Source: Minisyncoccota bacterium | Lineage (GTDB): Bacteria; Patescibacteriota; Minisyncoccia; Minisyncoccales; GWA2-38-27 | Direction: 5' to 3' | Length of the DNA: 64,000 nt | Assembly: GCA_028687715.1 (NCBI GenBank) | Contig: JAQTZP010000001.1 | Coordinates: forward strand, 39,876-103,875 | Shown here: positions 1 to 64,000 of the stretch, piece by piece | How the letters are laid out: each line of letters opens with the position of its first letter | Position numbering within the stretch: position 1 is the first letter of the stretch | The notes under the pieces: model-generated | Told to the model about the DNA's origin: nothing | The model's input: the letters and a program-made list of their open reading frames with translations, nothing else | The model's database searches: none | Program-made: the position numbers and the translations under genes

Positions 1-874
1 TGTTAATAAATTTATAGATATTGTCATATCGGCTTATATTCACCGTGTATCCGATTTTAATCATTTCTCGGTATCTAAATTTTTTTGTATGTAATATTGA
101 AATGATGCCGAAGCGCAAAAGCAGATGCTGAAGACATTTTGCAATCTGATAAGATGAGGCGGCATAGAAAATCTGAGGACATTTATTTTTAAAGTTTATG
201 CATCCGTTTCCTTGAAACATTTTTCCTATTAAATGCTTGAGCTGCTCATTGGAGAGCTGAAAGATAAAATCAGGAAAGAATTTCTCTACTGCCTTTTTAT
301 ACCTTAACCCTAAGCTGTTTATCCATTCAACCGCTTCTGATTTTTCTTTTATTGATTTTCTTTTTGAATAAACAGCTTTTGCTGATTTTGAACTGTCTAT
401 CGTGAAAGTGGTATTTTTGAATTTCTCAAGGTTTCGGCAGTAATCTTTTATTTCTTCTTCTGATTTTGAATAGAAATAAAATCCATGAGGATGGCAAAAG
501 TTTCCTTCAGCAAGAAGATAGCCTAATATTGATAATTTGTAATCTTCAATCAGAACTTTTTTTTGAGGTTCTGGAATAATTCTGGGAACAGCTATTACTT
601 GGCCGTTTTTTAATTCTTCTAAATTCCTCCAGCCCCTTGGGGTAAAGAAAGGATGATTGGAGGTCGCGGTTATTTTTCTGCCGCTTTTTGTTTTAACTTC
701 AAAGGTTGGTTTTATGCCGTTTGAAAACACACCTGATATTTTTGAAGATTTAATTTTATTATTTTCATCAAGAGAAAAAGTTTCTTTTATCAGGCTCTTA
801 TTTCTAAAAAGCTCTTTTATTTTAATTAATTTTCCATTTTCTGCATTAATGATTTCTGCTTCACCGCTTAAGCA
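1..874 (-). mobile_element. Intein inside dnaE (N-splicing region plus LAGLIDADG homing-endonuclease domain), truncated by window edge
   Basis: After GFNK the frame reads CLSGEAEIINAENGKLIKIKEL (Cys1, block A-like), then ITATSNHPFFT (block B TxxH-like), then ILGYLLAEGNF and LIGKMFQGNGC (two LAGLIDADG-like motifs). The expected SH(S/A)AAY of DnaE is missing. Confidence 0.8.
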
Positions 875-3103
875 CTTATTGAATCCGTAGCTTGCAAAAG
901 GCAGAATCCACTGCCAGAGTTTTTCAGCTATTTGTTTTCCTACTCCGTTTTGATCAGCTCCGTTTACAAACTTCTGTTCTTGGGCATGAAGAAGCTCTTT
1001 TATTTTCTTTCCTACAGCTTTTCTTAAAATATCTGCTTCAGCTAAAGTAAATCCTGCTATTTCCTGGGCTATTTTCATCAATTGTTCCTGATAAATGCAG
1101 ATTCCCTGGGTTTCTTCCAAGATAGGCTTGAGTTTTGGGTGAAGATACTGAATAGCTTTCTTTTTCTGCTTTCTGGCAATATAGTCTGGGATAAATTGAA
1201 TAGGTCCTGGCCTGTAAAGAGCCACCATGGCAGTAATGTCTTCAAAGCAGGTTGGCTTTAATAATTTCAAGTATTTTTTCATTCCATCGCTTTCTAACTG
1301 GAATACTCCTGTGGTATTGGCTCCTTGGAACAGCCTGTATGTTTTTTCATCGTCAAAAGGAATATTTTCAATATCTATTTTCTCATTTTTAAGCACGTAA
1401 ATTCTGGCTAAGGTGTCTTCAATTATTGTTAAGTTTTTAAGTCCTAAGAAGTCCATTTTTAGAAGCCCTAAGTCTTCAATAGCATGCATTTCATACTGGG
1501 TGACAATGCTTCCATCATCCTGGGTCGGGTGCTGGAGAGGGACTAAATCAGTCAAGGGCTCGGCTGATATCACAACTCCGCAGGCATGAGTTGAGGCGTG
1601 CCGGGCAACTCCTTCAAGCTTCTTTGCCAGGTCAATGAGTTTTTTAGCTTTTTCATCGCTAAAGTAGGCTTCTTTAAAATCGCTTACTTTTTTAAGAGAT
1701 TCATCTAAGCTGAAGCCGAATGGAACCATTTTAGCCATTTGGTCGCAGTAGCCGTAGGCATAGCCAAGAGCCCTTCCAACATCTCTGATTACTGCTCTTG
1801 AAGCCATTGTTCCAAAGGTGATAATCTGGGCAACATGGTTTTCTCCGTATTTTTGGGCGACATATTTAATAACTTCATCTCTTCTTCTGTCGGTAAAGTC
1901 AAGGTCAATGTCAGGCATAGATACTCTTTCAGGATTTAAAAACCTTTCAAAAAGAAGGCCGTGCTTTATCGGGTCTATGTTCGTGATATTTATAAGATAG
2001 GCGACAAGAGAACCTCCTACTGAGCCTCTGCCCGGCCCGACAATAATTCTGTTTTCTTTCGCCCAATTGACAAAGTCAGAGACAATTAAAAAATATGATG
2101 CAAAGCCGGTTTCTTTGATAACTTTAAGTTCGTATTCCAGTCTTTTTAAGATTTCTTCATCTGTTTTGTCTTTATATCTTTTTTTAAGACCTTCCAGGCA
2201 TAATTCTTTTAAATATTCATCAGGGGTTTTTCCATCAGGAACCTGATAATAGGGAAGCTTATTCTTTCCAAGCTCAAATTCAAAATTGCACATATCTTTT
2301 ATCCTCCGGGTATTTTCAACAGCTTCAGGGATGTCTTTAAAAGCTTCAATCATTTCTTCCGGCTTTCTTAATGAAAAGTCATCTGTTTTTAAGGTCAAGC
2401 GCTCTGGGTCATTGGGGCTTGCTCCGGTGTTAATAAGCATTAAGATGTCTTGAGCTTCGGCATCTTCTTTTTTTAAGTAATGGCTGTCATTGGTAGCCAC
2501 CAAAGGAATATCGTATTTTTTAGAAATAGAGATAAGCCCTTCATTTACTGTTTTCTGTTCATTTGAATTAGGATGGTGCTGAAGCTCTAAATAAAAGCTG
2601 TCTTTTCCGAAAATATCCTGATACCTTTTAGCCAGTTTTTCCGCCTCTTCCATTTCTTTTGAAAGAATCAAGCGGGGGATTTTGCCCTGGATGCAGGCGC
2701 TTAGTCCGATTAATCCTTCAGAATATTGAGATAAAAGCTCATTGTCTATTCTCGGTTTGTAGTAGAATCCTTCAAGGTGGGCTTTGGTTATCAATTTGAC
2801 TAAGTTTTTGTATCCTTTTTCATTCTTTACAAGCAGAACCAGATGGTATCTTTTGTCGTCAATATTGGGTCTGCGCTGATTCATGCCTTCAAAGGCGATA
2901 TATACTTCGGCTCCGATAATAGGCTTTATTCCCTTTGCCTTTGCTTTTTTGTAGAATTCCACGGCGCCGTAGATGGTTCCGTGGTCGGTTAAAGCAACAG
3001 AATCCATTTCTAATTCCTTGACGTAATCCAAAAGCTCGTCTATTTTAGGCAGGCCGTCTAAAAGCGAATAATGGCTGTGGACATGGAGATGAGTGAATTT
3101 CAT
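1..3103 (-). CDS. dnaE: DNA polymerase III alpha subunit (DnaE), N-terminal ~743 aa of extein followed by an intein; ORF runs off the window start
   Basis: Hand translation of the minus strand from ATG 3103: MKFTHLHVHSHYSLLDG (PHP domain). The frame stays open to position 1. Extein sequence ...WQWILPFASYGFNK ends at 875. Absent from the ORF track because there is no stop inside the window. Confidence 0.9.
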   Translation of the reverse strand, partial: MKFTHLHVHSHYSLLDGLPKIDELLDYVKELEMDSVALTDHGTIYGAVEFYKKAKAKGIKPIIGAEVYIAFEGMNQRRPNIDDKRYHLVLLVKNEKGYKNLVKLITKAHLEGFYYKPRIDNELLSQYSEGLIGLSACIQGKIPRLILSKEMEEAEKLAKRYQDIFGKDSFYLELQHHPNSNEQKTVNEGLISISKKYDIPLVATNDSHYLKKEDAEAQDILMLINTGASPNDPERLTLKTDDFSLRKPEEMIEAFKDIPEAVENTRRIKDMCNFEFELGKNKLPYYQVPDGKTPDEYLKELCLEGLKKRYKDKTDEEILKRLEYELKVIKETGFASYFLIVSDFVNWAKENRIIVGPGRGSVGGSLVAYLINITNIDPIKHGLLFERFLNPERVSMPDIDLDFTDRRRDEVIKYVAQKYGENHVAQIITFGTMASRAVIRDVGRALGYAYGYCDQMAKMVPFGFSLDESLKKVSDFKEAYFSDEKAKKLIDLAKKLEGVARHASTHACGVVISAEPLTDLVPLQHPTQDDGSIVTQYEMHAIEDLGLLKMDFLGLKNLTIIEDTLARIYVLKNEKIDIENIPFDDEKTYRLFQGANTTGVFQLESDGMKKYLKLLKPTCFEDITAMVALYRPGPIQFIPDYIARKQKKKAIQYLHPKLKPILEETQGICIYQEQLMKIAQEIAGFTLAEADILRKAVGKKIKELLHAQEQKFVNGADQNGVGKQIAEKLWQWILPFASYGFNKCLSGEAEIINAENGKLIKIKELFRNKSLIKETFSLDENNKIKSSKISGVFSNGIKPTFEVKTKSGRKITATSNHPFFTPRGWRNLEELKNGQVIAVPRIIPEPQKKVLIEDYKLSILGYLLAEGNFCHPHGFYFYSKSEEEIKDYCRNLEKFKNTTFTIDSSKSAKAVYSKRKSIKEKSEAVEWINSLGLRYKKAVEKFFPDFIFQLSNEQLKHLIGKMFQGNGCINFKNKCPQIFYAASSYQIAKCLQHLLLRFGIISILHTKKFRYREMIKIGYTVNISRYDNIYKFIN

Positions 3104-3169
3104 ATCGTTGATTATACTATCTTACTTTTTATCATTTTTAAAGTCAAACAATGTGATATTATTAATAAT

Positions 3170-3799
3170 ATGAAGCATCCTAATTTTAATGAAGAAAAAA
3201 GATTAAAAAGGAAAGGCTATAAATTTATAATAGGATTAGATGAAGTTGGAAGAGGCTGTTTAGCCGGACCTGTTTTAGCGGCTGCAGTTTATATAACTAA
3301 TAATAAGTTTAAAGATAAAGGCATCAAAGACTCAAAAAAGCTGTCTTTTAGAAAAAGAGAACAAATCTATAATGATTTAATGGCTCGTTCTGATGTCAAA
3401 TGGGGGATAGGCAGAGTTTCAGAGAAGATAATAGATAAGATAAATATCTTTGAAGCTGCAAAGCTGGCTATGAAAAAGGCTGTTTTAGATTTAGAGAGAA
3501 AGATGAATATAAAGTCTGATTTCTTGATTTTAGACGGAAACTTCAAGATAGGTATAGATACTTTGCAGAAATCAATTATCAAAGCTGATGAGAAGGTTTT
3601 ATCCTGCGCTCTTGCTTCTATTATTGCCAAGGTCAAAAGGGATAGAATTATGTCAAATTATCACAACAGATATCCAGATTATCTTTTTAATAGGAATAAA
3701 GGGTATGGGACAAAGGTTCATATCAAGCAAATTAAAAATAACGGACCCTGTTTTATCCACAGGAAAACTTTTTTTCCTGTGAAAGAAATGATAGAATAA
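3170..3799 (+). CDS. rnhB: Ribonuclease HII
   Basis: IIGLDEVGRGCLAGPVLAAAV motif. The internal ATG at 3170 is preferred, because the 3071 start would overlap the dnaE start. Confidence 0.85.
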   Translation: MKHPNFNEEKRLKRKGYKFIIGLDEVGRGCLAGPVLAAAVYITNNKFKDKGIKDSKKLSFRKREQIYNDLMARSDVKWGIGRVSEKIIDKINIFEAAKLAMKKAVLDLERKMNIKSDFLILDGNFKIGIDTLQKSIIKADEKVLSCALASIIAKVKRDRIMSNYHNRYPDYLFNRNKGYGTKVHIKQIKNNGPCFIHRKTFFPVKEMIE

Positions 3800-3827
3800 C
3801 AGAATAATACAATAAACAACTTTTTCT

Positions 3828-6584
3828 ATGAAAAAAGAAACATTATATCTATTCTTGACTATTTCAATAATAGTTGCTTTTTTTATTCCTTTTGATTCTT
3901 ATGCTCTTTTAACTCCTCAAGTTTATTTAACTGAAATTCAATTGAATAAAGATACTTTTGAACCTAATCAGGAAATAACTGGAACTGTTAATTTGTGGAA
4001 TTATGAGAATTATGTGGTAAGCGACTTGTATTTTAATTTCCAGCTTATGGGAGAAGATGTTGATAATGTCCCTACTATGGCTATTGATGAGAAAACTGGT
4101 AATGAACAATTTACTCTACTGGCAGGGGAGAAAAAACACAAAAATTTTTCATATAGATTACCTAATAATTTACCGAACGGAAAACTTAAATTAAAGGTTC
4201 AGATTATTAACAGCAGGGGAGAGGGGATAAACTGGATATATAAAGAAATTATTATTGTAGGGGGAGGAAGATTTTTAAGTATAGGCAATTGTTGGTTTTT
4301 AAAAGAAGATTTAAAGTTTCCAACTGGAACAGGAGTTTACTACGAACCAAATGCAGTTCCGGAAGTGATTTTCGATATTATTAATTACTCTTCTTCTTCA
4401 ATCTCTGCTTACCCGAAGATAATAACCTATCGAAGAAACTCTATTGAAGCTGTAAGTGAAGATAAGGGCGGAATTGTAACTTTTAACCCTGATGATAAAA
4501 AAACACAAAGGCTTTTTCTTCCAAAACTTGAAAGGCCAGAATCATATTTAACAGCAATACGTTTCTACGATAGCGAAAGCAACGAACCAATTTCTAATAT
4601 CTCTTATTTCAGATGGATAATTTCAGGAGAAGATGACGCTCAAATTTTATTTGTCAGTTCGGATAAGAATTCTTATGAAGCAGATGAAATCGCAAAAATT
4701 AAAGTGCAGATTACTGGTCCGGCAGACCCAAGAGTTTCAGTAAATAGTTCAGATACAGAGATTAAAATACTTGACCAGAATGGCAAAGTTGTTGGAGAAA
4801 TTAAAAAAGAGACAAGATTTGGAGAGCTAGAGATTGATGTGCCGATTAAATCAAAGGTAGAAAATCCTAAAATTGAAGTAAAAATCACAAGCAATGGAAA
4901 GATTTTAGATGAGTATAATTTTATTGTTAATTCAGAGCAAAAAACAACTGAGCAAATACCTTTTTGGCAGAAAGATGGTTTTTTGACTAAATTTATTTTA
5001 TTTACAATATTATTTATAGCAGTTATGATAGGATTTATTTATTATTTTAGAAATAAAAAGAATAAATTTTTATTTATTTTATTGGCTATATTCTTAGGAA
5101 GTTTAGTTTTTATTTCTAATACGAGTGTAGTTTTTTCATTAGTGGAAGTTACAGAAGGCTGTCAAGATCCACATCATGGTGGCATGATTTCCGAAATTAG
5201 CATAAGTAGTCCTATTCCAAATTTAGTAATTAATCCTGGTGGTTCAATTCCGATAAATGGTCAAGTTTCAGTGGCAGATTGCGGCAACGGCTTATTTTTT
5301 AATAAGGTAACTTTTTACATAAAACAAGATGATAATGAACTAGAACATATGATAGATTGTTGCCAAAGAACTATAGAAAATTGTTCATTAGAGGGATGGT
5401 ATGGATGTGGCTGTTCTGTTGGTTGTGATAATTGTTATGGTGCTACCAGCCTTCATTACAAAGCATGTTATCCTTATACGGCGGTGCCTACTACAGGAGG
5501 ATGGAAGATTATAAAGGATGAAAACGCTGTTTTTTGTGATCAAGTAAAAGTATTAAAAACAGAGGGCAGTAACTTTATAAAATTGGGAGAATGTTATCCA
5601 AGAGATGTTCTAGAACATGGGCCTGGTACTTATATAGAATATAATCAAACCCCAAGTGTACCGTCTAATTTGGGATTTTATGGCAAAGCTCGTTTATATA
5701 TTCAGTTTTCTGGACTCCATGCAAGTAGCACTGGTTTAAGTGAATTTATGGCTGGTTGGTCTCCTCAATATGCAATAAAGATGGGTTGGGGAATCTGGAA
5801 GTGGGGTATTGTCTATCAAGATATATATATAAATAAACCTCCTTATACCAGTTCTTTGTCTGCTGACTCTAAGTATTGTGTTTCAGAGGGTATAGGAAGA
5901 GTTGATTTTAAATGGATATATAATGATGAAGATGTTATTGATGGAAATCTTGATAATCAGACCCAATATAATATTCAAATATCCGAAGATCAAAATTTTT
6001 ATAATCCGATAGTAGATAAATACATAAATCAGAATGTTCCTCCTTATAATCAAGGAACCTCTTCTGTTGTAGTCGTTCAAACACCTTCTTCCGGTCTTCA
6101 GATAGGATACAATAAGCATTATTATTGGAGAATAAGAGTTAAAGATAGTAATGAAGCTTGGTCCGGATGGTCGGGGGTAAATGATTTTTATACTCCTTCT
6201 CATCCTTACCCCTGGCCTAATTTTTCATCCGAACAGCTTCCCAATACTCAAAGAGTTAAATTTACAGATGAAACCAAGTTTTTTGATGGGAACTCAGGGC
6301 CGAGAACCTGGAGTTGGGATTTTGGAGACTCAACAGGTTCTTCTTTGCAAAATCCTGTTCATTTTTATTCACAAAGCGGGAGTTATCTAGTTAAATTACA
6401 TGTAGTTGATTCAGACGGTTACAGCTGTCCTCTTGAACCTAGGACTATTTCTGTTTCAAGCACGGATTTATTCAATATCCCAGGCTGGCGTGAAATTCCA
6501 CCCCCTATATTTAATCAAGGATTCTTAAACACTCTTTTTTCTCAAATCTTTGGCTTTATGCCCTGGAGCTTGCTAAATATTTGA
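3828..6584 (+). CDS. Large secreted/membrane protein with Cys-rich region, FN3-like and C-terminal PKD-like domain
   Basis: N-terminal signal-like segment and two mid-protein TM helices. WSWDFGDSTGSSLQNPVHFYSQSGSYLVKLHVVDSDG matches the PKD-domain pattern. Confidence 0.5.
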   Translation: MKKETLYLFLTISIIVAFFIPFDSYALLTPQVYLTEIQLNKDTFEPNQEITGTVNLWNYENYVVSDLYFNFQLMGEDVDNVPTMAIDEKTGNEQFTLLAGEKKHKNFSYRLPNNLPNGKLKLKVQIINSRGEGINWIYKEIIIVGGGRFLSIGNCWFLKEDLKFPTGTGVYYEPNAVPEVIFDIINYSSSSISAYPKIITYRRNSIEAVSEDKGGIVTFNPDDKKTQRLFLPKLERPESYLTAIRFYDSESNEPISNISYFRWIISGEDDAQILFVSSDKNSYEADEIAKIKVQITGPADPRVSVNSSDTEIKILDQNGKVVGEIKKETRFGELEIDVPIKSKVENPKIEVKITSNGKILDEYNFIVNSEQKTTEQIPFWQKDGFLTKFILFTILFIAVMIGFIYYFRNKKNKFLFILLAIFLGSLVFISNTSVVFSLVEVTEGCQDPHHGGMISEISISSPIPNLVINPGGSIPINGQVSVADCGNGLFFNKVTFYIKQDDNELEHMIDCCQRTIENCSLEGWYGCGCSVGCDNCYGATSLHYKACYPYTAVPTTGGWKIIKDENAVFCDQVKVLKTEGSNFIKLGECYPRDVLEHGPGTYIEYNQTPSVPSNLGFYGKARLYIQFSGLHASSTGLSEFMAGWSPQYAIKMGWGIWKWGIVYQDIYINKPPYTSSLSADSKYCVSEGIGRVDFKWIYNDEDVIDGNLDNQTQYNIQISEDQNFYNPIVDKYINQNVPPYNQGTSSVVVVQTPSSGLQIGYNKHYYWRIRVKDSNEAWSGWSGVNDFYTPSHPYPWPNFSSEQLPNTQRVKFTDETKFFDGNSGPRTWSWDFGDSTGSSLQNPVHFYSQSGSYLVKLHVVDSDGYSCPLEPRTISVSSTDLFNIPGWREIPPPIFNQGFLNTLFSQIFGFMPWSLLNI

Positions 6585-6608
6585 TTATGTTGTAGATTGG
6601 ATGATTAT

Positions 6609-6893
6609 ATGGCTAATCCAAAACAAAGACACACAAAATCCAGAAGGAATAAAAGAAGGGCCCATATTTATATCCAAGAGCCTATTTTAGGTTTGTGCCC
6701 TAAATGCGGCAAAAGGGTTAGGTCTCATACAGTCTGCCAGTACTGCGGTTATTATAAAGGAATAGAGATAATTGACGTTTTCAAGAAATTGACTAAAAAA
6801 GAGAAGAAGGCCAAAGAGAAAGAAATAGCGAATCAAGAAAAAGAAGATAAGAAGGCAAAGCCTCTTACAATGGAGGAATTGTCAAAGAAATAA
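6609..6893 (+). CDS. rpmF: Ribosomal protein L32 with Lys/Glu-rich C-terminal extension
   Basis: [19 protein letters not shown] plus zinc ribbon CPKCG...CQYCGYYKG. Confidence 0.85.
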
Positions 6894-6901
6894 CTTGTAT
6901 T

Positions 6902-7327
6902 ATGGCGAGCCGTCATTTATCAAGGTCAATTGCAATGCAGAGTCTGTACGAATGGGACTTTATGGGTAAAAAGCCTGATGCTTTGGAAAAGATTGTTGAA
7001 AAAAACATTAAAGAGTTTGGTCCCGGCCTTGAAAGCGAAACATTCATTTGGGAGCTTATAAACGGGGTTATTTCTCATATTAAAGATATTGACAAGATTA
7101 TTGAAAAGGCAGCTCCGGAATGGCCTATTGAGCAGATTACAATTATAGACAGGAATGTTCTAAGAATTGGATTATACGAGCTTTTATACGAAGATAAAAA
7201 AGAAGTTCCTCCAAAAGTAGCCATTAATGAGTCAATAGAGCTGGCAAAGACATTCGGGGGAGAGAGCTCGGGCAAATTCATTAACGGAGTATTGGGAACT
7301 GTTTACAGAGAAATAGAAAAAGAATAA
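6902..7327 (+). CDS. nusB: Transcription antitermination factor NusB
   Basis: [14 protein letters not shown] ... [17 protein letters not shown]; typical NusB size. Confidence 0.8.
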
Positions 7328-7336
7328 AGAGCTATT

Positions 7337-8032
7337 ATGACTAAGGATTTTTCTTCTGTTGAAAAGAAATTAAACTTAAAATTTAAGAATAAGGATTTAT
7401 TGATTCAAGCATTTGTTCACAGGTCTTTTTTAAATGAAAATCCTGATTTCAAGATTTTTCACAATGAAAGACTGGAATTTTTAGGAGATGCAATACTGGA
7501 GCATATTGTAACAGAATATCTTTACAAAAAGTATCCCAAAGAGCCTGAAGGAGAGCTGACAATATGGAGAGCTGCTCTGGTAAACACTAAAATGCTGGCA
7601 AAAGTTGCTGAAGAGCTTGGTTTCAATGATTTTCTTCTGCTTTCCCAGGGAGAAGCTAAAGAAACAGGCAAAGCCCGCCATTATATTTTAGCTGACAGCT
7701 TTGAAGCGTTTATAGGAGCTTTTTATTTAGACCAGGGGCTTGAGAAATGCCGTGAGTTTATCAATAAAAACCTTTTAAAGGAGCTTCCTGAGATTATTGA
7801 AAGCGGTATTTACAAAGACTCAAAATCCCATTTTCAGGAAAAAGCCCAGGAGAAAAGAGGCATTACCCCGACTTACAGCGTTTTAAAAGAATCAGGTCCT
7901 GACCATAATAAGCGCTTTGTTGTCGGTGTTTTCTTGGGCAGGGAATTAATAGCAAAAGGAGAGGGTCTTTCAAAGCAGGAGGCAGAAGAAGAAGCTGCTA
8001 AAAACGCTTTAGGGAAAAAAGAATGGCAATAA
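7337..8032 (+). CDS. rnc: Ribonuclease III
   Basis: NERLEFLGDAILEHIV signature plus a C-terminal dsRBD (HNKRFVVGV...GEGLSKQEAEEEAAKNAL). Confidence 0.9.
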   Translation: MTKDFSSVEKKLNLKFKNKDLLIQAFVHRSFLNENPDFKIFHNERLEFLGDAILEHIVTEYLYKKYPKEPEGELTIWRAALVNTKMLAKVAEELGFNDFLLLSQGEAKETGKARHYILADSFEAFIGAFYLDQGLEKCREFINKNLLKELPEIIESGIYKDSKSHFQEKAQEKRGITPTYSVLKESGPDHNKRFVVGVFLGRELIAKGEGLSKQEAEEEAAKNALGKKEWQ

Positions 8033-8051
8033 TTAATTAAGTTATAATATT

Positions 8052-8492
8052 ATGCTTGTTATAAGGTTATTAAGAACAGGAAAAAGAAATCAGCCTTTTT
8101 TTAAGATTGTGGTGACCGATAAAAGAAAACCTCCCAGAGGAGGCCGTTTTAAAGAAGATGTTGGTTTTTTAAATCCTTTGACAAAAGAAAAGAAGCTTAA
8201 GGCAGAAAGGATTAAATACTGGATTTCAGTCGGAGCAAAACCCTCAAATACTATCTATAATCTTTTAGTCAAAGAAAATATATTAGAAGGCAGGAAAATA
8301 CCGGTTCACAAGAAAAAGAAATCTAAACAAGGAGAGAAAGTTCAAAGCGCAGAAAAGCCAGAATCTATGGAAAAGCCTTCTGAGGGGGAACCAGTCATTG
8401 AAAAAGAGCCTGAAGCTTCTGAACCTAAACAGCTAAAAACAGAAGAGACAGAGGTTAAAGAAGAATTAAAGCCAGAGGAGGCGGAATCTTGA
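8052..8492 (+). CDS. rpsP: Ribosomal protein S16 with long acidic/Lys-Pro-Glu C-terminal extension
   Basis: MLVIRLLRTGKRNQPFFKIVVTDKRKPPRGGRF is canonical S16. About 60 extra residues are rich in E/K/P. Confidence 0.85.
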   Translation: MLVIRLLRTGKRNQPFFKIVVTDKRKPPRGGRFKEDVGFLNPLTKEKKLKAERIKYWISVGAKPSNTIYNLLVKENILEGRKIPVHKKKKSKQGEKVQSAEKPESMEKPSEGEPVIEKEPEASEPKQLKTEETEVKEELKPEEAES

Positions 8493-8640
8493 CTTTCTGC
8501 GTAGGTATTATAAGATAAAGAAGTAGCTTTTGGCTCGTTTGATGTAATATAATGCGTCAAATAATCTCCAAAAGACAGGGGATAGAAGATGAGCAGAGGA
8601 AAGGTCGGGCTACTTTAAAAGGAATATATTTGATAGAATT

Positions 8641-8952
8641 ATGGCAAAAGAATATAACGATCAAGAATTCCTTGAGTACATTGTTAAAACCTTGGTTGAC
8701 CATCCAGATGATGTGAAAATTGACAGAAAGGTTGATGAAATGGGGGTTTTACTTTCGCTTAAAGTAAATCCTGAAGATATGGGTCAGATAATTGGTCGTT
8801 CCGGGGCAACTGCCAGGGCTATTAGATCTTTAGTTCGCATCGTTGGCTTGAAAAATCATGCCAGAGTGAACTTAAAGATTGAAGAGCCGGAAGGCGGCAG
8901 GGTTCAAGGAAAGAAAGCTTCATCTGAATCACTTGAAGATCTGAAGCTCTAA
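8641..8952 (+). CDS. KH-domain RNA-binding protein (YlqC/UPF0109-like)
   Basis: IIGRSGATARAIRSLVRI is a GxxG KH motif. Position between rpsP and trmD is the usual synteny. Confidence 0.7.
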   Translation: MAKEYNDQEFLEYIVKTLVDHPDDVKIDRKVDEMGVLLSLKVNPEDMGQIIGRSGATARAIRSLVRIVGLKNHARVNLKIEEPEGGRVQGKKASSESLEDLKL

Positions 8953-9027
8953 AACGTATTTTCGTTTACGATTATTAAAAACAATGCTACCATAATATTA
9001 ATTGGCGGCATTGTTTTTTTAACTAAA

Positions 9028-9702
9028 ATGATTAAGTTTGACATTATCACAATACTTCCTGAAACCTTTGGTTCATATTTTTCAGAAAGTTTAATAGCCA
9101 GAGCATTAAAAAAGAAGATTATAAAGATAAAGGTCCATAATTTGAGGAAATGGGCGAAAGACAAGCATAAAACTGTTGATGACAGGCCTTTTGGGGGAGG
9201 TTTAGGCATGGTTATGAAGGTTGAGCCGATTTATAGGGCTGTAAAGTCGTTAAAAGGGAAATCAAAGGCTAAAAGAAGGATAATAATGTTTACTCCCAGG
9301 GGAAAGAAGTTTGACCAAAGACTTGCGTATAAGCTTTCAAAGTTTGACCAGCTTATTTTAATATGTGGAAGATATGAAGGAGTAGACGAAAGAGTTGCAG
9401 AACATATAGCTGATATGGAATTATCAATAGGGGATTATGTGCTTATGGGAGGAGAGATTCCAGCTATGGTTTTAATAGAAACTGTATCTAGACTTATTCC
9501 CGGAGTTATCTCCAAAGAAGAGCTTTTAAAAGAAAGAATAACCAAAGATAAAGGTTTTATTGAACATGTTCAGTACACTAGACCTGAAGTTTTTGAACCT
9601 GAAAAAGGAGTAAAATGGAAGGTGCCGAAGGTTCTCCTATCGGGCAATCATAAAGAAATCGAGAAATGGAGAAAGAAATATTTAAGAGTCATTGAAAAAT
9701 AA
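9028..9702 (+). CDS. trmD: tRNA (guanine37-N1)-methyltransferase
   Basis: FDIITILPETF, DDRPFGGGLGMVMK, YEGVDERV, GGEIPAMVLIE motifs. Confidence 0.9.
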   Translation: MIKFDIITILPETFGSYFSESLIARALKKKIIKIKVHNLRKWAKDKHKTVDDRPFGGGLGMVMKVEPIYRAVKSLKGKSKAKRRIIMFTPRGKKFDQRLAYKLSKFDQLILICGRYEGVDERVAEHIADMELSIGDYVLMGGEIPAMVLIETVSRLIPGVISKEELLKERITKDKGFIEHVQYTRPEVFEPEKGVKWKVPKVLLSGNHKEIEKWRKKYLRVIEK

Positions 9703-9781
9703 GTTGTTTTGTAGTAAAACTAAAAATAGTTAAAAAACAGTAAATTTATATTAAATTCTAAACTTCTAAAAGAATAAACTA

Positions 9782-9866
9782 GGGTGCGTAGTCCCGTACG
9801 GCGCGGGAGCGGTCTGTAAAACCGTCGTCATTACTGGCCCAGGTGGTTCGACTCCACTCGCACCCA
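9782..9866 (+). tRNA. tRNA-Tyr (anticodon GTA), long variable arm, no encoded CCA
   Basis: Hand fold: acceptor GGGTGCG/CGCACCC; anticodon stem GCGGT/ACCGT with loop CTGTAAA; T arm GGTGGTTCGACTCCAC. Confidence 0.8.
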
Positions 9867-10679
9867 ATGTTATCTAAAAATAGATTAGAAAAATTATATA
9901 AAAGCGGTTTATCTATAAAAAGAATATCTGAAATTGAAAATTTCCCTTACACCACTATAAAATATTGGATGAAAAGATATAATATTCCCCGCAGATCGAG
10001 AGTGGAGGCATGTTTTTACGGATATTGGGGTAAAAACAAAGAATTTTCAAGAATCCCAAAGCTTTTAACTATCGATAAAATCAAGGATTTTTATTATCGG
10101 AAGGGTTATAGTGTTAAAGAAGTAGCGGATTTACTTGGTTATTCTCCAAAAAGCATATATAGATTTATGGATAGAAATGATCTGAAGAGAAGGTCAAGTC
10201 GCGATACAAACAATCTTATTTTTATAAGGAAAAAACCTTCTTTCACTATTAAAAATGATTTAAAATTAGAAGAAGAAAAATTAAAATTAGCTGGTGTTAT
10301 GTTATATTGGGCAGAAGGAGCTAAGGATTTAAAAGAAAGAGACTGGAATACTGTTGATTTCGCAAATAGCGATCCCGAAATGATAAAAATTTTCTTAAAA
10401 TTTTTACGTGATATTTGTGGCGTCTATGAAAAACGATTAAGGGTTCAGTTATATTGTTACGTTGATCAAGATATAAATTTTTTAAAAAATCATTGGAAGA
10501 CAACTACAGGTATATCATTAGAACAATTTAATAGACCTTATATAAGAAAAGATTTTTTACCTGAAAAAAAGGGGAAAATGAAATTTGGAGTAGTTCATAT
10601 TAGATATTCGGATAAAAAGTTATTTCTACAAATAAAAGATTGGACAAGACAGTATTTGAATAAAATGTTGCCGATGTAG
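9867..10679 (+). CDS. HTH-containing LAGLIDADG-like (homing-endonuclease-like) protein filling the tRNA-Tyr/tRNA-Thr spacer
   Basis: The ATG immediately follows the tRNA-Tyr discriminator base, and the stop lies inside the first 10 nt of tRNA-Thr. Two HTH-like segments are present (LSIKRISEIENFPYTTIKYWMKRYNI; YSVKEVADLLGYSPKSIYRFM). KLAGVMLYWAEGAKD resembles a LAGLIDADG motif. Confidence 0.5.
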   Translation: MLSKNRLEKLYKSGLSIKRISEIENFPYTTIKYWMKRYNIPRRSRVEACFYGYWGKNKEFSRIPKLLTIDKIKDFYYRKGYSVKEVADLLGYSPKSIYRFMDRNDLKRRSSRDTNNLIFIRKKPSFTIKNDLKLEEEKLKLAGVMLYWAEGAKDLKERDWNTVDFANSDPEMIKIFLKFLRDICGVYEKRLRVQLYCYVDQDINFLKNHWKTTTGISLEQFNRPYIRKDFLPEKKGKMKFGVVHIRYSDKKLFLQIKDWTRQYLNKMLPM

Positions 10680-10741
10680 TTCAGTGGTAGAACACGTTCT
10701 TGGTAAGAACGAGGCCGAGAGTTCAATTCTCTCCATCGGCT
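10670..10741 (+). tRNA. tRNA-Thr (anticodon GGT)
   Basis: Acceptor GCCGATG/CATCGGC; anticodon stem CGTTC/GAACG with loop TTGGTAA; T arm GAGAGTTCAATTCTCTC. Confidence 0.85.
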
Positions 10742-10767
10742 CTTAATAAATTAAATTCCTTAAAATT

Positions 10768-10929
10768 ATGGCAAAAAGAAAACCATTTGTTAAACTTCAG
10801 TGTCAGGAATGCAAAAGAATAAATTATTTTACTCATAAGTCAAAAAAAGCAGATGAGAAGAAATTAGAGATAAAGAAATTCTGCAACTGGTGCAGGAAGC
10901 ACACAGTCCACAAAGAGGCGAAAAGGTAA
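10768..10929 (+). CDS. rpmG: Ribosomal protein L33 (53 aa; below ORF-track cutoff)
   Basis: Hand translation: MAKRKPFVKLQCQECKRINYFTHKSKKADEKKLEIKKFCNWCRKHTVHKEAKR*. Confidence 0.85.
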   Translation: MAKRKPFVKLQCQECKRINYFTHKSKKADEKKLEIKKFCNWCRKHTVHKEAKR

Positions 10930-10949
10930 AATAAAATAGAATTAAGCTT

Positions 10950-11237
10950 ATGAAAAGAGATAATAAAGAAATAAAAATCGGTGCCTGTGGGATTTGTTGT
11001 GAGAGTTGTGGTCTCTACACGAGGGCTGTTTGTTCTGGCTGTAATAAAACCGAAGAAGGCGTGAGATTCTTGAAAAGCATCAATGCTAATTGTCCTATTT
11101 TGGAATGTGCTGTGAGAAATAAGATAGATGTGTGCTCAAGAGATTGTGAAAATTTCCCGTGTGATAAATTTAGAGATTGGCCATTGGCTAAAGAATGGCT
11201 CGAAATGTATAAAGAAAGATTAAAAAGAAAGAAATAG
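10950..11237 (+). CDS. Small Cys-rich protein, DUF3795-like (putative metal/Fe-S binding)
   Basis: GACGICCESCGLY...CSGC...CPILECA...CSRDCENFPCDKF cysteine pattern. The family name is recalled from memory. Confidence 0.5.
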   Translation: MKRDNKEIKIGACGICCESCGLYTRAVCSGCNKTEEGVRFLKSINANCPILECAVRNKIDVCSRDCENFPCDKFRDWPLAKEWLEMYKERLKRKK

Positions 11238-11283
11238 GTTGTCCCACCGTTAGGAAAAATCCGTTATAATAAAAACAGAATTT

Positions 11284-11793
11284 ATGCTTAATAAATTCGT
11301 CAAGGGGAAAGTTTATGTTTTTATTGATGCCGCTAATACGTTTTATGCCCAGCGGACTTTAGGATGGAAAATATCTTACGAAAAGTTAATGCGATACTTT
11401 AAAAAAGAATGCGGAGAAGATACCAAATGTTTTATTTATGCCGCCTATGACGAAAGCAAACAAGCCGAACAGAAGTTTTTAGATATGCTGGATATCAATG
11501 GCTATATTTTACGTACTAAAGCCATTAAGAAAATCCAGATAAGCGCTAACCGCGATAAACATAAGGGCAACTTGGATATGGAGTTAGCTTTTGAAATGGT
11601 GGATTTAACAGATAAATATGATACAGCGATATTGATGTCTGGAGATAGTGATTTTTCTGTCCCCATTGATAAGATTAAAAAGAGAAGAAAACAAATCATT
11701 GTTATATCCACACGAGGGCGGATTTCCCGTGAACTTTTGGAAAGAGCAAAGTATATTGATTTACGTAAATTAAGAGATGAAATTTCGCAATAA
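11284..11793 (+). CDS. NYN-domain (LabA/DUF88-like, PIN-like fold) protein
   Basis: KVYVFIDAANTFY...LDMELAFEMV...AILMSGDSDF...IIVISTRG matches the NYN/LabA acidic-residue pattern. Confidence 0.7.
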   Translation: MLNKFVKGKVYVFIDAANTFYAQRTLGWKISYEKLMRYFKKECGEDTKCFIYAAYDESKQAEQKFLDMLDINGYILRTKAIKKIQISANRDKHKGNLDMELAFEMVDLTDKYDTAILMSGDSDFSVPIDKIKKRRKQIIVISTRGRISRELLERAKYIDLRKLRDEISQ

Positions 11794-11837
11794 AAAAATC
11801 TGGAGCTGTCCCGAAAGACACTCCAGAGTGCTATCAC
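11792..11837 (-). ncRNA. Candidate ~45-nt RNA: consensus promoter followed directly by a UUCG-capped hairpin and U-tract, convergent on the NYN gene
   Basis: Minus strand: TTGACA (11872-11867), 17-nt spacer, TATACT (11849-11844). Hairpin 11827-11799 is UCUGGAGUGUCU-UUCG-GGACAGCUCCAGA. U7 lies at 11798-11792, overlapping the NYN stop codon. Confidence 0.45.
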
Positions 11838-11940
11838 ATTATCAGTATAACAAACCTCAAAAAGCCTGTCAAGGCCAGTTGTCCACTTTTTAAATTAAAA
11901 AAATTATCCTGTTAAAGGTCTGCCTTAAAATCCCTGTATT

Positions 11941-12003
11941 GAATTGAAAAAATTCTGCAAGTGGTGCCGGAAGCACACGGTGCATAAAGAAACGAAGAAA
12001 TAA
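11941..12003 (+). repeat. Second copy of the rpmG 3' end (coding potential retained: ELKKFCKWCRKHTVHKETKK*)
   Basis: Aligns with 10868-10929 (EIKKFCNWCRKHTVHKEAKR*), differing mostly at synonymous or conservative positions. Confidence 0.8.
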
Positions 12004-12011
12004 TAAATGAT

Positions 12012-12353
12012 ATGAGTATAATAGCTGAATACAATCCAGACTTGGCTTTGAGAAATATATCTGAGTTTAAGTCGGGAGACAGAAAAGAAGAAGAATGTAT
12101 TCCAGAAAACCTTAAAGGAGGTGAAATATACCCTTTCTTAAAGAAAGGCCAAAGGCATTACTGGTTAGAAGGTGAAATACCTTTAGTTGAAACAAAAGGA
12201 GAAGGAAAACTTTCAAGACCCAAAGCCAGTATAATAGTTTTAGAAGCTACTTACTTTCTGAAAGATAAAGAAGTTTGGACAAGAGGAAAGTATAAAGTTA
12301 TAGAATTTTTTAATGATGATCAGATCCATTTTGAGGGATTTGAAAAACTTTAG
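12012..12353 (+). CDS. Hypothetical protein (113 aa); its last codons run into the third rpmG-3' copy
   Basis: ORF only; no motif recognised. Confidence 0.4.
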   Translation: MSIIAEYNPDLALRNISEFKSGDRKEEECIPENLKGGEIYPFLKKGQRHYWLEGEIPLVETKGEGKLSRPKASIIVLEATYFLKDKEVWTRGKYKVIEFFNDDQIHFEGFEKL

Positions 12354-12392
12354 AAGTGGTATAGAAAGCACACGGTTCATAAAGAAGTAAAT
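12345..12392 (+). repeat. Third, decayed copy of the rpmG 3' end
   Basis: gaaaaactttagaagtggtatagaaagcacacggttcataaagaagtaa aligns to copy 2, but with an in-frame stop and both Cys codons lost. Confidence 0.65.
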
Positions 12393-12414
12393 AATTATAC
12401 TAATTTATCAAAAT

Positions 12415-12852
12415 ATGAGATTAATGATCTGCGGCAGTATGTATTTTGCCAAAGAGATGCTTAAAGCAAAGAAAACATTAGAAGAGCTCGGCCATGAAGT
12501 TAGGGTTCCTTCAGATGTTTATCAGTGTATTGAAAATCCTGATTTAAATATGGATTTAGAATACTGCTTGGATACTGATATTGATAAGAAGGATTTTAAT
12601 CAAGTGGCGGAAAGCGAGGGGATAGTAGTTTTGAATTATCCCAAGAATAATATCATAGGATATATAGGAGGAGCTTCTCTTATGGAAATAGGGATTGCCA
12701 GGCATCTTGGAAAGAAGATATTTTTATTGTATAATCCTCCAAGCGAGAAGGATTTAAGATACGCGCTTGAGGTAAAGGTATCAAGGCCTATAATACTTAA
12801 TGGAGATTTTAAAAACATTAATAATTATATAGATAATCGGGTCCGTAGTTAA
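12415..12852 (+). CDS. Nucleoside 2-deoxyribosyltransferase-like small Rossmannoid protein
   Basis: MRLMICGSMYF...GIVVLNY...GGASLMEIGIARHLGKKIFLL pattern. The 3' end overlaps tRNA-Trp by ~14 nt. Confidence 0.45.
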   Translation: MRLMICGSMYFAKEMLKAKKTLEELGHEVRVPSDVYQCIENPDLNMDLEYCLDTDIDKKDFNQVAESEGIVVLNYPKNNIIGYIGGASLMEIGIARHLGKKIFLLYNPPSEKDLRYALEVKVSRPIILNGDFKNINNYIDNRVRS

Positions 12853-12909
12853 ATGGTATAATTTTGGTCTCCAAAACCGAAGTTCTCTGTTCGAATCAGA
12901 GCGGACCCG
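12839..12909 (+). tRNA. tRNA-Trp (anticodon CCA)
   Basis: Acceptor GGGTCCG/CGGACCC; anticodon loop CTCCAAA; T arm CTCTGTTCGAATCAGAG. Confidence 0.85.
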
Positions 12910-12917
12910 CAGCACGA

Positions 12918-12943
12918 ACATGCCTTTTGGCGTGTATTTTTTT
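12918..12943 (+). terminator. Intrinsic terminator after tRNA-Trp
   Basis: ACATGCC-TTTT-GGCGTGT followed by ATTTTTTT. Confidence 0.6.
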
Positions 12944-12966
12944 ACATTTTAGGTTAAAATAAAATA

Positions 12967-13455
12967 ATGATAATGGAAATTAAAAAATATAAAGATAGAG
13001 TTTTAAGGAAAAAGTGCCAGGAAGTTAAAGAAATAACTCCGGAGATTTTAAAGATAATAGATGGTATGTCTGAAACGATTAAAAAAGAAAGAGGCGTTGG
13101 TTTAGCCGCTCCGCAGGTAGGAGTAAGCAAGAGAATGATAGTTATTAATCTTGATTTTATGAAATCGGGAGTTTTTGAAGTCATTAATCCTAAAATTATC
13201 AGAAAAAGCAAGGAAGAAGAAATAGGAGAAGAAGGATGTTTAAGCTTCCCCAATGTTTTTTTAGAGATTAAACGGTCCAAAGAAGTAGAGGTTATAGGCT
13301 TGGATAGATACGGCAGAAAGTTTGAAATGAAAGCCGAAGGGATATTGGCAAGGATTTTTCAGCATGAAATTGATCATTTAGACGGCATTTTATTTTTTGA
13401 CAGGCTTCCTTTTATTAAGAGGTTGAAATTCAAGATTTTTGCAAAGAAGAAATGA
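12967..13455 (+). CDS. def: Peptide deformylase
   Basis: GVGLAAPQVG, EGCLSFP and HEIDHLDG motifs. Confidence 0.9.
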   Translation: MIMEIKKYKDRVLRKKCQEVKEITPEILKIIDGMSETIKKERGVGLAAPQVGVSKRMIVINLDFMKSGVFEVINPKIIRKSKEEEIGEEGCLSFPNVFLEIKRSKEVEVIGLDRYGRKFEMKAEGILARIFQHEIDHLDGILFFDRLPFIKRLKFKIFAKKK

Positions 13456-14072
13456 ACTTAATAGATTCTTTGATAAAAGACAATTGGCTTAAAACTCCTT
13501 TGATAATAGAGGCCTTTAGAAAGATTAAAAGGGCTGATTTTCTGCCAGAGGGAATCACTGAACTGGCCGAATTAAACGAAGCAATTCCTATTGGATTCGG
13601 ACAAACCATTTCTCAGCCGCTTGTTGTTGCTTTTATGATAGAGCAGTTAAATCCTAGACCAGGCCATAAAATCTTAGATATTGGTTCTGGTTCAGGATGG
13701 ACCACTGCTTTATTGTCGTATATTGTAGGAAGTAAATCTGAAGGTAAGGTTATAGCGCTTGAGATAGTGCCGGAGCTAAAGGAATTCGGAGAGGAAAATG
13801 CATCAAAGTACGACTTTATTAAAAAAGGCATAGCTGAATTTATTTCTATTGACGGCTCCTTCGGCTATTTAAAAAAAGCTCCCTATGACGGGATAATAGC
13901 TTCCGCTAGTTCTCAGATAATTCCTGAACCTTGGAAAGAACAATTGAAAATAGGAGGAAGAATCGTTGCTCCTGTTAAATCATCTATCTGGGTCTTAGAG
14001 AAGAAATCTGAAAGAGAATTCATTGAAGCTGAATATCCTGGTTTCAGCTTCGTTCCCCTGGTTTCAAAATAA
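13452..14072 (+). CDS. pcm: Protein-L-isoaspartate O-methyltransferase
   Basis: GFGQTISQP and ILDIGSGSGW (SAM-binding) motifs. Confidence 0.8.
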   Translation: MNLIDSLIKDNWLKTPLIIEAFRKIKRADFLPEGITELAELNEAIPIGFGQTISQPLVVAFMIEQLNPRPGHKILDIGSGSGWTTALLSYIVGSKSEGKVIALEIVPELKEFGEENASKYDFIKKGIAEFISIDGSFGYLKKAPYDGIIASASSQIIPEPWKEQLKIGGRIVAPVKSSIWVLEKKSEREFIEAEYPGFSFVPLVSK

Positions 14073-15070
14073 TGAAGTATTTTAGATTTACAATTATATC
14101 ATTGGTTGTTCTGTCAGGCATAGCTTCTTTTTTTATTTGGATAGGCATTTATCTTCCAATAGATTCAAACTCAAAAGAGGAGATGGTTTTTTCAATAAAA
14201 AGAGGAGAAGGATTAAATGACATATCCTTGAATTTAGAAAAAGAGGGGATTCTAAGACGGGGTTGTCTTTTCAGATTATATGTTATTTTAACGGGAAAAC
14301 AGTCCAAACTTAAAGCTGGAAACTATATCCTTTTAAAATCAATGAGCATTGATGAAATTGCTGATAAGTTTGTCTTAGGGGACTTTATCAAGAATAAAGT
14401 TACCATAGTAGAGGGCTGGAGTCTAAAAGATATCGCTGATTATCTTGAAGAAAAAGGAATCATAAAAAAAGATGATTTTATAGCATCAGCTGGTTCTAAT
14501 AACGATTTAATCAGTAAATACAGCTTTTTGTCTGACAAGCCCGAGGGATTAAGCTTGGAAGGCTATCTTTTCCCAGATACTTATGAAATATTTGAGGGGG
14601 AGACAGCTAGTGAGATTATCAGGGATATGCTTGATAATTTTAACAGAAAACTGACAACTGAAATTAAAGAAGAGATTAAGAATCAGCAAAAAAGCATCTT
14701 TGATATTGTCACAATGGCGTCAATGATAGAGAAGGAGGTTATAACAATAGAAGATAAAAAAGTCGTTTCAGGGATTTTGTGGAAGAGGCTTAAAACAGGA
14801 ATGCCTCTTCAGGTAGACGCCACTATCTCATATATAACAGACAAGAAAACCACAGCTATCTCATTATCAGATTTAAATATTGATTCCTTTTACAACACCT
14901 ATAAGTATAAAGGGCTTCCTATAGGTCCTATTTCCAATCCGGGAATAGAAAGCATATTAGCGGCAGTTTATCCTACAGAAAGCGAATACTGGTATTATCT
15001 TTCAACTCCTGAAGGAGAAACAATTTTCAATAAGACTTTAAAAGAGCATGAGCTTGATAGGACTAAATAA
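14072..15070 (+). CDS. mltG: Endolytic murein transglycosylase MltG (YceG-like)
   Basis: N-terminal TM helix, LEGYLFPDTY, and QVDATISY near the C-terminus. Confidence 0.8.
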   Translation: MKYFRFTIISLVVLSGIASFFIWIGIYLPIDSNSKEEMVFSIKRGEGLNDISLNLEKEGILRRGCLFRLYVILTGKQSKLKAGNYILLKSMSIDEIADKFVLGDFIKNKVTIVEGWSLKDIADYLEEKGIIKKDDFIASAGSNNDLISKYSFLSDKPEGLSLEGYLFPDTYEIFEGETASEIIRDMLDNFNRKLTTEIKEEIKNQQKSIFDIVTMASMIEKEVITIEDKKVVSGILWKRLKTGMPLQVDATISYITDKKTTAISLSDLNIDSFYNTYKYKGLPIGPISNPGIESILAAVYPTESEYWYYLSTPEGETIFNKTLKEHELDRTK

Positions 15071-15742
15071 ATGAAATCTTTTACAATAATTTTAGCAATT
15101 GGTATAATAATTCTAATAAGCGTCTTTTTGGTTTATAAAATGATTAATGAAAAAGCCGCCTCAGATGAGGTTGAGAAGAGTTTGGAAAAAGCATATATGG
15201 AGAAATCACTTCAAGGTAAAAAAATAGCTATAATTATTGCTTTCAGGGACTTTAAGGACGAAGAATACTTTATCCCTAAAAACATTCTAGAATCAGCAGG
15301 CGCTTTAATTTATACCATAAGCAGTTCTTTGGGAACCGCACTGGGATCTTCAGGCGGAGAGGCAGAGATTGACAGGCTCTTAAAGGATTTGAATGTTTCA
15401 GATTACGATGCTGTTTTATTTATCGGAGGTTCTGGCGCTTCTAAATATATAGATGATAAAGACAGCCATAGAGTTATTGAGCAGGCAGTTGATAATAATA
15501 AGGTTTTAGGGGCAATCTGCATTGCTCCGGCAATCTTGGCAAAGGCTGGCGTCCTAAAAGGCAAAAAAGCAGCTGTCTGGAGCTCTTTAATGGATAAATC
15601 CGCTGTAAAGATTCTGAAAGAGGAGGGAGCTCTCTATCTTCAAGATTCAGTAGTTATCGACGGAAAGATAATTACTGCTTCTGGGCCTGATTATTCAAAA
15701 GAGTTTTCTGAAAAGGTAATTGAGGTTTTAAAAAATGAATAA
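15071..15742 (+). CDS. DJ-1/PfpI family protein with N-terminal membrane anchor
   Basis: VLFIGGSGA...LGAICIAPAILAKAGVLKGKK nucleophile-elbow Cys pattern. Confidence 0.7.
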   Translation: MKSFTIILAIGIIILISVFLVYKMINEKAASDEVEKSLEKAYMEKSLQGKKIAIIIAFRDFKDEEYFIPKNILESAGALIYTISSSLGTALGSSGGEAEIDRLLKDLNVSDYDAVLFIGGSGASKYIDDKDSHRVIEQAVDNNKVLGAICIAPAILAKAGVLKGKKAAVWSSLMDKSAVKILKEEGALYLQDSVVIDGKIITASGPDYSKEFSEKVIEVLKNE

Positions 15743-16376
15743 TTTTGATTTATTCTCAAATCTTCATTTGATATTTTTCACCATTTTCTTTTTAGTTGTT
15801 TTTGTTTTATTCCACTTTGCTGTAATTTCTTTGATACTGGCAAAAGGAAATCCTGAAAAGATATTAAAGGGCAGGAAGATTCTCAAGTCAGCCTTTATCT
15901 CTCTGTCTGTCTTTCTGTTTACTCTTTTGATTTTCTATTCAGTCTCTTATTTTATAAAAAAAGGAGAGGTTTTAGAGCCTTCAGAGGATAGTTTGAAAAA
16001 TTTGCCCCAGCTTTCATATCAGAGAACTAGTTTCCCGGAACCTCCCAATTTTATTGAAATAGGCAAGTATTATTTTTCAGGCCCTGTGCCTCTTGAGGGA
16101 AATGAAAAGCTTAAAAAGGAATCTATATTTGCGGTTTTATGCCAAAAAGACAATGACTATGCTATATTGTATATTGGAGACGGACAAAGCGGTTTAAACC
16201 TTTTGAAACATTATCAGTATAACTGCTGGCTCTCAAGCTGTTTTAACAGCAAAAAAAGCCTTTATCTGGCAGTAATTCCATTTGCTTCTGATGATTCTTT
16301 AACTATAGGAGAGTCAAAGAAAGATATAATGAGAAAAGAAATAATTAAAAATACTAATCCTGTCTGTTTTGATTAA
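15735..16376 (+). CDS. Hypothetical membrane protein
   Basis: Two predicted TM helices; no recognised motif. Confidence 0.4.
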   Translation: MNNFDLFSNLHLIFFTIFFLVVFVLFHFAVISLILAKGNPEKILKGRKILKSAFISLSVFLFTLLIFYSVSYFIKKGEVLEPSEDSLKNLPQLSYQRTSFPEPPNFIEIGKYYFSGPVPLEGNEKLKKESIFAVLCQKDNDYAILYIGDGQSGLNLLKHYQYNCWLSSCFNSKKSLYLAVIPFASDDSLTIGESKKDIMRKEIIKNTNPVCFD

Positions 16377-16400
16377 TAATTAAACTTAAAAATTAAAAAT

Positions 16401-17534
16401 ATGTGGCCATTTAGTTTAGAAAAAAGCTTAGGGTATCTCTTAATTTTCGCTATTTTAATCACCTTAATATTTCTAGGTTATATATTTATTGGATTCTTTT
16501 CAAAAAAGGTTGAAGTTTTATCTCCTAACGGAGGAGAAGAAATGGCTTTGGGGGAGATGTATAAAGTATCGTGGTCATCCAGAGGCGTAGACAGAGTGGG
16601 AATAGTCTTATTTGAAGGCACCGAGCCTAAATGGATTGCCGAAAACATTGATGCTAAGTTGGGGGAGTATAATTGGAAGATTTATCCCGGCCAGAACTAC
16701 GGAGACAACTACTGGGTTAGTGTATTCGAATATCCCTGGAAAAAGGGGAACAAGATAGATTATTCTGACGGAGCTTTTGCCATTGTTTACTCAGAATTAA
16801 GCGGCTGCGAAGCCTTATCGGTTCAGAATCAATGGCCTTATCTTCCCAGTGATTTAGATAAAGTGAGGAGGGTCTTTATCACTCAAAGCAGTTATTCCGG
16901 AAACTTAGAAGGATTGGAGGGAGCTGATAGAATCTGTATGAGCGAAGCTGTCAAACAGGGTTATGACGGATCCTGGCATGCTTTCATAGGAGGGGACAGC
17001 GATGCAGATACAGCAGTAGAAAGACTTAAAAAGACATCAAGCGGACAGACCGGTGTTTTTGTTGAGGCAAAGCAGGCTTCTTCTTTAATCAGAGGAGCCA
17101 GCTGCCATCGTCTTTTAGGCAAGGACCTAAGCGCTTTCATAGAGATTTTCTCTAACTCGTCTTTGATTAATAAGGAAAAATTAAGCCAGGAGTTTTTAAC
17201 TGATTTAGATAATATCTGGCTTGGCAGAATAAATACCAAAAGCAAAAAGAACTGCATTGGCATTTCTTCTACCTCGGCTTACCAGCCGGCGGGAGAAAAA
17301 CAAAGCTACACTTCAACCTGTCAGAACTGGACAGCCGGAGGAGAGTTTGTAGAAGGTTATCCCGGTTCTGGTTCTTTTCCAACCTGTTATACTACTTCAG
17401 GTTCAGCGATAAAAACAGTGGGTCTGGCTGGTTTAGGCATTGGATCTCTTGGAACTGGCAATGAAAAAGCTTTTACTCCTTTTGAGGGCAAGAAATGCAG
17501 TGAAAGTCATAAGCTTATCTGTATAGAAGAATAG
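16401..17534 (+). CDS. Hypothetical membrane-anchored extracytoplasmic Cys-containing protein
   Basis: N-terminal TM helix. VFITQSSYSGNLEGLEGADRICMSEA loosely recalls DUF1554-type proteins (memory only). Confidence 0.35.
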   Translation: MWPFSLEKSLGYLLIFAILITLIFLGYIFIGFFSKKVEVLSPNGGEEMALGEMYKVSWSSRGVDRVGIVLFEGTEPKWIAENIDAKLGEYNWKIYPGQNYGDNYWVSVFEYPWKKGNKIDYSDGAFAIVYSELSGCEALSVQNQWPYLPSDLDKVRRVFITQSSYSGNLEGLEGADRICMSEAVKQGYDGSWHAFIGGDSDADTAVERLKKTSSGQTGVFVEAKQASSLIRGASCHRLLGKDLSAFIEIFSNSSLINKEKLSQEFLTDLDNIWLGRINTKSKKNCIGISSTSAYQPAGEKQSYTSTCQNWTAGGEFVEGYPGSGSFPTCYTTSGSAIKTVGLAGLGIGSLGTGNEKAFTPFEGKKCSESHKLICIEE

Positions 17535-17654
17535 AGATAAAACTAATTATTGATATAATTTCTTAGTTTTATGCTATTAAAATTAGTATAAATAAATATA
17601 CTCTAAAAAGAATTGTGTCCATTTTTTGATTTTGCTATAATAAAAGAGAAGATT

Positions 17655-18551
17655 ATGTATAAATTAAAAGACCAATTTTATACAAAGCCAAAAGTAGCAG
17701 AATACTGTTTTGATAGGTTTAAAGAAATCTCAAAAGATTTAGGAATTGATTTAAATAAATATACTTTTATTGAGCCTTCAGCTGGGTGCGGTTTTTTTTA
17801 TCAATTACTGCCTAAAAAACGCAGAATAGGGATTGATATTGAACCAAAGGAATTATCGGGGGTAGATAATAAAGGAATAATAAAGTTCGATTATCTTAAA
17901 TGGCATCCGAAAAATAAAAAGAAAAAATATATAGTGATTGGAAATCCTCCTTTTGGACTAAGGGGCAATTTAGCCCTTCAATTTATTAATAAATCTTGCT
18001 TGTACGCTGATATGGTAGCATTTATTCTGCCACAGCTCTTTAATTCAGACGGTAAGGGCGTCGCTGGCAAAAGAGTTATGGGATACAGATTAGCTTATAA
18101 CGAACATCTGCCGCCCGATTCTTTTATTTATCCTAATGGTGAAGAAGTTAAAATAAATACCGTGTTTCAAGTTTGGACTAAAATAAATACTGATAGAATA
18201 AGAATAGAACAGCCTAAAACTTGTGATAGTTTTATCGAGGTCTATTCTTTGTCTGACGGCGGTCTGCCGGCAAATACAAGAAATAAAGATATGATTGGAA
18301 AATGTGATGTATATCTGCCATCAACTACTTTTTCCGGCATGAAAGCGTACAATTCTTTTTCCGAATTACCCAACAGAAGAGGTTATGGTATTGTTATTAA
18401 AAAAAATAAATATGAAATTAAAAAACTTCTTTTCAATACCAATTGGAAGCAGACAGCTTTTTTTTCAACCAATTCTGCTCTCAATTTGAGAACAAGTGTG
18501 ATTAAAGATATTTTAATAAAATCAGGTTATCACGATAAAAATTTAATATGA
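17655..18551 (+). CDS. Type II N6-adenine DNA methyltransferase (gamma-type motif order)
   Basis: QFYTKP near the N-terminus, FIEPSAGCGFF (SAM motif I), VIGNPPFG (motif IV). The internal ATG at 17655 is preferred. Confidence 0.7.
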   Translation: MYKLKDQFYTKPKVAEYCFDRFKEISKDLGIDLNKYTFIEPSAGCGFFYQLLPKKRRIGIDIEPKELSGVDNKGIIKFDYLKWHPKNKKKKYIVIGNPPFGLRGNLALQFINKSCLYADMVAFILPQLFNSDGKGVAGKRVMGYRLAYNEHLPPDSFIYPNGEEVKINTVFQVWTKINTDRIRIEQPKTCDSFIEVYSLSDGGLPANTRNKDMIGKCDVYLPSTTFSGMKAYNSFSELPNRRGYGIVIKKNKYEIKKLLFNTNWKQTAFFSTNSALNLRTSVIKDILIKSGYHDKNLI

Positions 18552-19108
18552 AAATATCGGAAATAATTTTAAAAAAGATAGAGGAGATAAAGAAAAGAAA
18601 ACCACCTCAAAAGTTTGATTGGAACGATAGTTTGTATGAAGATGTGCAGTTTTTAACGATTGATGAAAGGGGACAGCTTGGCGAGGAAATAACAGTTGAT
18701 ATTTTAAAGAAGTTTAAATGTAAAATTAAATATGATGCAGGTATAACAGGCGCGTTAAAAGGTTGGGATTTTATTTCTAACGGTTTGAAAATAGAAGTCA
18801 AACTTGCTACTATCACAGTTGGTACTGGACAATTTCAGCATGAAAATCTACATCCTCAAAGAGATTTTGACGGCATATTATTTATAGACGTTGCGCCTAA
18901 TGAAATATATCTTACCGCTGTTTGTAAAAAAGATATTAATTGGAAAAAAATACATAGACGAGAAAGTGGCGTTTATAAGTGCGACTTTACTATAAAAAAT
19001 ATACAAGATGATAAAATACCAAAATTTGTAGAATATAAGACAGGATTAATTAATTCGGAAAATGATTTTTTTGATACCTACAGATGGCTAGAGGATAATT
19101 CTAAATAA
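18548..19108 (+). CDS. Putative cognate restriction endonuclease (PD-(D/E)xK-like)
   Basis: ATGA overlap with the methyltransferase gene. GWDFISNGLKIEVKLAT fits D-x9-E-x-K. Confidence 0.45.
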   Translation: MKISEIILKKIEEIKKRKPPQKFDWNDSLYEDVQFLTIDERGQLGEEITVDILKKFKCKIKYDAGITGALKGWDFISNGLKIEVKLATITVGTGQFQHENLHPQRDFDGILFIDVAPNEIYLTAVCKKDINWKKIHRRESGVYKCDFTIKNIQDDKIPKFVEYKTGLINSENDFFDTYRWLEDNSK

Positions 19109-19118
19109 GACAGGCCTC

Positions 19119-19147
19119 TTGACAACGGCATCTTAAAAAAGTAATAT
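19119..19147 (+). promoter_or_regulatory. Sigma70-type promoter of rplJL
   Basis: TTGACA (19119-19124), 17 nt, TAATAT (19142-19147). Confidence 0.6.
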
Positions 19148-19154
19148 CTAAAAT

Positions 19155-19270
19155 ATAATAAAATAGCCAAAGACAATGGGTTTGCGCATCGCTTTAAATC
19201 CCATCGAGGCAGTTTATTCCCTTTTTATTTTAAAGGGAGATAGAGCTGTCTCGGACAGCTTTTTAAATTT
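19155..19270 (+). promoter_or_regulatory. Structured rplJ leader with terminator-like hairpin (L10-leader-like autoregulatory element)
   Basis: Hairpins ATGGGTTT...AAATCCCAT and TCCCTTT...AAAGGGA, then GAGCTGTC-TCG-GACAGCTTTTT immediately before the rplJ ATG. Confidence 0.45.
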
Positions 19271-19801
19271 ATGGCTTTAAAAAAAGAGCAAAAACAAAAA
19301 ATAATAGAGAAGATAAAGAATGTTTTAGAAAAACAGAAAATAGCAGTTTTTGTAAGCATAGCTGGACTAAAAACAAAAGATGTCTCTGATTTGAGAAAGA
19401 AGCTGAAAGAGAAGAACTGCGTTTTTGGCGTTGTTAAGAAAACCCTTCTAAATATCGCTTTTGATAAGAATTTTGAAGCAGATATCAAGAATTTAAAGGG
19501 GGAGATTGCCCTAATTTCAGGAATAGATGATGAGATTTCAGCGCCAAAGATTGCTAATAAATTCTCTCTTAATAATAAAAACTTAGAGATTTTAGGAGGC
19601 GTTTTCAATAACGAGTTTATAGGAAGAGAAAAGGTAATAATTCTGGCAAATATCCCTTCAAAACAAGAACTTCTGGCTCAGCTTGTTGGAACCATCAAGG
19701 CGCCGATATCCAATTTTACCAATGTTGTTTTTTCAAATATTAAAGGTCTTGTTTATACATTAAATTCCATTAAAAATAATAAAGAGGCGGTAAATCAATA
19801 A
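19271..19801 (+). CDS. rplJ: Ribosomal protein L10
   Basis: Position directly upstream of L7/L12; KIAVFVSIAGLKTKDVSDLRKKL pattern. Confidence 0.85.
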   Translation: MALKKEQKQKIIEKIKNVLEKQKIAVFVSIAGLKTKDVSDLRKKLKEKNCVFGVVKKTLLNIAFDKNFEADIKNLKGEIALISGIDDEISAPKIANKFSLNNKNLEILGGVFNNEFIGREKVIILANIPSKQELLAQLVGTIKAPISNFTNVVFSNIKGLVYTLNSIKNNKEAVNQ

Positions 19802-19840
19802 ATAAAGAGCTCCTTTATTTAGAATTTATTGCTTAAATTT

Positions 19841-20269
19841 ATGGCAGAAGAAAAAGAAGAGGTTGAAGTTCCCAAGAAATTTAAATCGCTAGTAGAGGAA
19901 ATTGAAAAAATGTCTGTTTTAGATATGTCAGAGCTTGTTAAAGTTTTAGAGAAGAAATTTGGAGTTTCAGCCGCTATGCCTATGGCAGTAGCAGGAGCTG
20001 GGCAGGCTTCGGTCCAAGCCGAAGGAGCTGGTTCAGGCGAGCCGGCAAAAAGCTCTTTTACCATTGAGCTGAAAGACGCAGGAGAGAAAAAGATTGAAGT
20101 AATTAAAGTTATAAGGGATGTAGTCGGCAAAGGACTGAAAGAGGCAAAGGATATGGTTGATGCAGCAGCCAGCGGTCCTCAAATAGTAAAGGAAAATGTA
20201 AAGAAAGAAGAAGCAGAAGAGATTAAAAAGAAATTTGAAGCAGCCGGAGCAAAGGTTGAATTGAAGTAA
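19841..20269 (+). CDS. rplL: Ribosomal protein L7/L12
   Basis: MSVLDMSELVKVLEKKFGVSA, Ala/Gly hinge, and KVIRDVVGKGLKEAKDMVD...AAGAKVELK. Confidence 0.9.
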   Translation: MAEEKEEVEVPKKFKSLVEEIEKMSVLDMSELVKVLEKKFGVSAAMPMAVAGAGQASVQAEGAGSGEPAKSSFTIELKDAGEKKIEVIKVIRDVVGKGLKEAKDMVDAAASGPQIVKENVKKEEAEEIKKKFEAAGAKVELK

Positions 20270-20277
20270 TATAAAAG

Positions 20278-20308
20278 GCACTTTTCATCTTAAAGTGCTT
20301 TTTATTTT
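20278..20308 (+). terminator. Intrinsic terminator after rplL
   Basis: GCACTTT-loop-AAAGTGC followed by TTTTTATTTT. Confidence 0.7.
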
Positions 20309-20310
20309 GG

Positions 20311-22332
20311 CTACAATTCTATTTGATATATTTTGTTATCTGATAAAACCCAGATTATTTTCCCATCATCTGATATATCAAAATCCTTTAGGTTATAAAA
20401 CTTATCGCTTTGAAACTGCTTTATAATTCTTTTGTTTTTATCAGCCACAATTATACGTTTTGTTTCAGGCTCTAAAAGATAAAGATAGCTCAGTCCTGGC
20501 TTTGTTTTAATCTTGGCTATTTCTTGGATATTTGGGAAGACATCAAAGATAAATGATTCCTGGTAGTCTCCTTTAAAATAGCGGTAAATTGAGTTATCGC
20601 TGTTTAAAACCCATATTGATTCGTCAATTGATAAGGATTTCGGCTCTTTTTTATCAGATATCTGATTTTTAAGCCAGATTTGAGGCTGGTTCCAATTTAA
20701 CCCATTGTAGGAGTATTTTATAATCTCTCCGTTGATATCAATAAAATAGAGGTTAAAATTATACGAGGCAAACAGCATATAATCTGGTTTTTCTTTTAGC
20801 AGAGTTTCTTTCTGCCAAACTCCATTTTTTAAGAAAATCAGATTATTGGGTCTTGAGAAAAAATAGATAGAGCTTGAAGCGCTTCCCATTTCTAAGTTAT
20901 TTTCAAGATTAGTCAAATCAACTCTTTCTCCTTTTGAATTTAATTTTAAAACCAAAGAAGAGTTATGACTAAAAAGATAAAAATTGGACCCAAGCGATAA
21001 AATTGATGATGGATTAAAACCGAGTTCATTTGCGTCTAAATCCGCTATTGGTTTAGGATTTTCAATTTCAGTAAAATTATTTAAATCATAAAGCTGTGTC
21101 TCAATATCATTTTTCAAAGAGGCTATTTCTGGTTTTGATTTTCCTTTGATATATGGCGTTATTTCCAAAAGAGCTGCTTTTAAAACAGAGATAGCTTCAT
21201 CTTGATTATCAGCGTTTATAAGGTTTTGGGCAAAGCTTAATTTCTCTTCTGCTTCTTTTAAAACAGAATTGATAATCTTTGTTTCTTGATAGTCTTTATT
21301 CTTCTTAAATATTATAAATCCTAAGATTAGAATGGCTAAAAGAACAATAATCAATATCAGCTTCTTTCTAAATTCAGGGTTTTTAATCAGCTCTTTTATA
21401 TTTGATGAATAAGAAAAATAACCTTTTGTTTTTAAAGATTTTGAACTGCGGACCTTTTTAACATCCTTTTGTCTTTTGAAAAAAGATAGAGGATGGATTT
21501 TCAAAGACAGCTTTCTGAAATAACCAACGATATTTTTAAATCTCTGATATATTTTAATATCTCTTATTCTTTTTAGATATTTTTTAAAACCTGCTAAATA
21601 GATATTTTCTTTTTGTCTTGAGACGATTTCTTTTATGCCTTTTAAGTTTATTCTCTCTTTTTTTAAGCTTATTAGGAAACAAATTCCTGAAACATCAGCT
21701 CCTTTTCCTTTGGTAAATAATTCTTGGGGCAGAATTTCCTTTAAGGTCTTTCTGTCTATGGTTTTTGTCCTGGCTATCTTTCCTATTATTTTCTCTTCTA
21801 TGAAAAAATCAAAGATGTCTTTAGTTAGAACTAAGATTAAATCATTTTCCATTAAGCCCCCTGAAACGATATTGAAAAACACTTTTAAAGGATAAGGCTC
21901 TATTTCCTGGAGCTCCAGCCCTTTTCCGATATCATTTATTTTTCCTCCTCTTAAAAGAAGTATCTTTATATCCCCGGTTTTGATAAAGTGAAGGCTGAAT
22001 TGGTCTAAAGATAAAGCCGCAAAGCTTAGGTTTCCCAGCCAGCTTATATTCTCCTTTTTTACTTCTTCGGCCAAAAAGTCATTTGCTGATTTAGATCCTT
22101 CAATCAGAGCTTTAGAGCCGGATTTATAAGAGAGGCTGTAGTATTTCTTTTTTATCGCAGAGGCTAAATTATCTAAAAACCTTAAATTCTGGGGCAGGGT
22201 GTTTTTAAGATCTCCTACCATGTATAAACTGCCTAGTTTTCTTTCATAAGAATTTTCCGGTTCATAAATAAAGCTATCAAAGATTCTGTCTTCTTTTATT
22301 TTAGGATTAAAATGGAATTCAAAAATCTGCAT
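20311..22332 (-). CDS. Hypothetical membrane protein: N-terminal PP2C/SpoIIE-like-looking domain, one TM helix, C-terminal repeat (beta-propeller-like) region
   Basis: GSLYMVGDL...FAALSL...GDIKILLLRGG resembles a degenerate PP2C fold. TM helix LILIIVLLAILILGFIIF. Confidence 0.35.
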   Translation of the reverse strand: MQIFEFHFNPKIKEDRIFDSFIYEPENSYERKLGSLYMVGDLKNTLPQNLRFLDNLASAIKKKYYSLSYKSGSKALIEGSKSANDFLAEEVKKENISWLGNLSFAALSLDQFSLHFIKTGDIKILLLRGGKINDIGKGLELQEIEPYPLKVFFNIVSGGLMENDLILVLTKDIFDFFIEEKIIGKIARTKTIDRKTLKEILPQELFTKGKGADVSGICFLISLKKERINLKGIKEIVSRQKENIYLAGFKKYLKRIRDIKIYQRFKNIVGYFRKLSLKIHPLSFFKRQKDVKKVRSSKSLKTKGYFSYSSNIKELIKNPEFRKKLILIIVLLAILILGFIIFKKNKDYQETKIINSVLKEAEEKLSFAQNLINADNQDEAISVLKAALLEITPYIKGKSKPEIASLKNDIETQLYDLNNFTEIENPKPIADLDANELGFNPSSILSLGSNFYLFSHNSSLVLKLNSKGERVDLTNLENNLEMGSASSSIYFFSRPNNLIFLKNGVWQKETLLKEKPDYMLFASYNFNLYFIDINGEIIKYSYNGLNWNQPQIWLKNQISDKKEPKSLSIDESIWVLNSDNSIYRYFKGDYQESFIFDVFPNIQEIAKIKTKPGLSYLYLLEPETKRIIVADKNKRIIKQFQSDKFYNLKDFDISDDGKIIWVLSDNKIYQIEL

Positions 22333-22434
22333 ATTATTCTATTATACGGAATTTGGGGGAAAAATAAAACTCAAGTTTCTATTTTATGATATAATTTATT
22401 AATAAGGCAATTCTATGAAAAGAGGGATTAATTT

Positions 22435-24846
22435 TTGAGAAAATATATGAAATTTATAAGAGATAAATTTCAGAAAACCAAAAAGGCAGTTAAGAAAAAA
22501 ACAATAAGGCATGACGAAGAAATAATCAAGAATCTATTTTTGGGAATTGCTTCGTTTGTTTTTCTTGCGGTTATTGTTTTTCTATTCCAAGAAGAATCAA
22601 GATTTAGGCATAATTTTTTGGCATCTGTAAGTTTGACTTTGCAGAAATCTGCTCCAAGCCCCAATGTTTTCTTTGCTTCGGCTCCTGATATTTCTCAAGG
22701 ATTGCCTTCTAATAAAGTCTATCCTCAAGGCAAGATATTTCCGTTTTCAGGCATCGGCGGAAATGCAAGCATTGATAAGGCAAATATGTTTACCATGGCA
22801 GGACCCTATTATGCCCAAGATCAATCATATTATTTAGAGAGAGCTAAAGAGGCGGGGTTAAAATACATTTTTTCCGTAGGGTATAATATAAGGATGAATA
22901 TCGATAATTACGATATGCCTCCATTTAATTTGTCAGAAGAGCAGGTTGTTGAAGAAATTCGCAGCCAAATATCTCCCTATTTGCTAGATGATGCCATTTC
23001 CTGGTGGTATTTATTGCCTGAAGAATCAAGGTGGTGGCGCTCTAAAGAAATTGAATATATTAGAATTGCCTCTAATGCGATTCATAGTATCGATCCGAAG
23101 AAAAGGCCTGTTTGGATGTATGAGCCCTGCCATCGTTCTTCAGACAATCTTTCTAAAATGATTCCTTATTTAGATATTGAAGGAAAGGGAATGTATACAA
23201 ATCATGTTGATATGAAAGAATCCAGGATTTTTTGCACTTGGACTATAGAACAGGAAAAAGAAGCTATAAATATTGCCAATCGAAATGCTGTCCCGATTGC
23301 CGTTCCTGAGTTATTTGGAAATATAGTTGGAGCGGATGAATACAATCTTATTCCGAATTGGGTGCGCCACGATGTTTATTCCGCTTTGATAGCGGGAGCA
23401 AAAGGAATTGTCATTTACAAAACATATAATTCAAACACTTCTTATTACAGAGAATACTACGATGCTTATGCAAAAATAGCTAATGAATTAAACGGTAGCC
23501 TTAATTTGGGCCAGGTATTTTTATTTGGACAAAAGCGCAATGATTTAGAAGTTACAGTAATTCAGGGACCCAATACAGTTAATTTTCTCTTTCCTGCCGG
23601 TGATGTTGAATCTCCAATAATTTATCCTTCTGTTAATTTTCTTGATATAGCTTACGGAAATAATCGTTATCTTTTTTTAGTGAATTCTGCCAACGAGCCT
23701 GTTCAGACAGCAGTTCGCGGATTTCCCTTATCGCAAACTATAATTAGAGATATTTTTAACAAAAATAGCATTGTAAATAGTTCTAACGGAAGCTTTAATC
23801 TTAATCTTGCTTCGTTTGAAGTAAAAGCTTTTAAATTTGAGAAGTCTGAACCAGAAGAGCCTGAACCAGAAATTCCAGATTGTCCTTCAGATGATAATAT
23901 CTGTACAACAGAGACATATTCTAATGGAAGATGCATTTCATATTATAACACCAGCACTTGCGATGACAACAATCCCTGCACTGAAAATGACAAATGTCAA
24001 AATGGGATATGTTTTGGAACAGCGATTGACTGCAATGATAATAACTCCTGTACGGTTGACAGCTGTGTAAACGGAGCCTGCCAGCATATCTTTGACAGCA
24101 GCTTCTTCGGCTGTCAATGCATTTTAAATTCAGATTGCAATGATAATAACATTTGCACCAGCGAAGTCTGTATTAATGGAAGTTGCGTCTTTTTAAACAA
24201 TAATAATTCCTGCGATGACAACAATCCCTGCACTGAAAATGACAAATGTCAAAATGGGATATGTTTTGGAGATTTAAAAGACTGCAATGATAACATCAGC
24301 TGTACAGAGGATTTCTGTTCTGGAGGAGTATGCATTCATTCAAGCGAAAAGTGCGGCTGTTTGAGCGATAGCGAGTGCAACAGCAATAATACCTGCGTAA
24401 ATGACTTTTGCAATCCAACAACGATGAAATGCGATAAGACATTTAACACTAATTTATGCAATGATAATAATCCGTTTACTATAAATGACAGGTGCCATGA
24501 AGGCTTTTGTTTTGGCGAATTGATATGCAATTTTAACTCCAGATGCGATGCCGAAAAAGGAGAAAGCTGTCTTAATTGTTCCTTTGACTGCGGTTTCTGT
24601 ACGGTCTATGAATCTTCGGCAGATAATAAAAATATTACTAAAACTGCTGCTAAAAGAACAATAAGCGAAGAAGATAAATCTCTTTTTTCCGAAGGCATTA
24701 AAAGAGAAAAGTCAGCGCCTTTTTCTTCTTTAAAAGCGCTCAAAGATTTAGTTATAGAATTCTTTAAAAGCTTGGAAGGAAAAATAATTCTATTCAGCTC
24801 AATAGCAATTTTTATAATTATACAAATCATCCTTATGGTATTATAA
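22435..24846 (+). CDS. Large surface protein with tandem Cys-rich CxDxNxCTxDxCxxGxC repeats and C-terminal TM anchor
   Basis: N-terminal TM/signal segment. At least 7 Cys-rich repeat units between aa ~490 and 700. C-terminal helix ILFSSIAIFIIIQIILMVL. Confidence 0.5.
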   Translation: MRKYMKFIRDKFQKTKKAVKKKTIRHDEEIIKNLFLGIASFVFLAVIVFLFQEESRFRHNFLASVSLTLQKSAPSPNVFFASAPDISQGLPSNKVYPQGKIFPFSGIGGNASIDKANMFTMAGPYYAQDQSYYLERAKEAGLKYIFSVGYNIRMNIDNYDMPPFNLSEEQVVEEIRSQISPYLLDDAISWWYLLPEESRWWRSKEIEYIRIASNAIHSIDPKKRPVWMYEPCHRSSDNLSKMIPYLDIEGKGMYTNHVDMKESRIFCTWTIEQEKEAINIANRNAVPIAVPELFGNIVGADEYNLIPNWVRHDVYSALIAGAKGIVIYKTYNSNTSYYREYYDAYAKIANELNGSLNLGQVFLFGQKRNDLEVTVIQGPNTVNFLFPAGDVESPIIYPSVNFLDIAYGNNRYLFLVNSANEPVQTAVRGFPLSQTIIRDIFNKNSIVNSSNGSFNLNLASFEVKAFKFEKSEPEEPEPEIPDCPSDDNICTTETYSNGRCISYYNTSTCDDNNPCTENDKCQNGICFGTAIDCNDNNSCTVDSCVNGACQHIFDSSFFGCQCILNSDCNDNNICTSEVCINGSCVFLNNNNSCDDNNPCTENDKCQNGICFGDLKDCNDNISCTEDFCSGGVCIHSSEKCGCLSDSECNSNNTCVNDFCNPTTMKCDKTFNTNLCNDNNPFTINDRCHEGFCFGELICNFNSRCDAEKGESCLNCSFDCGFCTVYESSADNKNITKTAAKRTISEEDKSLFSEGIKREKSAPFSSLKALKDLVIEFFKSLEGKIILFSSIAIFIIIQIILMVL

Positions 24847-24856
24847 TAAATATCTG

Positions 24857-24931
24857 GGGCAATTAGCTCAGCGGCAGAGCGCATCGTTCACATCGATGAG
24901 GACGCAGGTTCAAATCCTGCATTGCCCACCA
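24857..24931 (+). tRNA. tRNA-Val (anticodon CAC), CCA encoded
   Basis: Acceptor GGGCAAT/ATTGCCC; anticodon stem CATCG/CGATG with loop TTCACAT; T arm GCAGGTTCAAATCCTGC; ACCA end. Confidence 0.85.
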
Positions 24932-25068
24932 AGACCAGATTCCTCGGCACCAAAATTGTTTTATTTTTGGATTTTCTGGTATAATAAAGTAAAAGTCGGA
25001 GAAATAAAAATAACTAACCCACAAAATCGGGTATCGCATCTACCAGATTTGTGGCATAATGAAAACAT

Positions 25069-25836
25069 ATGACAACACCATTTTTCTGGTTAATCGGAGT
25101 AATTGTTTTTTTTGTCCTCATTGGCTTGAGGGTAGTTGATCAATATGAACGGGGCGTTATCTTAACTCTTGGAAAATATACAGGTACAAGGCAACCGGGT
25201 TTAACCTGGATATTGATCGGTGTTCAAAGAATAATTAAGGTTGATTTGCGTATCGCAACCGTTGATATTCCGCAGCAGGAGGTTATTACAAAAGATAATG
25301 TAACTGTTGGGATTAATGCCGTTGTTTATTTCCGAGTAGACAGCGCAGAAAAAGCGGTTTTGGAAGTTCAAGATTTTCGCCACGCTGTTGCTCTCTACGC
25401 TCAGGCGGCATTGCGGGATGTAATTGGCGGAATAGAATTAGACTTTCTGCTTTCCGAGAGAGATAAAATTGCTGAAGAAATAAAAAAGATCGTTGATGTG
25501 GCAACTGACCCTTGGGGTATTGATGTTTCTATAATTAAAATTCAGGATATTGAACTTCCAGCCGATATGAAGCGAGTAATGGCTAAGCAGGCAGAGGCTG
25601 AACGAGAAAGAAGGGCAATTATTATCCGAGCAGAAGGAGAATACATAGCATCTCAAAAACTATCCCAAGCGGCGCAGGTTCTTAGTTCTGTGCCTGGAGG
25701 AATCTCAATGCGAACTCTTCAAACGATTGAAAAGATTAACCCTGACCCTTCAAAAACCGTACTCTTTGCCTTGCCGATTGAGTTTATGGAAGGGATTAAA
25801 TCCCTTTCCAGTTTTCTAAAAGAAAAAGGTAAATAA
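25069..25836 (+). CDS. SPFH/band-7 (stomatin/prohibitin-like) membrane protein
   Basis: N-terminal TM helix, VVDQYERGVILTLGKY...PGLTWI, and QAEAERERRAIIIRAEGE. Confidence 0.85.
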   Translation: MTTPFFWLIGVIVFFVLIGLRVVDQYERGVILTLGKYTGTRQPGLTWILIGVQRIIKVDLRIATVDIPQQEVITKDNVTVGINAVVYFRVDSAEKAVLEVQDFRHAVALYAQAALRDVIGGIELDFLLSERDKIAEEIKKIVDVATDPWGIDVSIIKIQDIELPADMKRVMAKQAEAERERRAIIIRAEGEYIASQKLSQAAQVLSSVPGGISMRTLQTIEKINPDPSKTVLFALPIEFMEGIKSLSSFLKEKGK

Positions 25837-25850
25837 ATAGAATCTTAAAG

Positions 25851-26111
25851 ATGTTAATAAACATATTAAAAAGATTGTTTATTCCGGATTTTGCGTTCTT
25901 TCAAGATATTCAAGATATTACTAAAGAAAATCTTGAATTGATGAAAAGGCGCCGTGGTATAAGAAATTACAACGAATGGCTTAAAAATAAAAGGGCATGT
26001 TTAGAAGCGATTAAAAAAGAACGAGAAAAAAAATCATTAAAGATTCCTGAATCTTATAGCGAAAAAATCAACTTGCTTGAGGAAGAAATTAAAGAAACTG
26101 GATGGTTTTAA
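25851..26111 (+). CDS. Hypothetical protein (86 aa)
   Basis: ORF only. Confidence 0.35.
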   Translation: MLINILKRLFIPDFAFFQDIQDITKENLELMKRRRGIRNYNEWLKNKRACLEAIKKEREKKSLKIPESYSEKINLLEEEIKETGWF

Positions 26112-26921
26112 TTACTTAACTTCTTTAAGAAATTGTTCTGCAAGATCAGCGGTATCCTTGCTGCTTTGGTAAAAAGATTTCCAGACAACTACAATATCAG
26201 CGTCATTAAATATCGCCCGCTGCGCCTCTTTTAACGTATCTCCGCCGGCGATGGCAATAAGAATATTATAACTTCCCTTGATTCTCCTGATTTCGTGCAG
26301 GGGAATTTGTTTCTCTTTGTTAAGTCTTTCCTCATCTACGCCGCGGTGAAGAACGACTACTCGTGGCACTTTTTTTAATTGGCGCAAGACCGAAAGAGGA
26401 TACTCAACATTCATCATATCCACTATTGCGTCTAATCCTAAATCTTCGCACTTTTGAATAAAAGCATTAAGGGATTCAATAGGTGAATGCCCGAGCGCCA
26501 CCGCGGCATCTGCGCCAGCGGCTGCGGCTATTTCAACTTCTGTTTCGCCTCTGTCCATCATCTTTAAGTCCGCTACAACATAGGGGATTATTTCTGATTC
26601 TGGCAATGGCTTTTGAGCTGTTTTCGGCTGAGAATAATTTTTTACAGCAGCTTTCAAAAATAACGAAACTAACGAATTCGAGCCTGAAAAAGATGTTGCT
26701 GGTTCTAGCGTTTGCCCCCAAATACGCTGTTTATACCATTGCTTAATTTGTCTTATTCCCTCCTTTCCATAGCGTTTAATAAGCGGCGTTCCCGCTTCAA
26801 TCAAAATTCTGTCGCTAATGGGGACTTGAGCGATTATTTTGTGCGCTTCTTCAAGCGTACTGTTGAGTGCAATTTGAAGATAACGTTTTCTAGGACTAAG
26901 TTTTGATATTATTTTATTCAT
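26112..26921 (-). CDS. OMP-decarboxylase-family protein, 3-hexulose-6-phosphate synthase-like, with an internal ~45-aa insertion
   Basis: YLQIALN...ILIEAGTPLIKRYG, VADLKMMDRGETEVEIAAAAGAD, VLHRGVDE and IAIAGG line up with the HPS/KGPDC pattern. Confidence 0.55.
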   Translation of the reverse strand: MNKIISKLSPRKRYLQIALNSTLEEAHKIIAQVPISDRILIEAGTPLIKRYGKEGIRQIKQWYKQRIWGQTLEPATSFSGSNSLVSLFLKAAVKNYSQPKTAQKPLPESEIIPYVVADLKMMDRGETEVEIAAAAGADAAVALGHSPIESLNAFIQKCEDLGLDAIVDMMNVEYPLSVLRQLKKVPRVVVLHRGVDEERLNKEKQIPLHEIRRIKGSYNILIAIAGGDTLKEAQRAIFNDADIVVVWKSFYQSSKDTADLAEQFLKEVK

Positions 26922-26984
26922 ATCTTACTGTACTTTTATTATATTAAGAATTCAAAAATAAAACAATCTCGTAAAATAATCAAT

Positions 26985-27060
26985 GGGCGGGAGGCAGCGG
27001 CTTTTTCCTAAAGTCGAGAATTTCTGATAAAATAAGTTCGAGCGGAGTCATATAGATACA
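26985..27060 (+). repeat. Degenerate fourth copy (D) of the junction element: half hairpin plus promoter-like TGATAAAAT plus AGTTCGAGC
   Basis: gggcgggaggcagcggctttttcc...gaatttctgataaaataagttcgagcggagtcatata aligns with copies B and C (58360-58420; 61665-61735). Confidence 0.5.
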
Positions 27061-27135
27061 TATTAATAATTTTGACAAATTATAAGCGGGTAGTATTATT
27101 AATCAATACAGCTCTTTTTTTCAAAGGAGAATCAG

Positions 27136-27360
27136 ATGAACTGGAAGCTGGCGGAAAAAGAAATTAATGTATTGGGCATAAAAAAAGAAAATAATGAGCT
27201 ATACGTGTTTTTATATGATGATGGAAATAAAGCAAAGATTATAGAGGTATTTCGCCGTTTTGCTTCAAATCCGGAACTCAGCTTTACTTCTTATGACGCA
27301 TATCGTTTAACTTGTAGAATCAATAGGCGTAGAAGTTATCGCAGGAAAAGGTTTAGATAG
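27136..27360 (+). CDS. Hypothetical small protein with Arg-rich tail (74 aa)
   Basis: GGAG RBS 7 nt upstream of the ATG; no recognised motif. Confidence 0.4.
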   Translation: MNWKLAEKEINVLGIKKENNELYVFLYDDGNKAKIIEVFRRFASNPELSFTSYDAYRLTCRINRRRSYRRKRFR

Positions 27361-27406
27361 TCAAGCACCTTATAAATCGGAGATTATTCTCCGCATTTTT
27401 TTATTT

Positions 27407-27604
27407 AATAAAATGCCCCTTTGAACTGGTCAAAGGGGCCGAGGGCGTATTGCCGGGGGACTAGGCAGAAGAACAACACGTCCTGTTCGCCGGTCCAAAT
27501 AACTATTCAGACCGGCCTTAGAAAGGCAGTTTGAGCCGCATTTCCTTTCTCCTAATTAGTCCAAGGAGCGGGACGTGCGATTACTCCTAACAAAAGGTGC
27601 AGAT
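27407..27604 (-). ncRNA. Orphan structured RNA candidate (~200 nt) of unassigned class
   Basis: Minus-strand promoter: TTGACT (27638-27633), 16 nt, TATAAT (27616-27611). G+C-rich body with several stems. Terminator GCCCCUUUGA-CCAGU-UCAAAGGGGC (27439-27415) followed by AUUUUAUU. Confidence 0.55.
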
Positions 27605-27694
27605 TATTTAATTATAGAGAAACCAGATAGCGAGTCAAGGGGTTTCTATCCACAGACAACTTGGTAGTTTTTTTTATTATGTTATAATTATTTA

Positions 27695-28081
27695 ATGGAA
27701 AGAGTAATTTTTTATAACTATTTAGTCTGGCATTTTATTGATATTCCCAAAAAGATTATAAAGGGGTGGAGCAACTTTCTTTACTTTAACTTCAATTATT
27801 TCTCAATCCCTGTGCTCATTATGACTTTATTCTCCCATTACAGAAGATATTATTATCCCTATGGAGATAAGTTGGATCCTTGGCGCTATGTTGAGGCTTT
27901 TGTTTTCAATAATATTCTTTCAAGGTTTATTGGAATGCTTTTTAGGAGCATTTTTATTATTTTAGGACTTATTATCGAAACCTTGATATTTATCATAGGA
28001 CTATTATTTTTATTAACCTGGCTTTTATCTCCTGTTTTAAGTATTTCCCTTTTCTTATTCGGGATAAATACTGCTTTTTAA
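27695..28081 (+). CDS. Hypothetical multi-pass membrane protein
   Basis: Hydrophobic helices; immediately upstream of the Clp-like ATPase. Confidence 0.45.
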   Translation: MERVIFYNYLVWHFIDIPKKIIKGWSNFLYFNFNYFSIPVLIMTLFSHYRRYYYPYGDKLDPWRYVEAFVFNNILSRFIGMLFRSIFIILGLIIETLIFIIGLLFLLTWLLSPVLSISLFLFGINTAF

Positions 28082-28082
28082 T

Positions 28083-30611
28083 ATGCTGAACTTCGATTTA
28101 AAAAACTCATCAATTTATCCTGCTTTGCGCTGGAGCTTTTATTTTAAAATAATAAGAGTTTTAAAAACAGCATCTTTTTTGATTTTCCTTTTCTTAGTTC
28201 CTTTATTAATTCAGGAATTGATGATAAAAGGTTTTTCAGATGTAAAATCAGAGTTTTTTTTAGGACTTTCAGCTGTTTTATTTTCTTTGACGTATATCTT
28301 TTGGGTTCAAGAGCTGTTTTTCAACTCAAAATTAAAAAGGCCCAGATTAAAAACTACAATTGATGAAGCTTTAGCCTGCCTAAATAAATATAATTTAGAT
28401 AAATATAATTTGGCAGAGTTTTTAAGCCTGGAAGCAGCTCAAGCAGTTGATAAAGCCCTAAATTATTCCAAGGTTAATTCAAGCTGTCTTTTGTATTTTC
28501 TAATAAATGATAATGACAAGCTTGATTTTGTTTTCCGCAGGCTTCTTTTGGATAAAGAAAGCATAAAAGAAAGGCTGAAAAGAGAAATGGGCAATAGCAA
28601 AGACAATAATTTAGAAAGTTTTGAAAGAGCTGTAATTTATTCTTTGAAAACAGCTCAGAAAAAAGAACATCTTAGGGTTGAGATAGGGGATATGCTTGTT
28701 GCTTTAAGCCAGTGCGATAACGTCTTTAAAAAAATCCTTGTAGAGTCTGACCTTAAAAGCGATGATATTGAGAATTTGACCTGGTGGTTTGAAAATATCC
28801 AGCAGAGGAAAATAAAAAGAAGAAGATTCTGGGATTACGATAATTTAGTAAGGAAAGGAACTTTAGCCAAAGAGTGGGCCAGCGGCTATACTATAACTTT
28901 GGATAGATATTCAACGGATATAACAGAGAGTATAAGGAAAAGCCTGCCTGATATTATCGGCCATGAAGAAGAAGTAAGATTAATGGAAAGAATTTTATCC
29001 AGGGGCCAGATCAGCAATGTTTTAATAGTAGGAGAGCCGGGCACAGGAAGAAAAAGCATGGTTTACGCTTTGGCTGAAAAAAGCCTTCTGGGGCAGGGTC
29101 TGGCTCAAGTGAATTATAAAAGGATTGTTGAGCTTGATATTTCCTCTATTTCAGCTGAATTCAATAATATTGAAGAAGTTGAATCTGTTTTAAATAAGAT
29201 TTTTGAGGAATCAGCAGCAGCCGGCAATGTTATTTTAGTCATTAACGAATTTCATAATTATATAGGCCAGGGTTTTAGGCCTGGAATTCTTGATATATCA
29301 GGCATTTTAGTCCCTTATCTTTCTCTTCCTGGTTTTCAGGTAGTGGCAATTACCAGCTACGAAGGTCTTCACAGATATATTGAAAAGAATCCTTCAATTT
29401 TGTCTCTTTTTGAAAAGCTTGAGGTTTCTGAAATAACTACAAGAGAAACTTTGATGCTTTTGGAGAATCTTAGTTTAGTCTTAGAAAGAAAATACAAAAA
29501 GATAATTTCTTATCAGACATTAAGAGAGATAATCTCTTTAACTGACAGATATATGCCTAATTTTTCTTTTCCTGAAAAAGCAATGGAGGTTTTGGAAGAA
29601 ACCGTAATTTATACAGCAAGCGCTGTAAAAGATAAGATAGTTCTACCCAAACATGCTTCAAAAGTAATAAGCAGAAAATCAGAGATTCCAATAGGAGAAA
29701 TAGAATCAAAAGAGAGAGAAGTTCTGCTTAATTTAGAAGAATTGATGCATCGGAGGATTATCAACCAAGAAGAAGCAGTAAGAGAGGTTTCTACTGCTTT
29801 GCGCCGGGCAAGGTCTGATATTGCCATTAAATCAGGGCCTATGGGGTGTTTTTTGTTCTTAGGTCCGACAGGGGTTGGAAAAACAGAAACTGCCAAGGCG
29901 ATAACAGAGATTTATTTCGGTTCTGAAAAGAAAATAATAAGGCTTGATATGTCGGAATTCCAGAATATCAAAGATATCCCTCGTTTGATAGGCTCTAATT
30001 TTGAACCAGGGCTTTTGACTACTCCGGTCAGGGAAAATCCTTTTTCTTTGGTTCTTTTAGATGAGATTGAAAAGGCAAATCTTAATATCTTGAATTTATT
30101 CCTTCAGGTTTTAGATGAAGGTTTTTTAACAGACGGAGCCGGTAAAAAGGTTGTCTTTAAAAACACTATAATAATTGCAACAAGCAATGCGGGTTATAAA
30201 GTGATTTTAGAAGCTCTTAAGGAAAAAAGCGATTGGTCTAAGGTAAAACAGAGGCTTTTGGATTATCTATTTAAAAATAGGATATTCAGGCCTGAATTTA
30301 TAAACAGGTTTGACGGAGTGGTAGTTTTTACTCCTTTGAGCAAGAAAAACCTTTTAGATATTGCTAATTTAATGCTATCTAAATTAAAAAAGAATCTTGA
30401 AGAAAAAGGAATAGATTTTTCTATAACAGACTCTTTGAAATCAAAGATTGCGGAGTTAGGCTATAATCCTGTTTTCGGCGCCAGAGAAATGAGAAGGGTA
30501 GTTCAGGATAAGGTTGAGAATATTTTCGCTGAGGCGCTCTTAAAGGGAGAGTTAAAAAGAGGAATGAGGGTTGAGGTAAATCCCAAAGATTTTAAATTAA
30601 TCATTAAATAG
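28083..30611 (+). CDS. ClpA/ClpB/ClpC-family AAA+ ATPase with N-terminal TM helices and atypical first nucleotide-binding domain
   Basis: NBD2: FLFLGPTGVGKTETAKA, LVLLDEIEKA, GAREMRRVV. NBD1 deviates: GEPGTGRKS (Walker A) and VILVINEFH (Walker B position). Confidence 0.75.
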   Translation: MLNFDLKNSSIYPALRWSFYFKIIRVLKTASFLIFLFLVPLLIQELMIKGFSDVKSEFFLGLSAVLFSLTYIFWVQELFFNSKLKRPRLKTTIDEALACLNKYNLDKYNLAEFLSLEAAQAVDKALNYSKVNSSCLLYFLINDNDKLDFVFRRLLLDKESIKERLKREMGNSKDNNLESFERAVIYSLKTAQKKEHLRVEIGDMLVALSQCDNVFKKILVESDLKSDDIENLTWWFENIQQRKIKRRRFWDYDNLVRKGTLAKEWASGYTITLDRYSTDITESIRKSLPDIIGHEEEVRLMERILSRGQISNVLIVGEPGTGRKSMVYALAEKSLLGQGLAQVNYKRIVELDISSISAEFNNIEEVESVLNKIFEESAAAGNVILVINEFHNYIGQGFRPGILDISGILVPYLSLPGFQVVAITSYEGLHRYIEKNPSILSLFEKLEVSEITTRETLMLLENLSLVLERKYKKIISYQTLREIISLTDRYMPNFSFPEKAMEVLEETVIYTASAVKDKIVLPKHASKVISRKSEIPIGEIESKEREVLLNLEELMHRRIINQEEAVREVSTALRRARSDIAIKSGPMGCFLFLGPTGVGKTETAKAITEIYFGSEKKIIRLDMSEFQNIKDIPRLIGSNFEPGLLTTPVRENPFSLVLLDEIEKANLNILNLFLQVLDEGFLTDGAGKKVVFKNTIIIATSNAGYKVILEALKEKSDWSKVKQRLLDYLFKNRIFRPEFINRFDGVVVFTPLSKKNLLDIANLMLSKLKKNLEEKGIDFSITDSLKSKIAELGYNPVFGAREMRRVVQDKVENIFAEALLKGELKRGMRVEVNPKDFKLIIK

Positions 30612-30620
30612 CATAAAAAT

Positions 30621-30803
30621 ATGAATCAGGGTCCGAAATTCAACAATAATAATTTTAATTTTGTTTCTAATCAGAATTATTCTGAATTAAAGCCTAAAAA
30701 TTATGGTTCTTCTAAGATATTGAAAATAATTATTGGATTATTAATTGTAATTGTTATCGGAACAGGGATTTTTCTTATTATAAGCTGGAATATTTCTCTT
30801 TAG
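30621..30803 (+). CDS. Small membrane protein (60 aa)
   Basis: Single TM helix ILKIIIGLLIVIVIGTGIFLII. Confidence 0.35.
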   Translation: MNQGPKFNNNNFNFVSNQNYSELKPKNYGSSKILKIIIGLLIVIVIGTGIFLIISWNISL

Positions 30804-30929
30804 TAAAAATAGATTTTAAAAGCAAGACACCTTTTTAATATATAAAGGTGTCTTTAATTTTAATATATATGTTAATTTTCTGTGGAAAAGCCTTGATTTT
30901 AAGTTTAAATCTACGGCCTTTTATTTTTA

Positions 30930-31020
30930 TTGACTTAATGTCATAAAGTGGGTTATAAAGAAAGTGTAGTGGGATATTGTGGAAAACTATGGGAAAACAC
31001 TCAAAAACTGGGGAAAACTA
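30930..31020 (+). promoter_or_regulatory. mraZ/dcw promoter with array of GTGG(G/A)-type direct repeats (putative MraZ operator)
   Basis: TTGACT (30930-30935), 17 nt, TTATAA. Repeats: GTGGG 30948, GTGGGA 30969, GTGGAAAAC 30979, TGGGAAAAC 30990, TGGGGAAAAC 31009. Confidence 0.55.
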
Positions 31021-31034
31021 ACTTTAAAACACTT

Positions 31035-31457
31035 ATGTTTATCGGAGAATACCATTATACAATTGATACGAAAAAAAGATTGTCTTTGCCGAATAAATTC
31101 AGAAAAGAAATAGGAGCAAAAGTTATCATAACAAAAGGATTAGAAAACTGCTTGGTGGTTTATCCGATAAAAGAGTGGGAAGTAAAATCTGAAAAAGTAG
31201 GGAATCTTCCTGACAGCCAGACCGAGGCAAGAGGATATTCAAGAATAATCTTGTCAGGAGCTATGGAAATTGAGATTGATAAGCTGGGAAGAATCCTTAT
31301 ACCTGATTATTTAAAAAAATACGCAGATTTAAAAAAGAATATTGTTATTTGCGGACTATTCAATAAATTAGAAATCTGGGACCAGGAGAAATGGGAAGAG
31401 TATAAATCAAAGACAGAAGAGGAGGTTGAGGAGCTTGCTTCAAGATTGGGGATATAG
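31035..31457 (+). CDS. mraZ: Transcriptional regulator MraZ
   Basis: MFIGEYHYTIDTKKRLSLPNKFR and a second LGRILIPDYLKKYA half (two SpoVT/AbrB-like repeats). The internal ATG is preferred over the track start at 30948. Confidence 0.85.
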   Translation: MFIGEYHYTIDTKKRLSLPNKFRKEIGAKVIITKGLENCLVVYPIKEWEVKSEKVGNLPDSQTEARGYSRIILSGAMEIEIDKLGRILIPDYLKKYADLKKNIVICGLFNKLEIWDQEKWEEYKSKTEEEVEELASRLGI

Positions 31458-31460
31458 CTT

Positions 31461-32351
31461 ATGGTCCATAATCCTGTTTTAAAAAAAGAAGTGATTGAGG
31501 TGCTTAATCCTAAATCTAATGAGAATTTTATTGATTCAACAGCAGGAGAAGGAGGACACAGTATTTTAATCCTCGAAAAGAACAAGCCGAACGGCAGGGT
31601 TCTGGCAATAGACTGGGATTTAAAGCAGATTGAGAACATTAAATTTAAAATAAAAGAAGACAGCGATTTAAGCAAGAGATTGATTTTAGCAAATGGTTCT
31701 TATCTAAATTTGAGAGAAATCGCTGAGAATAATGGTTTTAGAGATGCAGATGGGGTTTTATTCGATCTTGGAATGTCTTCCTGGCATTTGGAAAAATCAG
31801 GCAGGGGATTCTCATTTTTAAAAGATGAGCCCTTGGATATGAGGTTTGATCCAAATAACGATTTGACTGCTGAGAAAATCATAAATAGATATCCTATAAA
31901 AGAAATTGAGAGGATTTTAAAAGAATATGGAGAAGAAAGACTTTATAAAAGAATTGCTGAAGGTATTTGCAGAAATAGAGAAATAAAGTCTGTAAAGACC
32001 ACATTTGAGCTGGTGGGGATTATAAGAAGAGCGGTTCCATTAAGATATCAGAATAAAAGAATTAATCCTGCCACCCGCACTTTTCAGGCTTTAAGAATCG
32101 CTGTCAATGACGAGTTGAATAATTTAAAAGAAGCCCTTTATGGCGCAGTAGATATTTTAAAGCCAAAAGGCAGGCTGGTTGTAATATCATTTCATTCGCT
32201 TGAAGACAGAATAGTTAAAAACTTTTTAAAAGAATTAGATAATAAAAAAATTAAAATATTAATAAAAAAGCCGATAACCCCTGATAAAGAAGAAATTAAA
32301 ATTAATCGCAGGTCCCGCAGCGCAAAGCTGAGAGCCGCGGTAAAGATTTAA
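31461..32351 (+). CDS. rsmH: 16S rRNA (cytosine1402-N4)-methyltransferase
   Basis: HNPVLKKEV, DSTAGEGGHS, FDLGMSSWHLE, ISFHSLEDRIVK. Confidence 0.9.
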   Translation: MVHNPVLKKEVIEVLNPKSNENFIDSTAGEGGHSILILEKNKPNGRVLAIDWDLKQIENIKFKIKEDSDLSKRLILANGSYLNLREIAENNGFRDADGVLFDLGMSSWHLEKSGRGFSFLKDEPLDMRFDPNNDLTAEKIINRYPIKEIERILKEYGEERLYKRIAEGICRNREIKSVKTTFELVGIIRRAVPLRYQNKRINPATRTFQALRIAVNDELNNLKEALYGAVDILKPKGRLVVISFHSLEDRIVKNFLKELDNKKIKILIKKPITPDKEEIKINRRSRSAKLRAAVKI

Positions 32352-32355
32352 TAAT

Positions 32356-32703
32356 ATGACCAGCAGAGTAAAAACTTTAGCGCTAAGCAATAATTTATCA
32401 GTATTGTTTTTCAACACCAGGATTATTTTAAGCATTTTTTACATCCTCTCCCTTTTTATATTCTCAGGACTCTTGATTTTTTACGTCTTTCAGGTAAGCG
32501 CTGAAGCTTCAGAAAGATATCAGGTTGAAGATTATCAGAAAAAGCTCAATGAGATTTCAAAAGAAGAGGCTGATTTAGAGATTGTTTTAATGAACGGCAA
32601 TTCTCTAGACAATGTTGTAACTTTAGCCAGCGAATTAAACTTTGAGAAAATAGATAAAATTCATTATGTAAGAGTTCTTGAGAATAAAGTTGTAGCAAAG
32701 TAG
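32356..32703 (+). CDS. FtsL-like cell-division membrane protein
   Basis: Single TM helix plus coiled region; positioned between rsmH and ftsI. Confidence 0.45.
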   Translation: MTSRVKTLALSNNLSVLFFNTRIILSIFYILSLFIFSGLLIFYVFQVSAEASERYQVEDYQKKLNEISKEEADLEIVLMNGNSLDNVVTLASELNFEKIDKIHYVRVLENKVVAK

Positions 32704-32707
32704 AGAA

Positions 32708-34357
32708 ATGAAAAACTGGAGGCTTAATTTTATTCTTCTTCTTTTTCTTATCTTAGGGGCGGCTGTTATTGGCCGTCTTGTTCTTATTCAAGTTTTAAAA
32801 GATGACTACTATAAAGCTCTTGCCCAGGGCCAGCAGAAATTATTTAAAACATTAAAAGGGGAGCGGGGCAGTATTTTTTTCAAAGACGGGACAATTCTGG
32901 CAACGAACATAAAAGTCAAGAAAACATATGTTTCTCCTATTGAGATTGAAAACAAAGAGGAGACTGCTGAAAATCTTTCAATGATTTTATCTTTAGAGAA
33001 GTCAGAGATTATTGAAAAGATAAATAAAGAAAATATGTTTGAGGAAATTAAAACAGGATTAACTGATTTTGAGGTTGAAGAGCTGAATAAATTGAAAATA
33101 CCTGGGGTCTATATCACTGAAGAAAGCGTCAGGAGATATCCTCAACAATTTATGGCTTCTCAAGTCGTTGGTTTTTTAGGAGGAGAGGGGATAGGCCAAT
33201 ATGGAGTAGAAGGATATTACGATGATATTCTTCAAGGAAAAGAGATTTTAGGGAAAGAAACAATGGGTGTTTTGGCAAAAGGAGCTGATATCTTTTTAAC
33301 GCTTGATTATAATATCCAGTATATGGCTGAGAAAGCTTTGGAGGGAGCTAAGAAAGAGTTAAACATCGAAGGCGGGACAATTATAGTTGTAGAGCCGGAT
33401 TCAGGCAGAATCCTGGCAATGGCTAATTATCCAAACTTTGATCCTAATAATTACTCTGAAGTAACTGAATTTCAGGCCTTTCAAAATTCAGCTGTTCAAA
33501 AGCTTTATGAGCCTGGTTCTGTGTTTAAAGTAATTACTATGGCCGGGGCCTTAGATAAAGACAAAATAAACCCCCAGACTAGTTATGTTGACACAGGACA
33601 GGTAAAAATCACTGAAAAGTATACTATTACAAATTATAATAGAAGAGCCTACGGCCAGCAGACAATGACTGAGGTTTTAGAAAAGTCCATCAATACCGGA
33701 GCTGTTTTTGCCGAGAGACAATTGGGTAATGAGTTCTTTTTAGACTATGTAAAAAGATTTGGCTTTTTTGAATCAACGGGAATTGATCTTCAAGGAGAAG
33801 TATTTTCTTCAAACGAGGAGCTTAAAAAGGGTTATGAGATAAATTTTGCCACTGCTTCTTTCGGTCAAGGAATTGAAGTGACGCCAGTTCAAATAATAAA
33901 GGCTTTCTGCGCTATTGCCAACGGAGGCAGATTGATAAATCCCCATATAGTTGAAAAGATTATTAATAATGGAGAAATAGAAGAGATTAAAGCTGAGGCA
34001 GAAAGAAGCAGTGTTATTTCTTCAAAGGCTTTATCTCAGCTTACTGCAATGATGATAAGCGCCGTAGAAAACGGGTTTTCTAAAAAAGCCAAGGTGCCTG
34101 GCTATTATATTGCCGGAAAAACAGGAACTTCTCAGATTTCCTGGTCTTCTTTAAAAGTTAATAAAGAAGGCTATTCAGATAAAACCTGGCAGAGTTTTAT
34201 TGGCTTTGGACCCGCTTACAGCGCTAAGTTTCTAATCCTTATAAAGCTTGATAATCCAGAAGCTAATACTGCCGAGTACTCAGCAGTCCCTATTTTCAGA
34301 GAGCTTTCCAAATCAATCATAGATTATCTTCAGATACCTCCTGATTATATAGAATAA
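32708..34357 (+). CDS. ftsI: Penicillin-binding protein (FtsI/PBP2-type transpeptidase)
   Basis: N-terminal TM helix; SVFK (SxxK), SIN (SxN) and KTGT motifs. Confidence 0.85.
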   Translation: MKNWRLNFILLLFLILGAAVIGRLVLIQVLKDDYYKALAQGQQKLFKTLKGERGSIFFKDGTILATNIKVKKTYVSPIEIENKEETAENLSMILSLEKSEIIEKINKENMFEEIKTGLTDFEVEELNKLKIPGVYITEESVRRYPQQFMASQVVGFLGGEGIGQYGVEGYYDDILQGKEILGKETMGVLAKGADIFLTLDYNIQYMAEKALEGAKKELNIEGGTIIVVEPDSGRILAMANYPNFDPNNYSEVTEFQAFQNSAVQKLYEPGSVFKVITMAGALDKDKINPQTSYVDTGQVKITEKYTITNYNRRAYGQQTMTEVLEKSINTGAVFAERQLGNEFFLDYVKRFGFFESTGIDLQGEVFSSNEELKKGYEINFATASFGQGIEVTPVQIIKAFCAIANGGRLINPHIVEKIINNGEIEEIKAEAERSSVISSKALSQLTAMMISAVENGFSKKAKVPGYYIAGKTGTSQISWSSLKVNKEGYSDKTWQSFIGFGPAYSAKFLILIKLDNPEANTAEYSAVPIFRELSKSIIDYLQIPPDYIE

Positions 34358-34388
34358 TATGCTCTCTTTAATAAATAGAATACTATTA

Positions 34389-35138
34389 TTATAAATTATA
34401 TTCATCAAGCGGTTCTGGAATTATAACTTTAAGTTCATTATTTTTAACTTTGTCTTTTATTTCTTCTAAATCATTTCTTCTGAAATCCCTTTGTAAATGA
34501 GTCAGCGCCAAGTATTTTATGTTATTTCCTTCTGCCATTTTTACTAAATCCATAATACAGGCGTGGCCTATTATTTTTTTATCATATAAATATGCTTCAT
34601 GTATTAATAAATCACAATTTCTGTATAGTTTTTCTGTATTTTCATTAAACATTCCGTCTCCGCTATAAGATATTGATTTTTCTTTATTTTTTGTCCTTAT
34701 CGCTAAATTGTTCCCGGAATGAACAGTGTCAGCAAAAGATAATTCTAAATCATTAAATTTTATTCGAGTGTTTTTATCAACTTCTATAAATTTTATTTTA
34801 AATTTAAAATTCTTAGAAAAGCCAGGATAAGCAAATTCCATAACCCTTTCAAAATTATCTTTAAATCCGTTTTGACAGATAATAGTTATTGGTTTCTTTC
34901 TTTCTTCTTCCCACATTCTCATAAATAAAGCCGTCAAACCAAAATAATGGTCTGCGTGCTGATGGCTGATATAAACAGCGTCTAAAAGATTTTGGTCTGG
35001 ATTATACTTCCACAATTGCTTTGGTATGTCATATCCGCAGTCTAAAAGCAGTTTTGTCTTTTCTGTTATTATAAGGTGGGAATTATTCGGCAGATTTTCA
35101 TCAAATGCTTCACCTACTCCTAAAAATACAATTTTCAT
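34389..35138 (-). CDS. Metallo-beta-lactamase-fold hydrolase (RNase Z/BN-like)
   Basis: MKIVFLGVGEAF, LLLDCG, ISHQHADHYFG. The internal ATG at 35138 is preferred over 35225. Confidence 0.65.
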   Translation of the reverse strand: MKIVFLGVGEAFDENLPNNSHLIITEKTKLLLDCGYDIPKQLWKYNPDQNLLDAVYISHQHADHYFGLTALFMRMWEEERKKPITIICQNGFKDNFERVMEFAYPGFSKNFKFKIKFIEVDKNTRIKFNDLELSFADTVHSGNNLAIRTKNKEKSISYSGDGMFNENTEKLYRNCDLLIHEAYLYDKKIIGHACIMDLVKMAEGNNIKYLALTHLQRDFRRNDLEEIKDKVKNNELKVIIPEPLDEYNL

Positions 35139-35252
35139 AGTTACGCTGTATAAAAGAATATCATTGGAGTTGAAAATAATATCTTTATCATATTTCTGTT
35201 TTCCTACAGTGCAAACTATTGACAAAATATAATAGTTTGCTAAAGTGAAAAT

Positions 35253-35293
35253 GTCATACCTCTGGAGATCCTTCGGGATCTCCGGATTTTTTT
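35253..35293 (+). ncRNA. Second copy of the promoter-plus-UUCG-hairpin micro RNA, convergent on the second NYN gene
   Basis: TTGACA (35219-35224), 16 nt, TAAAGT (35241-35246). Hairpin UCUGGAGAUCC-UUCG-GGAUCUCCGGA (35261-35286) followed by U7 (35287-35293). Confidence 0.45.
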
Positions 35294-35314
35294 ATTACAT
35301 AGAAATTTGTTCTT

Positions 35315-35801
35315 TTAGTTTTTTAAGTTTATATACTTTGCTCTCTCTATAAGTTTCCGTGAAATATGACCTTTAGTAGACATCACAATAACCCACTTGT
35401 TTTGCCTTTTTAATTCATCGACTAAAGCTGTGAAATCGCTGTCACCAGACATTAAAATAAAAGTATCAAAATTATTTGTATTCTTTAAAGCATCAATAAT
35501 TAATTCAGCGTATAAATCGCCTTTTCTTTCATAAACATTAGGGGCAATTTTAATCATTTTTACTTCTTTTGACGTAATCTTATATCCATAACTCTATCAT
35601 TCTATTAAGAAATTTTGCTTGTTTATGGTCCTTGCCTATTTTTCCTGTATAAAGATAAAGTTCTACAAGTTCACATTCTTGTTCAAAATATGTCTTTAAT
35701 TTCTGATAATCTATTCTCCAGCCCAAATTTTTCTGCGAATAGAGAATATTTGCCGCATCTATAAATACACAAACTTTGCCTTTAACAAATTTGCTTATCA
35801 T
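35315..35801 (-). pseudogene. NYN-domain gene, paralog of 11284..11793, split by a frameshift into 73-aa and 80-aa ORFs
   Basis: N-terminal ORF: MISKFVKGKVCVFIDAANILY. A frame change lies near 35580 (...NRMIELWI* against GYKITSKEVKMIKI in another frame). C-terminal ORF: ...FILMSGDSDF...VIVMSTKG. Confidence 0.65.
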
Positions 35802-35857
35802 AAAATCTGATTTAAATTATAACATAAAAACCGAGGAAAATCTCGGTTTTTTTCTTG

Positions 35858-35930
35858 CGGCCCCAACGGGAGTCGAACCCGTGTTACATGGTTGAGAACC
35901 ATGCGTCCTAAGCCGCTAGACGATGGGGCC
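35858..35930 (-). tRNA. tRNA-Glu (anticodon CTC)
   Basis: Reverse complement: GGCCCCA...CATGG-TTCTCAA-CCATG...ACGGGTTCGACTCCCGT-TGGGGCC-G. Confidence 0.85.
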
Positions 35931-36022
35931 AAGGGCTGAATTTATTATAATCTTATCATAAAATCTGCGCTCTGTCGATTACAAAGGGTTGTTATCTAAC
36001 TCTTTTCTATTATAATAGAGTA

Positions 36023-38662
36023 ATGTATTCAATAATTGGTTCAGCGAATTGGCATAATTTAGATTGGCAGGAAACTGCCAGGATTTTAGGTACTGATGTT
36101 AAAAGGGGACTTTCTGAAGACGAAGCTAAAAATAGACAAAAAGAATTCGGCAGGAATCTGCTTCCTAAAGAGAAGCCTTTGTCAAAATTATTGATTCTTT
36201 TAGGCCAGTTCAAAAGCCCTTTGATTTATATCCTTGTCATTGCCGGCTTTATCTGCCTTTTTCTGAAATCTATCGCAGACGCTGTTGTTATTTTCGGCGC
36301 TGTCTTTATAAACACCATTGTCGGATATATTCAGGAGTATAAGGCTTCAAATGCCTTAAAGGAGCTTAAAAAGGCGGTACGGGCAGAAGCAGAAGTAGTA
36401 AGAGATGGAAATACCAAGATGATAGATTCAGAAGACGTTATTCCAGGCGATATCATTATTTTAAAAGCAGGAGATAAAGTTCCGGCAGATGCCAGGGTGT
36501 TTGAGAGTTATGAACTTAAGACCAATGAAATGGCTTTAAGCGGGGAGTGGCTTCCTGCAGATAAGAAAATAAGCAGTTTGGCGATAGAGACTCCCTTAGC
36601 TGACAGAGATAATATGGTTTATACAGGCACAGTTGTTGAATACGGAAAGGCTAAGGCTATTGCTGTTGCCATTGGTTCTGAAACAGAAATGGGCAAGGTG
36701 GCTAAAATGGTAAAAGAGACCAAAGAAGGAAAAACTCCTCTTCAGAAAAAAATATCCTATTTCTCTAAAATAATCTCAGCAGTTATTTTTCTAATCTGTA
36801 TCTTAATTTTAATAGAAGGCATTCTGACCGGGAATGATTTTTTAGAGATTTTTACGGTTTCTATTGCCGTAGCAGTAGCAGCTATTCCTGAAGGGCTTCC
36901 GATAGCTATGACCGTGATACTGGCAATAGGAATGCACAGGATTCTAAAAAAGAAAGGGCTGGTTAGAAAGCTCTTAGCAGCTGAAACGCTTGGAGGGACA
37001 AGCATTATCTGCACTGACAAGACCAGAACGCTTACTGAAGGGAAAATGATGGTTTCTGAAGTAATTGCCGGAGCTCAGTTCTTTAATAAAAACGATGCGA
37101 ATAAACTTCTTGTTTTAAAAATGGCTGCGTTAAATAATGAGGCTTTTATTGAAAACCCCGAGGAAACGACTAAAAAATGGATTATCCAGGGCAGGCCTAC
37201 TGACAAGGCCCTGCTTTTGGCGGGCATGGAGGCTGGATTTAATAAAAAAGAGCTGGAAAAACAGCTTTTGCCTGTCGCTGAGGTTCCTTTCGATTCAAAG
37301 GAAAAATATATGGCCCGCGCTTTTGAGATTAATAAAAGAGAAGATATTATTTATGTTTCAGGCGCTCCTGAAAAGATATTAAAGATGTCAAAATATGTAA
37401 TATTTTCCAGTAAGGAAAAACTACTTAATAAGAAATCAAGAAAAGAAATAGAGGATAAAATAAACGGGCTTGCTAAAAAGGGATTAAGAATAATCGGCTT
37501 TTCATATAAGAAAGTTAAAAATGTGAGAGACCTTTTCAACGATTTAGTCTTTGTAGGTTTGATTGCCCTAAAAGACCCTATCAGAAAGGAAGCTAAAGGA
37601 GCTATAGAGGCTTCAAGAAAAGCCGGAATGAAGCCCATTATTGTTACCGGCGACCATAAATTAACAGCAAAAGTGGTGGCAGAAGAGCTTGGATTTAAAA
37701 TAAATGGAAATAATATAATAGAAGGAAAAGATTTGGATATTCTTTCCGATAAAGAATTAAAAGAAAGATTAAAAGAGATAGAGATTTATGCCAGAGTTGA
37801 ACCTCGCCATAAAATGAGGATTATTGAAGCTTGGCAGGATCAAGGCGAGATAGTGGCAATGACCGGAGACGGAATCAATGACACTCCTGCTTTAAAAAAG
37901 GCTGATATAGGGATAGCTCTTGGCTCCGGAACTGAAGTTGCCAAAGGAGCCTCTGATTTAGTGCTTCTAAGCGATAATTTCAATGTTATTGTTGCTGCGA
38001 TAAAAGAAGGAAGAAAGATTATTGATAATGTCAGAAAAGTTATAACGTATCTTCTTTCTGATTCGTTCACTGAAACTATTTTAGTCAGTGGTGCTTTATT
38101 CTTCGGCTATCCTCTGCCAATTACCGCTGTTCAGATTCTTTGGGTCAATATTGTTGAGGATGGACTGCCTGACCTTGCTTTGGCTTTTGAGCCTGCTGAA
38201 AAAGATGTAATGAAGCTTAAGCCTGAAGATTATAAAAAAGAGCTTTTAACAAAAGAGATGAAAATCCTTATCTTTCTAATAGGGTTAGTCACAGATATAA
38301 TCTTATTAGGGTTATTCTTTGTTCTCTTTAATTATTCCGGATACGAAATAGGGCATATAAGGTCAGTAATCTTTGCCGCCTTGACAATCGATTCTCTTTT
38401 CACGGTTTTTTCTCTAAAAAGCCTGAGAAAGAATATATGGCAGATAGATATTTTCTCAAACAAGCTTTTGGTTTTTTCCTGGATATTCGGAGTTTTAATG
38501 ATTTTATCAGCCCTTTATATCCCAGTTTTAAATTCTTTTTTGAAAACTCAGCCCCTTAATTTCTACGATATGGTTTTTGTTTTTTCTTTAGGAATAATCC
38601 ATCTATTTTTAGTTGAGATGACAAAGTGGCTATTTATTGTAAAACCAGATAGAATTAAATAA
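36023..38662 (+). CDS. P-type cation-transporting ATPase (Ca2+/P2-like) with DKTRT in place of DKTGT
   Basis: TGE-type actuator region, ICTDKTRTLT, MTGDGINDTPALKKADIGIA, about 10 TM helices. Confidence 0.85.
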   Translation: MYSIIGSANWHNLDWQETARILGTDVKRGLSEDEAKNRQKEFGRNLLPKEKPLSKLLILLGQFKSPLIYILVIAGFICLFLKSIADAVVIFGAVFINTIVGYIQEYKASNALKELKKAVRAEAEVVRDGNTKMIDSEDVIPGDIIILKAGDKVPADARVFESYELKTNEMALSGEWLPADKKISSLAIETPLADRDNMVYTGTVVEYGKAKAIAVAIGSETEMGKVAKMVKETKEGKTPLQKKISYFSKIISAVIFLICILILIEGILTGNDFLEIFTVSIAVAVAAIPEGLPIAMTVILAIGMHRILKKKGLVRKLLAAETLGGTSIICTDKTRTLTEGKMMVSEVIAGAQFFNKNDANKLLVLKMAALNNEAFIENPEETTKKWIIQGRPTDKALLLAGMEAGFNKKELEKQLLPVAEVPFDSKEKYMARAFEINKREDIIYVSGAPEKILKMSKYVIFSSKEKLLNKKSRKEIEDKINGLAKKGLRIIGFSYKKVKNVRDLFNDLVFVGLIALKDPIRKEAKGAIEASRKAGMKPIIVTGDHKLTAKVVAEELGFKINGNNIIEGKDLDILSDKELKERLKEIEIYARVEPRHKMRIIEAWQDQGEIVAMTGDGINDTPALKKADIGIALGSGTEVAKGASDLVLLSDNFNVIVAAIKEGRKIIDNVRKVITYLLSDSFTETILVSGALFFGYPLPITAVQILWVNIVEDGLPDLALAFEPAEKDVMKLKPEDYKKELLTKEMKILIFLIGLVTDIILLGLFFVLFNYSGYEIGHIRSVIFAALTIDSLFTVFSLKSLRKNIWQIDIFSNKLLVFSWIFGVLMILSALYIPVLNSFLKTQPLNFYDMVFVFSLGIIHLFLVEMTKWLFIVKPDRIK

Positions 38663-38664
38663 AT

Positions 38665-39627
38665 ATGCTTTTTATATACATTCTAATTTTTATACTTTCT
38701 TGTTTTCTTTTGTTTTTTTCGGGTTCTAGAATAATAAAATCCTTGATAAATCTTGCCGTATTTTTGAATTGGCGTGAGTTTGTAGTCGCCTTTTTTGTTA
38801 TGGCTTTTGCTGCTTCTCTGCCTAATTTATTTGTCGGAATAACTTCTGCCCTTAACGGGATTCCTCAGCTTTCTTTTGGAGATGTGGCGGGCAACAACAT
38901 AGTAGCTTTAACCTTAGCAGTGGCATTTGCCTCTTTCTTTTCTAAAAAGGGCGGGGGACTGATGGCTAAAAGCAAAGCAATTCAGACAACTTCTTTTTTT
39001 ACTATTATTTCTGCTGTTATGCCTTTTCTTCTAATTTCAGACGGCGAACTTTCAAGATTAGACGGCATTATCCTTATAGGCTTCTTTTTTCTTTTTGTTT
39101 TTTGGCTTTTTTCAAAGAAAGAGAGGTTCATTAAATTTTATAAGAATAATTCTGGCGTTAAAGATGTTAAGTTTTTCTTAAAAGACTTAATAAATATTAT
39201 TTTAGGATTATTAATTTTAATTCTTTCTGCTCAAGGGATTGTTATCTCAGCTAAGTTTATTTCAATAAGTCTAAATCTATCAATAGTTTTGGTAGGTATT
39301 TTAATTACCGGTTTTGGAAGTGCATTGCCGGAGATTTATTTTGCGGTAATATCAGCAAGAAAAGGAGAGGGCTGGATGGTTTTAGGCGATTTGATGGGAG
39401 CAGTGATAATTCCAGCTACCTTAGTCTTAGGCATTGTAAGTTTGATTTGTCCTATTAAAGCAGAAAGCCTGCCTTCTTTTGCCATAGCCAGGATTTTTCT
39501 TATAATCTCAGCTGTTTTCTTCTTGATAGCAGTAAGAACTGATAAAAAAATAACCAAGAAAGAAGGCGTATTTCTTCTTTTAATCTATATTCTATTTATA
39601 ATAACCGAGCTTTACTTTAAGGATTAA
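38665..39627 (+). CDS. Ca2+/Na+ antiporter family (CaCA, YrbG-like) membrane protein
   Basis: Two alpha-repeat-like motifs: GDVAGNNIVALTL and GFGSALPE...GDLMGAVI. Confidence 0.7.
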   Translation: MLFIYILIFILSCFLLFFSGSRIIKSLINLAVFLNWREFVVAFFVMAFAASLPNLFVGITSALNGIPQLSFGDVAGNNIVALTLAVAFASFFSKKGGGLMAKSKAIQTTSFFTIISAVMPFLLISDGELSRLDGIILIGFFFLFVFWLFSKKERFIKFYKNNSGVKDVKFFLKDLINIILGLLILILSAQGIVISAKFISISLNLSIVLVGILITGFGSALPEIYFAVISARKGEGWMVLGDLMGAVIIPATLVLGIVSLICPIKAESLPSFAIARIFLIISAVFFLIAVRTDKKITKKEGVFLLLIYILFIITELYFKD

Positions 39628-39720
39628 AAAGCGTCTTTGGCAAGATCAAGATAATATAGATGAAAATCTAAATTAATAGAAATCATTGATTTTTATCATA
39701 AATTATTATAATTTTAACTT

Positions 39721-40749
39721 ATGGAAGAAATAATAATCTTTTTTTTAGCTTTTGTTATCATTGCTTTATCAGCAGTAATTTTTATTATCCTAAAGAAGCC
39801 TAAAGAAGACGACCAGCCGCTTCTTATGCTGCAGGAGCAGTTAAACCATATTGGACAACTGATGGACAATAAGCTGTCTGAGTCAAGCAGGACCATAGAA
39901 AACCAATTTACTCAAAGCGCGAATATCATAAGGGATGTTACAGAAAAATTAACCAGGCTTGATGAAACCAACAAGCAGGTTGTAAGTTTTGCCGACCAGC
40001 TTAAAAATCTTCAGGATATTTTGAAAAACCCTAAGCAAAGAGGCGTTTTAGGGGAGTATTATCTTGAGACAGTATTAAAGAATGTTCTGCCTCCGGGGTC
40101 ATACAAGATGCAGCATCAGTTCAAAGATGGATTGGTTGTTGACGCTGTTGTTTTAATAGACAAAAAGGTTATTCCCATAGATTCAAAGTTCTCATTGGAG
40201 AATTACAATAGGATGATTGAGACCCGCAATCCTGAAGAAAAAGAGAGATATGAAAAATCTTTTATCTCTGACCTTAAAATAAGGATTGATGAGACTTCGA
40301 AATATATAAAGCCTGAAGAGAAAACAATGGATTTCGCTTTTATGTTTATTCCTTCTGAAGCAGTTTATTACGACCTTTTAATCAATAAAGTAGGAGCTAT
40401 TGCTGATGAAACCAGCAACCTGTTGAATTATGCCTTAAGAAAGAAAGTAATAGTTGTTTCTCCGACTTCTTTTTTAGCTTACCTTCAAACAGTTCTTCAA
40501 GGATTAAGAGGCCAGAGAATTTCAGAGCAGGCCCAGGAGGTAATAAAGAGGGTGGAAAGACTGGGAAAGCATATAGCAGTTTATAATGAATTTGTAAAAA
40601 GGCTTGGGGCAAATCTTTCAACAACTGTTTCAAGCTACAATAAATCTTACAAAGAGCTTGCCAAGATAGATAAAGATGTGGTAAGAATTACAGATGGGAA
40701 GCCTTCAATTAAAATAAAGGAGGTTGAAGGCCCTTTATTAGAAGATTAA
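39721..40749 (+). CDS. rmuC: DNA recombination protein RmuC
   Basis: N-terminal TM helix, coiled coil, GVLGEYYLETVL, DAVVLIDKKVIPIDSKF, AFMFIPSEAVYY. Confidence 0.8.
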   Translation: MEEIIIFFLAFVIIALSAVIFIILKKPKEDDQPLLMLQEQLNHIGQLMDNKLSESSRTIENQFTQSANIIRDVTEKLTRLDETNKQVVSFADQLKNLQDILKNPKQRGVLGEYYLETVLKNVLPPGSYKMQHQFKDGLVVDAVVLIDKKVIPIDSKFSLENYNRMIETRNPEEKERYEKSFISDLKIRIDETSKYIKPEEKTMDFAFMFIPSEAVYYDLLINKVGAIADETSNLLNYALRKKVIVVSPTSFLAYLQTVLQGLRGQRISEQAQEVIKRVERLGKHIAVYNEFVKRLGANLSTTVSSYNKSYKELAKIDKDVVRITDGKPSIKIKEVEGPLLED

Positions 40750-40763
40750 TTTAATTAAAATAT

Positions 40764-41078
40764 ATGCTGGCAGTAATTAAAACAGGGGGCAAGCAATATC
40801 TTGTTTCGCCCAAGGAAAAAATAAAGATTGAGAAAATTAAAGGAGACAGCGGCAGGGAAGTATCTTTTAAAGAAGTCTTATTATTAGAGAAGAATAAGAA
40901 AATAGAGATTGGAACTCCTTTGGTAAAAGGGGCTAAAGTCATTGGAAAGATATTGAATCAGGGAAAAGATAAGAAAGTGATTGTTTTTAAACATAAATCA
41001 AAGACTAGATACAGAAAGAAAAAAGGCCATCGTCAGCCTTTTACCGAGATAGAGATTACTTCTATTGAGACTGAATAA
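40764..41078 (+). CDS. rplU: Ribosomal protein L21
   Basis: MLAVIKTGGKQYLVSPKEKIKIEKI ... KKKGHRQPFTEIEI. Confidence 0.9.
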   Translation: MLAVIKTGGKQYLVSPKEKIKIEKIKGDSGREVSFKEVLLLEKNKKIEIGTPLVKGAKVIGKILNQGKDKKVIVFKHKSKTRYRKKKGHRQPFTEIEITSIETE

Positions 41079-41105
41079 AACCCGAGAATTATTCTCGGGT
41101 TTTTT
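41079..41105 (+). terminator. Intrinsic terminator after rplU
   Basis: CCCGAGAAT-T-ATTCTCGGG followed by TTTTTT. Confidence 0.75.
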
Positions 41106-41226
41106 AGAATTTGGTGAATAATATTCTTTTTTAACTGTAAAACAAAAGCCCTTTGCAAATCGTTGAGACGAAATGCAAAGGGTTAAAAGTCCAAGGCCAA
41201 AGAGCAAAAGCTCAAAGTCCAAAGGA

Positions 41227-41745
41227 CTAACTTGAAGATACCTGCGAGACAGCCGATAAGCTCCCGACAAGCCAGTCGTCGACGAGCCAGCCGTCGATCC
41301 AGGGGAAGAGATCACCACCGCAGCGGTAAAGGTACAGCACGCTCCGGCGGCTAAACGGCGGCTGAAGCACAAGACCAGGAAAGTCGATGAAGGTAATCCC
41401 CTTGGTCTTGTAAAGCTGCTCCAGGACGCTGGCTTTCTTCTCCTCTTTCTCCTGGTAATCATTCCAGAGAGAAAGGAACGCCCGACCGCCCAGACGCACT
41501 TTACCGCCAACCTTCAGATGCTTCAATCTCTCTTCCCCGGTAATCGATGACTCGCCCTCTTTCAGGCAAGTCTCGAAATCCACCGTGGACCAGTCCAGTT
41601 CATTGATGCCGTCCTCGCGTTCATCGCGCTCAATGACCTTCCAGTCCTTGCCGACGAATTCAGCGGGGTTAAAGTTGGGGGCCAGCTTAAGGACGAACGA
41701 CGTAACGGTAGCCGTCATCTCACACCATCCTTTCTTTTCCTGCAC
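41227..41745 (-). CDS. G+C-rich hypothetical protein, paralog of 44645..45229 (start may be the internal ATG at 41718)
   Basis: Shares WK/R-V/I...LDWSTVDF/VDFSKVDF...LW.DY...SVLE..Y..KGI...F.G pattern with 44645..45229. Own terminator CCCTTTGCA...TGCAAAGGG plus CTTTTGTTTT on the minus strand (41176-41140). Confidence 0.55.
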   Translation of the reverse strand: MQEKKGWCEMTATVTSFVLKLAPNFNPAEFVGKDWKVIERDEREDGINELDWSTVDFETCLKEGESSITGEERLKHLKVGGKVRLGGRAFLSLWNDYQEKEEKKASVLEQLYKTKGITFIDFPGLVLQPPFSRRSVLYLYRCGGDLFPWIDGWLVDDWLVGSLSAVSQVSSS

Positions 41746-42025
41746 GCTTTTAGTCTCAGAACACCCGAGATTTTAAGCAATGCACTAGGATACATCTTTT
41801 AAAACACCTCTTAATGTTTTACACCTCTTAATGTTTTAAAAGATATATCCTATTCGCAAGTATTATATTAACTATATAAAGAACTATGTCTTAGATATTA
41901 GCACATATTAGCGTTTGTGTCAATGGAAATGTTTGGGGCTTATTATCTAGTCCCTAGGAACGTCTTAGCAGCAAAGGGGCGGTTTCGTACGATGCGATTC
42001 CGCCCCGCTTTTTTTTATTTCCCCC

Positions 42026-42679
42026 TTATTTTCTTCCCTCAAAAGCGCTTGATAATGTTTCTTCATCAGCATATTCAAGCTCTCCTCCTGTAGGCAGTCC
42101 TTTGGCTAAGCGGGTTATTTTAGGCATTTCCTTATTGTTCGGCATCTGAACTGATTTCAGTCTTCTTTCAATGTATAGAGCTGTTGTATCTCCTTCAGTG
42201 GTAGGATTAGTGGCAATGATGATTTCTTTAAAGTCAGCATCTGAAAGGCCAAAGGTTTTTGGGGTTTTAATTCTTTCTTCCAGCTCCTTGACCCTTATCT
42301 TCTCTAATTCTTCTTCTCTTAATCCTGAAACAGCTCCTCCTAAGATAAAATATATTCCTTTATACTTCTTAGTCTTTTCAATAGAGATTAAATCGCTTTC
42401 TTTTTCTACTAAACACAACAGACCTCTGTTTCTGGTTTTATCTCTGCATATAGGGCATAAGGCTTCATTTTCAGACAGCTCTATTAAGTCATAGGGATTA
42501 AAGCAGAAAGCGCATATTTTAATCATTTTTTTAAGATTAGTCATTTCATTAATTAATTCATTAAATTTATCCTGGGGCATTTTAATAAGGTAGTAAACAA
42601 AACGGCTCGCTGTCCGCGGCCCTACAGTTGGAAACTTTGAAAATAAATCTATAACTTTTTGGATAAGAGGGGATATCAT
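42026..42679 (-). CDS. recR: Recombination protein RecR
   Basis: FPTVGPRTASRFVYYL, zinc finger CAFCFN...CPIC, Toprim region, GGELEYADEETL. Confidence 0.9.
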   Translation of the reverse strand: MISPLIQKVIDLFSKFPTVGPRTASRFVYYLIKMPQDKFNELINEMTNLKKMIKICAFCFNPYDLIELSENEALCPICRDKTRNRGLLCLVEKESDLISIEKTKKYKGIYFILGGAVSGLREEELEKIRVKELEERIKTPKTFGLSDADFKEIIIATNPTTEGDTTALYIERRLKSVQMPNNKEMPKITRLAKGLPTGGELEYADEETLSSAFEGRK

Positions 42680-42691
42680 TATTTTTAATTA

Positions 42692-44089
42692 TCAGCCTGT
42701 AGCGTATTCATCTTGATTTAATTCTTCCTGTGGATATTCGTGCTTTTCAAGGTTTCTAAATGAAGCCCTTTGTTCGTCAAAATAAAGCTCAATTTTTCCA
42801 ACAGGTCCGTTTCTGTGCTTGGCAATGATTATATCAGCGATATTTTTTCTTGTTGTGTCTTCCCTGTATCTGTCTTCTCTGTAGATAAACAAAACAACAT
42901 CTGCGTCCTGTTCTAAAGAGCCCGATTCCCGCAGATCAGCTAAGCGGGGAACCTGAGGAGTTCTTTGTTCTACTGCTCTTGATAATTGGGACAGGGCTAA
43001 AACAGGGATATTAAGCTCTCTGGCTAAGATTTTTAAAGACCTGGATATTTCAGTAACCTGCTGGACCGGGCTGGCTGAAGGGTTTCTCGGCTCCATCAAT
43101 TGGAGATAGTCAATGATAAGCATTCCCAGACCCTTGTCAGCCTGAAGTCTTCTTGCCATTGCTCTCATCTGCAGGATATTTGATGAGGCGGCGTCATCGA
43201 TATAGATTGGGGCTTCAGACAGAATGCCCATAGACTGCTGGATTCTGGAGAAGTCGTTTTCTTCGCCCTCGCTTGAAAGTCTGCCTGTTCTTATCTTCCA
43301 TAAGTCAACATTGGAAAAATGAGATATCAGCCTGTCTACTATCTGGTCATTAGACATCTCCAAACTAAAGATTCCCACTGGTATTTTTTTTAAAGCAGCA
43401 ATATTTGCAGCAAAGTTCAAGGCCAGGCTTGATTTTCCCATAGACGGTCTTGAGGCTAAGATTATTAAGTCGGATTTTTGAAAGCCTGCCAGGATTTTAT
43501 CTAAATCATTAAATCCGCTGGGAACCCCCCTTAAGTCTCCTTGATGCTTTGATAATCGGTCAATTCTTTCAAAAGCCTCTTCAAGAGAATCTTTTACAAG
43601 GAGAAATTTCTGGGTCAGGCTTCCCTGGGCAATACTGAATATTTTCTGTTCTGCTTTATCTAAAAGAATATCAATATCTTCTTCTTCATTATGGCCGATT
43701 GAATCAATTTCCTTGCTGGCTTCAATTAAGTCTCTTAGAAGCCTTTTTCTATGGACTATTTTAGCGTAATTAGAAATATGGGTTGAGGTTGGGACAAAGT
43801 TTACAAGCTCTGTTAAATAGCTGGTTCCTCCTATTTCTTCTAAGAGGTTTTTTTCTTTCAGTCTGCCCGAGACAGCTAATAGGTCAATAGGCTCTTGCCT
43901 TTCAAACAGCTCTATGACTGTTTGATATATTTCCTGATGATTCTTTCTGTAGAAATCTTTTACCGAAAGAAAATCAGCAACTTTTATAATCGCATTTTTA
44001 TCAATAAGAAGAGCGCCTAAAACCGATTTCTCGGCTTCAATGCTTTGAGGGGGGATAATAGACTCTTTGTTTTTTAAATTATTCTCCAT
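42692..44089 (-). CDS. dnaB: Replicative DNA helicase DnaB
   Basis: PPQSIEAEKSVLGALL, GFNDLD, ASRPSMGKSSLALN, IIDYLQLM, LSQLSRAVEQR. Confidence 0.9.
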   Translation of the reverse strand: MENNLKNKESIIPPQSIEAEKSVLGALLIDKNAIIKVADFLSVKDFYRKNHQEIYQTVIELFERQEPIDLLAVSGRLKEKNLLEEIGGTSYLTELVNFVPTSTHISNYAKIVHRKRLLRDLIEASKEIDSIGHNEEEDIDILLDKAEQKIFSIAQGSLTQKFLLVKDSLEEAFERIDRLSKHQGDLRGVPSGFNDLDKILAGFQKSDLIILASRPSMGKSSLALNFAANIAALKKIPVGIFSLEMSNDQIVDRLISHFSNVDLWKIRTGRLSSEGEENDFSRIQQSMGILSEAPIYIDDAASSNILQMRAMARRLQADKGLGMLIIDYLQLMEPRNPSASPVQQVTEISRSLKILARELNIPVLALSQLSRAVEQRTPQVPRLADLRESGSLEQDADVVLFIYREDRYREDTTRKNIADIIIAKHRNGPVGKIELYFDEQRASFRNLEKHEYPQEELNQDEYATG

Positions 44090-44228
44090 ACCTTATCTAT
44101 AACAGAAAGCAAAACTGCTGACAAGATATTGACAATTACGATAAAATATGTTATATAATTAGTAGTGATAAGGACCCCCAGAGTCCTTTTTGCAAAACAG
44201 GCTTTTGGCATACAGGAGGAAGGACGCC

Positions 44229-44483
44229 ATGGCCATTATCGCGGGACGTGCAAACGGCAGGGGTGCGGGTTTGCGGCTTGTTCTGCCTGATTTCAGGCTG
44301 GAGCAGGTCAAAGAAGAGGTTCGGATTCACGGCAGGGTGGCCTTGGACAACAGGGTCAATCGGGCCAAGATGTCCGAACAGGAAGCCACTCGTCTTCGCG
44401 AGATCGCGGAGGGGCTTGAGCGTGAGGCAGAGCGGCTTTACGAAGAGGCCCGTCTGGTACGGCGGGCGATTACATCAAAATGA
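44229..44483 (+). CDS. G+C-rich small hypothetical protein (84 aa from the ATG at 44229), coiled-coil C-terminus
   Basis: RBS caggaggaagg precedes the ATG at 44229. Upstream promoter has TTGACA at 44130. Terminator GCCCTGACA...TGTCAGGGC plus TTTTTTA at 44509-44549. Confidence 0.45.
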   Translation: MAIIAGRANGRGAGLRLVLPDFRLEQVKEEVRIHGRVALDNRVNRAKMSEQEATRLREIAEGLEREAERLYEEARLVRRAITSK

Positions 44484-44644
44484 ATCATGCTCAGTGACCC
44501 AACGAGAAGCCCTGACAGCTTTAATTAAGAGTTGTCAGGGCATTTTTTATTTCTTTGACACAAAGAAGATAAAGGTATATAAGGTTAATTAGCAAGATGG
44601 AGGACGTCCTCTATCGTTTAAACAAGCCTTGAGGAGAGAGTCTG

Positions 44645-45229
44645 ATGATGAATAAGCAGGTGATTGAATTAATTATAAAGCTCTTAGAAAATCTTTCTGG
44701 CGAAGAACATAAGAAATGGGAGCTGGGGCTTAGAAGAATGATTCTTGGACTTAATCCCTGGGAGGATCTTAGAATTAAAACTCGTCCTTTTGACCCTGAT
44801 AAGTTTTTGTGGATTAGTTGGAGGATTGTACCTGAAGAGCAGGATCAGAAGTCTGCTAGTCTCCAAGAAGTGGATTTCTCAAAAGTTGATTTCGCAGGCC
44901 GCTTAAAAGAGAAAGAGAATTTAATAAGCTGCAGACTGATGCTCAATCTTCTTAGGAAATCCAACCGCATCCTCTACGGAGCCAGCGTCTTTATGGGATT
45001 GTGGATGGATTACGAGCTTACCAAAGAAGACAGCGTTTTGGAGTTTATCTATAGGGAGAAGGGGATTGAATCTTTCTGTTTTCTCGGCGATGTTATTGAA
45101 GATCCATCGGGCGAGCAGAGAATTTTGTCTTTACGCCGCAATAAAATTAATGGGGAATGGTTATGGCAGTATTTCAAGCTTGATGAACCTCACTCTATTG
45201 CCGTAGTTTCCAAAGAAGAATCTTCTTAG
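44645..45229 (+). CDS. Hypothetical protein, paralog of 41227..41745
   Basis: See the paralog entry. Own promoter-like TTGACA at 44556, and a GAGGACGTCCTC palindrome in the leader. Confidence 0.5.
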   Translation: MMNKQVIELIIKLLENLSGEEHKKWELGLRRMILGLNPWEDLRIKTRPFDPDKFLWISWRIVPEEQDQKSASLQEVDFSKVDFAGRLKEKENLISCRLMLNLLRKSNRILYGASVFMGLWMDYELTKEDSVLEFIYREKGIESFCFLGDVIEDPSGEQRILSLRRNKINGEWLWQYFKLDEPHSIAVVSKEESS

Positions 45230-45285
45230 AAGCGCTCTTTCTTTCTCAAAGCTTCGGCCTCTCTTTATATCTTTAGAGGGGCTTT

Positions 45286-46686
45286 TTATTTCTTATTCAG
45301 CTTTGGTCCTTGTTCAGTGTCTTCAATTATATAACCTAATTCTTCTATTTTCTTTCTTATCTCATCAGCTTTCTCCCAATTTCTTTCTTTTCTGCATCTT
45401 TCTCTTTGACTTAGGAGTTTTTTAATAAAGTAAGCAGGTTTTTCTTCTTTTATTTTATTAAAATCAATAATTTCAAATACCTTATTTATCTCTTTGAAAA
45501 ATTCAAATGTCTTTTTGGATTCCTTTTTAGAAATCAAGTTTTTATCAATCATAATATTTAACTTTCTTATAAAAGCGAATAAAGAGGCTAAGGCTTCAGG
45601 GGTGTTAAAATCATCGTCTAGATTGCTGTAGAATTCTTCTTTAGTCTTTTTAAATAATCCATTAAATTCTTTGCAGTTCTTAACGTAAGAGATTTTTATA
45701 CTTTTTAGCTTCTTTAGAAACTCTTCAATCTTTTTAAGAGCTGAATTTGATTCGTTTATTGATTTTTCAGAATAATCAAAAGGAGAGCGCCATAGATTTT
45801 TTAGAACTAAAAATCTTAATTCTGTATACGAATGCCTTTTGAAAAAATCTCCTATGGTTATAAAGTTATTCAGCGATTTAGACATCTTTTTCCCCTCAAT
45901 TGTTAGAAATCCTGTGTGCATCCAGTACTTTACCATAGGTGATTTATTTGAAACAGCTTCCATCTGGGCTATTTCTGCTTCGTGATGGGGAAATATAAGG
46001 TCATAGGCTCCTCCATGAATATCGTATTGAGAACCGAAGTATTTCTCGGTGATTGCCGTATCTTCAATATGCCAGCCAGGCCGTCCTTCTCCCCAGGGAC
46101 TTTTCCATTTAGGCTCTCCTTCCTTTGAAAACTTCCATAGGCAGAAATCTCCTTTGTTTTTTTTATCCTTATTGTCATCAATCCTTGAAACCGCATCATA
46201 ACTATCAGAGACTTTTCTTTTTGAGAGCTTTCCGTAACTTTTAAACTTAGAAATATCGTAATAGATTCCGTCTTTTATCCTGTATCCGTATCCTTTTTCA
46301 ATAAGCCTATTTATCTGGCTTATTATCTCTTTGATATAGTCTGTGGCTTTGGCGTATTTATCTACGCTGTTAATCTTTAAGTTTTTCATATCTTTTAGAT
46401 ATTCTTTTTCAAAAAACAGAGAAAGTTCTTTTGGCGAGACTTTTTTCTCTTTTGCTCTGATAATTATTTTATCATCTATGTCAGTGATATTCTGAAGATA
46501 GAAAACCTTAAATCCCTTGTGTTTTAAATATTTTACAAAAGCGTCAAAGATAATATAGGTTCTGGCGTGGCCTATATGGGAAAAATCGTAAGTAGTAGGC
46601 CCGCAGACAAAAAGCCTTGCCTTTTTCCCTTTCTCCAGCTTAAAGATTTCTTTTTTCCTGCTTATGGTGTTATATATCTTAAGCAT
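45286..46686 (-). CDS. cysS: Cysteinyl-tRNA synthetase
   Basis: HIGHARTY and KMSKSLNN class I signatures; CGPTTYD. Confidence 0.9.
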   Translation of the reverse strand: MLKIYNTISRKKEIFKLEKGKKARLFVCGPTTYDFSHIGHARTYIIFDAFVKYLKHKGFKVFYLQNITDIDDKIIIRAKEKKVSPKELSLFFEKEYLKDMKNLKINSVDKYAKATDYIKEIISQINRLIEKGYGYRIKDGIYYDISKFKSYGKLSKRKVSDSYDAVSRIDDNKDKKNKGDFCLWKFSKEGEPKWKSPWGEGRPGWHIEDTAITEKYFGSQYDIHGGAYDLIFPHHEAEIAQMEAVSNKSPMVKYWMHTGFLTIEGKKMSKSLNNFITIGDFFKRHSYTELRFLVLKNLWRSPFDYSEKSINESNSALKKIEEFLKKLKSIKISYVKNCKEFNGLFKKTKEEFYSNLDDDFNTPEALASLFAFIRKLNIMIDKNLISKKESKKTFEFFKEINKVFEIIDFNKIKEEKPAYFIKKLLSQRERCRKERNWEKADEIRKKIEELGYIIEDTEQGPKLNKK

Positions 46687-46784
46687 AATGGATATTAACT
46701 CATTTTAGCATAATTTAAATCTTTTCAAAGACTTTCCTTTATGTTAGGATTAAGAAATCATTAACTTTTAAAATAATAAAAACT

Positions 46785-47393
46785 ATGAAGAAATCTGATA
46801 TTGTCATATCTTTTTTAATAGGCGAGATAGTTGCTTTATACTTTATAAGCTTTTTGAAAGACATTCCTTTTTTCCAAACAGGCATAACAGCCCTTGTCCT
46901 AAAGAGCCTTCCAATTGTTTTTCCTCTGCTTAGCGTTTTCTGTCTTTGGATAGCCTATTTGATAGGGAAGAAGATATTATTTGTGTTCCAGCTTGCCAAA
47001 TTCTGTTTAATAGGAGCTCTAGCAACTATTTTTGACCTTGGAACTTTAGCTCTTTTTATCTCACTGACAAGCACTGCTTCAGGATTAGGATACTCATTCT
47101 TTAAAGGAGTTTCTTTTATCATAGCTACTATAGCTAAATATTTTGCAGACAAGTTTTGGGCTTTTGAAAAAAAGGAAACTCACAATATGACAAAAGAGTT
47201 CACTCAATTCTTTATAGTTACAATAATCGGTCTTGCTATTAATGTCGGTGCTGCCTCTTTTATAGTAAACCAGATAGGGCCTCAATTCGGCCTGCCGTCT
47301 AATGCCTGGGCTAATATAGGGGGCATAGGAGCAGTTTTTATAACCTTTATCTGGAACTTTATAGGTTATAAATTTATTGTATTTAAGAAATAA
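46785..47393 (+). CDS. GtrA-like membrane protein
   Basis: Four to five TM helices and KYFADKFWAFEKK / NFIGYKFIVFKK GtrA-type motifs. Confidence 0.65.
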   Translation: MKKSDIVISFLIGEIVALYFISFLKDIPFFQTGITALVLKSLPIVFPLLSVFCLWIAYLIGKKILFVFQLAKFCLIGALATIFDLGTLALFISLTSTASGLGYSFFKGVSFIIATIAKYFADKFWAFEKKETHNMTKEFTQFFIVTIIGLAINVGAASFIVNQIGPQFGLPSNAWANIGGIGAVFITFIWNFIGYKFIVFKK

Positions 47394-47396
47394 CTT

Positions 47397-48515
47397 ATGG
47401 GTAATTTAGTCCTATACCGCAAATACAGGCCCCAGACCTTTAAAGAGATTGTAGGCCAGGAGCATGTTGTTAAAACCCTAACCAACGCCCTGAAGCACAA
47501 GCTGATTTCTCATGCCTATATCTTTTCAGGGCCGAGAGGGAGCGGGAAAACAACGCTTGCCAGGATAATGGCAAAGTCTGTTAACTGCGAAAACAGAAAA
47601 GATCAAGAATTTGAACCCTGCAACAAATGCTCTTCCTGCTCGGAGATTATAACCGGCAGGTCTCTTGATTTAATAGAGATTGACGCTGCTTCCCACAGAG
47701 GGATTGATGAGATAAGAGAATTAAGGGAAGGCATCAGGTTTTCTCCCGTAAAATCAAAATACAAAGTCTTTATAATAGACGAGTCTCATCAGCTGACTAA
47801 AGAAGCAGCGAATGCTCTGCTTAAGACATTGGAAGAGCCTCCTTCCCACGCTATTTTTATTTTAGCCACAACAGAAATTCATAAGATGATTCCAACAATA
47901 ATATCAAGATGCCAGAGGTTTGATTTCAGAAAATTGAAGTTAGAAGAGATAGTAAGCCGTCTTGAGTTTATTGCCAAAAAAGAAAAAGCAAGGATTGAGA
48001 GGTCGGCTCTTGAACTTATAGCCCTAAATTCAGGCGGGGCTGTAAGAGACGCGGAAAGCTTATTAGACCAGACTCTTGCCTTTAGCGGAGCTTTAACAGA
48101 CTCTCAAGCAATAAAATCAGAGGATATAAAGGATTTGTTGGGAATAGCCGATACTAGCGTTATAAGTCAATTTACAGATTTTTTAATTGATAAAAATTCA
48201 AAAGAGGCTGTTAGATTCTTAAATGATAATTTTGAGAAAGGGAAAGATCCCCAGGAGTTTATAAAGTATCTGATAAATTATCTTAGGCAGATTATAATAT
48301 CAAAGATTAATCCTGAATTTGTAAACCCAATAATTTTAGGATTAACAAAAGAAGAGCGTGAAAAACTTCAATTTCAGGCAGAGAGGTTTGAAACTAAAGA
48401 GCTTCATTACGCCTTAAATCTTTTTATGGAAGCAGAGAACAAGATGAAGTATTCCTCAATACCGCAGCTTCCTTTGGAATTAGCTATTATTGACATTACA
48501 ATTAAAGAATCGTAA
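47397..48515 (+). CDS. dnaX: DNA polymerase III gamma/tau subunit
   Basis: LYRKYRPQTF, GPRGSGKTT, zinc module CENRKDQEFEPCNKCSSC, IIDESHQLT, SRCQRF. Confidence 0.9.
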   Translation: MGNLVLYRKYRPQTFKEIVGQEHVVKTLTNALKHKLISHAYIFSGPRGSGKTTLARIMAKSVNCENRKDQEFEPCNKCSSCSEIITGRSLDLIEIDAASHRGIDEIRELREGIRFSPVKSKYKVFIIDESHQLTKEAANALLKTLEEPPSHAIFILATTEIHKMIPTIISRCQRFDFRKLKLEEIVSRLEFIAKKEKARIERSALELIALNSGGAVRDAESLLDQTLAFSGALTDSQAIKSEDIKDLLGIADTSVISQFTDFLIDKNSKEAVRFLNDNFEKGKDPQEFIKYLINYLRQIIISKINPEFVNPIILGLTKEEREKLQFQAERFETKELHYALNLFMEAENKMKYSSIPQLPLELAIIDITIKES

Positions 48516-48526
48516 GAATATCTTAT

Positions 48527-48597
48527 TGCCGGGTCGTCTAATGGTAGGACATCACCCTTTGGAGGTGACTATCTTGGTTCGAATCCAAGCCCGGCAG
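48527..48597 (+). tRNA. tRNA-Gln (anticodon TTG)
   Basis: Acceptor TGCCGGG/CCCGGCA; anticodon stem TCACC/GGTGA with loop CTTTGGA; T arm CTTGGTTCGAATCCAAG. Confidence 0.85.
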
Positions 48598-49143
48598 CAA
48601 AGTTAGAGTGCAATCTGAGAAACCGAGATTTTTATTCAAACTGTGGTGTTGTCTCCGAGTAATCCAAAGAAATATTCTATATTGTTAAAAAATTAAAACT
48701 AAAGGTTTAAAAGAAAAACCCAGCATGGACGAACCATACAAGGGTTTTTTTCGTAGTAATCATCTTCATTATAGCAAAACATAAAAATGTATCAATAGTA
48801 TGTTGCCGAAAGGATAGATTAGCAAGGTTTATGAATATTATTTTACAGAATCTCGATTTAGGAATGAAGCGATTCGTGCTTTTGAAGAATTTTTTGACTG
48901 TTCAGATTTGCGTGAAAAGGGGACTGTAAACGTAAAAACTGATCCCGTTAGAGCGACCGAATTTTATTTATAATAAAGAAGTGATAAAATTTAAAAGAGA
49001 GAGGAAATAGAAATCGCTAAGCAAGCGATTTTTTAGTTATAATGATTCGGGTATTGACAGCCTATAGTTATGGGTGTATATTCATAATAGATGGTCAATT
49101 CAAAGGTCGGGCTGTCTGTTAAATAATAATAATCTATAAAAAT

Positions 49144-49383
49144 ATGCCAAGACGAAATGGAACTGGGCCTTTGGGAATGGGAGCTGGCACCGGCTGGGGC
49201 TTAGGTCCCTGCGGAATGGGTTTTAGGCGGGGATTTGGTGGTGGCTTCGGCAGACTCTGGAGATTTGGTTATCAAGTGCCGCCAAAAGAAGAAAAGCAAA
49301 TGTTAGAAGAAGAAGCTAAGATTCTGGAAGATGATTTAAAAGCAGTCAAAGAGCGTCTTTCTGAACTTAAGGCCCAAAAATAA
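49144..49383 (+). CDS. DUF5320-like Gly-rich small protein
   Basis: MPRRNGTGPLGMGAGTGWGLGPCG...coiled tail. Classic partner of DUF134 genes (from memory). Confidence 0.55.
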   Translation: MPRRNGTGPLGMGAGTGWGLGPCGMGFRRGFGGGFGRLWRFGYQVPPKEEKQMLEEEAKILEDDLKAVKERLSELKAQK

Positions 49384-49478
49384 AGAAGGCTTAAGAGCCC
49401 AGCCCTTCTTTTCAGGAGGGCTGGGGGAGCCTTCTTATTTAAACAATATCAGTTAATTTAGGTTATTTCAATAGATTT

Positions 49479-49757
49479 ATGCCAAGACCAAGACTCTACA
49501 GAAGAATACAATTTAATCCTAATGTTACCTACTTTAAGCCTCAGGGAGTGCCGATGAGGAATCTTGAAATTGTGGAGTTAACTACTGAAGAAGTAGAAGC
49601 TTTGAGATTGAGGAACATAAATGGCTTGGAGCAGGAAGAGGCTGCCAAGAAGATGAATACTTCGCAGAGCACTTATCAGAGGATTTTATCTTCTGCTTAT
49701 AAAAAAATAAGTGAAGCTTTAATAGAAGGAAAGGCTATTAGGATTATAAAGAGGTAA
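49479..49757 (+). CDS. DUF134/UPF0251 family HTH protein
   Basis: MPRPRLYRRI...YFKPQGVP...LTTEEVEALRLRNINGLEQEEAAKKMNTSQSTYQRIL. Confidence 0.65.
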   Translation: MPRPRLYRRIQFNPNVTYFKPQGVPMRNLEIVELTTEEVEALRLRNINGLEQEEAAKKMNTSQSTYQRILSSAYKKISEALIEGKAIRIIKR

Positions 49758-49852
49758 TTATTGAAATTTGTTTGTATTCAGGCGATTTAGTTTCAGTTTT
49801 TTTCTTTTTATAGTAAGATATATTAAAGATAGAATAATCTTAAACCTACTTT

Positions 49853-50704
49853 ATGTCTAAATTATTAAACCGAGGAGTATCTACAGCTTTAGCAATAGGG
49901 ATTATTGCTGTTTTAGCTGTCGTATTTTTAATAAGCCTAATAGCTTATGAATATTATATCCAGCAAAAAGATAATATTATTGAAGAGGAGACAGCTGATT
50001 TTTCATCTTTAGATAAAGATGAACTGCTTGGGAAGCTTTTTCCAAATCTTTCTTTTGAAAACGGAACAGCTGATTTATCGGATAAAATAGATTATCCGCT
50101 TAATCTCTATCTAAAAGATTCAATAGAAGACTATTTCATAGATTCCAGTCAAAAAAATCTGCTTCTTGTTGCGAATCTTGATGGAGTTGCTCACGCAGGG
50201 GGATTATACCATGCCTATTTGGGATTGTTTGACAAAGACGGAAATCTTTTAACCCCGAGCTCTCCTTTCCCAAGTGTTAATTATGACAATCCTTATGGAG
50301 ATGATTATTATGATTTCTTTTTAGATGAAGCCCAGTTTTCAGCAGATGAAGGGGGGTTTGGGTTTTACGATTGCAAGGGGATAAAATACATCTTATTTAT
50401 TTCTCACGGATGCCCTAATGGAACCTGCTGCAATGGAGGGGCGAGATTGTTTAGGATAAATAATGGCGCATTTGAAGATGTTCAGACTATTGATAATGAT
50501 TCTTTGGTTGAGATAAATAACGGCGTTTTATCAAAAGTTATTCCATTTACAGATGCTGCTGCTAGTGATTCTTATGCTTTCAGGTTAACATTATCCGATG
50601 ATAAAATTCTAGTTAAAAGAGTACCTACAATCTCTAATACAGGCTGTCCTGAAAGCAATTATAAAGAGTTAAAATGGAATAAAGACAGCTGTATGTTTGA
50701 ATGA
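49853..50704 (+). CDS. Hypothetical secreted/anchored protein
   Basis: N-terminal TM/signal segment; no recognised motif. Confidence 0.4.
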   Translation: MSKLLNRGVSTALAIGIIAVLAVVFLISLIAYEYYIQQKDNIIEEETADFSSLDKDELLGKLFPNLSFENGTADLSDKIDYPLNLYLKDSIEDYFIDSSQKNLLLVANLDGVAHAGGLYHAYLGLFDKDGNLLTPSSPFPSVNYDNPYGDDYYDFFLDEAQFSADEGGFGFYDCKGIKYILFISHGCPNGTCCNGGARLFRINNGAFEDVQTIDNDSLVEINNGVLSKVIPFTDAAASDSYAFRLTLSDDKILVKRVPTISNTGCPESNYKELKWNKDSCMFE

Positions 50705-50796
50705 TTATTTGTTATAAGATAATTAATAAAACAGGGGTTTTCAACAGCCCTGTTTTAATTTGTAAAATAGTTTAAAAAATACTACAATAGCATATT

Positions 50797-51492
50797 ATGG
50801 ATTTACAGCCTAATTTAGGCAAGAATTTAACTATTGAAGTTTCTGGCAAAAAATACGCCAGATATCCGATAAGAACACACCTGATTACTCCAAGCGATAA
50901 AGATTTGGCGGAAATAGTTAAAAAATACGCATATAATTATCTTAAAAAAGGAGATATTGTTTTTATTGGCGAGAAGGTTGTTTCAATCATCCAGGGCAGA
51001 GCTTATCCTATAGATGCTGTAAAGCCTTCAAAATTAGCTCAGTTTTTAGTTCGCTTTGTCAGTAAGACTCCTGTTGGAATAGGATTAGGCTCTCCTCAAA
51101 CAATGCAGCTTGCAATTGAAGAAGTAGGCGTTTTAAGAATCCTTGTAGCTTCTTTTTTCGCAGCCCTTACAAAGCCTTTTGGCATAAAGGGAATGTTCTA
51201 CATTATAGCCGGCAATAAAGCCAGAGGCATTGACGGAGCAGTTGAATACGCTATTCCTCCATATAATAGTTATGTAAGCAAGATACCTAAAGAACCCCAG
51301 AAAACAGCCCAGATGATAAGCGAAAAGATTAGCTATCCAGTGGCAATTGTTGATGTCTGCGACAGGGGTTCAAGGGTCTTGGGAGCAAGCAGGGGAGTGA
51401 ATAAAAGGCTTGTTGCCAGATGTCTTAGGGATAATCCATTGTGTCAGTCATCAGAACAGACCCCAATAGGAATAATCAGAGAATTGGATTAG
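50797..51492 (+). CDS. CofE-like (F420-0:gamma-glutamyl ligase fold) protein
   Basis: PIRTHLITPSDKDLAEIV...KGDIVFIGEKVVSIIQGRAY resembles the CofE N-terminal pattern. Confidence 0.4.
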   Translation: MDLQPNLGKNLTIEVSGKKYARYPIRTHLITPSDKDLAEIVKKYAYNYLKKGDIVFIGEKVVSIIQGRAYPIDAVKPSKLAQFLVRFVSKTPVGIGLGSPQTMQLAIEEVGVLRILVASFFAALTKPFGIKGMFYIIAGNKARGIDGAVEYAIPPYNSYVSKIPKEPQKTAQMISEKISYPVAIVDVCDRGSRVLGASRGVNKRLVARCLRDNPLCQSSEQTPIGIIRELD

Positions 51493-51495
51493 GTT

Positions 51496-53157
51496 ATGAT
51501 TAAAAGAGTTTTAAACGGCCAATTCCTTAATACCCAGACAGAAAATATTACTAAAGCCTCATTTATCTTGGGAGCTGCTTATCTTCTAAGCGGTGTTTTG
51601 GGCCTTGTAAGGGACGGGCTTTTAGCAGGCAGATTTGGAGCTGGTTCTGATTTGGATGTCTACTATGCGGCATTTAGAATTCCAGACTTTATTTCAATGG
51701 TTTTAATAATGGGTTCTATTTCTGCTGCCATTATTCCTATTTTCAGCGAGTATCTGGTCCGTTCTAAAGAAGAAGCCTGGAAGTTCTTCTCAAACCTGTT
51801 AAACCTGTTTTTATTCTCTTTGATAATAATATGCCTTATTTTGATTGTCTTTACGCCCCAGCTTATCTCTCTAATAGTGCCTGGGTTTTCTGCGGCTCAG
51901 AAAGAAACAGCTGTTTTTTTAACAAGGATTATGTTTTTAAGCCCCATTCTTTTGGGGATAAGCAATGTCATCTCCGGAGTTCTTTTGGTCTTTAAAAGGT
52001 TTTTAGTGACATCTTTAAGTCCTATTCTGTATAATCTTGGCATAATAATAGGCATTTTATTCTTTGTTCCTAAATTAGGAGTAAAAGGTCTTGGATGGGG
52101 AGTGGTTTTAGGAGGGGCTCTCCATCTTTTAATTCAACTGCCTGTTCTTTTTTCTTTGGGATTTAAAGTTAATAGGATATTTAATTTCTCAGAACCAGGA
52201 TTTTTAAAAACTATAAAGCTCACTATTCCCAGAGCCTTTGGTTTGGCAGTCTCCCAGATAAACCTAATTGCAGTCACAGTAATCGGTTCAACTCTTGCAG
52301 CAGGAAGCATCGCTGTTTTTAATTTTGCCAATAACTTTCAAGGCCTGCCTATAACCTTTATCGCTGTTTCTTTCTCCACTGCTGCTTTTCCTTTTTTAGC
52401 CCAATATTATTCCCAGAAGAATAGAGAAAAGCTTGTTGAAGAGTTTTCTAATGTATTCAGGCAGATTCTTTTTCTGATAATCCCTTTAAGCGTCCTGATA
52501 TTTGTTCTAAGGGCTCAGATAGTCAGGATAATTTTAGGCAGGGGCAAGTTCGGCTGGTTTGACACCCGTCTTACAGCAGCTTGTTTGGGAGTCTTTGCTT
52601 TAAGCATTTTTGCCTACGGTCTTTCTCTTTTAATCTCTAAGACGTTCTATGCTTTTCAAAATACCAAGATACCGGCAATAATAAGCTCTTTTTGCGTGTT
52701 TTTAAATATAGGGTTATCTATTCTGTTTGTTTGGCTTTCGAGCTTTGAAAACATATTTAGGATATATGTTGTTGATTTCCTTGACCTTGGAGGCCTAAAA
52801 GACATCTCTGTTGTCGGACTGCCTTTGGCATTTTCGCTGTCAGGCATAGTTCAGTTTATTCTGCTTTTGTTTTTTCTATACAAAAAGATAGGGGATTTTA
52901 AATCAAAAGAGATATTTGATTTTTTCATCAGGATATTTTTAGCAGGACTGCTCATGGGAATTGCTTCATACATTACGCTTTATTATATAAGCGGTTTCGT
53001 GAATATGCAGACATTTATCGGACTTTTCATCCAAGCAGGCTCTGCCGGTTTCTTAGGTATCATCGTCTATATCCTTTTTTCGCTATTAATAGACTTAAAA
53101 GATTTAAGAACTATTACTTTTTCTATTTTTAAGAAGTTTAGAAGAAATGGACAATAA
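51496..53157 (+). CDS. murJ: Lipid II flippase MurJ (MviN)
   Basis: About 14 TM helices. N-terminal LLSGVLGLVRDGLLAGRFGAGSDLDVYYAAFRIPDF is typical of MurJ. Confidence 0.8.
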   Translation: MIKRVLNGQFLNTQTENITKASFILGAAYLLSGVLGLVRDGLLAGRFGAGSDLDVYYAAFRIPDFISMVLIMGSISAAIIPIFSEYLVRSKEEAWKFFSNLLNLFLFSLIIICLILIVFTPQLISLIVPGFSAAQKETAVFLTRIMFLSPILLGISNVISGVLLVFKRFLVTSLSPILYNLGIIIGILFFVPKLGVKGLGWGVVLGGALHLLIQLPVLFSLGFKVNRIFNFSEPGFLKTIKLTIPRAFGLAVSQINLIAVTVIGSTLAAGSIAVFNFANNFQGLPITFIAVSFSTAAFPFLAQYYSQKNREKLVEEFSNVFRQILFLIIPLSVLIFVLRAQIVRIILGRGKFGWFDTRLTAACLGVFALSIFAYGLSLLISKTFYAFQNTKIPAIISSFCVFLNIGLSILFVWLSSFENIFRIYVVDFLDLGGLKDISVVGLPLAFSLSGIVQFILLLFFLYKKIGDFKSKEIFDFFIRIFLAGLLMGIASYITLYYISGFVNMQTFIGLFIQAGSAGFLGIIVYILFSLLIDLKDLRTITFSIFKKFRRNGQ

Positions 53158-54952
53158 AGAGATTAGAAATTTCGTTATTATCAGCCATATAGACCACGGA
53201 AAATCCACTTTAGCTGACAGATTCTTAGAATTAACAGGGGCAATCTCAAAAGATAAGATGAAGCCCCAGTTTTTAGATATGATGGATTTAGAAAGAGAAA
53301 AGGGGATTACTATAAAGATGCAGCCGGTAAGGATGCTTGTCAAAGATGCCTCAGGCAGAGAAATTATTCTCAATCTTATTGATACCCCAGGCCATGTTGA
53401 TTTCTCCTACGAGGTTTCCCGGTCTTTAGCCGCAGTTGAAGGAGCGGTTCTTTTAGTTGATGCAACCAAAGGAATTCAAGCCCAGACTTTGGCTAATTTA
53501 GAGCTGGCTGAAAATCAGAACCTAACGATTATTCCAGTGGTAAATAAAATAGATCTATCCCAGGCTCAGATTGAGAAAACAGAAAAAGAACTGGCCCAGC
53601 TTTTGAATATAGAAGCAGGAAAGATAGTAAAGATTTCTGCCAAGTCAGGCTTAAATGTGGAAAAGATACTTAATTTGATAATAACTGATATTGATGCGCC
53701 TGATAAAGATAATATCTATAAGCCTTTTAGAGCCCTTATATTCGATTCAGATTATGACCCGTATAAAGGAATAATCGCTTATGTCAGAGTAGTAGACGGA
53801 GAGATAAAATTAGGAGATAAAATAAGGCTGATGGCTCAGGAAGCAGAAGGGGATTCAAAAGAACTCGGGTATTTCACTCCTCAAATGTCTTCTGAGGATA
53901 GATTATCTGCTGGAGAAATAGGATATATTGCTACCGGCATCAAGGAACCTGATAAGATAAGAGTAGGCGATACGATAATTCTTTTAAAAGATAAAGATAA
54001 TCCTGAAGTTATTGCCCTGTCGGGGTATAAAGAGATAAGGCCTATGGTTTTTGCCAGTTTTTATCCAGAGAGCGCTGATGATTTTAATCTATTGAGGGAT
54101 TCGCTTAAGAAATTAAAACTCAATGACCCTTCTTTGACTTTTGAACCAGAAACAAAAGAGGCTTTGGGCAGAGGCTTCCGCTGCGGATTCTTGGGAACTC
54201 TCCATACCGAGATTATTTCTGAAAGGCTTAAAAGAGAATTTGGCTTAAATCTTGTTATTTCAAGCCCTTCGGTAGTTTATAGGGTAATTGATAACAAAGG
54301 ACAGGAAAAGTTCATCTATTCCGCTTCAAGCTGGCCTGAATCTTCTTTTATCAAAGAGTCTGAAGAGCCCTGGGTTTATTTAGAGGTTATAAGTCCTGTA
54401 AGCTATATCGGTTCTTTGAATGAGGTTTTAAAGAATCTAAGAGGAAGCTACATTGATACAAAGTATTTAGGCGAAGAAAAAGTCATACTATCTTATGAAG
54501 TTCCTTTAAGGGAGATTATTACAAACCTTTATGACAAGATAAAAAGCGCAACCCAGGGCTATGCTTCAATGAGCTATAAAGTGATTGATTACAGACCCAG
54601 CAATTTGGTTAAATTAGAGGTTCTAATTGCAGGTGAAAAAGAAGAGGCATTTTCAAAAATAGTAAGTGAAGAGCAATCCTATAAAGAAGCCAGAGCTTTG
54701 GTTTTAAAGATTAAAGAGTTTTTACCGAGCCAGCAGTTTTCTGTTTCAATCCAAGCTTTGGTTGGAGGAAAGATTATTGCCAGGGAAACTTTAAAGGCTC
54801 AGAGAAAAGATGTGACAGGATATTTATACGGAGGGGATTACACCCGAAAAAGGAAGCTTTTGGAAAAGCAGAAAAAAGGCAAGAAGAAATTAAAAGAAAT
54901 AGGGAAGATAAAAGTCCCTCCAAAAGTATTTTTAGAAGTTTTCAGAGGATAG
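53147..54952 (+). CDS. lepA: Elongation factor 4 (LepA)
   Basis: IRNFVIISHIDHGKSTLADR, DTPGHVDF, NKIDL, and a LepA-specific C-terminal region. Confidence 0.9.
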   Translation: MDNKEIRNFVIISHIDHGKSTLADRFLELTGAISKDKMKPQFLDMMDLEREKGITIKMQPVRMLVKDASGREIILNLIDTPGHVDFSYEVSRSLAAVEGAVLLVDATKGIQAQTLANLELAENQNLTIIPVVNKIDLSQAQIEKTEKELAQLLNIEAGKIVKISAKSGLNVEKILNLIITDIDAPDKDNIYKPFRALIFDSDYDPYKGIIAYVRVVDGEIKLGDKIRLMAQEAEGDSKELGYFTPQMSSEDRLSAGEIGYIATGIKEPDKIRVGDTIILLKDKDNPEVIALSGYKEIRPMVFASFYPESADDFNLLRDSLKKLKLNDPSLTFEPETKEALGRGFRCGFLGTLHTEIISERLKREFGLNLVISSPSVVYRVIDNKGQEKFIYSASSWPESSFIKESEEPWVYLEVISPVSYIGSLNEVLKNLRGSYIDTKYLGEEKVILSYEVPLREIITNLYDKIKSATQGYASMSYKVIDYRPSNLVKLEVLIAGEKEEAFSKIVSEEQSYKEARALVLKIKEFLPSQQFSVSIQALVGGKIIARETLKAQRKDVTGYLYGGDYTRKRKLLEKQKKGKKKLKEIGKIKVPPKVFLEVFRG

Positions 54953-55085
54953 CGCTGATGTTTTAAAATTGCCTTAAAAATGTTAAAATAAAGGCGCTAT
55001 AAGAAAAACAATCATTCCCAAGGTCACTATTGTTGCTGATACTATCCAGACTATTCTAATTAGTTTTTGATTCTTCATATTATCT

Positions 55086-55496
55086 ATGGTAGCAAAATTT
55101 AGAAAAATTAAAAAGAAGGGATTGAAAAAGAATTCTTCTTTTTCAATCCTTATAACCCTTATTCTAGTTTCAGCAATAGTTCTTTTGATAAATACAAACG
55201 TGAAGATAGGCAGTAAAAGGCAGGAGTTAATATCAAGAGCCAATTCTTTAAAAGAACAGATTGAAAACATAGAGGAGAAAAACAGCATTTTAAAAGAAAG
55301 TATTTCTCGGGCAGAAACTAATGATTATGTAGAAAAGATTGCCAGAGAGCAGCTTGGCATGAAAAAGCCAGGAGAAGAAGTAGTGGTTATAAATAAGGAA
55401 AAGAATGAAAAGGAATCTGTGGAATCAAAGAGCAGTCAAGTTAATAATTCATGGAGCTTTAAAGCAATCTGGGATTGGCTTAAAAGCAGGTTTTGA
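55086..55496 (+). CDS. Septum formation initiator (FtsB/DivIC family)
   Basis: TM helix plus coiled coil; YVEKIAREQLGMKKPGEEVVVI is the family-typical end. Confidence 0.6.
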   Translation: MVAKFRKIKKKGLKKNSSFSILITLILVSAIVLLINTNVKIGSKRQELISRANSLKEQIENIEEKNSILKESISRAETNDYVEKIAREQLGMKKPGEEVVVINKEKNEKESVESKSSQVNNSWSFKAIWDWLKSRF

Positions 55497-55504
55497 TTCA
55501 TTAT

Positions 55505-55578
55505 GCGAGGTTAGTATACTGGCATTATGCAACCTTCCCAAGGTTGAGAAGCGGGTTCGATTCCCGTACCTCGCTCCA
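55505..55578 (+). tRNA. tRNA-Gly (anticodon CCC), CCA encoded
   Basis: Acceptor GCGAGGT/ACCTCGC; anticodon stem CAACC/GGTTG with loop TTCCCAA; T arm GCGGGTTCGATTCCCGT. Confidence 0.8.
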
Positions 55579-55692
55579 CAATCAAACTTTTTTCGCTTTT
55601 CTTGAAATTTTTCGTGGCGGCGCTTTGCGCCGCCCGCGAAAATTTGGGAAAATTTCCAGAAAGTCAGATTATTGTGCGTTTATACAACCTCA

Positions 55693-55868
55693 CTCGAACT
55701 CATTTTATCAAAAATTCTTGAGAAAAACAATTGTCCCGCCCCGCTTGTGCGGGGCGGGACAGAAAACCCAAAAGTCGCTCGGGCGGGGCGGGAAGAAAAA
55801 GGGGTGTGGGGAAAATGAATTCCCGCCCCCGCCCTCGCTTTCTATGCGGGAAAAATTTATTTTTTAAA
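55693..55868 (-). repeat. Junction element copy A (two GC-rich hairpins, T-tract, promoter-like box); perfect inverted copy of 58231..58406
   Basis: Base-by-base comparison with the reverse complement of 58231-58406: 176/176 identical. Hairpin 1 is GTCCCGCCCCGC-TTGT-GCGGGGCGGGAC. Hairpin 2 is GGGCGGGGCGGGAA...TTCCCGCCCCCGCCC. Confidence 0.9.
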
Positions 55869-56318
55869 AATCATTTTAATCCTCGGCTCACCGTCTCCAA
55901 AATAATTTTCCTTTGGTTTTCCGACTTGTTTAAATCCAAAAAATTTATATATATGCATCGCTGCTGCATTGTCTGGATGTGTAAGCAGTTCAACTATTTT
56001 TACTTCTTTCAAATCTTCGAGTAAAATTTTTATGGCTTCTTTTCCAATTCCTTGGCCCTTATATTTTGAATTAACACAGAGCCCACTAATATATGCTGTA
56101 TTTTTATTTTTCATCTCATATGAAATATCACCCACGATTTCACCGTCCATAATAATGGCATAAACCATTGCATTTCCTTTTGCCAGCTCATCCAGCCATT
56201 CTTTTTCAGTCAGCATTGCTGAATATGTTTTTGAAGACGCAGTTTTTTCAATTTCAATCAATGTTGGAATGTCTTCCTCCTCAATTTTTCGTAAACTGAT
56301 TTTTAATTTATTTTTCAT
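55857..56318 (-). CDS. GNAT family N-acetyltransferase
   Basis: CVNSKYKGQGIGKEAIKILLE (acetyl-CoA loop Q/RxxGxG/A). The last 4 codons lie inside repeat A. Confidence 0.8.
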   Translation of the reverse strand: MKNKLKISLRKIEEEDIPTLIEIEKTASSKTYSAMLTEKEWLDELAKGNAMVYAIIMDGEIVGDISYEMKNKNTAYISGLCVNSKYKGQGIGKEAIKILLEDLKEVKIVELLTHPDNAAAMHIYKFFGFKQVGKPKENYFGDGEPRIKMIFKK

Positions 56319-56322
56319 AGGA

Positions 56323-56715
56323 TTACCTATTCAGTAAGAAATTTTTAATCTCTGGAGATATGTCTTGAATTTTCTGGTATTTAATTATTAAGTCGGCAAT
56401 CCCCCTTGTTGTGTCCTTAATTTGTGTTTCGTGTTTCATAATAACAATAACTTTTTTACCAAAAGCGTAAGCAATCCCGGCCTCATATGCCCTACCAGTC
56501 GGCTTGTCTGTCATATCGATCAAAAGAGCATCAGATTTTTTAATTTCGTCTTTTGTTTTTTGCATTAAATCTTTTGGATTATCAAAAACTTTTTGATAAT
56601 TTTCTACATCTCGTATAAAACAAAAGTCTTCAAAACCTGCGGTTTTTACTAAAGAACAAAGACTCTCTATATTTTGTTTGCTATCACCAAAAGATGCGGT
56701 AATAAAAATTCTCAT
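56323..56715 (-). CDS. Nucleoside 2-deoxyribosyltransferase-like small Rossmannoid protein
   Basis: MRIFITASF...ALLIDMTDKPTGRAYEAGIAYAFGKKVIVIMKH. Confidence 0.5.
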   Translation of the reverse strand: MRIFITASFGDSKQNIESLCSLVKTAGFEDFCFIRDVENYQKVFDNPKDLMQKTKDEIKKSDALLIDMTDKPTGRAYEAGIAYAFGKKVIVIMKHETQIKDTTRGIADLIIKYQKIQDISPEIKNFLLNR

Positions 56716-56716
56716 T

Positions 56717-57265
56717 TTATTTTTTTGAAATTAAACTCAAAAGTAAGGGAAACTTTTTGTATGGCTGATTAAACATATTAGAACCCATATGGCCTTCGTG
56801 TTTTATAATTTGCGTGCCACCAAGATTGTCAAAAAATAACCTACCTTGTTTATCGTTGTATTGCCATGGGTCATCATCTGAATTTATGTAATAGAATTCT
56901 TCTGCTTTGTCTTTTATTTTTGCCCAATCAAAATCATCAACGCTGTTTTCACTGTCTGCATTTTTCCGTAATGCTTTAGCATAACCAGATACCAAAATCG
57001 CCTGTTTGATTTTTACATCCAGTTTTTCTAAAACACTTGGAATTATTTGAGCGCCGGCCGAATGCCCAATAATAACTGTTTCAGAAGTAAACTCCCAATT
57101 TTCCAAAATAAAAGGCAACCAATCTTTGCGATTTGGTTTGTCGCTTGCAGGAAGTTGCGGAAGCCAGACTTTATATCCTATTTTTTCTAATTCCTCTTTA
57201 AGCCAAGGAAACCAAAAATCGGTTGGTTTGTCTTTTGTTCCGTGTAATATAATTGCGTTTTTCAT
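56717..57265 (-). CDS. Alpha/beta serine hydrolase (YdeN/RBBP9-like)
   Basis: AIILHGT..., nucleophile elbow IIGHSAGA, C-terminal HEGHMG. Confidence 0.65.
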   Translation of the reverse strand: MKNAIILHGTKDKPTDFWFPWLKEELEKIGYKVWLPQLPASDKPNRKDWLPFILENWEFTSETVIIGHSAGAQIIPSVLEKLDVKIKQAILVSGYAKALRKNADSENSVDDFDWAKIKDKAEEFYYINSDDDPWQYNDKQGRLFFDNLGGTQIIKHEGHMGSNMFNQPYKKFPLLLSLISKK

Positions 57266-57344
57266 AATTATTTTATCCTACCAAAAAATTGTGCTAATTA
57301 AAAGTTAAAGCCCCGTCGATTGCTCGTACGGGGCTCTTGCGATG

Positions 57345-57995
57345 TCAGCTGCAGCGCAGGCACTTCTTGCGATTGTGCCGGGACAGAATCCTTACCGTAC
57401 TAGACGGAGTTGGAATCTGCGATTCGATTTCGTAGACACAATTGAAGACGATGCCACAGCTTTTGCACTTTCCGACTTGCTCACTACTATCAGGTACAGG
57501 ACCCTGAACAGACTTGTTCCACCCTGGAGCGTGGGTTTCGCAAAGTCCGCCACCGGGCGTGGGTGTGTCGCAGAGTGCACACGTGCACTGGCAACTCTCC
57601 AAGTGTTCGTAACAGACGTAACAAATACACTTGCAGAAAGCAGTATCACGGTTGCACTTGTAGCACCAGGCAGGATCGTCGTAATCGTCATCATCATAGC
57701 CGTCGTCCGGCTCGATGATAGAACGGTTTTCTTCGATTGCCCGGAATTCCTCCTGCATCCACTTCCACTCTTGGTCGGTGATTTGGCCAGAGATCAGGTG
57801 AGCTGAGTTAAAGTCACCTGCCTCGGGACAATTACCACCAGTCACCTTTTTCAAGGCGCAGTCGTAGCACAACGGCTCGTCCTGCTTACGCCCAAGAGCG
57901 TACCCCCAATATGTGATTTCGTCGGAATCATTCCTCTCAAAGAACTTGTTGCAAATTTTACACTTCTGGCTTGAAACTTTCTTCTGCTTCGACAT
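57345..57995 (-). CDS. G+C-rich Cys-rich protein (216 aa) with several CxxC pairs and an acidic DDGYDDDDYDD patch
   Basis: KCKICNKFF...CYDC, WCYKCNRDTAFCKCICYVCYEHLESCQCTCALCD, KCKSCG, KKCLRCS. Own promoter (TTGACA-17-TAATAT at 58178-58150, minus strand). Terminator AGCCCCGT...ACGGGGCT (57310-57336). Confidence 0.6.
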   Translation of the reverse strand: MSKQKKVSSQKCKICNKFFERNDSDEITYWGYALGRKQDEPLCYDCALKKVTGGNCPEAGDFNSAHLISGQITDQEWKWMQEEFRAIEENRSIIEPDDGYDDDDYDDPAWCYKCNRDTAFCKCICYVCYEHLESCQCTCALCDTPTPGGGLCETHAPGWNKSVQGPVPDSSEQVGKCKSCGIVFNCVYEIESQIPTPSSTVRILSRHNRKKCLRCS

Positions 57996-58230
57996 TTCTC
58001 AATCTCCTTTTACCGGGTTTGTAAACAAACTGACGATAATTGGAGATATACCCGCTTGCTCCTTTCGGAGGGGTGAAGGGCTGAACCAATCTCTCTTGAT
58101 CCTGATTCCCAACAGACCAAGAGAATATATCTAAATTTGCTCCGTAATTATATTATCATATTATTAAATATATGTCAATAGTGTGTGGTCTAAACAGTGT
58201 GGGTGGCCACAACAACACAATAAAAAAATA

Positions 58231-58406
58231 TTTAAAAAATAAATTTTTCCCGCATAGAAAGCGAGGGCGGGGGCGGGAATTCATTTTCCCCACACCCCTT
58301 TTTCTTCCCGCCCCGCCCGAGCGACTTTTGGGTTTTCTGTCCCGCCCCGCACAAGCGGGGCGGGACAATTGTTTTTCTCAAGAATTTTTGATAAAATGAG
58401 TTCGAG
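58231..58406 (+). repeat. Junction element copy B (archetype orientation: hairpin 2, hairpin 1 plus T-tract, TTGTTT-17-TAAAAT, ATGAGTTCGAG)
   Basis: Identical to the reverse complement of 55693-55868. Lies in the divergent region between the Cys-rich gene and the kinase-like gene. Confidence 0.9.
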
Positions 58407-58514
58407 CAGAATTGTATATATGCTCCAGTATATTTACAACCACGCTTTAAATAAGACGTTGTTGTCTTATTTAAAGATCGTTCTTTCACAACAAAAATAA
58501 GGAGGACTCTGAAA

Positions 58515-59144
58515 ATGATCGTGCAAAAGTCTCTGTTCGTTACTTTTGAGGGCCCCAACGGCATCGGGAAGACTACCGTTATCAAAGATGTCGCGCAAAA
58601 ACTGAGCGTTTTGGGATGCAGTCTTCTGTGTACTAAAGAACCCACCGGTTCGTCGCTTGGTGACTTCTTGAGAAAAGCAGAGGAGTTATACGGGAGAGAA
58701 GTTCTCGCCTGTATTGCGGCGGCGGATCGATATTTTCACATAGAAAAAGAAATCGCACCAGCGTTAGCGACAGGTAGAATCGTTCTTTCCGACCGATACG
58801 TCGAATCGTCACTGGTACTTCAACGTCTTGACGGGTGTTCGCTCGAATTTATCTGGAGCATTAACTCGCAAATTCTTGTTCCTGATTTAAGCATCATTTT
58901 CTTCGCTGATCCTGTGATCATCGGACAACGACTCGTAACTAAGAGAACAAAGTTGAGTCGTTTTGAGCGCGATGAAACGAGAAAGCAAGAAATGTTCTTC
59001 TACCACGAAGCGGCAGAGTTCATCGCTCAAAAAGGATTTCATGTCCTTTTGTTGGAGAACGAAAAACAATCAGTGGGTGATACTTCTGAATACATTGTGG
59101 TTGAAGTCCAAAGGCTACTCAAAAAAAAGGAGGAAGCATCATGA
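58515..59144 (+). CDS. Thymidylate-kinase-family P-loop protein (dTMP-kinase-like)
   Basis: LFVTFEGPNGIGKTT (P-loop), TKEPTGSSLG, SDRYVESSLVLQ (DRY/DRH-like). AAGGAGG RBS. Confidence 0.65.
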   Translation: MIVQKSLFVTFEGPNGIGKTTVIKDVAQKLSVLGCSLLCTKEPTGSSLGDFLRKAEELYGREVLACIAAADRYFHIEKEIAPALATGRIVLSDRYVESSLVLQRLDGCSLEFIWSINSQILVPDLSIIFFADPVIIGQRLVTKRTKLSRFERDETRKQEMFFYHEAAEFIAQKGFHVLLLENEKQSVGDTSEYIVVEVQRLLKKKEEAS

Positions 59145-60211
59145 AAAAACCGATCATTTCCGTTAACCAAATGATGTCCTGTTATTTCCGTACTTCAGTT
59201 CAATCACCTTACCGGAAAGCGCTCGTGCAGATTACCGAATGGTGCAATCTGCATTGTTCGCATTGCTTTGTCTCGGCCGGACAATACGGTGACACCATGT
59301 CGCTGGAAAGTGTCCGTGATATTCTTGTGCCTCGTCTCAAAGAATGTCGCGTGCTGAACGTAACGCTTACTGGCGGCGAGCCATTCGCGCACCCTAACGT
59401 CATCGAGATTGTATCGCTTTGCAAAGATGCTGGCATGAAAGTTGGCATCTGTACGAACGCAACTTGCATTAGCGAAGATCAGATGAAAGCGCTCGCAGCG
59501 TTGGGAGCACATTGCAACGTCAGTTTGGACGGTTTCTCTCCGGAGAGTCATGGCAGGTTTCGCGGCGATAAAGCGTCGTTTGCAACCACCATTTCAACCA
59601 TTGAGATGGTGGCCAGATACGGTTTGTTGCAAGGGTTTTTGGTGACTCCTAACAATCTCGCCGAGGTCGAGGAGTATGCAAAGATTTGCGAGTTCGCTAC
59701 GGTAAACGGTGCAACGTATGTGTTGATGAATCCGCTTTCGTCCATGGGAAGAGGCGTAAAGACGGCGGGAAAGCTCGGAGTTTCCAACGAGGTAATGCGT
59801 CAGATTGCCAACGTAACTTCACAGTTCGCGGACAAAGTCGAGATAGTACCTATCCGATTTCCGAACGAAAAGAAGTTGCCGCTTACGGGATGCGAAGCGG
59901 GCAATATTATCTACGTTTTTACCCTCGGCGAACTCACGGTATGTCCCTATCTAGTGTTTTCAGCACGGACGCCGCAGAGTCAACACAAGGCAGAAGAATT
60001 TATCGTTGGCAATATCTTTCGCGATGCCAATATTGCCGTTCGCCTTGATGAATACAAACTCCTTGAGCGGTATCGTCTCGGTGGTAATCCGACATGCGGA
60101 GGATGTCGTCTTAACGCCGAGTGCGGCAAAGGATGTCCCGCAGCGATCATTTCCTCTGGCAAGCGAATAGAGGAAATGGACGCAGAGGTGTGTCCGGTCT
60201 TCATTCGGTAA
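59141..60211 (+). CDS. Radical SAM enzyme with C-terminal SPASM/twitch-type auxiliary-cluster domain
   Basis: CNLHCSHCF (CxxxCxxC), LTGGEPFAHP. C-terminal GCEAG...CPY...CGGCRLNAECGKGCPA...C. ATGA overlap with the kinase-like gene. Confidence 0.8.
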   Translation: MKKPIISVNQMMSCYFRTSVQSPYRKALVQITEWCNLHCSHCFVSAGQYGDTMSLESVRDILVPRLKECRVLNVTLTGGEPFAHPNVIEIVSLCKDAGMKVGICTNATCISEDQMKALAALGAHCNVSLDGFSPESHGRFRGDKASFATTISTIEMVARYGLLQGFLVTPNNLAEVEEYAKICEFATVNGATYVLMNPLSSMGRGVKTAGKLGVSNEVMRQIANVTSQFADKVEIVPIRFPNEKKLPLTGCEAGNIIYVFTLGELTVCPYLVFSARTPQSQHKAEEFIVGNIFRDANIAVRLDEYKLLERYRLGGNPTCGGCRLNAECGKGCPAAIISSGKRIEEMDAEVCPVFIR

Positions 60212-60217
60212 ACATAA

Positions 60218-60256
60218 CCCGCAGTGGAATTTTAACATTCTACTGCGGGATTTTTT
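60218..60256 (+). terminator. Intrinsic terminator after the radical SAM gene
   Basis: CCCGCAGT-loop-ACTGCGGG followed by ATTTTTT. Confidence 0.75.
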
Positions 60257-60277
60257 ATGGTAAAATAAAAAAATAAT

Positions 60278-61021
60278 ATGAATAATCTATCAATTTTTAT
60301 CTGGAATATAGCAAATCCGTCGTTTGAGCGTGCCGTTAAACAGGCAGAATGGATTCGCAGGAGAAAAGAAGACATTTTTGTCTTAACCGAGATAAAAGTA
60401 AGTAGCGGATGTTTGTTTCTTAAAAAATATTTCCAAGCATATGGGTATTACGTACTCTTCCCCGATATTGAAGATAGGGAATACGGAGTAATGATTTTGA
60501 GTAAGATTCCCCTGTCAGGGGGGACTCTTCAATATATGGATTTTATCCCATCGCGAGCTATGTATGGGAAGTTTTCATTTTTTGATAAAGATATAGAGAT
60601 TGGAGGTATTTATGTTCCTTCCCGCGATGCAAGCGAGAAGAAAATCAAAAAGAAGAAACTTTTTCTACAAACTCTTTTAGATGCTCTCCAAAAATCGAAC
60701 TTAGACAATCCGCGTATCGTTTGCGGAGATTTTAATATACTTGAACCTAATCATAATCCGCATTATCCTTTCTTCAAAGATTGGGAATATGATTTTTACA
60801 GTCAATTATCGAAACATCAATTAAGTGACGCGTGGCGTTTTTTGTATCCATCCAAACAAGAATATAGTTGGATTGGAAAAACGGGTGATGGATATCGATA
60901 TGATTATTGTTTTGTTTCAAATGTTTTATTGCCGTCGATAAAAAATTCGTTTTACCTCCATGAGCCAAGACTTCAAAAATTAAGCGACCATTCCGCGCTT
61001 ATTACTGAATTACATTTATGA
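60278..61021 (+). CDS. Endonuclease/exonuclease/phosphatase (EEP, ExoIII-like) family protein
   Basis: IFIWNIAN...DIFVLTEIK...CGDFNI...SDHSALITEL. Confidence 0.7.
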   Translation: MNNLSIFIWNIANPSFERAVKQAEWIRRRKEDIFVLTEIKVSSGCLFLKKYFQAYGYYVLFPDIEDREYGVMILSKIPLSGGTLQYMDFIPSRAMYGKFSFFDKDIEIGGIYVPSRDASEKKIKKKKLFLQTLLDALQKSNLDNPRIVCGDFNILEPNHNPHYPFFKDWEYDFYSQLSKHQLSDAWRFLYPSKQEYSWIGKTGDGYRYDYCFVSNVLLPSIKNSFYLHEPRLQKLSDHSALITELHL

Positions 61022-61617
61022 TTGAAGTAGAAAAAAAGTTTATATTGAACGAGCAAGATAAAAAGCGATTAACAAAGAACGCTCAATTTCTCAATGAGCG
61101 CATTTTTACTGATATTTATTACGATACAGAAATTTTTTCTCTAACATCAAAAGATAAATGGTTTCGTTCTCGTGAGGGCAGATTTGAGCTGAAACTCCCT
61201 CTACACGACGGAGTCGACAGATTAGCTGACCAATACGATGAGTTAGAAGATGAGCAGAAAATAAGAGAAGCTCTAAATCTGCCCTCTAACGGAAATCTTG
61301 CTGATGATTTGATAAAAGCCGGATATTCACCATTTTGCACTTGTAAAACTAATCGAAGAAAGTATAAGAAAGAGCCATTTATTATTAACCTTGATATTAT
61401 TGATTTTCAAGATTTTACCTACAACATCGGAGAAATTGAGTTGATGATTAGCAATAAATCTGAAATTGAAGATGCGAGTAAAAAGATAATGTATTTTGCA
61501 AAGACACAGAATCTTGTAGTCACACCAGTGCGGGGGAAAATTATTGAATATTTAAAACGTGCAAAACCAAATCACTATCAGACTCTTGTGAAGAGAGGGG
61601 TTGTTGAGGATTTTTAA
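61018..61617 (+). CDS. CYTH-domain (triphosphate tunnel metalloenzyme) protein
   Basis: MIEVEKKFIL (ExExK signature) and later RFELKLP, IGEIELM beta-strand acidic/basic pattern. ATGA overlap with the EEP gene. Confidence 0.7.
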   Translation: MIEVEKKFILNEQDKKRLTKNAQFLNERIFTDIYYDTEIFSLTSKDKWFRSREGRFELKLPLHDGVDRLADQYDELEDEQKIREALNLPSNGNLADDLIKAGYSPFCTCKTNRRKYKKEPFIINLDIIDFQDFTYNIGEIELMISNKSEIEDASKKIMYFAKTQNLVVTPVRGKIIEYLKRAKPNHYQTLVKRGVVEDF

Positions 61618-61620
61618 CCC

Positions 61621-61740
61621 TCTTTTTGCCCGCGAACCGACAGGTTTTCCTGCCCGCCCCCGCCGTTCGGCGGGACGGGACGTTGTTTTTTATAGGAATT
61701 CTTAATAAAATGAGTTCGAGCGTAGTTGTGAATATACTCC
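61621..61740 (+). repeat. Junction element copy C (diverged: single imperfect GC hairpin plus T-tract, TTGTTT-17-TAAAAT, ATGAGTTCGAGC)
   Basis: GCCCGCCCCCGCC-GTTC-GGCGGGACGGGAC followed by GTTGTTTTTT, then cttaataaaatgagttcgagcgtagttgtgaatatactcc. Aligns with copy B. Confidence 0.7.
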
Positions 61741-61824
61741 ATAATCAAACTTAACTCTTTTTCAGATACTTTTTGATGGACTTCCATTTTTAAACCCATA
61801 TTTTATTATTAAATAAAAATAATA

Positions 61825-63018
61825 ATGTTTAAGAAATCAATAATCTTAATTATTCTTTTTATTATTCTCTTAGGATTAATTTTAGTCTACATAGATAAAT
61901 CTGAGTTAGGCTATGTAGGAAAAGATAACCTGAATAACGAATTAACAGATGAAGAGCTTAAAGAGAAAATAGGGCAGATGATAATGACGGGTTTTAGGGG
62001 TACTGAAATTTTAGAGGGTTCTGATGCGTATAATATGATTAAAGATGTTAAAGTCGGAGGCGTAGTGCTTTTTGACTACGATGTTTTCTCAAATAGTTTC
62101 CCTAGGAATATCGTAGATTATGACCAGACTAAAAAACTTATCTCTGATATTCAAAGCTATTCTTCAATTCCTCTGTTTGTAGCTGTTGACGCAGAAGGCG
62201 GCAAGGTAAACCGCTTAAAAGAAGAATATGGATTTACAGCTGTTCTTTCAGCAGAAGAAATGGGCCGGGATAAAACATTAAAAACTACAGATAAAGAATC
62301 TTTAAAATTAGCTCTGGAGCTGAAAGAATTAGGGTTTAATATGAATCTTGCCCCAGTTGTTGATTTGAATATCAACCCTTCTAATCCGATTATTGGAGCC
62401 TTGGGCCGTTCTTTTTCTCAAGATAAAGAAGAAACTGCAAAACAGGCAGAAGTATTTATAGAAAACCATCTTAAAAATGGCATCGTATGCGTCGCAAAGC
62501 ATTTCCCGGGCCAGGGGAGCGCGGAAGAGGATACTCATTTGGGCTTAGCGGATATAACAGAGAGCTATAAAGAGGAGGAGTTTTTTCCTTATTATTATCT
62601 TAATGAAAAGGGATTGTTAAAGGCAGTTATGGCAGCTCATACAATAAATAGAAATATTGATAATGATTACCCCGCAGCCTTATCTTCTGTTTTCTTGGAA
62701 GATATTTTAAGGAATCAAATCGGGTTTGGTGGAGTTATTATCTCAGACGATATGCAAATGTCAGCAATAACCAATAACTATAATTTAGATGAGGCGGTGA
62801 TTAAAGCTGTAAATGCGGGAATAGACATAATTCTTATCTCTAACAATACTTCATACGGCTATGATAAAGACATAGCGCATAAAGTTAGAGATATAATCTT
62901 TAATGCTGTAAGAGACAACAGAATTAAAGAAGATAGAGTTATAGAGTCGTATAACCGCATTTTAGATTTAAAAAGAGAGTTTAGAATAATCCTATTCAAA
63001 ACTAGTTATTTTTGTTAG
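61825..63018 (+). CDS. nagZ: Glycoside hydrolase family 3 beta-N-acetylhexosaminidase (NagZ-like) with N-terminal anchor
   Basis: VAVDAEGGKVNRL, NLAPVVDL, KHFPGQGS..DTH, ISDDMQM. Confidence 0.75.
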   Translation: MFKKSIILIILFIILLGLILVYIDKSELGYVGKDNLNNELTDEELKEKIGQMIMTGFRGTEILEGSDAYNMIKDVKVGGVVLFDYDVFSNSFPRNIVDYDQTKKLISDIQSYSSIPLFVAVDAEGGKVNRLKEEYGFTAVLSAEEMGRDKTLKTTDKESLKLALELKELGFNMNLAPVVDLNINPSNPIIGALGRSFSQDKEETAKQAEVFIENHLKNGIVCVAKHFPGQGSAEEDTHLGLADITESYKEEEFFPYYYLNEKGLLKAVMAAHTINRNIDNDYPAALSSVFLEDILRNQIGFGGVIISDDMQMSAITNNYNLDEAVIKAVNAGIDIILISNNTSYGYDKDIAHKVRDIIFNAVRDNRIKEDRVIESYNRILDLKREFRIILFKTSYFC

Positions 63019-63034
63019 AATAATAAAATATCCC

Positions 63035-63106
63035 GCCAACGTAGCTCAGCGGCAGAGCAGGGCTTTCGTAAAGCTCAGGTCGTCGGTTCAAGTCCGACCG
63101 TTGGCT
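63035..63106 (+). tRNA. tRNA-Thr (anticodon CGT)
   Basis: Acceptor GCCAACG/CGTTGGC; anticodon stem GGGCT/AGCTC with loop TTCGTAA; T arm GTCGGTTCAAGTCCGAC. Confidence 0.85.
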
Positions 63107-63182
63107 CTTTTTGACTAATTAATCTATCCGTGTTAATTTAAATTCAGTTCCTTTTAGGTTTCTCTTCTTGGAGGGCTGTTAA

Positions 63183-63938
63183 ATGCCTGAATTGCCAAAG
63201 GCTGGTTTTTCTCTTGGATGGGTTTTTGATACTAGCCCGGCAGATGTAACTCTTGTTAGTATCTTGAACTTTTTGTACTACAAAGGAGTTGATGCTGTTG
63301 AGTTTTGTTTCAATTTGACCAGATTAAGGCATTTCTCTTTATTTTTAACAGAAGAATTGATAAAGAGAATAGAAAGGTTTGATTATGTTTCTCTGCATCT
63401 TCCTGATATAATAGGCGAAGCTGATGATGAGCTTACAATAGAAGTTATAAAGAGAGCTGTTTCCTTAAAGAGAAGATTTAGAGTTGATATGGTGGTTATT
63501 CATCCTGACAGCGTTAAAGATTGGGATTCTTTAGAGAATCTTGCCAGAGAGAGTCTCCTTCCGGTTGCGATTGAATTTCCTATGAATAAGAATAAAGAAA
63601 AGGGCAGAAAGCTTGAAGAATTAAGGGCTGTGTGCGAGCGGTATTTTCATTTTAACTATGTATTGGATGTTCAGCATGCCTATGAAAATGATAAAAGCGG
63701 AGAATTAGCGATTTGTTCTGCCAGGTTGATGGGGTCTCGGCTGGCTCATCTTCATGTGAGCGGCCAGACTCAATCATCAAGTCATTCTTATCTGTTTCGC
63801 GCAGACAATAGAGCTGAAATTAAAAGAGTAATTAAGGATCCTTCTTTGTCAGGCGTTTTAAGGATTTCAGAGGGTGAGTTTAAATGCTGCGATTATCAGG
63901 TAGCTAAAGAACTAAAGTGCTTGAAAGAGAAACAATAA
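63183..63938 (+). CDS. Hypothetical protein, possibly xylose-isomerase-like TIM barrel (AP endonuclease 2 / sugar-phosphate isomerase superfamily)
   Basis: SLHLPD, VVIHPD, DVQHAY and HLHVSG spacing resembles that superfamily. Terminator AGAGCC...GGCTCTTTTTT at 63941-63967. Confidence 0.3.
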   Translation: MPELPKAGFSLGWVFDTSPADVTLVSILNFLYYKGVDAVEFCFNLTRLRHFSLFLTEELIKRIERFDYVSLHLPDIIGEADDELTIEVIKRAVSLKRRFRVDMVVIHPDSVKDWDSLENLARESLLPVAIEFPMNKNKEKGRKLEELRAVCERYFHFNYVLDVQHAYENDKSGELAICSARLMGSRLAHLHVSGQTQSSSHSYLFRADNRAEIKRVIKDPSLSGVLRISEGEFKCCDYQVAKELKCLKEKQ

Positions 63939-64000
63939 AAGAGCCGTAAAATTCAGGCTCTTTTTTCCTTGTTTATGTTTTTAAATTATGTTAAATTATA

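Follow-up and report, generated by a model that had tools for sequence, protein, structure and literature searches.

The question raised by this locus is why the 3′ end of rpmG, the gene for ribosomal protein L33, is repeated, and how the small genes between the repeats came to lie there. Through repeat search, we found the rpmG 3′ end as three direct copies in the window, which is the whole 64-kb stretch of DNA analysed here. Taking 10873-10938 as the reference copy, the copies at 11947-12012 and 12342-12407 showed 77% and 65% identity, respectively. A degenerate 32-nt core pattern matched three times in the 64 kb, exactly at these copies, while no match was expected in shuffles, and a profile of 81 functional rpmG ends detected copies 1, 2 and 3 with E values of 1e-13, 3e-16 and 2.5e-5. 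The triplication given in the original prediction is therefore real, and it is not an assembly artefact because the same layout was present in four independent assemblies (SRR22315504/06/07/08). The gene, its copies and the sequence before copy 2 are located as follows.

10768..10929, + strand: rpmG, ribosomal protein L33, 53 aa, intact (Pfam PF00471, E = 2e-19)
10867..10929, + strand: copy 1, the functional 63-nt "core" composed of the last 20 codons and the stop, interpreted as an attL/attB-type site (repeat, core pattern, profile)
11893..11940, + strand: "arm" abutting copy 2, interpreted as element-derived and as the P arm of an attR-type site (arm profile)
11941..12003, + strand: copy 2, displaced rpmG end that is still coding-competent; arm and copy 2 are jointly interpreted as the attR-type site (repeat, core pattern, profile)
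12354..12395, + strand: copy 3, decayed displaced rpmG end, core positions ~19-63, without arm (repeat, core pattern, profile)

Copy 2 is coding-competent, as had been read from the sequence before: its translation is still ELKKFCKWCRKHTVHKETKK followed by a stop, and its differences from copy 1 are mostly at third codon positions. Copy 3 translates to leucine, a stop and then KWYRKHTVHKEVNNY; the first Cys codon has become the stop, Tyr stands in place of the second Cys, and the original stop has been lost. The predicted decay of this copy, with an in-frame stop and both Cys codons lost, is thus correct, but its start has to be shifted. Copy 3 starts directly at the stop codon of a 113-aa ORF, and the first ~12 nt of the aligned region (12342-12353) are native C-terminal codons of this ORF, whose family ends in ...HFEGFEKL; therefore unambiguous rpmG homology begins only from ~12354 (core position ~19).

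The genes around the copies are listed below.

10670..10742, + strand: tRNA-Thr(GGT), left backbone neighbour of rpmG (ARAGORN, Rfam)
10950..11237, + strand: DUF3795-like Cys-rich ORF, 95 aa, cargo (Pfam PF12675, E = 2e-6)
11255..11892, + strand: NYN module, composed of a NYN-domain nuclease gene (11284-11793) and a conserved non-coding stretch downstream (Pfam NYN, E = 7e-27; PADLOC NYN)
11794..11872, − strand: candidate antisense small RNA of ~45-50 nt (promoter TTGACA-17-TATACT at 11872..11844; hairpin then T-run at 11838..11794)
12012..12353, + strand: 113-aa ORF, cargo, member of a widespread and well conserved small-protein family of Patescibacteria (homologous clusters)
12415..12852, + strand: 145-aa ORF, weakly nucleoside-deoxyribosyltransferase (NDT)-like, between copy 3 and tRNA-Trp (Pfam PF05014, E = 6e-4, below cut-off)
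12839..12910, + strand: tRNA-Trp(CCA), right backbone neighbour, 0-110 nt after rpmG at empty sites (ARAGORN, Rfam)

The DUF3795 and NYN assignments made beforehand were confirmed by Pfam, while the NDT-like call reached 20.4 bits against a Pfam threshold of 28.8. The 145-aa ORF overlaps tRNA-Trp by 14 nt, and PDB sequence search with the 113-aa and 145-aa proteins gave nothing useful, with no PDB relative of the latter. Homologues of the 113-aa protein fall into more than 600 clusters (66-81% identity); the family has no Pfam domain and is found elsewhere within runs of small accessory genes. No homologue of the DUF3795-like ORF was found at other rpmG loci, and no rpmG copy separates it from the NYN module; a weak arm-like remnant alone is present at 11238-11266. 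The promoter of the candidate small RNA has 11 of 12 matches and is the best promoter-like site of the region, its hairpin is predicted at −17.7 kcal/mol (z = −3.5), and the candidate is conserved in two related loci (L041 and L083) with a compensatory change. Exact-protein look-up of L33 and Def gave no match, and that of NYN returned the same organism only.

Neither an integrase of the rpmG-linked family described below nor a recombinase motif was detected in the 64 kb by tblastn, family HMM and motif scan, in line with the original prediction, and the window contains no R-M genes. Only remnants or satellites that lack an integrase are present in the window. In weighing the integration model, the lack of a window integrase or recombinase, the lack of an arm at copy 3, the lack of a copy bounding the NDT-like gene and the lack of one between the DUF3795 gene and the NYN module were each counted against it.

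An alignment of rpmG loci from related genomes had been proposed with the original prediction, and we compared 80 related GTDB loci of ~70 Paceibacteria-like species. The backbone trmD / tRNA-Tyr / tRNA-Thr / rpmG / tRNA-Trp / def / PCMT / yceG is conserved, and tRNA-Thr followed by rpmG is kept in nearly all of the 80 loci. The site between rpmG and tRNA-Trp was empty (≤110 nt) in 40 of 70 species loci, L031, L044 and L059 with the gene order of the window among them, whereas inserts of at least 400 nt (0.4-3.1 kb, variable genes) occupied it in 28 of 70. The rpmG 3′ end is thus a common integration hotspot in the lineage of the window. Extra rpmG 3′ copies occurred in 12 of the 80 loci, always on the + strand and always between rpmG and tRNA-Trp. 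The cargo varies by locus and includes MjaI-type R-M, trypsin-like protease, NUDIX, NYN, HicAB, GNAT and DUF5674 genes. For many inserts, such as those with the DUF5674 pair, with HTH-endonuclease-like ORFs or with the NYN gene in L083, no further copy could be detected.

Most extra copies, window copy 2 included, are preceded by a non-rpmG arm of ~45 nt, which abuts copies in unrelated cassettes. An arm profile built from independent loci, the window excluded, gave a single significant match in the 64 kb, at 11893-11939 (E = 4e-4). The arm/copy junction matched 56 metagenome loci, all of them at the rpmG/tRNA-Trp site; 47 have tRNA-Trp downstream, 27 have rpmG upstream, and a locus can hold as many as four copies, at a spacing of 76-4544 nt. 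As this conserved element end lies upstream of the copy, the unit is genes, arm and copy, and not a copy with the gene following it, as had been assumed before; the NDT-like gene after copy 3 has no bounding copy.

The NYN module has spread horizontally. It is 92-93% identical at the nucleotide level to that of L041, while rpmG of the same pair is only 75.7% identical, and the greater likeness of the module indicates horizontal transfer; L083, L086 and L138 carry the module at the rpmG hotspot as well.

These comparisons bear on two explanations that need no integration of elements at rpmG. Local tandem duplication of native sequence through slippage or unequal crossing-over, followed by divergence, would make the intervening genes native. 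It fits the direct repeats in one orientation, and also L045, where the homology of two copies reaches upstream and no arm is present. We consider it extremely unlikely, because relatives of the same gene order have rpmG adjoining tRNA-Trp with nothing between, the third-position divergence of copy 2 indicates evolution as a coding gene end, the arm is foreign to rpmG, and the NYN module is far closer to L041 than rpmG is. The original prediction had named local duplication without variable genes between the copies as the outcome that would speak against integration; instead, gene content between copies differs across the 12 GTDB and 56 metagenome loci.

Homing by a HTH/LAGLIDADG-like endonuclease family of the tRNA-rpmG cluster, in which break repair from insert-bearing templates drags cassettes in, could be considered because more than 15 loci have homologues of a 278-aa ORF of the window (9843-10679), either in the tRNA-Tyr/tRNA-Thr interval or in the one from rpmG to tRNA-Trp. 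But homing would neither duplicate the target nor add a conserved arm, the ORF is often absent from cassette-bearing loci, and its endonuclease assignment was made by eye while Pfam finds HTH domains only; this explanation can hardly be maintained.

The arm leads to integrases. A search for recombinases associated with rpmG-like ends, also proposed beforehand, found a Xer-like tyrosine integrase, and all five integrases of at least 63% mutual identity (P0001, P0003, P0004, P0011, P0016) showed the order integrase, small HTH gene, arm and copy, lying within ~500 nt of arm and copy. tRNA-Trp directly follows the copy for P0001, P0003, P0004 and the second P0011 locus (L145). The arm of the window is almost identical to the arm beside the integrase in L142. 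The arm/copy arrangement was found in neither of two integrases at 52-53% identity, and no rpmG core was found near distant homologues (44-54% identity; P0042, P0084, L155-L167); therefore rpmG specificity is limited to the clade of at least 63% identity. The integrase scored 137 and 125 bits with the XerC and XerD models, of which the cut-offs are ~330, and 41.5 bits with the integron integrase model (cut-off 265 bits). We also considered whether the L133 integrase, with many ~50% homologues, is a housekeeping Xer, and rejected this as it is consistently paired with the HTH gene, the arm and phage genes.

The genes beside the integrase are phage-like (amidase/endolysin, exonuclease and HNH), the elements are large, and one of them is listed in IMG/VR as a 33-kb viral contig. 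The arm/core junction had no match in viral contigs, and a degenerate core scan of these contigs gave one match, a provirus already found. No attL of an integrase-bearing element was seen in the contig stretches covered, and this was counted against the integration model. One phage-like contig (L146) contains, of L33, only residues 36-53 with the stop, an in-frame fragment with stops ahead of it; integrase and HTH genes flank it on one side, phage exonuclease and HNH genes on the other. Judging from its sequence, this looks like an attP with a surrogate gene end, although "unintegrated" was judged from 9 kb of the 32-kb contig.

We therefore consider it highly probable that Xer-like tyrosine integrases of one clade, carried on temperate-phage-like elements of Patescibacteria, use the rpmG 3′ end of this lineage as their attB, and that the stack in the window arose from successive integrations, as the original prediction proposed with an attP carrying a surrogate rpmG end. 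Of the features of an att site, flanking direct repeats of the target 3′ end, empty sites in relatives and an attP with a gene-completing fragment (L146) were all found, and an integrase adjoining the site was found in the related loci (5/5) and not in the window. Tandem accretion or a CIME would show at least three direct att copies bounding at least two units, the internal ones without integrase; the window agrees with this, its three copies delimiting two units.

In this model, the attP would consist of the conserved ~45-nt arm and, after it, a duplicate of the final ~20 rpmG codons. Strand exchange would take place inside the gene-end copy of attP, around core positions 16-32; after integration the L33 gene would be completed by element-borne codons, and the displaced native rpmG end would lie at the far side of the insert, with the arm before it and tRNA-Trp after it. 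Integration would be repeated at the same site, giving tandem accretion, and most of the element DNA would later be lost, or integrase-less modules would be captured. The stack of the window would then read as rpmG with copy 1; DUF3795, NYN/small RNA module, arm and copy 2; the 113-aa ORF and copy 3; and the NDT-like ORF and tRNA-Trp. The order of events is what we infer, and the small units may or may not still be able to move. The newest cassette had been placed nearest to rpmG; the decay gradient agrees with this, but the order is unproven as accretion can use attL or attR. Within a locus, copy 1 and copy 2 were on average 0.78 alike against 0.74 for copies from different loci, a slight difference that was counted against the integration model.

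A probable exchange region was indicated by rare variants.

10882..10898, + strand: core positions 16-32 of copy 1, predicted strand-exchange region (imperfect inverted repeat TTCTGCA-N5-TGCAGGA)

Comparing copies 1 and 2 position by position was uninformative by itself, as differences lie mainly at third codon positions throughout; only the rare-variant test localized a segment. Core positions 16-32 were the only ones at which the arm-type copy of a locus shared rare variants with its copy 1 (11 of 22), and there was no such sharing at positions 1-15, 33-50 and 51-63; shuffles averaged 2.0 and 0 of 500 reached 11, in a set of 27 loci that are phylogenetically related to each other. The insert junctions are at core positions 16-24, those of a 76-nt mini-insert in L085 and L057 and of window copy 3 being at 16-19. 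Crossover is thus likely in core positions 16-32, which correspond to the Phe-Cys-Lys-Trp-Cys-Arg codons.

The rpmG hotspot could also have been filled without a recombinase, through homologous or homology-facilitated illegitimate recombination with rpmG and tRNA-Trp as anchors, or through R-M-style long target duplication, in which case the gene-end repeat would be a by-product. The many inserts lacking a detectable extra copy and the unbounded NDT-like gene of the window favor this, as does the near-identity of the middle part of the two copies in L016, L048, L076 and L132. Some related loci, L033, L076 and L111 among them, carry a ~1.65-kb type II R-M pair between direct repeats of ~60 nt, of which empty sites have a single copy. 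This resembles the R-M "insertion with long target duplication" of Furuta et al. 2010 (PMC2853133), a type in which R and M genes lie between direct repeats of more than 30 bp and other mobility-related sequence is absent. Here, in contrast, the right repeat carries the arm common to integrase-bearing elements, so site-specific recombination explains the repeat, and the window itself, being without R-M genes, is no such case. Entry without a recombinase is unlikely, since the arm before the copies is not host sequence, junctions and variant sharing fall within one ~17-nt segment and not across the homology, and the phage-like contig has an isolated gene end beside its own integrase. In some pairs, such as L033 and L076 (~81% identical throughout), the R-M cassettes have diverged about as much as their flanks, and therefore part of the distribution may be vertical.

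Under integration at rpmG, the small integrase-less units (0.08-4.5 kb, with a phage-type arm and rpmG core end) might be distinct mini-cassettes, and not the remains of dead prophages, that use the integrase of resident rpmG-targeting phages in trans, which we regard as possible but rather doubtful. What favors it is that an integrase or any fragment of one was present in a single element (L133/L103) among the 56 arm-selected loci, that the boundaries of R-M units are constant in several hosts (1653-1664 nt), and that modules have recombined with different arm subtypes. As part of the same reading, and held just as tentatively, defence and accessory genes (R-M, HicAB, NYN with antisense RNA, NUDIX and GNAT) would form an exchangeable array, similar to an integron, behind the L33 gene of CPR bacteria, which is highly expressed.

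Such units are similar to integron cassette arrays and Xer-dependent modules (IMEX, pdif) in that small, co-oriented and promoter-poor cassettes without recombinase each end in a recombination site, and the recombinase is Xer-like. Unlike in integrons, there is no adjoining integron integrase, and the integrase is far below the integron and XerC/XerD cut-offs. Folding of arm and core gave small local hairpins only (z = −0.9 to −2.5) with no site-spanning stem; an integron-like site was not supported, there being no attC-like hairpin. In Xer/dif modules the host XerC/XerD act at a dif-like 28-bp site; here the site lies in the rpmG gene end, and the Xer-like recombinase is encoded by the element.

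Prophages and genomic islands in tRNA and tmRNA 3′ ends restore the split gene and leave a displaced fragment, as in the Islander concept (PMC4383910). There, too, the element brings a surrogate 3′ end, the insert runs from the regenerated gene at one end to the displaced fragment at the other, and tandem arrays arise at one target; the target here is protein-coding, so the surrogate must stay in frame and the copies differ mostly synonymously.

Very little is known about gene acquisition, temperate-phage integration sites and engineering in CPR/Patescibacteria, and no description of rpmG integration in CPR was found in the literature searched, of which the coverage is incomplete, so that absence is not proven. 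The present analysis provides a conserved hotspot between rpmG and tRNA-Trp, occupied in ~40% of sampled species; an attachment-site sequence of arm and 63-nt core, with crossover likely at the Cys-X-X-Cys codons; and a matching integrase clade with a list of accessory and defence genes travelling at the site. An integrase whose chromosomal attB is shared by many Paceibacteria is a concrete candidate for inserting DNA site-specifically into organisms for which genetics is currently lacking.

The closest known system is in Streptococcus, in which the rpmG 3′ end is an integration site with tandem accretion, and ICEs and IMEs are stacked there with decayed elements (Ambroset 2016, PMC4701971; Coluzzi 2017, PMC5357655). 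Use of rpmG as a target is thus documented, besides being common in the present lineage, and is not unusual as the original prediction had held; what is new is its occurrence in a poorly studied phylum. In both systems a tyrosine integrase targets the L33 gene at its 3′ end and turns this end into direct repeats, several elements are stacked in tandem, and an architecture occurs in which the integrase is at the end opposite rpmG. Integrase-less units flanked by att sites remain in both, as in the CIMEs of the ICESt1/ICESt3 family (Pavlovic 2004 and Bellanger 2011, as cited in PMC5357655). Unlike the streptococcal elements, those described here have Patescibacteria/CPR hosts, the integrase-bearing ones are temperate-phage-like and not conjugative or mobilizable, the integrase is Xer-like (streptococcal families: Tyr_6 and Tyr_10), and the site is within a fixed rpmG/tRNA-Trp pair; streptococcal IMEs are ~10 kb, against 0.08-4.5 kb for the units here. 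For mobile-element biology, the locus is a convergent second example of rpmG 3′ targeting with tandem accretion.

The rpmG gene of the window, encoding ribosomal protein L33, is followed by two displaced rpmG ends before the tRNA-Trp gene. The features of this region, in window coordinates, are listed here.

10670-10742, tRNA-Thr(GGT) gene
10768-10929, rpmG, whose functional end is copy 1
10950-11237, DUF3795-like ORF
11284-11793, NYN-domain ORF
12012-12353, 113-aa ORF
12415-12852, 145-aa ORF
12839-12910, tRNA-Trp gene

A repeat search of the window revealed one direct-repeat family with three members, at 10873-10938, 11947-12012 (77%) and 12342-12407 (65%). In 64 kb, matches to a degenerate 32-nt pattern based on the conserved part were confined to these three copies, with none in shuffled sequence, and an identical layout was present in four contigs that had been assembled independently, from other runs of the same study. 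The triplicated rpmG 3' end of the original prediction was confirmed by these three observations. Copy 2 encodes the L33 C-terminus in a reading frame that is still open. In copy 3 the first Cys codon is replaced by a stop codon and the second by a Tyr codon; this decayed copy exists, but its predicted extent was too long. Proteins of the 113-aa family end in ...HFEGFEKL, and the first ~12 bases of copy 3 are natural C-terminal codons of that family, so true rpmG homology starts from ~12354.

Through an L33 protein scan of species-representative genomes, we obtained 80 loci from Paceibacteria/Nealsonbacteria-like MAGs, with the common backbone trmD / tRNA-Tyr / tRNA-Thr / rpmG / tRNA-Trp / def / PCMT / yceG (fetched loci, from genomes or metagenomes, carry L-numbers). 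Where tRNA-Trp was found (70 loci), its distance from the rpmG stop was 0-110 nt in 40, 111-399 nt in 2 and 400-3100 nt in 28, and L031, L044 and L059 have an empty site and match the window in downstream gene order. When searched with a nucleotide profile of the final 63 nt of rpmG (the core), 12 of the 80 loci showed extra copies, and three of these 12 contained three copies; all extra copies were on the + strand and, without exception, between rpmG and tRNA-Trp. The cargo between copies differed from genome to genome and included an MjaI-type restriction enzyme with N4/N6 methylase, trypsin-like protease, NUDIX, NYN, HicA/HicB, GNAT and DUF5674 proteins. Local tandem duplication, with no variable genes between the copies, had been named as the alternative; since the gene content is variable, the copies are not local duplications.

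A DUF5674 gene (116 aa) with a 112-aa partner recurs at the hotspot (L029, L050, L054, L038, L041, L121, L141), directly after the rpmG end or a copy and usually 2 nt past the stop codon; no extra rpmG copy was detected at these loci. The tRNA-Trp to def distance ranges from ~130 nt to ~4.6 kb in the same gene order (L007, L008, L027, L028, L050 and others), indicating a second variable region just past tRNA-Trp.

Alignment of the upstream sequences showed that rpmG homology of the extra copies ends at TTGAAAAAATTC (Leu-Lys-Lys-Phe). Immediately 5' of this boundary is a conserved non-rpmG arm, roughly AGATCTGCCnTATAAAATCCGTGTATTGA, common to cassettes with unrelated cargo; before window copy 2 it reads AAAGGTCTGCCTTAAAATCCCTGTATTGA (11913-11941). 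An arm profile whose source loci had all been identified by other criteria, with the window left out, matched the 64-kb window significantly at one place, 11893-11939 (E = 4e-4). Copy 3 of the window is not preceded by an arm. In metagenomes, the arm/core junction was detected at 56 loci, all at the rpmG locus wherever the contig was long enough, with tRNA-Trp downstream in 47 and full rpmG upstream in 27. At most four copies occurred per locus, and successive copies were 76 to 4544 nt apart.

In L133/L103, arm, copy and tRNA-Trp are immediately preceded by genes for a 307-aa tyrosine recombinase and a 100-aa HTH protein. The recombinase is Xer-like, yet far under the XerC, XerD and integron-integrase cut-offs. 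It has homologues in a large Patescibacteria family, of which a closer clade shares 60-78% identity with it. Every context of this clade that was fetched (integrase homologues P0003, P0004, P0011 and P0016) contained the integrase, the HTH gene, ~100 nt that include the arm, and a copy of the rpmG 3' end (E = 1e-12 to 1e-17). The copy is followed by tRNA-Trp in P0003 and P0004; for P0011, tRNA-Trp starts 2 nt past the copy's stop codon in L145, where it was missed by ARAGORN because the contig ends within the tRNA, and the sequence of the longer locus L144 stops at the rpmG copy. No rpmG-3' copy was found near two integrase homologues at 52-53% identity or 13 IMG/VR relatives at 44-54%. The integrase-bearing elements are large (contigs of 32-58 kb) and encode amidase/endolysin, recombination exonuclease, HNH endonuclease and very large polyvalent proteins; one is a 33-kb viral contig in IMG/VR. 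The copy in L146 consists only of L33 residues 36-53 and the stop codon, in frame with stop codons upstream, and is flanked by integrase and HTH genes on one side and phage exonuclease and HNH genes on the other, with no tRNA-Trp. It looks like an element site (attP) carrying a surrogate gene end. The variable cargo, the arm, the linked integrase and this attP-like locus support the proposed repeated site-specific integration via surrogate rpmG ends.

Core positions ~16-32 (copy 1, window 10882-10898; copy 2, window 11956-11972) contain the inverted repeat TTCTGCA-N5-TGCAGAA, formed by the Phe-Cys...Cys-Arg codons. Of 81 functional rpmG ends, 11 have this repeat in perfect form and a further 22 have it with a single mismatch. 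Among 27 distinct loci, 11 of 22 rare functional-end variants in this segment also occurred in the arm-type copy of the same locus (shuffle mean 2.0; 0 of 500 shuffles reached 11/22). Such sharing was absent outside it (2/13 at positions 1-15, 1/11 at 33-50 and 3/14 at 51-63). In a 76-nt mini-insert of L085 and L057 the new gene end meets the old at core position 16/17, window copy 3 begins at about core position 19, and in L041 the NYN module is preceded by a truncated copy that stops at core position 24. Left of this segment, a non-coding variant specific to the element, AAGAAGTGATG (translated 'KK*C'), is frequent in arm-type copies and recurs with different cargo. In the rest of the core, most differences between copies are at third codon positions, so each was once a working gene end. 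As inverted repeat, variant sharing and independent junctions converge, we infer from these sequences, which come from related loci, that recombination probably occurs at core ~16-32. The left junction (attL) would then be host rpmG followed by the element's surrogate end, and the right junction (attR) would comprise the arm, core positions 1 to ~15 from the element, and the host end that was displaced.

The mini-insert, found in two different genomes (L085 4084-4160; L057 3595-3670), is composed of a surrogate rpmG end and a 29-nt second arm type (ACACCAATGACCCTGAGyCGnnTCGAAGG), and may represent a second element family reduced to the smallest remnant possible.

In the window, the unit between copies 1 and 2 would end in an attR-type site (arm and copy 2), with composite cargo. 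Over 11255-11892, which spans the NYN gene and ~100 nt past it, identity to L041 is 92-93%, against 75.7% for rpmG and 54-66% for arm and core, with a different arm subtype; the NYN module was therefore horizontally moved and joined to different element ends. The DUF3795 gene had no counterpart at the other fetched loci. A weak arm-like stretch AGGTTGTCCCACCGTTAGGAAAAATCCGT is located at 11238-11266, between the DUF3795 gene and the NYN module, and the equivalent place in L041 (1546-1572) holds a truncated rpmG core, positions 1-24; the window stretch may be an eroded fourth att site, making DUF3795 a separate unit. The 113-aa ORF is a member of a Patescibacteria family that is well conserved and very widespread, and that is located elsewhere within runs of small accessory genes; here the ORF adjoins copy 3 without an arm. 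The 145-aa ORF, between copy 3 and tRNA-Trp and running 14 nt into the latter, has no bounding rpmG copy, so its arrival is unexplained by the att model. Its sole relative among the fetched loci (L098, 39% identity) is located elsewhere, on the other strand.

We searched the 64-kb window for the rpmG-targeting integrase family and for recombinase signatures and found none; the original prediction had likewise stated that no integrase remains. The window units may be remnants of decayed prophages or integrase-less satellites. Three points favour satellites: among the 56 arm-selected loci an integrase or fragment occurred in one element only (L133/L103), a 1.65-kb R-M unit has constant boundaries across several hosts, and modules are shuffled among arm subtypes. 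However, the R-M units of some pairs are no more alike than their own flanks, which speaks against satellites.

Several other features were observed nearby. A 278-aa ORF (9843-10679, +) lies between tRNA-Tyr (9782-9866) and tRNA-Thr (10670-10742), overlapping both. It contains two HTH domains and a C-terminal part that is LAGLIDADG-like by eye only (..LYWAEGAKD..NSDP..), its homologues occupy the tRNA-Tyr/tRNA-Thr or rpmG/tRNA-Trp gap in >15 related loci, and it may be a free-standing homing gene aimed at the tRNA/rpmG cluster. At 11794-11872 (-), a near-consensus promoter TTGACA-17-TATACT faces a stable hairpin and then T7; the predicted RNA of ~45-50 nt would be antisense to the NYN gene 3' flank. 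Promoter and hairpin are also found in L041 and L083, where the stem shows a compensatory change, and the candidate RNA could regulate the NYN nuclease in antisense or serve as its antitoxin. Homologues of the 113-aa ORF occur among runs of small co-oriented accessory genes in L149 and L151; the positions that belong to this observation are listed here.

L149: 396-542, 1392-1506, 1789-1967, 3241-3364, 5459-5648
L151: 3906-4000, 4355-4400, 6417-6460

The spacers of these runs repeat the motif AAACAGGTTC[T/G]AACATCGTCC, after which come a GC hairpin and a T-run. The runs resemble an array of cassettes with a repeat of its own that is similar to a recombination site; the window does not contain the motif. 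An Rfam ribosomal protein L10 leader was also found upstream of the L10 gene (19149-19274, +; 46.5 bits against a gathering threshold of 44).

A literature search of incomplete coverage found no account of an rpmG hotspot in CPR bacteria. The original prediction regarded rpmG as an unusual target, but in streptococci tyrosine-integrase ICEs and IMEs are already described to integrate in the rpmG 3' end, with several elements in tandem accretion, with many decayed elements at the site, and with two architectures, the integrase beside rpmG or at the far end (PMC4701971, PMC5357655). The present locus works alike; it differs in its phylum, its phage-like integrase carriers, its Xer-like integrase and its much smaller residual units. 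It shares restoration of the target gene with tRNA-gene islands. The R-M-bearing relatives of the window look similar to the R-M 'long target duplication' insertions (PMC2853133), but the conserved arm and integrase point here to site-specific recombination. It is not an integron, since no integron integrase is present and the site is without an attC-like fold. For a phylum with scant mobile-element biology and genetic tools, the analysis defines an attachment site, the clade of its integrases and a hotspot of gene exchange.

Follow-up and report, generated by a model that had tools for sequence, protein, structure and literature searches.

The LabA-like NYN gene at 11284-11793 (plus strand) and a short RNA gene that points head-on at its 3' end form a two-component module. 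The pair, some 640 bp long, is a mobile cassette of these two genes. The initial annotation had proposed such a pairing of an NYN gene with a promoter-hairpin unit, and our comparative data bear it out: the unit is present at 76 of the 77 NYN homologue loci where the sequence downstream can be read, its stem covaries, its 5' tail is conserved and its subtype tracks the NYN subclade. The window referred to below is the whole stretch of DNA analysed, 64 kb of a Minisyncoccota bacterium contig. A full-text literature search gave no description of an NYN gene paired with a convergent small RNA, and as far as the searched literature goes an RNA partner for this family has not been described before.

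The NYN gene is intact, encodes 169 amino acids and ends with the stop codon TAA at 11791-11793. Residues 9-159 of its product match PF01936 with E = 6.8e-27 and 95.2 bits (cut-off 24.2). The best Foldseek matches of its AlphaFold2 model (pLDDT 88.8) are 2qip (TM 0.78) and the NYN domain of MARF1 (5yaa), and the acidic set D15, D98, E100, D121 and D123 is invariant in an alignment of 20 homologues. Judged from this alignment and the predicted model, the protein looks like an active PIN-like nuclease with a complete set of catalytic residues. A -10-like TATAAT lies at 11265-11270 (plus strand), 13 nt 5' of the ATG, and the NYN homologues have TG-extended -10 boxes at an equal spacing to the start codon; the element is probably the gene's own promoter and would give a near-leaderless mRNA. 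The NYN proteins are 65-90% identical across many species bins. In one locus (L220) the NYN gene and the gene before it overlap (ATGA), as expected of a housekeeping gene in an operon.

Opposite the 3' end of this gene we found all the elements that the initial annotation had read there, namely a near-consensus promoter, a 12-bp UUCG hairpin about 10 nt past the start and a U7 tract overlapping the NYN stop codon. The promoter (11844-11872, minus strand) consists of a -35 TTGACA at 11872-11867, a 17-nt spacer and a TG-extended -10 TATACT at 11849-11844. It scores 11/12 and is the top one of 32 promoter-like sites within 9000-14500. The G at 11837, 7 nt past the -10, is the likely start of a predicted 46-nt RNA that runs from 11837 to 11792 on the minus strand, head-on to the NYN gene. 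The RNA opens with a conserved single-stranded 5' tail of 10 nt, GUGAUAGCAC, at 11828-11837, followed by a hairpin at 11827-11799 with 12 pairs, one bulged and conserved G, and a UUCG loop closed by U.G. The folding energy of this hairpin is -17.7 kcal/mol (z = -3.07), and none of 200 shuffles folds as well. The U7 terminator tract occupies 11792-11798, its last two bases falling on the AA of the NYN stop codon.

Only the sRNA strand has this U-tract. Read along the NYN strand, the hairpin has an A-run before it and no U-run after it, so the NYN gene has no canonical terminator of its own, and its transcripts probably read through the hairpin into the complement of the sRNA. The promoters of the two genes are also asymmetric, the NYN gene having a -10 element only whereas the convergent RNA has a near-consensus promoter. 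The ORF list has no same-strand gene upstream of the RNA unit and none that needs its terminator. The element has its own promoter and its own intrinsic terminator serving no ORF, as predicted for an sRNA gene. A small ORF inside the RNA was considered and rejected, as in type A the AUG of AUGUGA runs straight into a stop codon and the variants do not conserve this AUG.

Homologues without the element, which the initial annotation had named as the finding that would speak against the pair, are decisively scarce: the sole exception (L019) has a truncated NYN gene. The linkage holds over NYN identities from 93% to about 41%, and the arrangement recurs at more than 100 independent loci; the hosts of the unit are Patescibacteria and some Omnitrophota and Planctomycetota bins. 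No comparable convergent unit was found at the NYN genes of Sinorhizobium and Methylorubrum plasmids (about 34% identical) or at viral NYN genes (about 32% identical). Among 117 anchor matches, of which about 80 are true elements, TTGACA is present in 77, TGn in 78 and the tail G at 6-7 nt past the -10 in 95. About 80 independent elements keep the -35, the -10, the TG motif, the spacer length and the distance to the tail. The tail, which begins at the predicted +1, is as conserved as the promoter hexamers, with invariant positions G6, A7, T8, C11 and A12 in the alignment. The commonest arrangement across the loci is the 2-nt overlap of the U-tract with the NYN stop codon.

The stem is conserved as a structure. 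In type A units 98.2% of the cells are paired and six of the 11 pairs have changed on both sides, with a covariation score of 0.388 compared with 0.133 in shuffles and at most 0.10 in slid controls; depending on the measure, 0 or 1 of 500 shuffles reach the observed value. The type B stems have their sequence wholly replaced with the pairing retained. Such compensatory base-pair changes are the mark of a structured RNA family, to which we assign the predicted transcript. The tail variants are GUGAUAGCAC, GUGAUGACAC, GUGAUAACAC, GACGAACC, GUCAAACC and GUCAUCC, and the variant tracks the NYN subclade and a variable beta-hairpin (residues 82-95), a match of RNA subtype and NYN clade that would be expected from linkage alone. 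In one locus (L046), the only one with tandem units, a type B unit comes straight after a type A unit that lacks a U-tract. In a distant group the 5' tail pairs with a 3' extension and so adds a closing helix. The initial annotation had allowed that the hairpin might be only a bidirectional terminator, which is made unlikely by the one-strand U-tract, the conserved tail, the tandem pair and this closing helix.

The tail does not appear to be an antisense sequence. The best duplexes that the tail forms with the NYN mRNA do not surpass those of shuffled tails (median z 0.15), and their positions are not conserved; par-like pairing of the 5' tail with the region of the NYN translation start was rejected since no conserved complementarity was found there. 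The antisense regulator suggested in the initial annotation is not supported in this par-like form. Sites complementary to the tail show no excess over chance in the window. The lack of conserved complementarity to the NYN mRNA and of a target excess in the window favours recognition of the tail by a protein. The type B tail appears to fit the 5' end of 16S rRNA, AGAGUUUGAU, as judged by inspection against the universal 27F primer site, and GACGAACC and the type A tails fit it poorly; the match is no more than a lead.

Strong promoters followed by a short hairpin and a T-run occur just three times in the 64-kb window, and two of the three adjoin the only two NYN loci of the window. The second promoter (35219-35246, plus strand) is TTGACA-16-TAAAGT with a TG extension. 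It precedes a type B-like sRNA at 35253-35293 (plus strand), consisting of the tail GUCAUACC at 35253-35260, a hairpin at 35261-35286 with 11 bp and a UUCG loop (-20.2 kcal/mol, z = -3.72) and a U7 at 35287-35293, and covariance model R1 matches this sRNA at 28.6 bits. The NYN paralogue facing it (35295-35801, minus strand) carries two frameshifts and a Tyr in place of the invariant Asp98, and is therefore a pseudogene. The whole unit had been described as duplicated at 35219-35801. A second unit does exist there, but its NYN gene is dead, its RNA is of a different subtype and its NYN sequence is 48% identical to that at 11284-11793; it is an old paralogue and not a recent duplication. The third promoter-hairpin unit, at about 48712-48795, is orphan-like. 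The 8-mer CTCTGGAG, with five occurrences in the window, was followed up and set aside, three of the sites being unrelated coding sequence.

The module moves as a unit, as its surroundings indicate. No neighbour genes are conserved, any neighbour family being common to at most 7 of 80 loci, and a genome has two or three modules. In at least 12 loci, and in the window too, the module lies between direct repeats. The 3' end of rpmG (L33) at 10873-10938 (plus strand) is here the reference copy of a 66-nt repeat delimiting the cassette; its displaced duplicate (77%) lies at 11947-12012 (plus strand), about 50 nt past the block shared with locus L001 and 75 nt past the -35, and in L001 a duplicate of the rpmG 3' end likewise follows the module. 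The neighbour genes of NYN modules include HicAB and HEPN-MNT, and there are arrays in which NYN modules stand beside DUF3800 and HEPN genes with convergent RNAs of their own, adjacent modules having common promoter cassettes in spite of different RNAs and genes. No integrase families are among the conserved neighbours of NYN modules. An integron attC site was rejected: the stem base UCUGG...CCAGA has no R-box (GTTRRRY), and the promoter is conserved, unlike in attC sites. One contig listed in IMG/VR (L212, putatively viral) has the full module, while tblastn of GenBank phages gave no NYN homologue.

A weak DnaA-box-like motif, TTGTCCACT (7/9 to TTATCCACA), lies at 11879-11887, a short way 5' of the -35 and within the stretch conserved with L001. 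Of 68 related loci, 24 have a motif of this kind with at most one mismatch in the 80 nt that precede the -35, where about 2.5 would be expected, and it lies mostly 13-30 nt upstream of the -35. DnaA boxes show no excess in the window as a whole. We rejected a replication origin, with two or more modules per genome and no GC-skew switch at either site; as for a phage origin, a 17-mer gave only chance matches in IMG/VR.

The search was also done from the side of the RNA, through a 17-mer scan of metagenomes that gave 25 true elements with room for a partner. An intact NYN gene accompanies 18 of them. In the other seven the NYN gene is deleted, truncated or frameshifted with promoter, tail and hairpin intact, and the second copy in the window is in the same state. 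The orphan sRNAs have an NYN gene cut to its last 10-42 codons or none, and an orphan type A unit follows gyrB in two loci (L010 and L017). The only element of the scan without any NYN trace (L147) also has a degenerate promoter. A full-length NYN gene without the RNA was not seen among the loci examined. Loss of NYN with retention of the RNA is the asymmetry that a toxin-antitoxin pair predicts, and counts in favour of such a pair. So do the linkage to NYN, the stronger promoter of the RNA and the way in which the module behaves: its shifting, repeat-flanked surroundings, its several copies per genome and its HicAB and HEPN-MNT neighbours are like those of toxin-antitoxin modules.

We tentatively propose, giving it somewhat less than an even chance, that the RNA is an inhibitor or antitoxin of the NYN nuclease, type III-like in its logic. 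The near-consensus TG-extended sigma-70 promoter would make the RNA of about 46 nt constantly and in excess over the nuclease. With its subtype-specific single-stranded tail of 8-10 nt, its GC-rich hairpin and its U-tract over the NYN stop codon, the RNA would present a 5' single strand beside a duplex, a shape resembling the 5'-flap substrate of PIN-like nucleases, and might occupy the NYN active site as a pseudo-substrate. If transcription stopped or the cassette were lost, the short RNA would decay and free the nuclease, which could lead to addiction or abortive-infection behaviour. The proposal supposes that the cells make the RNA, that NYN binds it and that free NYN is toxic. Several observations speak against it: NYN is unusually well conserved for a toxin, the overlap in L220 is operon-like, a similar convergent RNA follows a HEPN gene that has a protein antitoxin, and the layout is not that of the type III systems.

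The main rival, unlikely in our judgement but to be taken seriously, is cis-antisense control or transcriptional interference that keeps the expression of the nuclease low, a type I-like logic. The sRNA might pair with the 3' end of the NYN mRNA and lead to its cleavage by a double-strand-specific RNase, or head-on transcription from the strong promoter might block or truncate NYN transcription. The convergent geometry, the overlap of the U-tract with the stop codon in most loci and the absence of a canonical NYN terminator agree with this. So does the recurrence of the design, with unrelated RNAs, at DUF3800 genes and a HEPN gene, which suggests a generic control device; a similar convergent RNA even follows a HEPN gene already paired with the protein antitoxin MNT, and the design may therefore serve a general purpose such as expression control or insulation. 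However, a purely antisense RNA could have any sequence, yet subclades keep their tail and the stem keeps its bulged G. Kissing between loops is not favoured by UUCG or GNRA loops, and the tail has no par-like complementarity to the NYN 5' region. Orphan units that stay intact beside gyrB or NYN remnants and the tandem units of L046 also count against this rival.

A working ribonucleoprotein or processing pair, in which the sRNA is a cofactor or fixed guide to rRNA or tRNA or is itself a substrate matured by NYN, seems to us quite unlikely. The very high conservation of NYN would suit it, as would the seed-like look of the conserved single-stranded tail and the operon-like overlap in L220. Against it stand the loss or decay of NYN at seven of the 25 elements of the RNA-first scan and in the second copy of the window, the unconserved context with repeats flanking the module like an insertion, and the absence of an excess of tail-complementary sites in the window; the apparent fit of the type B tail to the 16S 5' end, judged at the universal 27F primer site, is not common to the other subtypes. 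A role in tRNA or rRNA processing has been proposed for NYN genes (PMC5499597), which also favours such a pair.

We give still less weight to the sRNA being an independent gene, beside which NYN repeatedly landed as a selfish passenger, or with which it shares a terminator, and later decayed; this is very unlikely. The orphan sRNAs with only the last NYN codons or none, the type A units after gyrB, the promoter cassettes common to adjacent modules with different RNAs and genes and the orphan-like third unit of the window could all be read in this way. But nearly all elements of the RNA-first scan have NYN or a remnant of it and no NYN-free population was seen, the one traceless element has a degenerate promoter, and the RNA subtype tracks the NYN clade. 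Lastly, it is barely credible that the unit is a common terminator hairpin next to a sequence that looks like a promoter by chance, with no significant RNA product, for although a hairpin with a U-run is by itself a standard intrinsic terminator and AT-rich genomes yield many promoter-like matches, the comparative data already contradict this: about 80 independent elements keep the promoter features and the tail distance, the terminator has its U-tract on the sRNA strand only and serves no gene there, and two of three such units in 64 kb sit at the only two NYN loci.

The inhibitor proposal can be widened. It is possible, though on the unlikely side, that Patescibacteria and their neighbours have a general and hitherto unrecognised class of mobile cassettes in which a nuclease (NYN, DUF3800 and possibly HEPN) is inhibited by an adjacent convergent RNA, a pseudo-substrate antitoxin that is made in quantity and ends in a terminator. 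The NYN pair would be the simplest member of this class, a 5'-flap-like hairpin blocking a PIN-like active site. As the same architecture is found at DUF3800 genes (DUF3800-II included) and at a HEPN gene, one simple system could explain the DUF3800-associated RNAs, and if the general class is true it would give a function to motifs that have lacked one since their description in 2017.

NYN proteins of the LabA type are common among bacteria, but neither a function nor a partner is known for them; PMC5499597 lists the bacterial function of the LabA-like family (COG1432) as unknown. A predicted RNA dedicated to them and kept across a whole superphylum offers the first concrete handle. The hosts of the module are organisms with tiny genomes, whose accessory and defence functions are poorly understood. 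If the inhibitor model is true, the module would be a new toxin-antitoxin design, with a PIN-like toxin and a single, convergently encoded RNA antitoxin. With 46 nt and 169 aa, the RNA and the protein lend themselves to direct biochemical and structural work, and a specific RNA-nuclease pair could serve as a tool.

Among known systems, Rfam 15 gave no match at the element with gathering thresholds over the whole window, and none at E <= 10 on 11700-12000. The type III systems (ToxIN, CptIN, TenpIN and AvcID) are alike in that a protein and its cognate small RNA are encoded adjacently in a small mobile module, often in several copies, and their logic, an RNA that binds and inhibits the protein, is by analogy the one that we propose for the NYN pair. 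The ToxIN-type toxin is an endoribonuclease and AvcD a deaminase; in the ToxIN-type families tandem repeats encoding the antitoxin precede the toxin gene on its own strand, a terminator separates the two, and the toxin cuts the repeat array into units. The NYN module differs in having a single RNA unit on the opposite strand, downstream and with its own promoter, and its protein fold is NYN/PIN-like, not ToxN/AbiQ-like. Lacking an array, the NYN pair falls outside the known type III families.

The geometry resembles that of some type I loci. RNA I-RNA II of par/Fst on pAD1, and txpA/RatA and bsrG/SR4 of Bacillus, have a convergent 3' overlap, where the toxin mRNA and a short RNA meet at a shared terminator hairpin and the antitoxin promoter is the stronger one. 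In the NYN module the overlap would be the hairpin and tail only. The type I toxins are small hydrophobic peptides, whereas NYN is a 169-aa soluble protein with a nuclease fold, which sets the module apart from type I. The LabA-like NYN proteins (COG1432; VPA0982, 2qip; MARF1) have the same domain, fold and acidic active-site residues as the NYN of the window, and we know of no RNA partner described for this family.

Also close in design are the DUF3800-I to -XI RNA motifs (Weinberg et al. 2017, PMC5737381; Rfam RF02961 and others), small RNAs of unknown function linked to nuclease-fold genes, on either strand; the main text of the paper does not mention NYN. The covariance models of these motifs in Rfam gave no match at the NYN element. 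Their partner is the RNase H-like DUF3800 and not a PIN-like NYN, and the NYN RNA, a tail and one hairpin, is far simpler. Like the NYN RNA, the DUF3800 motifs are tightly linked to one nuclease family, and several of them end in intrinsic terminators. The DUF3800-II RNA is matched by Rfam in two of our loci, L192 (10363-10432) and L016. In L192 it has the same build as the NYN unit, with TTGACA-16-TATGCT, then GATAAT, the RNA and its terminator, pointing head-on at what remains of a DUF3800 gene, and in another locus (L031) a DUF3800 module and two NYN modules stand side by side in the same orientation.

The NYN gene of the window faces a strong promoter on the other strand, and the initial annotation of this pair is confirmed by our analysis. 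The ORF lies at 11284-11793 on the plus strand (169 aa; Pfam PF01936, E = 6.8e-27), and the minus-strand promoter converging on it consists of a -35 TTGACA (11872-11867), a 17-nt spacer and a TG-extended -10 TATACT (11849-11844), with a score of 11/12, the best among the 32 promoter-like sites in 9000-14500. The predicted start is the G at 11837, 7 bases past the -10, from which the 5' tail GUGAUAGCAC leads into a 12-bp hairpin (11827-11799; free energy -17.7 kcal/mol, z = -3.07) that has a single bulged G and is capped by UUCG. The U7 that follows (11798-11792) overlaps the NYN stop codon, its final two U's being complementary to the AA. We found no minus-strand gene needing this terminator among the ORFs of the region. 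On the NYN strand the hairpin has an A-run before it and no U-run after it, which makes it a one-directional terminator for the predicted small RNA only, not for NYN.

The suggestion of a two-component module was borne out among NYN homologues. Patescibacteria are rich in them, with 483 clusters, those listed being 67-91% identical. We collected 279 NYN relatives in a one-genome-per-species scan and examined the best 80 of them using a regular-expression scan, a covariance model and inspection. Past the NYN stop and on the opposite strand, these 80 loci have a near-universal layout: TTGACA, a spacer of 16-18 nt and a TG-extended TATACT-like -10, then, in nearly all, ~6 nt, a short tail of conserved sequence, a hairpin that is GC-rich and varies in its loop, and a T-run. 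This T-run most commonly ends exactly 2 nt inside the stop codon. The unit is present in 76 loci and cut by the contig end in three; the only readable locus lacking it is L019, whose NYN is truncated at residue 141. Unit-bearing loci span NYN identities from 93% to ~41% and cover bins of Giovannoni-, Staskawicz-, Nealson-, Taylor-, Zambryski-, Uhr-, Falkow-, Sung-, Gottesman- and Daviesbacteria, as well as bins labelled Omnitrophota and Planctomycetota, the labels being crude for many bins.

The possibility that the hairpin acts only as a bidirectional terminator does not agree with these data, since the U-run is on the sRNA strand only, the tail is conserved and the stem covaries. Among 26 distinct type A sequences (one of the RNA subtypes), 98.2% of the pair cells of the stem hold standard pairs and both sides have changed in 6 of 11 pairs. 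Covariation scores 0.388 versus 0.133 ± 0.019 for shuffled alignments, with none of 500 shuffles reaching it, and at most 0.10 when the partners are slid as a control. The stems of type B are swapped wholesale (e.g. UCUCCCCGC/GCGGGGGGA, UCUGGAGAUCC/GGAUCUCCGGA and UCAGGGGCCGG/CCGGCCCCUUGA) and all of them nevertheless retain a fold, at -10 to -23 kcal/mol. The tail is as conserved as the promoter hexamers, with G6, A7, U8, C11 and A12 invariant; it starts 6-7 nt past the -10 and therefore at the predicted transcription start. Some variants would not be predicted for a plain terminator: a type A unit without U-tract and a type B unit fused directly behind it, both under a single promoter (L046, ~3022-3138), an additional 5' hairpin ahead of the tail (L044, 1638-1736), and, in the most distant group (L074-L080), a 5' tail GUCAUCC that pairs with a 3' extension GUGAUUU.

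We also searched metagenome contigs starting from the RNA, using the 17-mer GTGATRACACTCTGGMG, which covers the type A pattern only. There are 37 candidates among the 120 loci listed, the remainder being chance matches in coding DNA. The complementary hairpin arm is visible in 30 of the 37, and the contig ends before it in the other seven, three of which have no upstream promoter and look like chance matches. Among the matches listed, 25 true elements have room for a partner, and 18 of these adjoin an intact convergent NYN and seven a decayed one. The gene is cut to its last 24-42 codons in L150, L152, L156 and L166, reduced to ~10 codons in L130 and frameshifted in L143; L147 has no NYN trace and its sRNA promoter is degenerate too. 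Orphan type A sRNAs were also observed directly after gyrB (L010, 2338-2385; L017, 2342-2388), ~120 nt before an intact NYN module that has a type A sRNA of its own. The decayed genes and these orphans indicate that the RNA often outlasts the nuclease gene. No full-length NYN without the RNA was seen in the loci examined from either side.

The window has two NYN loci and no others. The second had been taken for a duplicate of the whole unit, and this holds for the build of the RNA part: a promoter TTGACA-16-TAAAGT (35219-35246), the tail GUCAUACC, an 11-bp UUCG hairpin (35261-35286; -20.2 kcal/mol, z = -3.72) and U7 (35287-35293); promoter, tail and hairpin are intact, and the RNA is type B-like. 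It does not hold for the gene (35801-35295, minus strand), which is an old paralogue with 48% identity to the first NYN and a pseudogene, having two frameshifts, one in an A-run near the C-terminus, and a Tyr in place of the invariant Asp98. The pseudogene lies directly downstream of tRNA-Glu (35857-35930). A generic scan of the 64 kb for a strong promoter with a short hairpin and a T-run gave only three units. The third (~48712-48795, minus strand; promoter TTGATA-16-TATAAT, 11/12; hairpin RNA CCCUUGUAUGG...CCAUGCUGGG, then U5) is within an ORF-free stretch (48600-49140) with no gene adjoining, and may be an orphan unit of like kind beside a decayed gene.

The modules behave as mobile cassettes. 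No neighbour gene family is common to more than 7 of the 80 loci, and several genomes have two or three modules. The window and the related locus L001 share a block (11255-11895, 92.5% identical) that begins ~30 nt before the NYN start and extends ~20 nt past the -35, with differing flanks. In the window the cassette is in an array bounded by three copies of the rpmG (L33) 3' end (10873-10938, 100%; 11947-12012, 77%; 12342-12407, 65%), and L001 has the same rpmG duplicate after the module plus one further copy; the pattern suggests that integration occurred more than once at this 3' end. The bounded cassettes hold DUF3795, NYN and the sRNA, then a 113-aa ORF. L003 is syntenic (trmD, rpmG, NYN module, def) without DUF3795 and the genes after. 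A 278-aa ORF with helix-turn-helix matches (HTH_23, Terminase_5-like; 9843-10679) fills the gap between tRNA-Tyr (9782-9866) and tRNA-Thr (10670-10742), overlapping both ends, and is possibly a gene of mobile or homing type. A complete module is also present on a contig classified as viral (L212, 3001-3600; IMGVR_UViG_3300035698_027858), with a 90% identical NYN, a match of 58.7 bits to our RNA covariance model R1, and a DnaA-box-like TGTGGATAG upstream. In L220 (3481-5585), NYN overlaps an upstream 507-aa gene by ATGA in an operon-like manner and a downstream NUDIX gene starts right next to the sRNA promoter, with helicase and PLD genes near.

At least 12 other loci have the module between direct repeats of 23-162 nt (87-97% identical), namely L012 (2306-2467 and 3051-3212), L076 (2356-2471 and 3067-3182), L034, L026, L029, L022, L069, L073, L025, L028, L030 and L068. 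What is repeated in L012 and L076 is the promoter of the sRNA together with the region upstream of it. The left-hand copy there drives another tail-hairpin-U RNA, which converges on another gene: in L076 a second NYN, in L012 (1313-2340; RNA AGUAACGCU-ACCCCAGG-GUAAAA-CCUGGGG-U-rich) a HEPN gene that follows its nucleotidyltransferase partner MNT. This suggests promoter-cassette duplication or gene conversion. The HEPN-linked RNA type recurs in L023 as a minus-strand unit convergent with a 72-aa ORF. L031 (1609-4006) has three co-oriented modules (DUF3800, NYN and NYN'), each of which includes a convergent RNA of its own, so that arrays of a nuclease gene followed by a convergent small RNA are seen in both L031 and L012. 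In 24 of 68 loci, versus ~2.5 expected, the 80 nt upstream of the sRNA -35 contain a DnaA-box-like motif (TTATCCACA or TTATCCCCA, in either orientation), which is mostly 13-30 nt from the -35 and is the top non-AT-only 7-mer there. The window has a weak form (TTGTCCACT, 7/9; 11879-11887), with no excess of the motif over the whole 64 kb and no GC skew switch at either module.

The NYN protein has invariant D15, D98, E100, D121 and D123, and its predicted nuclease active site appears intact. The AlphaFold2 model is confident (pLDDT 88.8) and matches the LabA-like protein 2qip (TM 0.78) and the MARF1 NYN domain, alongside a sequence-level match. PADLOC gave weak matches only; these were to a LabA-like NYN model and to the candidate defence gene HEC-09, which conferred no protection against any tested phage. 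A published classification lists the function of bacterial LabA-like NYN proteins as unknown and names no RNA partner (PMC5499597). The tail variants sort with NYN subclades and with a variable, low-confidence beta-hairpin (residues 82-95): GUGAUAGCAC with FIDAAN and KKIQISANRDKHKGN, GUGAUGACAC and GUGAUAACAC with the FIDAEN clades, GACGAACC with PVK.IR...YQWKGDFDV, GUCAAACC and GUCAUACC with EVKRIK.S..YEWKGNLDV, and GUCAUCC with the 41-45% identity group. This is compatible with co-evolution and no proof of it, being confounded by shared ancestry, because two linked genes would match by descent.

Tentatively, we read the pair as an addiction or defence module whose RNA would neutralise the nuclease. 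The strict linkage, the asymmetric loss of NYN, the promoter asymmetry (near-consensus for the RNA, a bare -10 for NYN), the subtype specificity, the intact predicted active site, and the mobility of cassettes that are multi-copy, repeat-flanked and adjoin other toxin-type genes together fit such a module. Between the tail and the NYN mRNA no conserved complementarity was found (median z 0.15), nor are target sites in excess elsewhere in the window, which favours direct recognition of the RNA by the NYN protein. Flap substrates of PIN-like 5' nucleases have a 5' single strand abutting a duplex, and the similar shape of the RNA suggests that it may inhibit the nuclease as a pseudo-substrate.

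Cis-antisense control or transcriptional interference of NYN is a rather unlikely alternative. In its favour, NYN lacks a canonical terminator, and its mRNA should therefore include the exact complement of the RNA; moreover, a HEPN gene already provided with a protein antitoxin is followed by the same design. Against it, the tail and bulge sequences are conserved, tandem and orphan units exist, and a par-like complementarity test failed. A working ribonucleoprotein or processing pair would account for NYN being so well conserved and for its operon-like overlap with the upstream gene in L220, but frequent NYN loss and mobility fit it poorly, and we consider it improbable. We give still less credence to an independent sRNA with NYN as a passenger, which would suit the orphan units, but elements free of NYN are rare and degenerate. 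A plain terminator beside a chance promoter is contradicted by the comparative data and can practically be dismissed.

Compared with known systems, the NYN module resembles type III toxin-antitoxin systems in logic but lacks the upstream, same-strand tandem repeats that define their layout; it resembles type I convergent loci in geometry but not in toxin type or 5' complementarity. Our literature search found no description of the NYN-linked RNA and Rfam 15 no matching family, so that it appears undescribed. The closest kind described is the DUF3800-associated RNAs, small RNAs with terminators that are tied to a single gene family of nuclease fold and are of unknown function (Weinberg et al. 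2017, PMC5737381). In the loci studied here they occur together with NYN units and have promoters of the same design: the Rfam DUF3800-II RNAs in L192 (10363-10470), convergent with a truncated DUF3800 gene (9894-10265), and in L016 (5440-5507) are built like the NYN-linked RNA, with TTGACA-16-TATGCT, GATAAT, RNA and terminator.

Follow-up and report, generated by a model that had tools for sequence, protein, structure and literature searches.

We analyzed a 334-bp intergenic gap within a 64-kb stretch of DNA (the window, below, means this whole stretch) and tentatively read it as a separate gene whose product is a small, lineage-specific non-coding RNA of ∼190 nt in this Pacebacteria lineage. 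It seems somewhat more probable that the locus yields a discrete RNA than that this reading holds as a whole. In the mechanism we propose, RNA polymerase would start near position 27604 at a near-consensus sigma-70-type promoter, and the transcript would fold during synthesis into a compact four-way junction made of a long closing helix and three hairpins, which a 6-bp pseudoknot joining the loop of hairpin 1 to a linker on the 3′ side may lock in place. A strong intrinsic terminator would then stop transcription constitutively. The presumably stable RNA released in this way would leave three segments exposed, namely its U-rich 5′-end (15 nt), a loop of 10 nt and, beside the terminator, a C-rich linker of 26 nt, and it would act in trans, either by base-pairing of these exposed segments with its targets or as a protein-binding scaffold.

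To our knowledge, RNA-based regulation is almost unexplored in the Candidate Phyla Radiation (CPR), whose genomes are tiny, uncultured and mostly without known RNA chaperones. In a genome of this kind, a tightly folded stand-alone RNA behind a strong promoter would offer a handle for metatranscriptomic and structural work. The locus is a single-genome candidate without evolutionary support, useful to annotate and to follow up but so far short of a discovery, and the RNA is a plausible, unproven lineage-specific member of a familiar kind, the stand-alone bacterial small RNA.

A candidate transcription unit and its neighbours

The gap separates a 74-aa ORF (27136-27360, plus strand) from a 128-aa ORF (27695-28081, plus strand), and its minus strand carries, in this order, TTGACT, a 16-nt spacer, TATAAT, a G+C-rich body, a 10-bp hairpin and a U-rich tail (Table 1). 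An initial annotation of this DNA had pointed to the promoter, to a perfect 10-bp terminator hairpin with its tail and to a body richer in G+C than its surroundings, and we found each of them in place. The promoter (27638..27611, minus strand) matches the consensus at 11 of 12 positions; sites this good number nine in the window, counting both strands, versus 1.8 expected from first-order Markov simulations. With the usual 7-nt distance to the −10 hexamer, transcription would begin near 27604 on the minus strand. At the other end, ATTTTATT stands directly 3′ of the terminator hairpin. Across positions 27325-27624 the G+C content is 0.44–0.49, versus 0.29–0.32 on both flanks and a mean of 0.36 for the window; the core of the RNA reaches 0.52, and the tRNA genes of the window lie between 0.46 and 0.60.

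Table 1. Features of the candidate RNA gene, in order along the minus strand
Feature	Sequence	Position	Strand	Basis
−35 hexamer	TTGACT	27633..27638	−	part of 11/12 promoter match
−10 hexamer, 16-nt spacer	TATAAT	27611..27616	−	sequence reading
U-rich unpaired 5′ leader, 15 nt	AUCUGCACCUUUUGU	27590..27604	−	MFE; all co-transcriptional snapshots from 145 nt on
Closing helix, 5′ strand	UAGGAG.AAU.GCACGUCC	27571..27589	−	pairs with 27466-27483; probabilities 0.84–0.99
Hairpin 1	CUCCU / 10-nt loop UUGGACUAAU / AGGAG	27549..27568	−	probabilities 0.94–0.99
Hairpin 2	GGAAA.GCGG / CUCAAA / CUGC.UUUCU	27520..27545	−	probabilities 0.89–0.97
Mini-ORF, 7 codons, MRLKLPF	AUG CGG CUC AAA CUG CCU UUC UAA	27541-27518	−	sequence reading
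Hairpin 3	GCCGGUCUGAAU / AGUU / AUUUGGACCGGC	27489..27516	−	probabilities 0.81–1.0
Closing helix, 3′ strand	GGACGUGU.GUUCUUCUG	27466..27483	−	MFE and pair probabilities
C-rich linker, 26 nt, mostly unpaired	CCUAGUCCCCCGGCAAUACGCCCUCG	27440..27465	−	MFE; holds UAGUCC 27463-27458
Intrinsic terminator, 10 bp, 5-nt loop	GCCCCTTTGA/TCAAAGGGGC	27439..27415	−	pair probabilities 0.9–1.0
Same terminator hairpin, second spelling of the arms	GCCCCUUUGA/UCAAAGGGGC	27439..27415	−	
U-tract	AUUUUAUU	27407..27414	−	sequence reading

The locus very probably represents a designed transcription unit. Its terminator and that of the 74-aa gene (27378-27393) are separate hairpins set back-to-back, 22 nt apart, with a common A/T tract between them; since the 74-aa gene has a terminator of its own at this distance, we see here two designed transcript ends and not one hairpin shared by both. 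On the opposite side, the RNA promoter is back-to-back with promoter-like sites of the operon formed by the 128-aa gene and a ClpC-like ATPase. There is no ORF of 30 aa or more on the minus strand of the locus, and the next minus-strand ORF (26921..26112) begins ∼490 nt downstream of the RNA, past the convergent 74-aa gene, in accordance with the initial annotation, which had seen no same-strand gene downstream that the RNA could regulate in cis. The RNA probably acts in trans, not on a neighbouring gene in cis.

The gene order around the locus runs tRNA-Val, Band_7/SPFH, an 86-aa ORF, an HPS-like gene on the minus strand, the 74-aa gene, the RNA on the minus strand, the 128-aa membrane protein, the ClpC-like ATPase, MraZ, RsmH and the division cluster. 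The HPS-like gene, which occupies the ORF at 26921..26112, encodes an OMP-decarboxylase fold and has promoter-like sites of its own, while the 74-aa gene has a ribosome-binding site (AAAGGAG, 6 nt, ATG) and a promoter that also matches at 11 of 12 positions. In relatives, tRNA-Val lies 1.3–1.7 kb upstream of clpC, so the interval is variable, and a gene for a membrane protein of ∼115 aa usually precedes the 128-aa/ClpC pair on the same strand; in this genome the ∼115-aa gene is missing, with the RNA in its place on the opposite strand. Where relatives have a gap upstream of the 128-aa gene, it is either short or unremarkable in composition. The genes for Band_7 and the HPS-like protein converge, as a pair that is kept in most of 80 metagenome loci (identities of 53–88% for the HPS-like protein and 61–92% for Band_7), and because the pair is so widely conserved these two are not accessory genes. 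The description of the surroundings as a tRNA-Val-linked accessory segment thus holds for the variability of the interval but not for this pair; what is peculiar to this genome is limited to the RNA, the 74-aa gene and the 86-aa ORF.

Predicted fold of the transcript

Folding of the transcript from ∼27604 gives a minimum free energy (MFE) of −73 kcal/mol with z = −4.17, a stability that none of 200 dinucleotide shuffles equals. The MFE and centroid structures agree on a four-way junction, and nearly all pairs of the former reach a probability of 0.9 or more. When stability is corrected for G+C content, the region lies 2.8 SD beyond expectation and ranks 24th among 2554 windows of 150 nt, in the top 1%, and several other regions of the 64-kb window fold better than the RNA locus on this scale. 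The closing helix CACGUCC/GGACGUG and the three hairpins it encloses, which the initial annotation had drawn, all recur in the MFE structure, where CACGUCC/GGACGUG forms the upper end of a closing helix that extends to ∼17 pairs and whose terminal U–G pair has a probability of 0.61. The stem of hairpin 3 runs for 12 bp without interruption, two G–U pairs included. The same modules form in truncated transcripts at all lengths from 130 nt on. Because no homologue was found in the searches described below, there is no covariation to draw on, and the structure is a thermodynamic prediction from a single sequence.

The motif GGACUA (27562-27557) sits in the loop of hairpin 1, its complement UAGUCC lies in the C-rich linker, and both are unpaired in the MFE structure. 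A 6-bp duplex between them would be worth −8.5 kcal/mol. This pairing had been noted before as one that competes with the rest of the fold; the pairing is there, but it joins two segments that the fold leaves unpaired and is therefore compatible with it, as a possible pseudoknot between the hairpin-1 loop and the linker in the modelled structure. No antiterminator was found: with the 3′ arm of the terminator blocked or not yet transcribed, the 5′ arm finds weak local partners only and the junction is unchanged. Since the 5′ arm has no alternative partner, termination looks constitutive, which argues against a switch.

One short reading frame is embedded in the fold. The statement in the initial annotation that no ORF has a ribosome-binding site is not literally true, as AGGAG (27553-27549) precedes by 7 nt the AUG of a 7-codon ORF encoding MRLKLPF. 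It is scarcely credible to us that MRLKLPF is a leader or arrest-type peptide and the RNA an orphaned leader whose gene has been lost. The arrangement does resemble the spacing of a real gene, the 74-aa gene (AGGAG, 6 nt, ATG), its chance of arising in 200 nt is ∼0.02–0.04 by a rough estimate, and the peptide contains R-L-K, a +x+ motif of the kind known from macrolide arrest peptides; against this, the Shine–Dalgarno (SD) sequence and the AUG are both paired in the predicted fold with a probability above 0.9, no gene lies downstream, and a degenerate search for the SD sequence together with the peptide gave 0 matches in 241 million metagenome records. The mini-ORF is probably fortuitous.

Comparison with known RNA families

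A comparison with Rfam had been proposed in the initial annotation as a check, and we ran Rfam 15 (4227 models) both on the window as a whole, with gathering thresholds and with E ≤ 5, and on positions 27300-27750 at E ≤ 10 with lax filters. At gathering thresholds the whole window yields seven tRNAs and an L10 leader only, and at E ≤ 5 it yields nothing at the locus and no candidate for RNase P, SRP, 6S or tmRNA anywhere in the 64 kb. At E ≤ 10, positions 27300-27750 give no match to the RNA; the sole match there is a 14-bit one to Rev13, on the other strand, over the terminator of the neighbouring gene. ARAGORN finds eight tRNAs elsewhere in the window and no tRNA or tmRNA at 27407-27650. 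These results agree with the earlier remark that the signature strings of SRP RNA, RNase P, tmRNA and riboswitches are absent, as does a reading of individual motifs. The RNA lacks both the CR-I (GAGGAAAGUCC) and CR-V (ACAGAA..GGCUUA) elements of RNase P, and its closing helix runs on continuously without a P3-like hairpin. SRP helix 8 with its GNAR tetraloop and AGCA or GGAA loops is likewise missing, the loops of the RNA being UUGGACUAAU, CUCAAA and AGUU. It has no Rfam riboswitch match, no antiterminator and no same-strand gene immediately downstream that would mark a riboswitch.

CPR RNase P RNAs can fall below Rfam thresholds, and weak matches of 5–15 bits have been used to find them (PMC8172020). 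This could speak for a highly diverged housekeeping RNA (6S, or a minimal RNase P or SRP RNA) that the Rfam models miss in CPR genomes, as could a size near that of 6S RNA and the fact that no RNase P, SRP, 6S or tmRNA gene is seen in the window, though the part of the genome inspected amounts to these 64 kb. We nevertheless regard a housekeeping RNA as very improbable: lax filters and a limit of E ≤ 10 still bring up nothing from Rfam, the RNA folds as a four-way junction and not as the rod of 6S RNA with its central bubble, no P3 hairpin stands between the lower and upper parts of the closing helix, GGAAAGUCC and ACAGAA...GGCUUA are absent, and no helix 8 is capped by GGAA. Further, a housekeeping RNA would be expected to be conserved, whereas this RNA lies in a variable interval and is absent from all relatives examined.

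Several known RNAs resemble the candidate in part. Small RNAs with C-rich seeds are known in Gram-positive bacteria, for example RsaE/RoxS of the Firmicutes, and the locus is like them in being a stand-alone intergenic gene with a sigma-70-type promoter, a Rho-independent terminator and a length of 100–200 nt, and in having unpaired C-rich segments beside the terminator (GUCCCCC and CGCCCUC), for which G-rich ribosome-binding sites could be partners. It differs in having no sequence or Rfam match to them and in its body, which is a four-way junction instead of a few simple hairpins; moreover, no conserved seed can be defined for an RNA without homologues, and no target in the window rises above chance. 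In fact, the longest perfect complementarity between the RNA and transcripts of the window is 11 nt, with ∼10 such stretches found in the 64 kb versus ∼6 expected, and since this is about the level of chance no target can be named. The likeness to YrlA and tRNA lies in the 7-bp helix CACGUCC/GGACGUG, which closes three hairpins with junctions of 2 nt and 3 nt and thereby forms a cloverleaf on a longer stem, as in YrlA. However, the T-loop (UUCGAAU/UUCAAAU) is absent from the RNA and so is a D-loop signature, its arms are much longer, neither ARAGORN nor the tRNA clan models of Rfam recognize it, and no Ro/Rsr gene is nearby.

With 6S RNA the candidate shares a length of ∼190 nt and extensive pairing between its 5′ and 3′ parts, but its MFE and centroid structures have a multibranch core where 6S RNA is a rod with a large central bubble, it has no Rfam 6S match, and it is not conserved. 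Riboswitches and raiA RNAs, some of which are free-standing, also combine a complex junction and, possibly, a pseudoknot with an intrinsic terminator that follows; the candidate differs from these in lacking an Rfam match, an antiterminator, a downstream gene and a phylogenetic distribution. With trans-encoded sRNAs in general it shares a promoter of its own, a Rho-independent terminator, an intergenic position and the lack of coding capacity, as it has no RBS-bearing ORF beyond the one of seven codons. The RNA is left without a class because nothing like it was found, and not because it bears some exotic resemblance.

Homologue searches and competing explanations

We searched for homologues in 134 loci (1.31 Mb), neighbourhoods of roughly 20 kb in relatives. 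ClpC-linked loci came from a protein collection (L003-L008) and from 43 GTDB genomes (L009-L051); the remainder included 80 HPS-linked metagenome contigs (L054-L133) and contigs holding members of the 74-aa family (L052, L053 and L134). The closest ClpC relatives are 63–67% identical, and the 128-aa protein has one homologue, at 56%, with a different upstream region. A covariance model of the RNA core (R2), built on the single sequence and hence of low sensitivity, and run with default filters on L052 and L053, recovered the window itself and no homologue across the 134 loci, and nhmmer and short-word blastn over the same loci found none either. The RNA is absent from the 43 ClpC-linked GTDB loci, from the loci of the 74-aa family and from the 80 HPS-linked loci, including those whose HPS-like proteins are 85–88% identical. 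Phage and plasmid collections gave nothing by blastn, and exact and degenerate DNA patterns had 0 matches in viral contigs.

Identical copies number three in all, the window included, and apparently come from the same organism; the other two are Logan contigs, one complete (L001) and one partial (L002). As the only other copies are 100% identical, there are no compensatory base changes, hence no covariation, and nothing that would show the structure to be under selection. Weak matches of the model antisense inside clpC (L017, L025 and L026) cover the tail only, with the whole core deleted, and were rejected as chance; the window's own clpC has no such complementarity to the RNA (−13.8 kcal/mol). 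An element after tRNA-Leu in L064 that resembled the RNA by eye scored only 5.5 bits, did not align and was rejected.

For the initial annotation, which had described an orphan structured RNA with its own promoter and terminator, the transcription unit, the fold and the absence from Rfam stand, but a conserved class of structured RNA is not established, as no homologue appeared in the 134 loci and 1.31 Mb. That annotation would have been abandoned on two findings together, no conservation in any relative and no transcription; within the 134 loci searched, the first of these is what we found. There is a slim chance that the RNA is nonetheless the first member of a new class of CPR structured RNAs, a pseudoknotted four-way junction (as modelled) that would bind a ligand or a protein. 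Its relatives would then be too diverged, or too far away elsewhere in the genome, for a single-sequence model run on neighbourhoods of ∼20 kb.

It is quite unlikely that the RNA works by binding protein, as a scaffold, decoy or partner, with the adjacent 74-aa protein as one candidate partner, even though the compact four-way junction with its high-probability helices and few long single-stranded stretches would suit such a role. The 74-aa gene is convergent to the RNA and 47 nt away, its product ends in an arginine-rich tail (RRRSYRRKRFR), and relatives lack the gene, like the RNA, at their HPS-linked and ClpC-linked loci. However, the 74-aa family (509 representatives at E ≤ 1e-3, with the conserved core RFASNPELSFTWYDAA) has a same-strand gene next and no such RNA wherever the context is readable, and AlphaFold models the protein with low confidence (pLDDT of 59), so no RNA-binding fold can be claimed for it. 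We consider it improbable, too, that the locus is a cis-acting attenuator or orphan riboswitch, in which a ligand-binding four-way junction decides on read-through of the terminator and read-through yields an antisense RNA across the 74-aa gene towards the HPS-like gene. The layout of structured domain, linker and terminator would fit, a real gene, equipped with an RBS and a promoter, lies on the other strand of the downstream DNA, and Listeria and Clostridium provide known cases of antisense RNAs under riboswitch control. The constitutive-looking terminator, whose 5′ arm has no partner in an antiterminator fold, weighs against such a device, as do the lack of an Rfam riboswitch match, the lack of conservation upstream of the HPS-like gene in the 80 loci and the promoter-like sites that the HPS-like gene has for itself.

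The remaining explanation, which we hold to be rather unlikely, denies the locus a function: the region would be G+C-rich DNA that a rearrangement or a horizontal transfer left behind between the HPS-like/Band_7 module and the operon of the 128-aa gene and clpC, its promoter and terminator carried by chance or retained, and any transcript functionless. This would account for the absence of the RNA from all relatives examined, including the 85–88% identical HPS-like loci, and it accords with an interval that is rearranged between genomes (the HPS-like/Band_7 module is inverted in L130, and the ∼115-aa gene occupies this place in relatives) and with the somewhat raised G+C content of the neighbouring accessory genes (0.40–0.49). 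No protein-coding remnant was detected in the stretch, however. A xerC-type recombinase gene follows the 74-aa gene in L052 and L053, for which reason a decayed xerC was suspected in the G+C-rich stretch, but the best tblastn score of 19.2 bits was matched by 30 of 300 dinucleotide shuffles; Pfam searches on the three plus-strand frames of the region gave nothing, and a decayed copy of the ∼115-aa membrane-protein gene that precedes the 128-aa gene in relatives was rejected, with no similarity seen. A tRNA-derived att repeat was discarded as well, as the 3′-end of tRNA-Val is not repeated within 24700-27800. It is also unlikely that one of the nine best promoters of the window, a 10-bp terminator in the right place on the same strand and, between the two, a fold with z = −4.2 should coincide by chance.

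Small genes and upstream elements beside the candidate RNA

The 74-aa ORF encodes a member of an uncharacterised small-protein family of 509 representatives, in which FASNPELSF..YDA is invariant and for which Pfam, NCBIfam and PADLOC gave no match. In two contigs carrying members of this family (L052 and L053), the gene lies directly 5′ of a xerC-type recombinase; the window's own copy has an Arg-rich tail and is without an accompanying recombinase. Upstream of it lies one of four occurrences in the window (0.07 expected) of a 17-nt motif, ATAAAATRAGTTCGAGC, which sits within a conserved element of ∼75 nt that also contains a G-rich box. The 74-aa gene, a thymidylate kinase gene and a GH3 glycosidase gene each have one of the three plus-strand copies 93–108 nt before their start codon, and the ∼75-nt element is likely a shared regulatory or 5′-UTR element.

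For the operon of the 128-aa and ClpC genes, the best promoter-like site, in the interval 27661–27695, is TTGGTA-16-TATAAT with a TG. Since this site stops 7 nt short of the ATG at 27695, the operon's mRNA may be leaderless. The Band_7/SPFH and HPS-like pair, for its part, is kept in most of the 80 metagenome loci that carry the HPS-like gene, with identities of up to 88–92%, well in excess of the 63–67% for the nearest ClpC, which suggests that the pair is either very strongly conserved or has spread laterally.

Coordinates of the additional features (window positions unless a contig is named)
Feature	Position	Strand	Remark
74-aa ORF	27136–27360	+	Uncharacterised small-protein family
ATAAAATRAGTTCGAGC	27027–27043	+
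ATAAAATRAGTTCGAGC	55692–55708	-
ATAAAATRAGTTCGAGC	58391–58407	+
ATAAAATRAGTTCGAGC	61705–61721	+
Band_7/SPFH and HPS-like (OMP-decarboxylase fold) genes	25069–26921		Convergent pair
Inverted repeat arms	55676–55878, 58221–58423		203 nt, 95% complementary
Inverted repeat, third copy	61683–61752		Partial
G+C-rich stretches	41201–41600, 44001–44600, 57201–58000, 59201–60000		G+C 0.47–0.55 (window 0.36)
G+C-rich, hairpin-rich segment	L003, 1–140	-	Truncated at contig end
tRNA-Leu(GAG) and element	L064, 5133–5345		tRNA identity by reading of sequence
tRNA-Tyr (GTA)	9782–9866		ARAGORN

Repeats and other structured segments

The arms of the inverted repeat, each with an internal G+C-rich palindrome (TGTCCCGCCCCGC..GCGGGGCGGGACA), are some of the most strongly folding stretches in the window. 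They bound a 2.3-kb segment encoding a GNAT acetyltransferase, a nucleoside 2-deoxyribosyltransferase-like protein and a serine hydrolase, and together with it could form an invertible or mobile cassette. Several of the four additional G+C-rich stretches also fold strongly after correction for G+C and have no match in Rfam. Nor did anything in Rfam match the hairpin-rich segment of the ClpC-linked locus L003, which lies 5′ of a gene for a small CxxC protein, near the sole homologue of the 128-aa protein.

tRNA genes and a possible integration scar

In L064, one of the metagenome contigs with the HPS-like gene, tRNA-Leu(GAG) stands within a tRNA cluster 5′ of that gene and is followed by a ∼120-nt element terminating in a near-copy of the tRNA's own 3′ end (..GUCCCUUCCCGGGCAC); the element may be an integration scar. 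With the Rfam tRNA-Sec model, the window's tRNA-Tyr obtains 40.6 bits, under the model threshold of 47; the long variable arm of this tRNA presumably accounts for the score.
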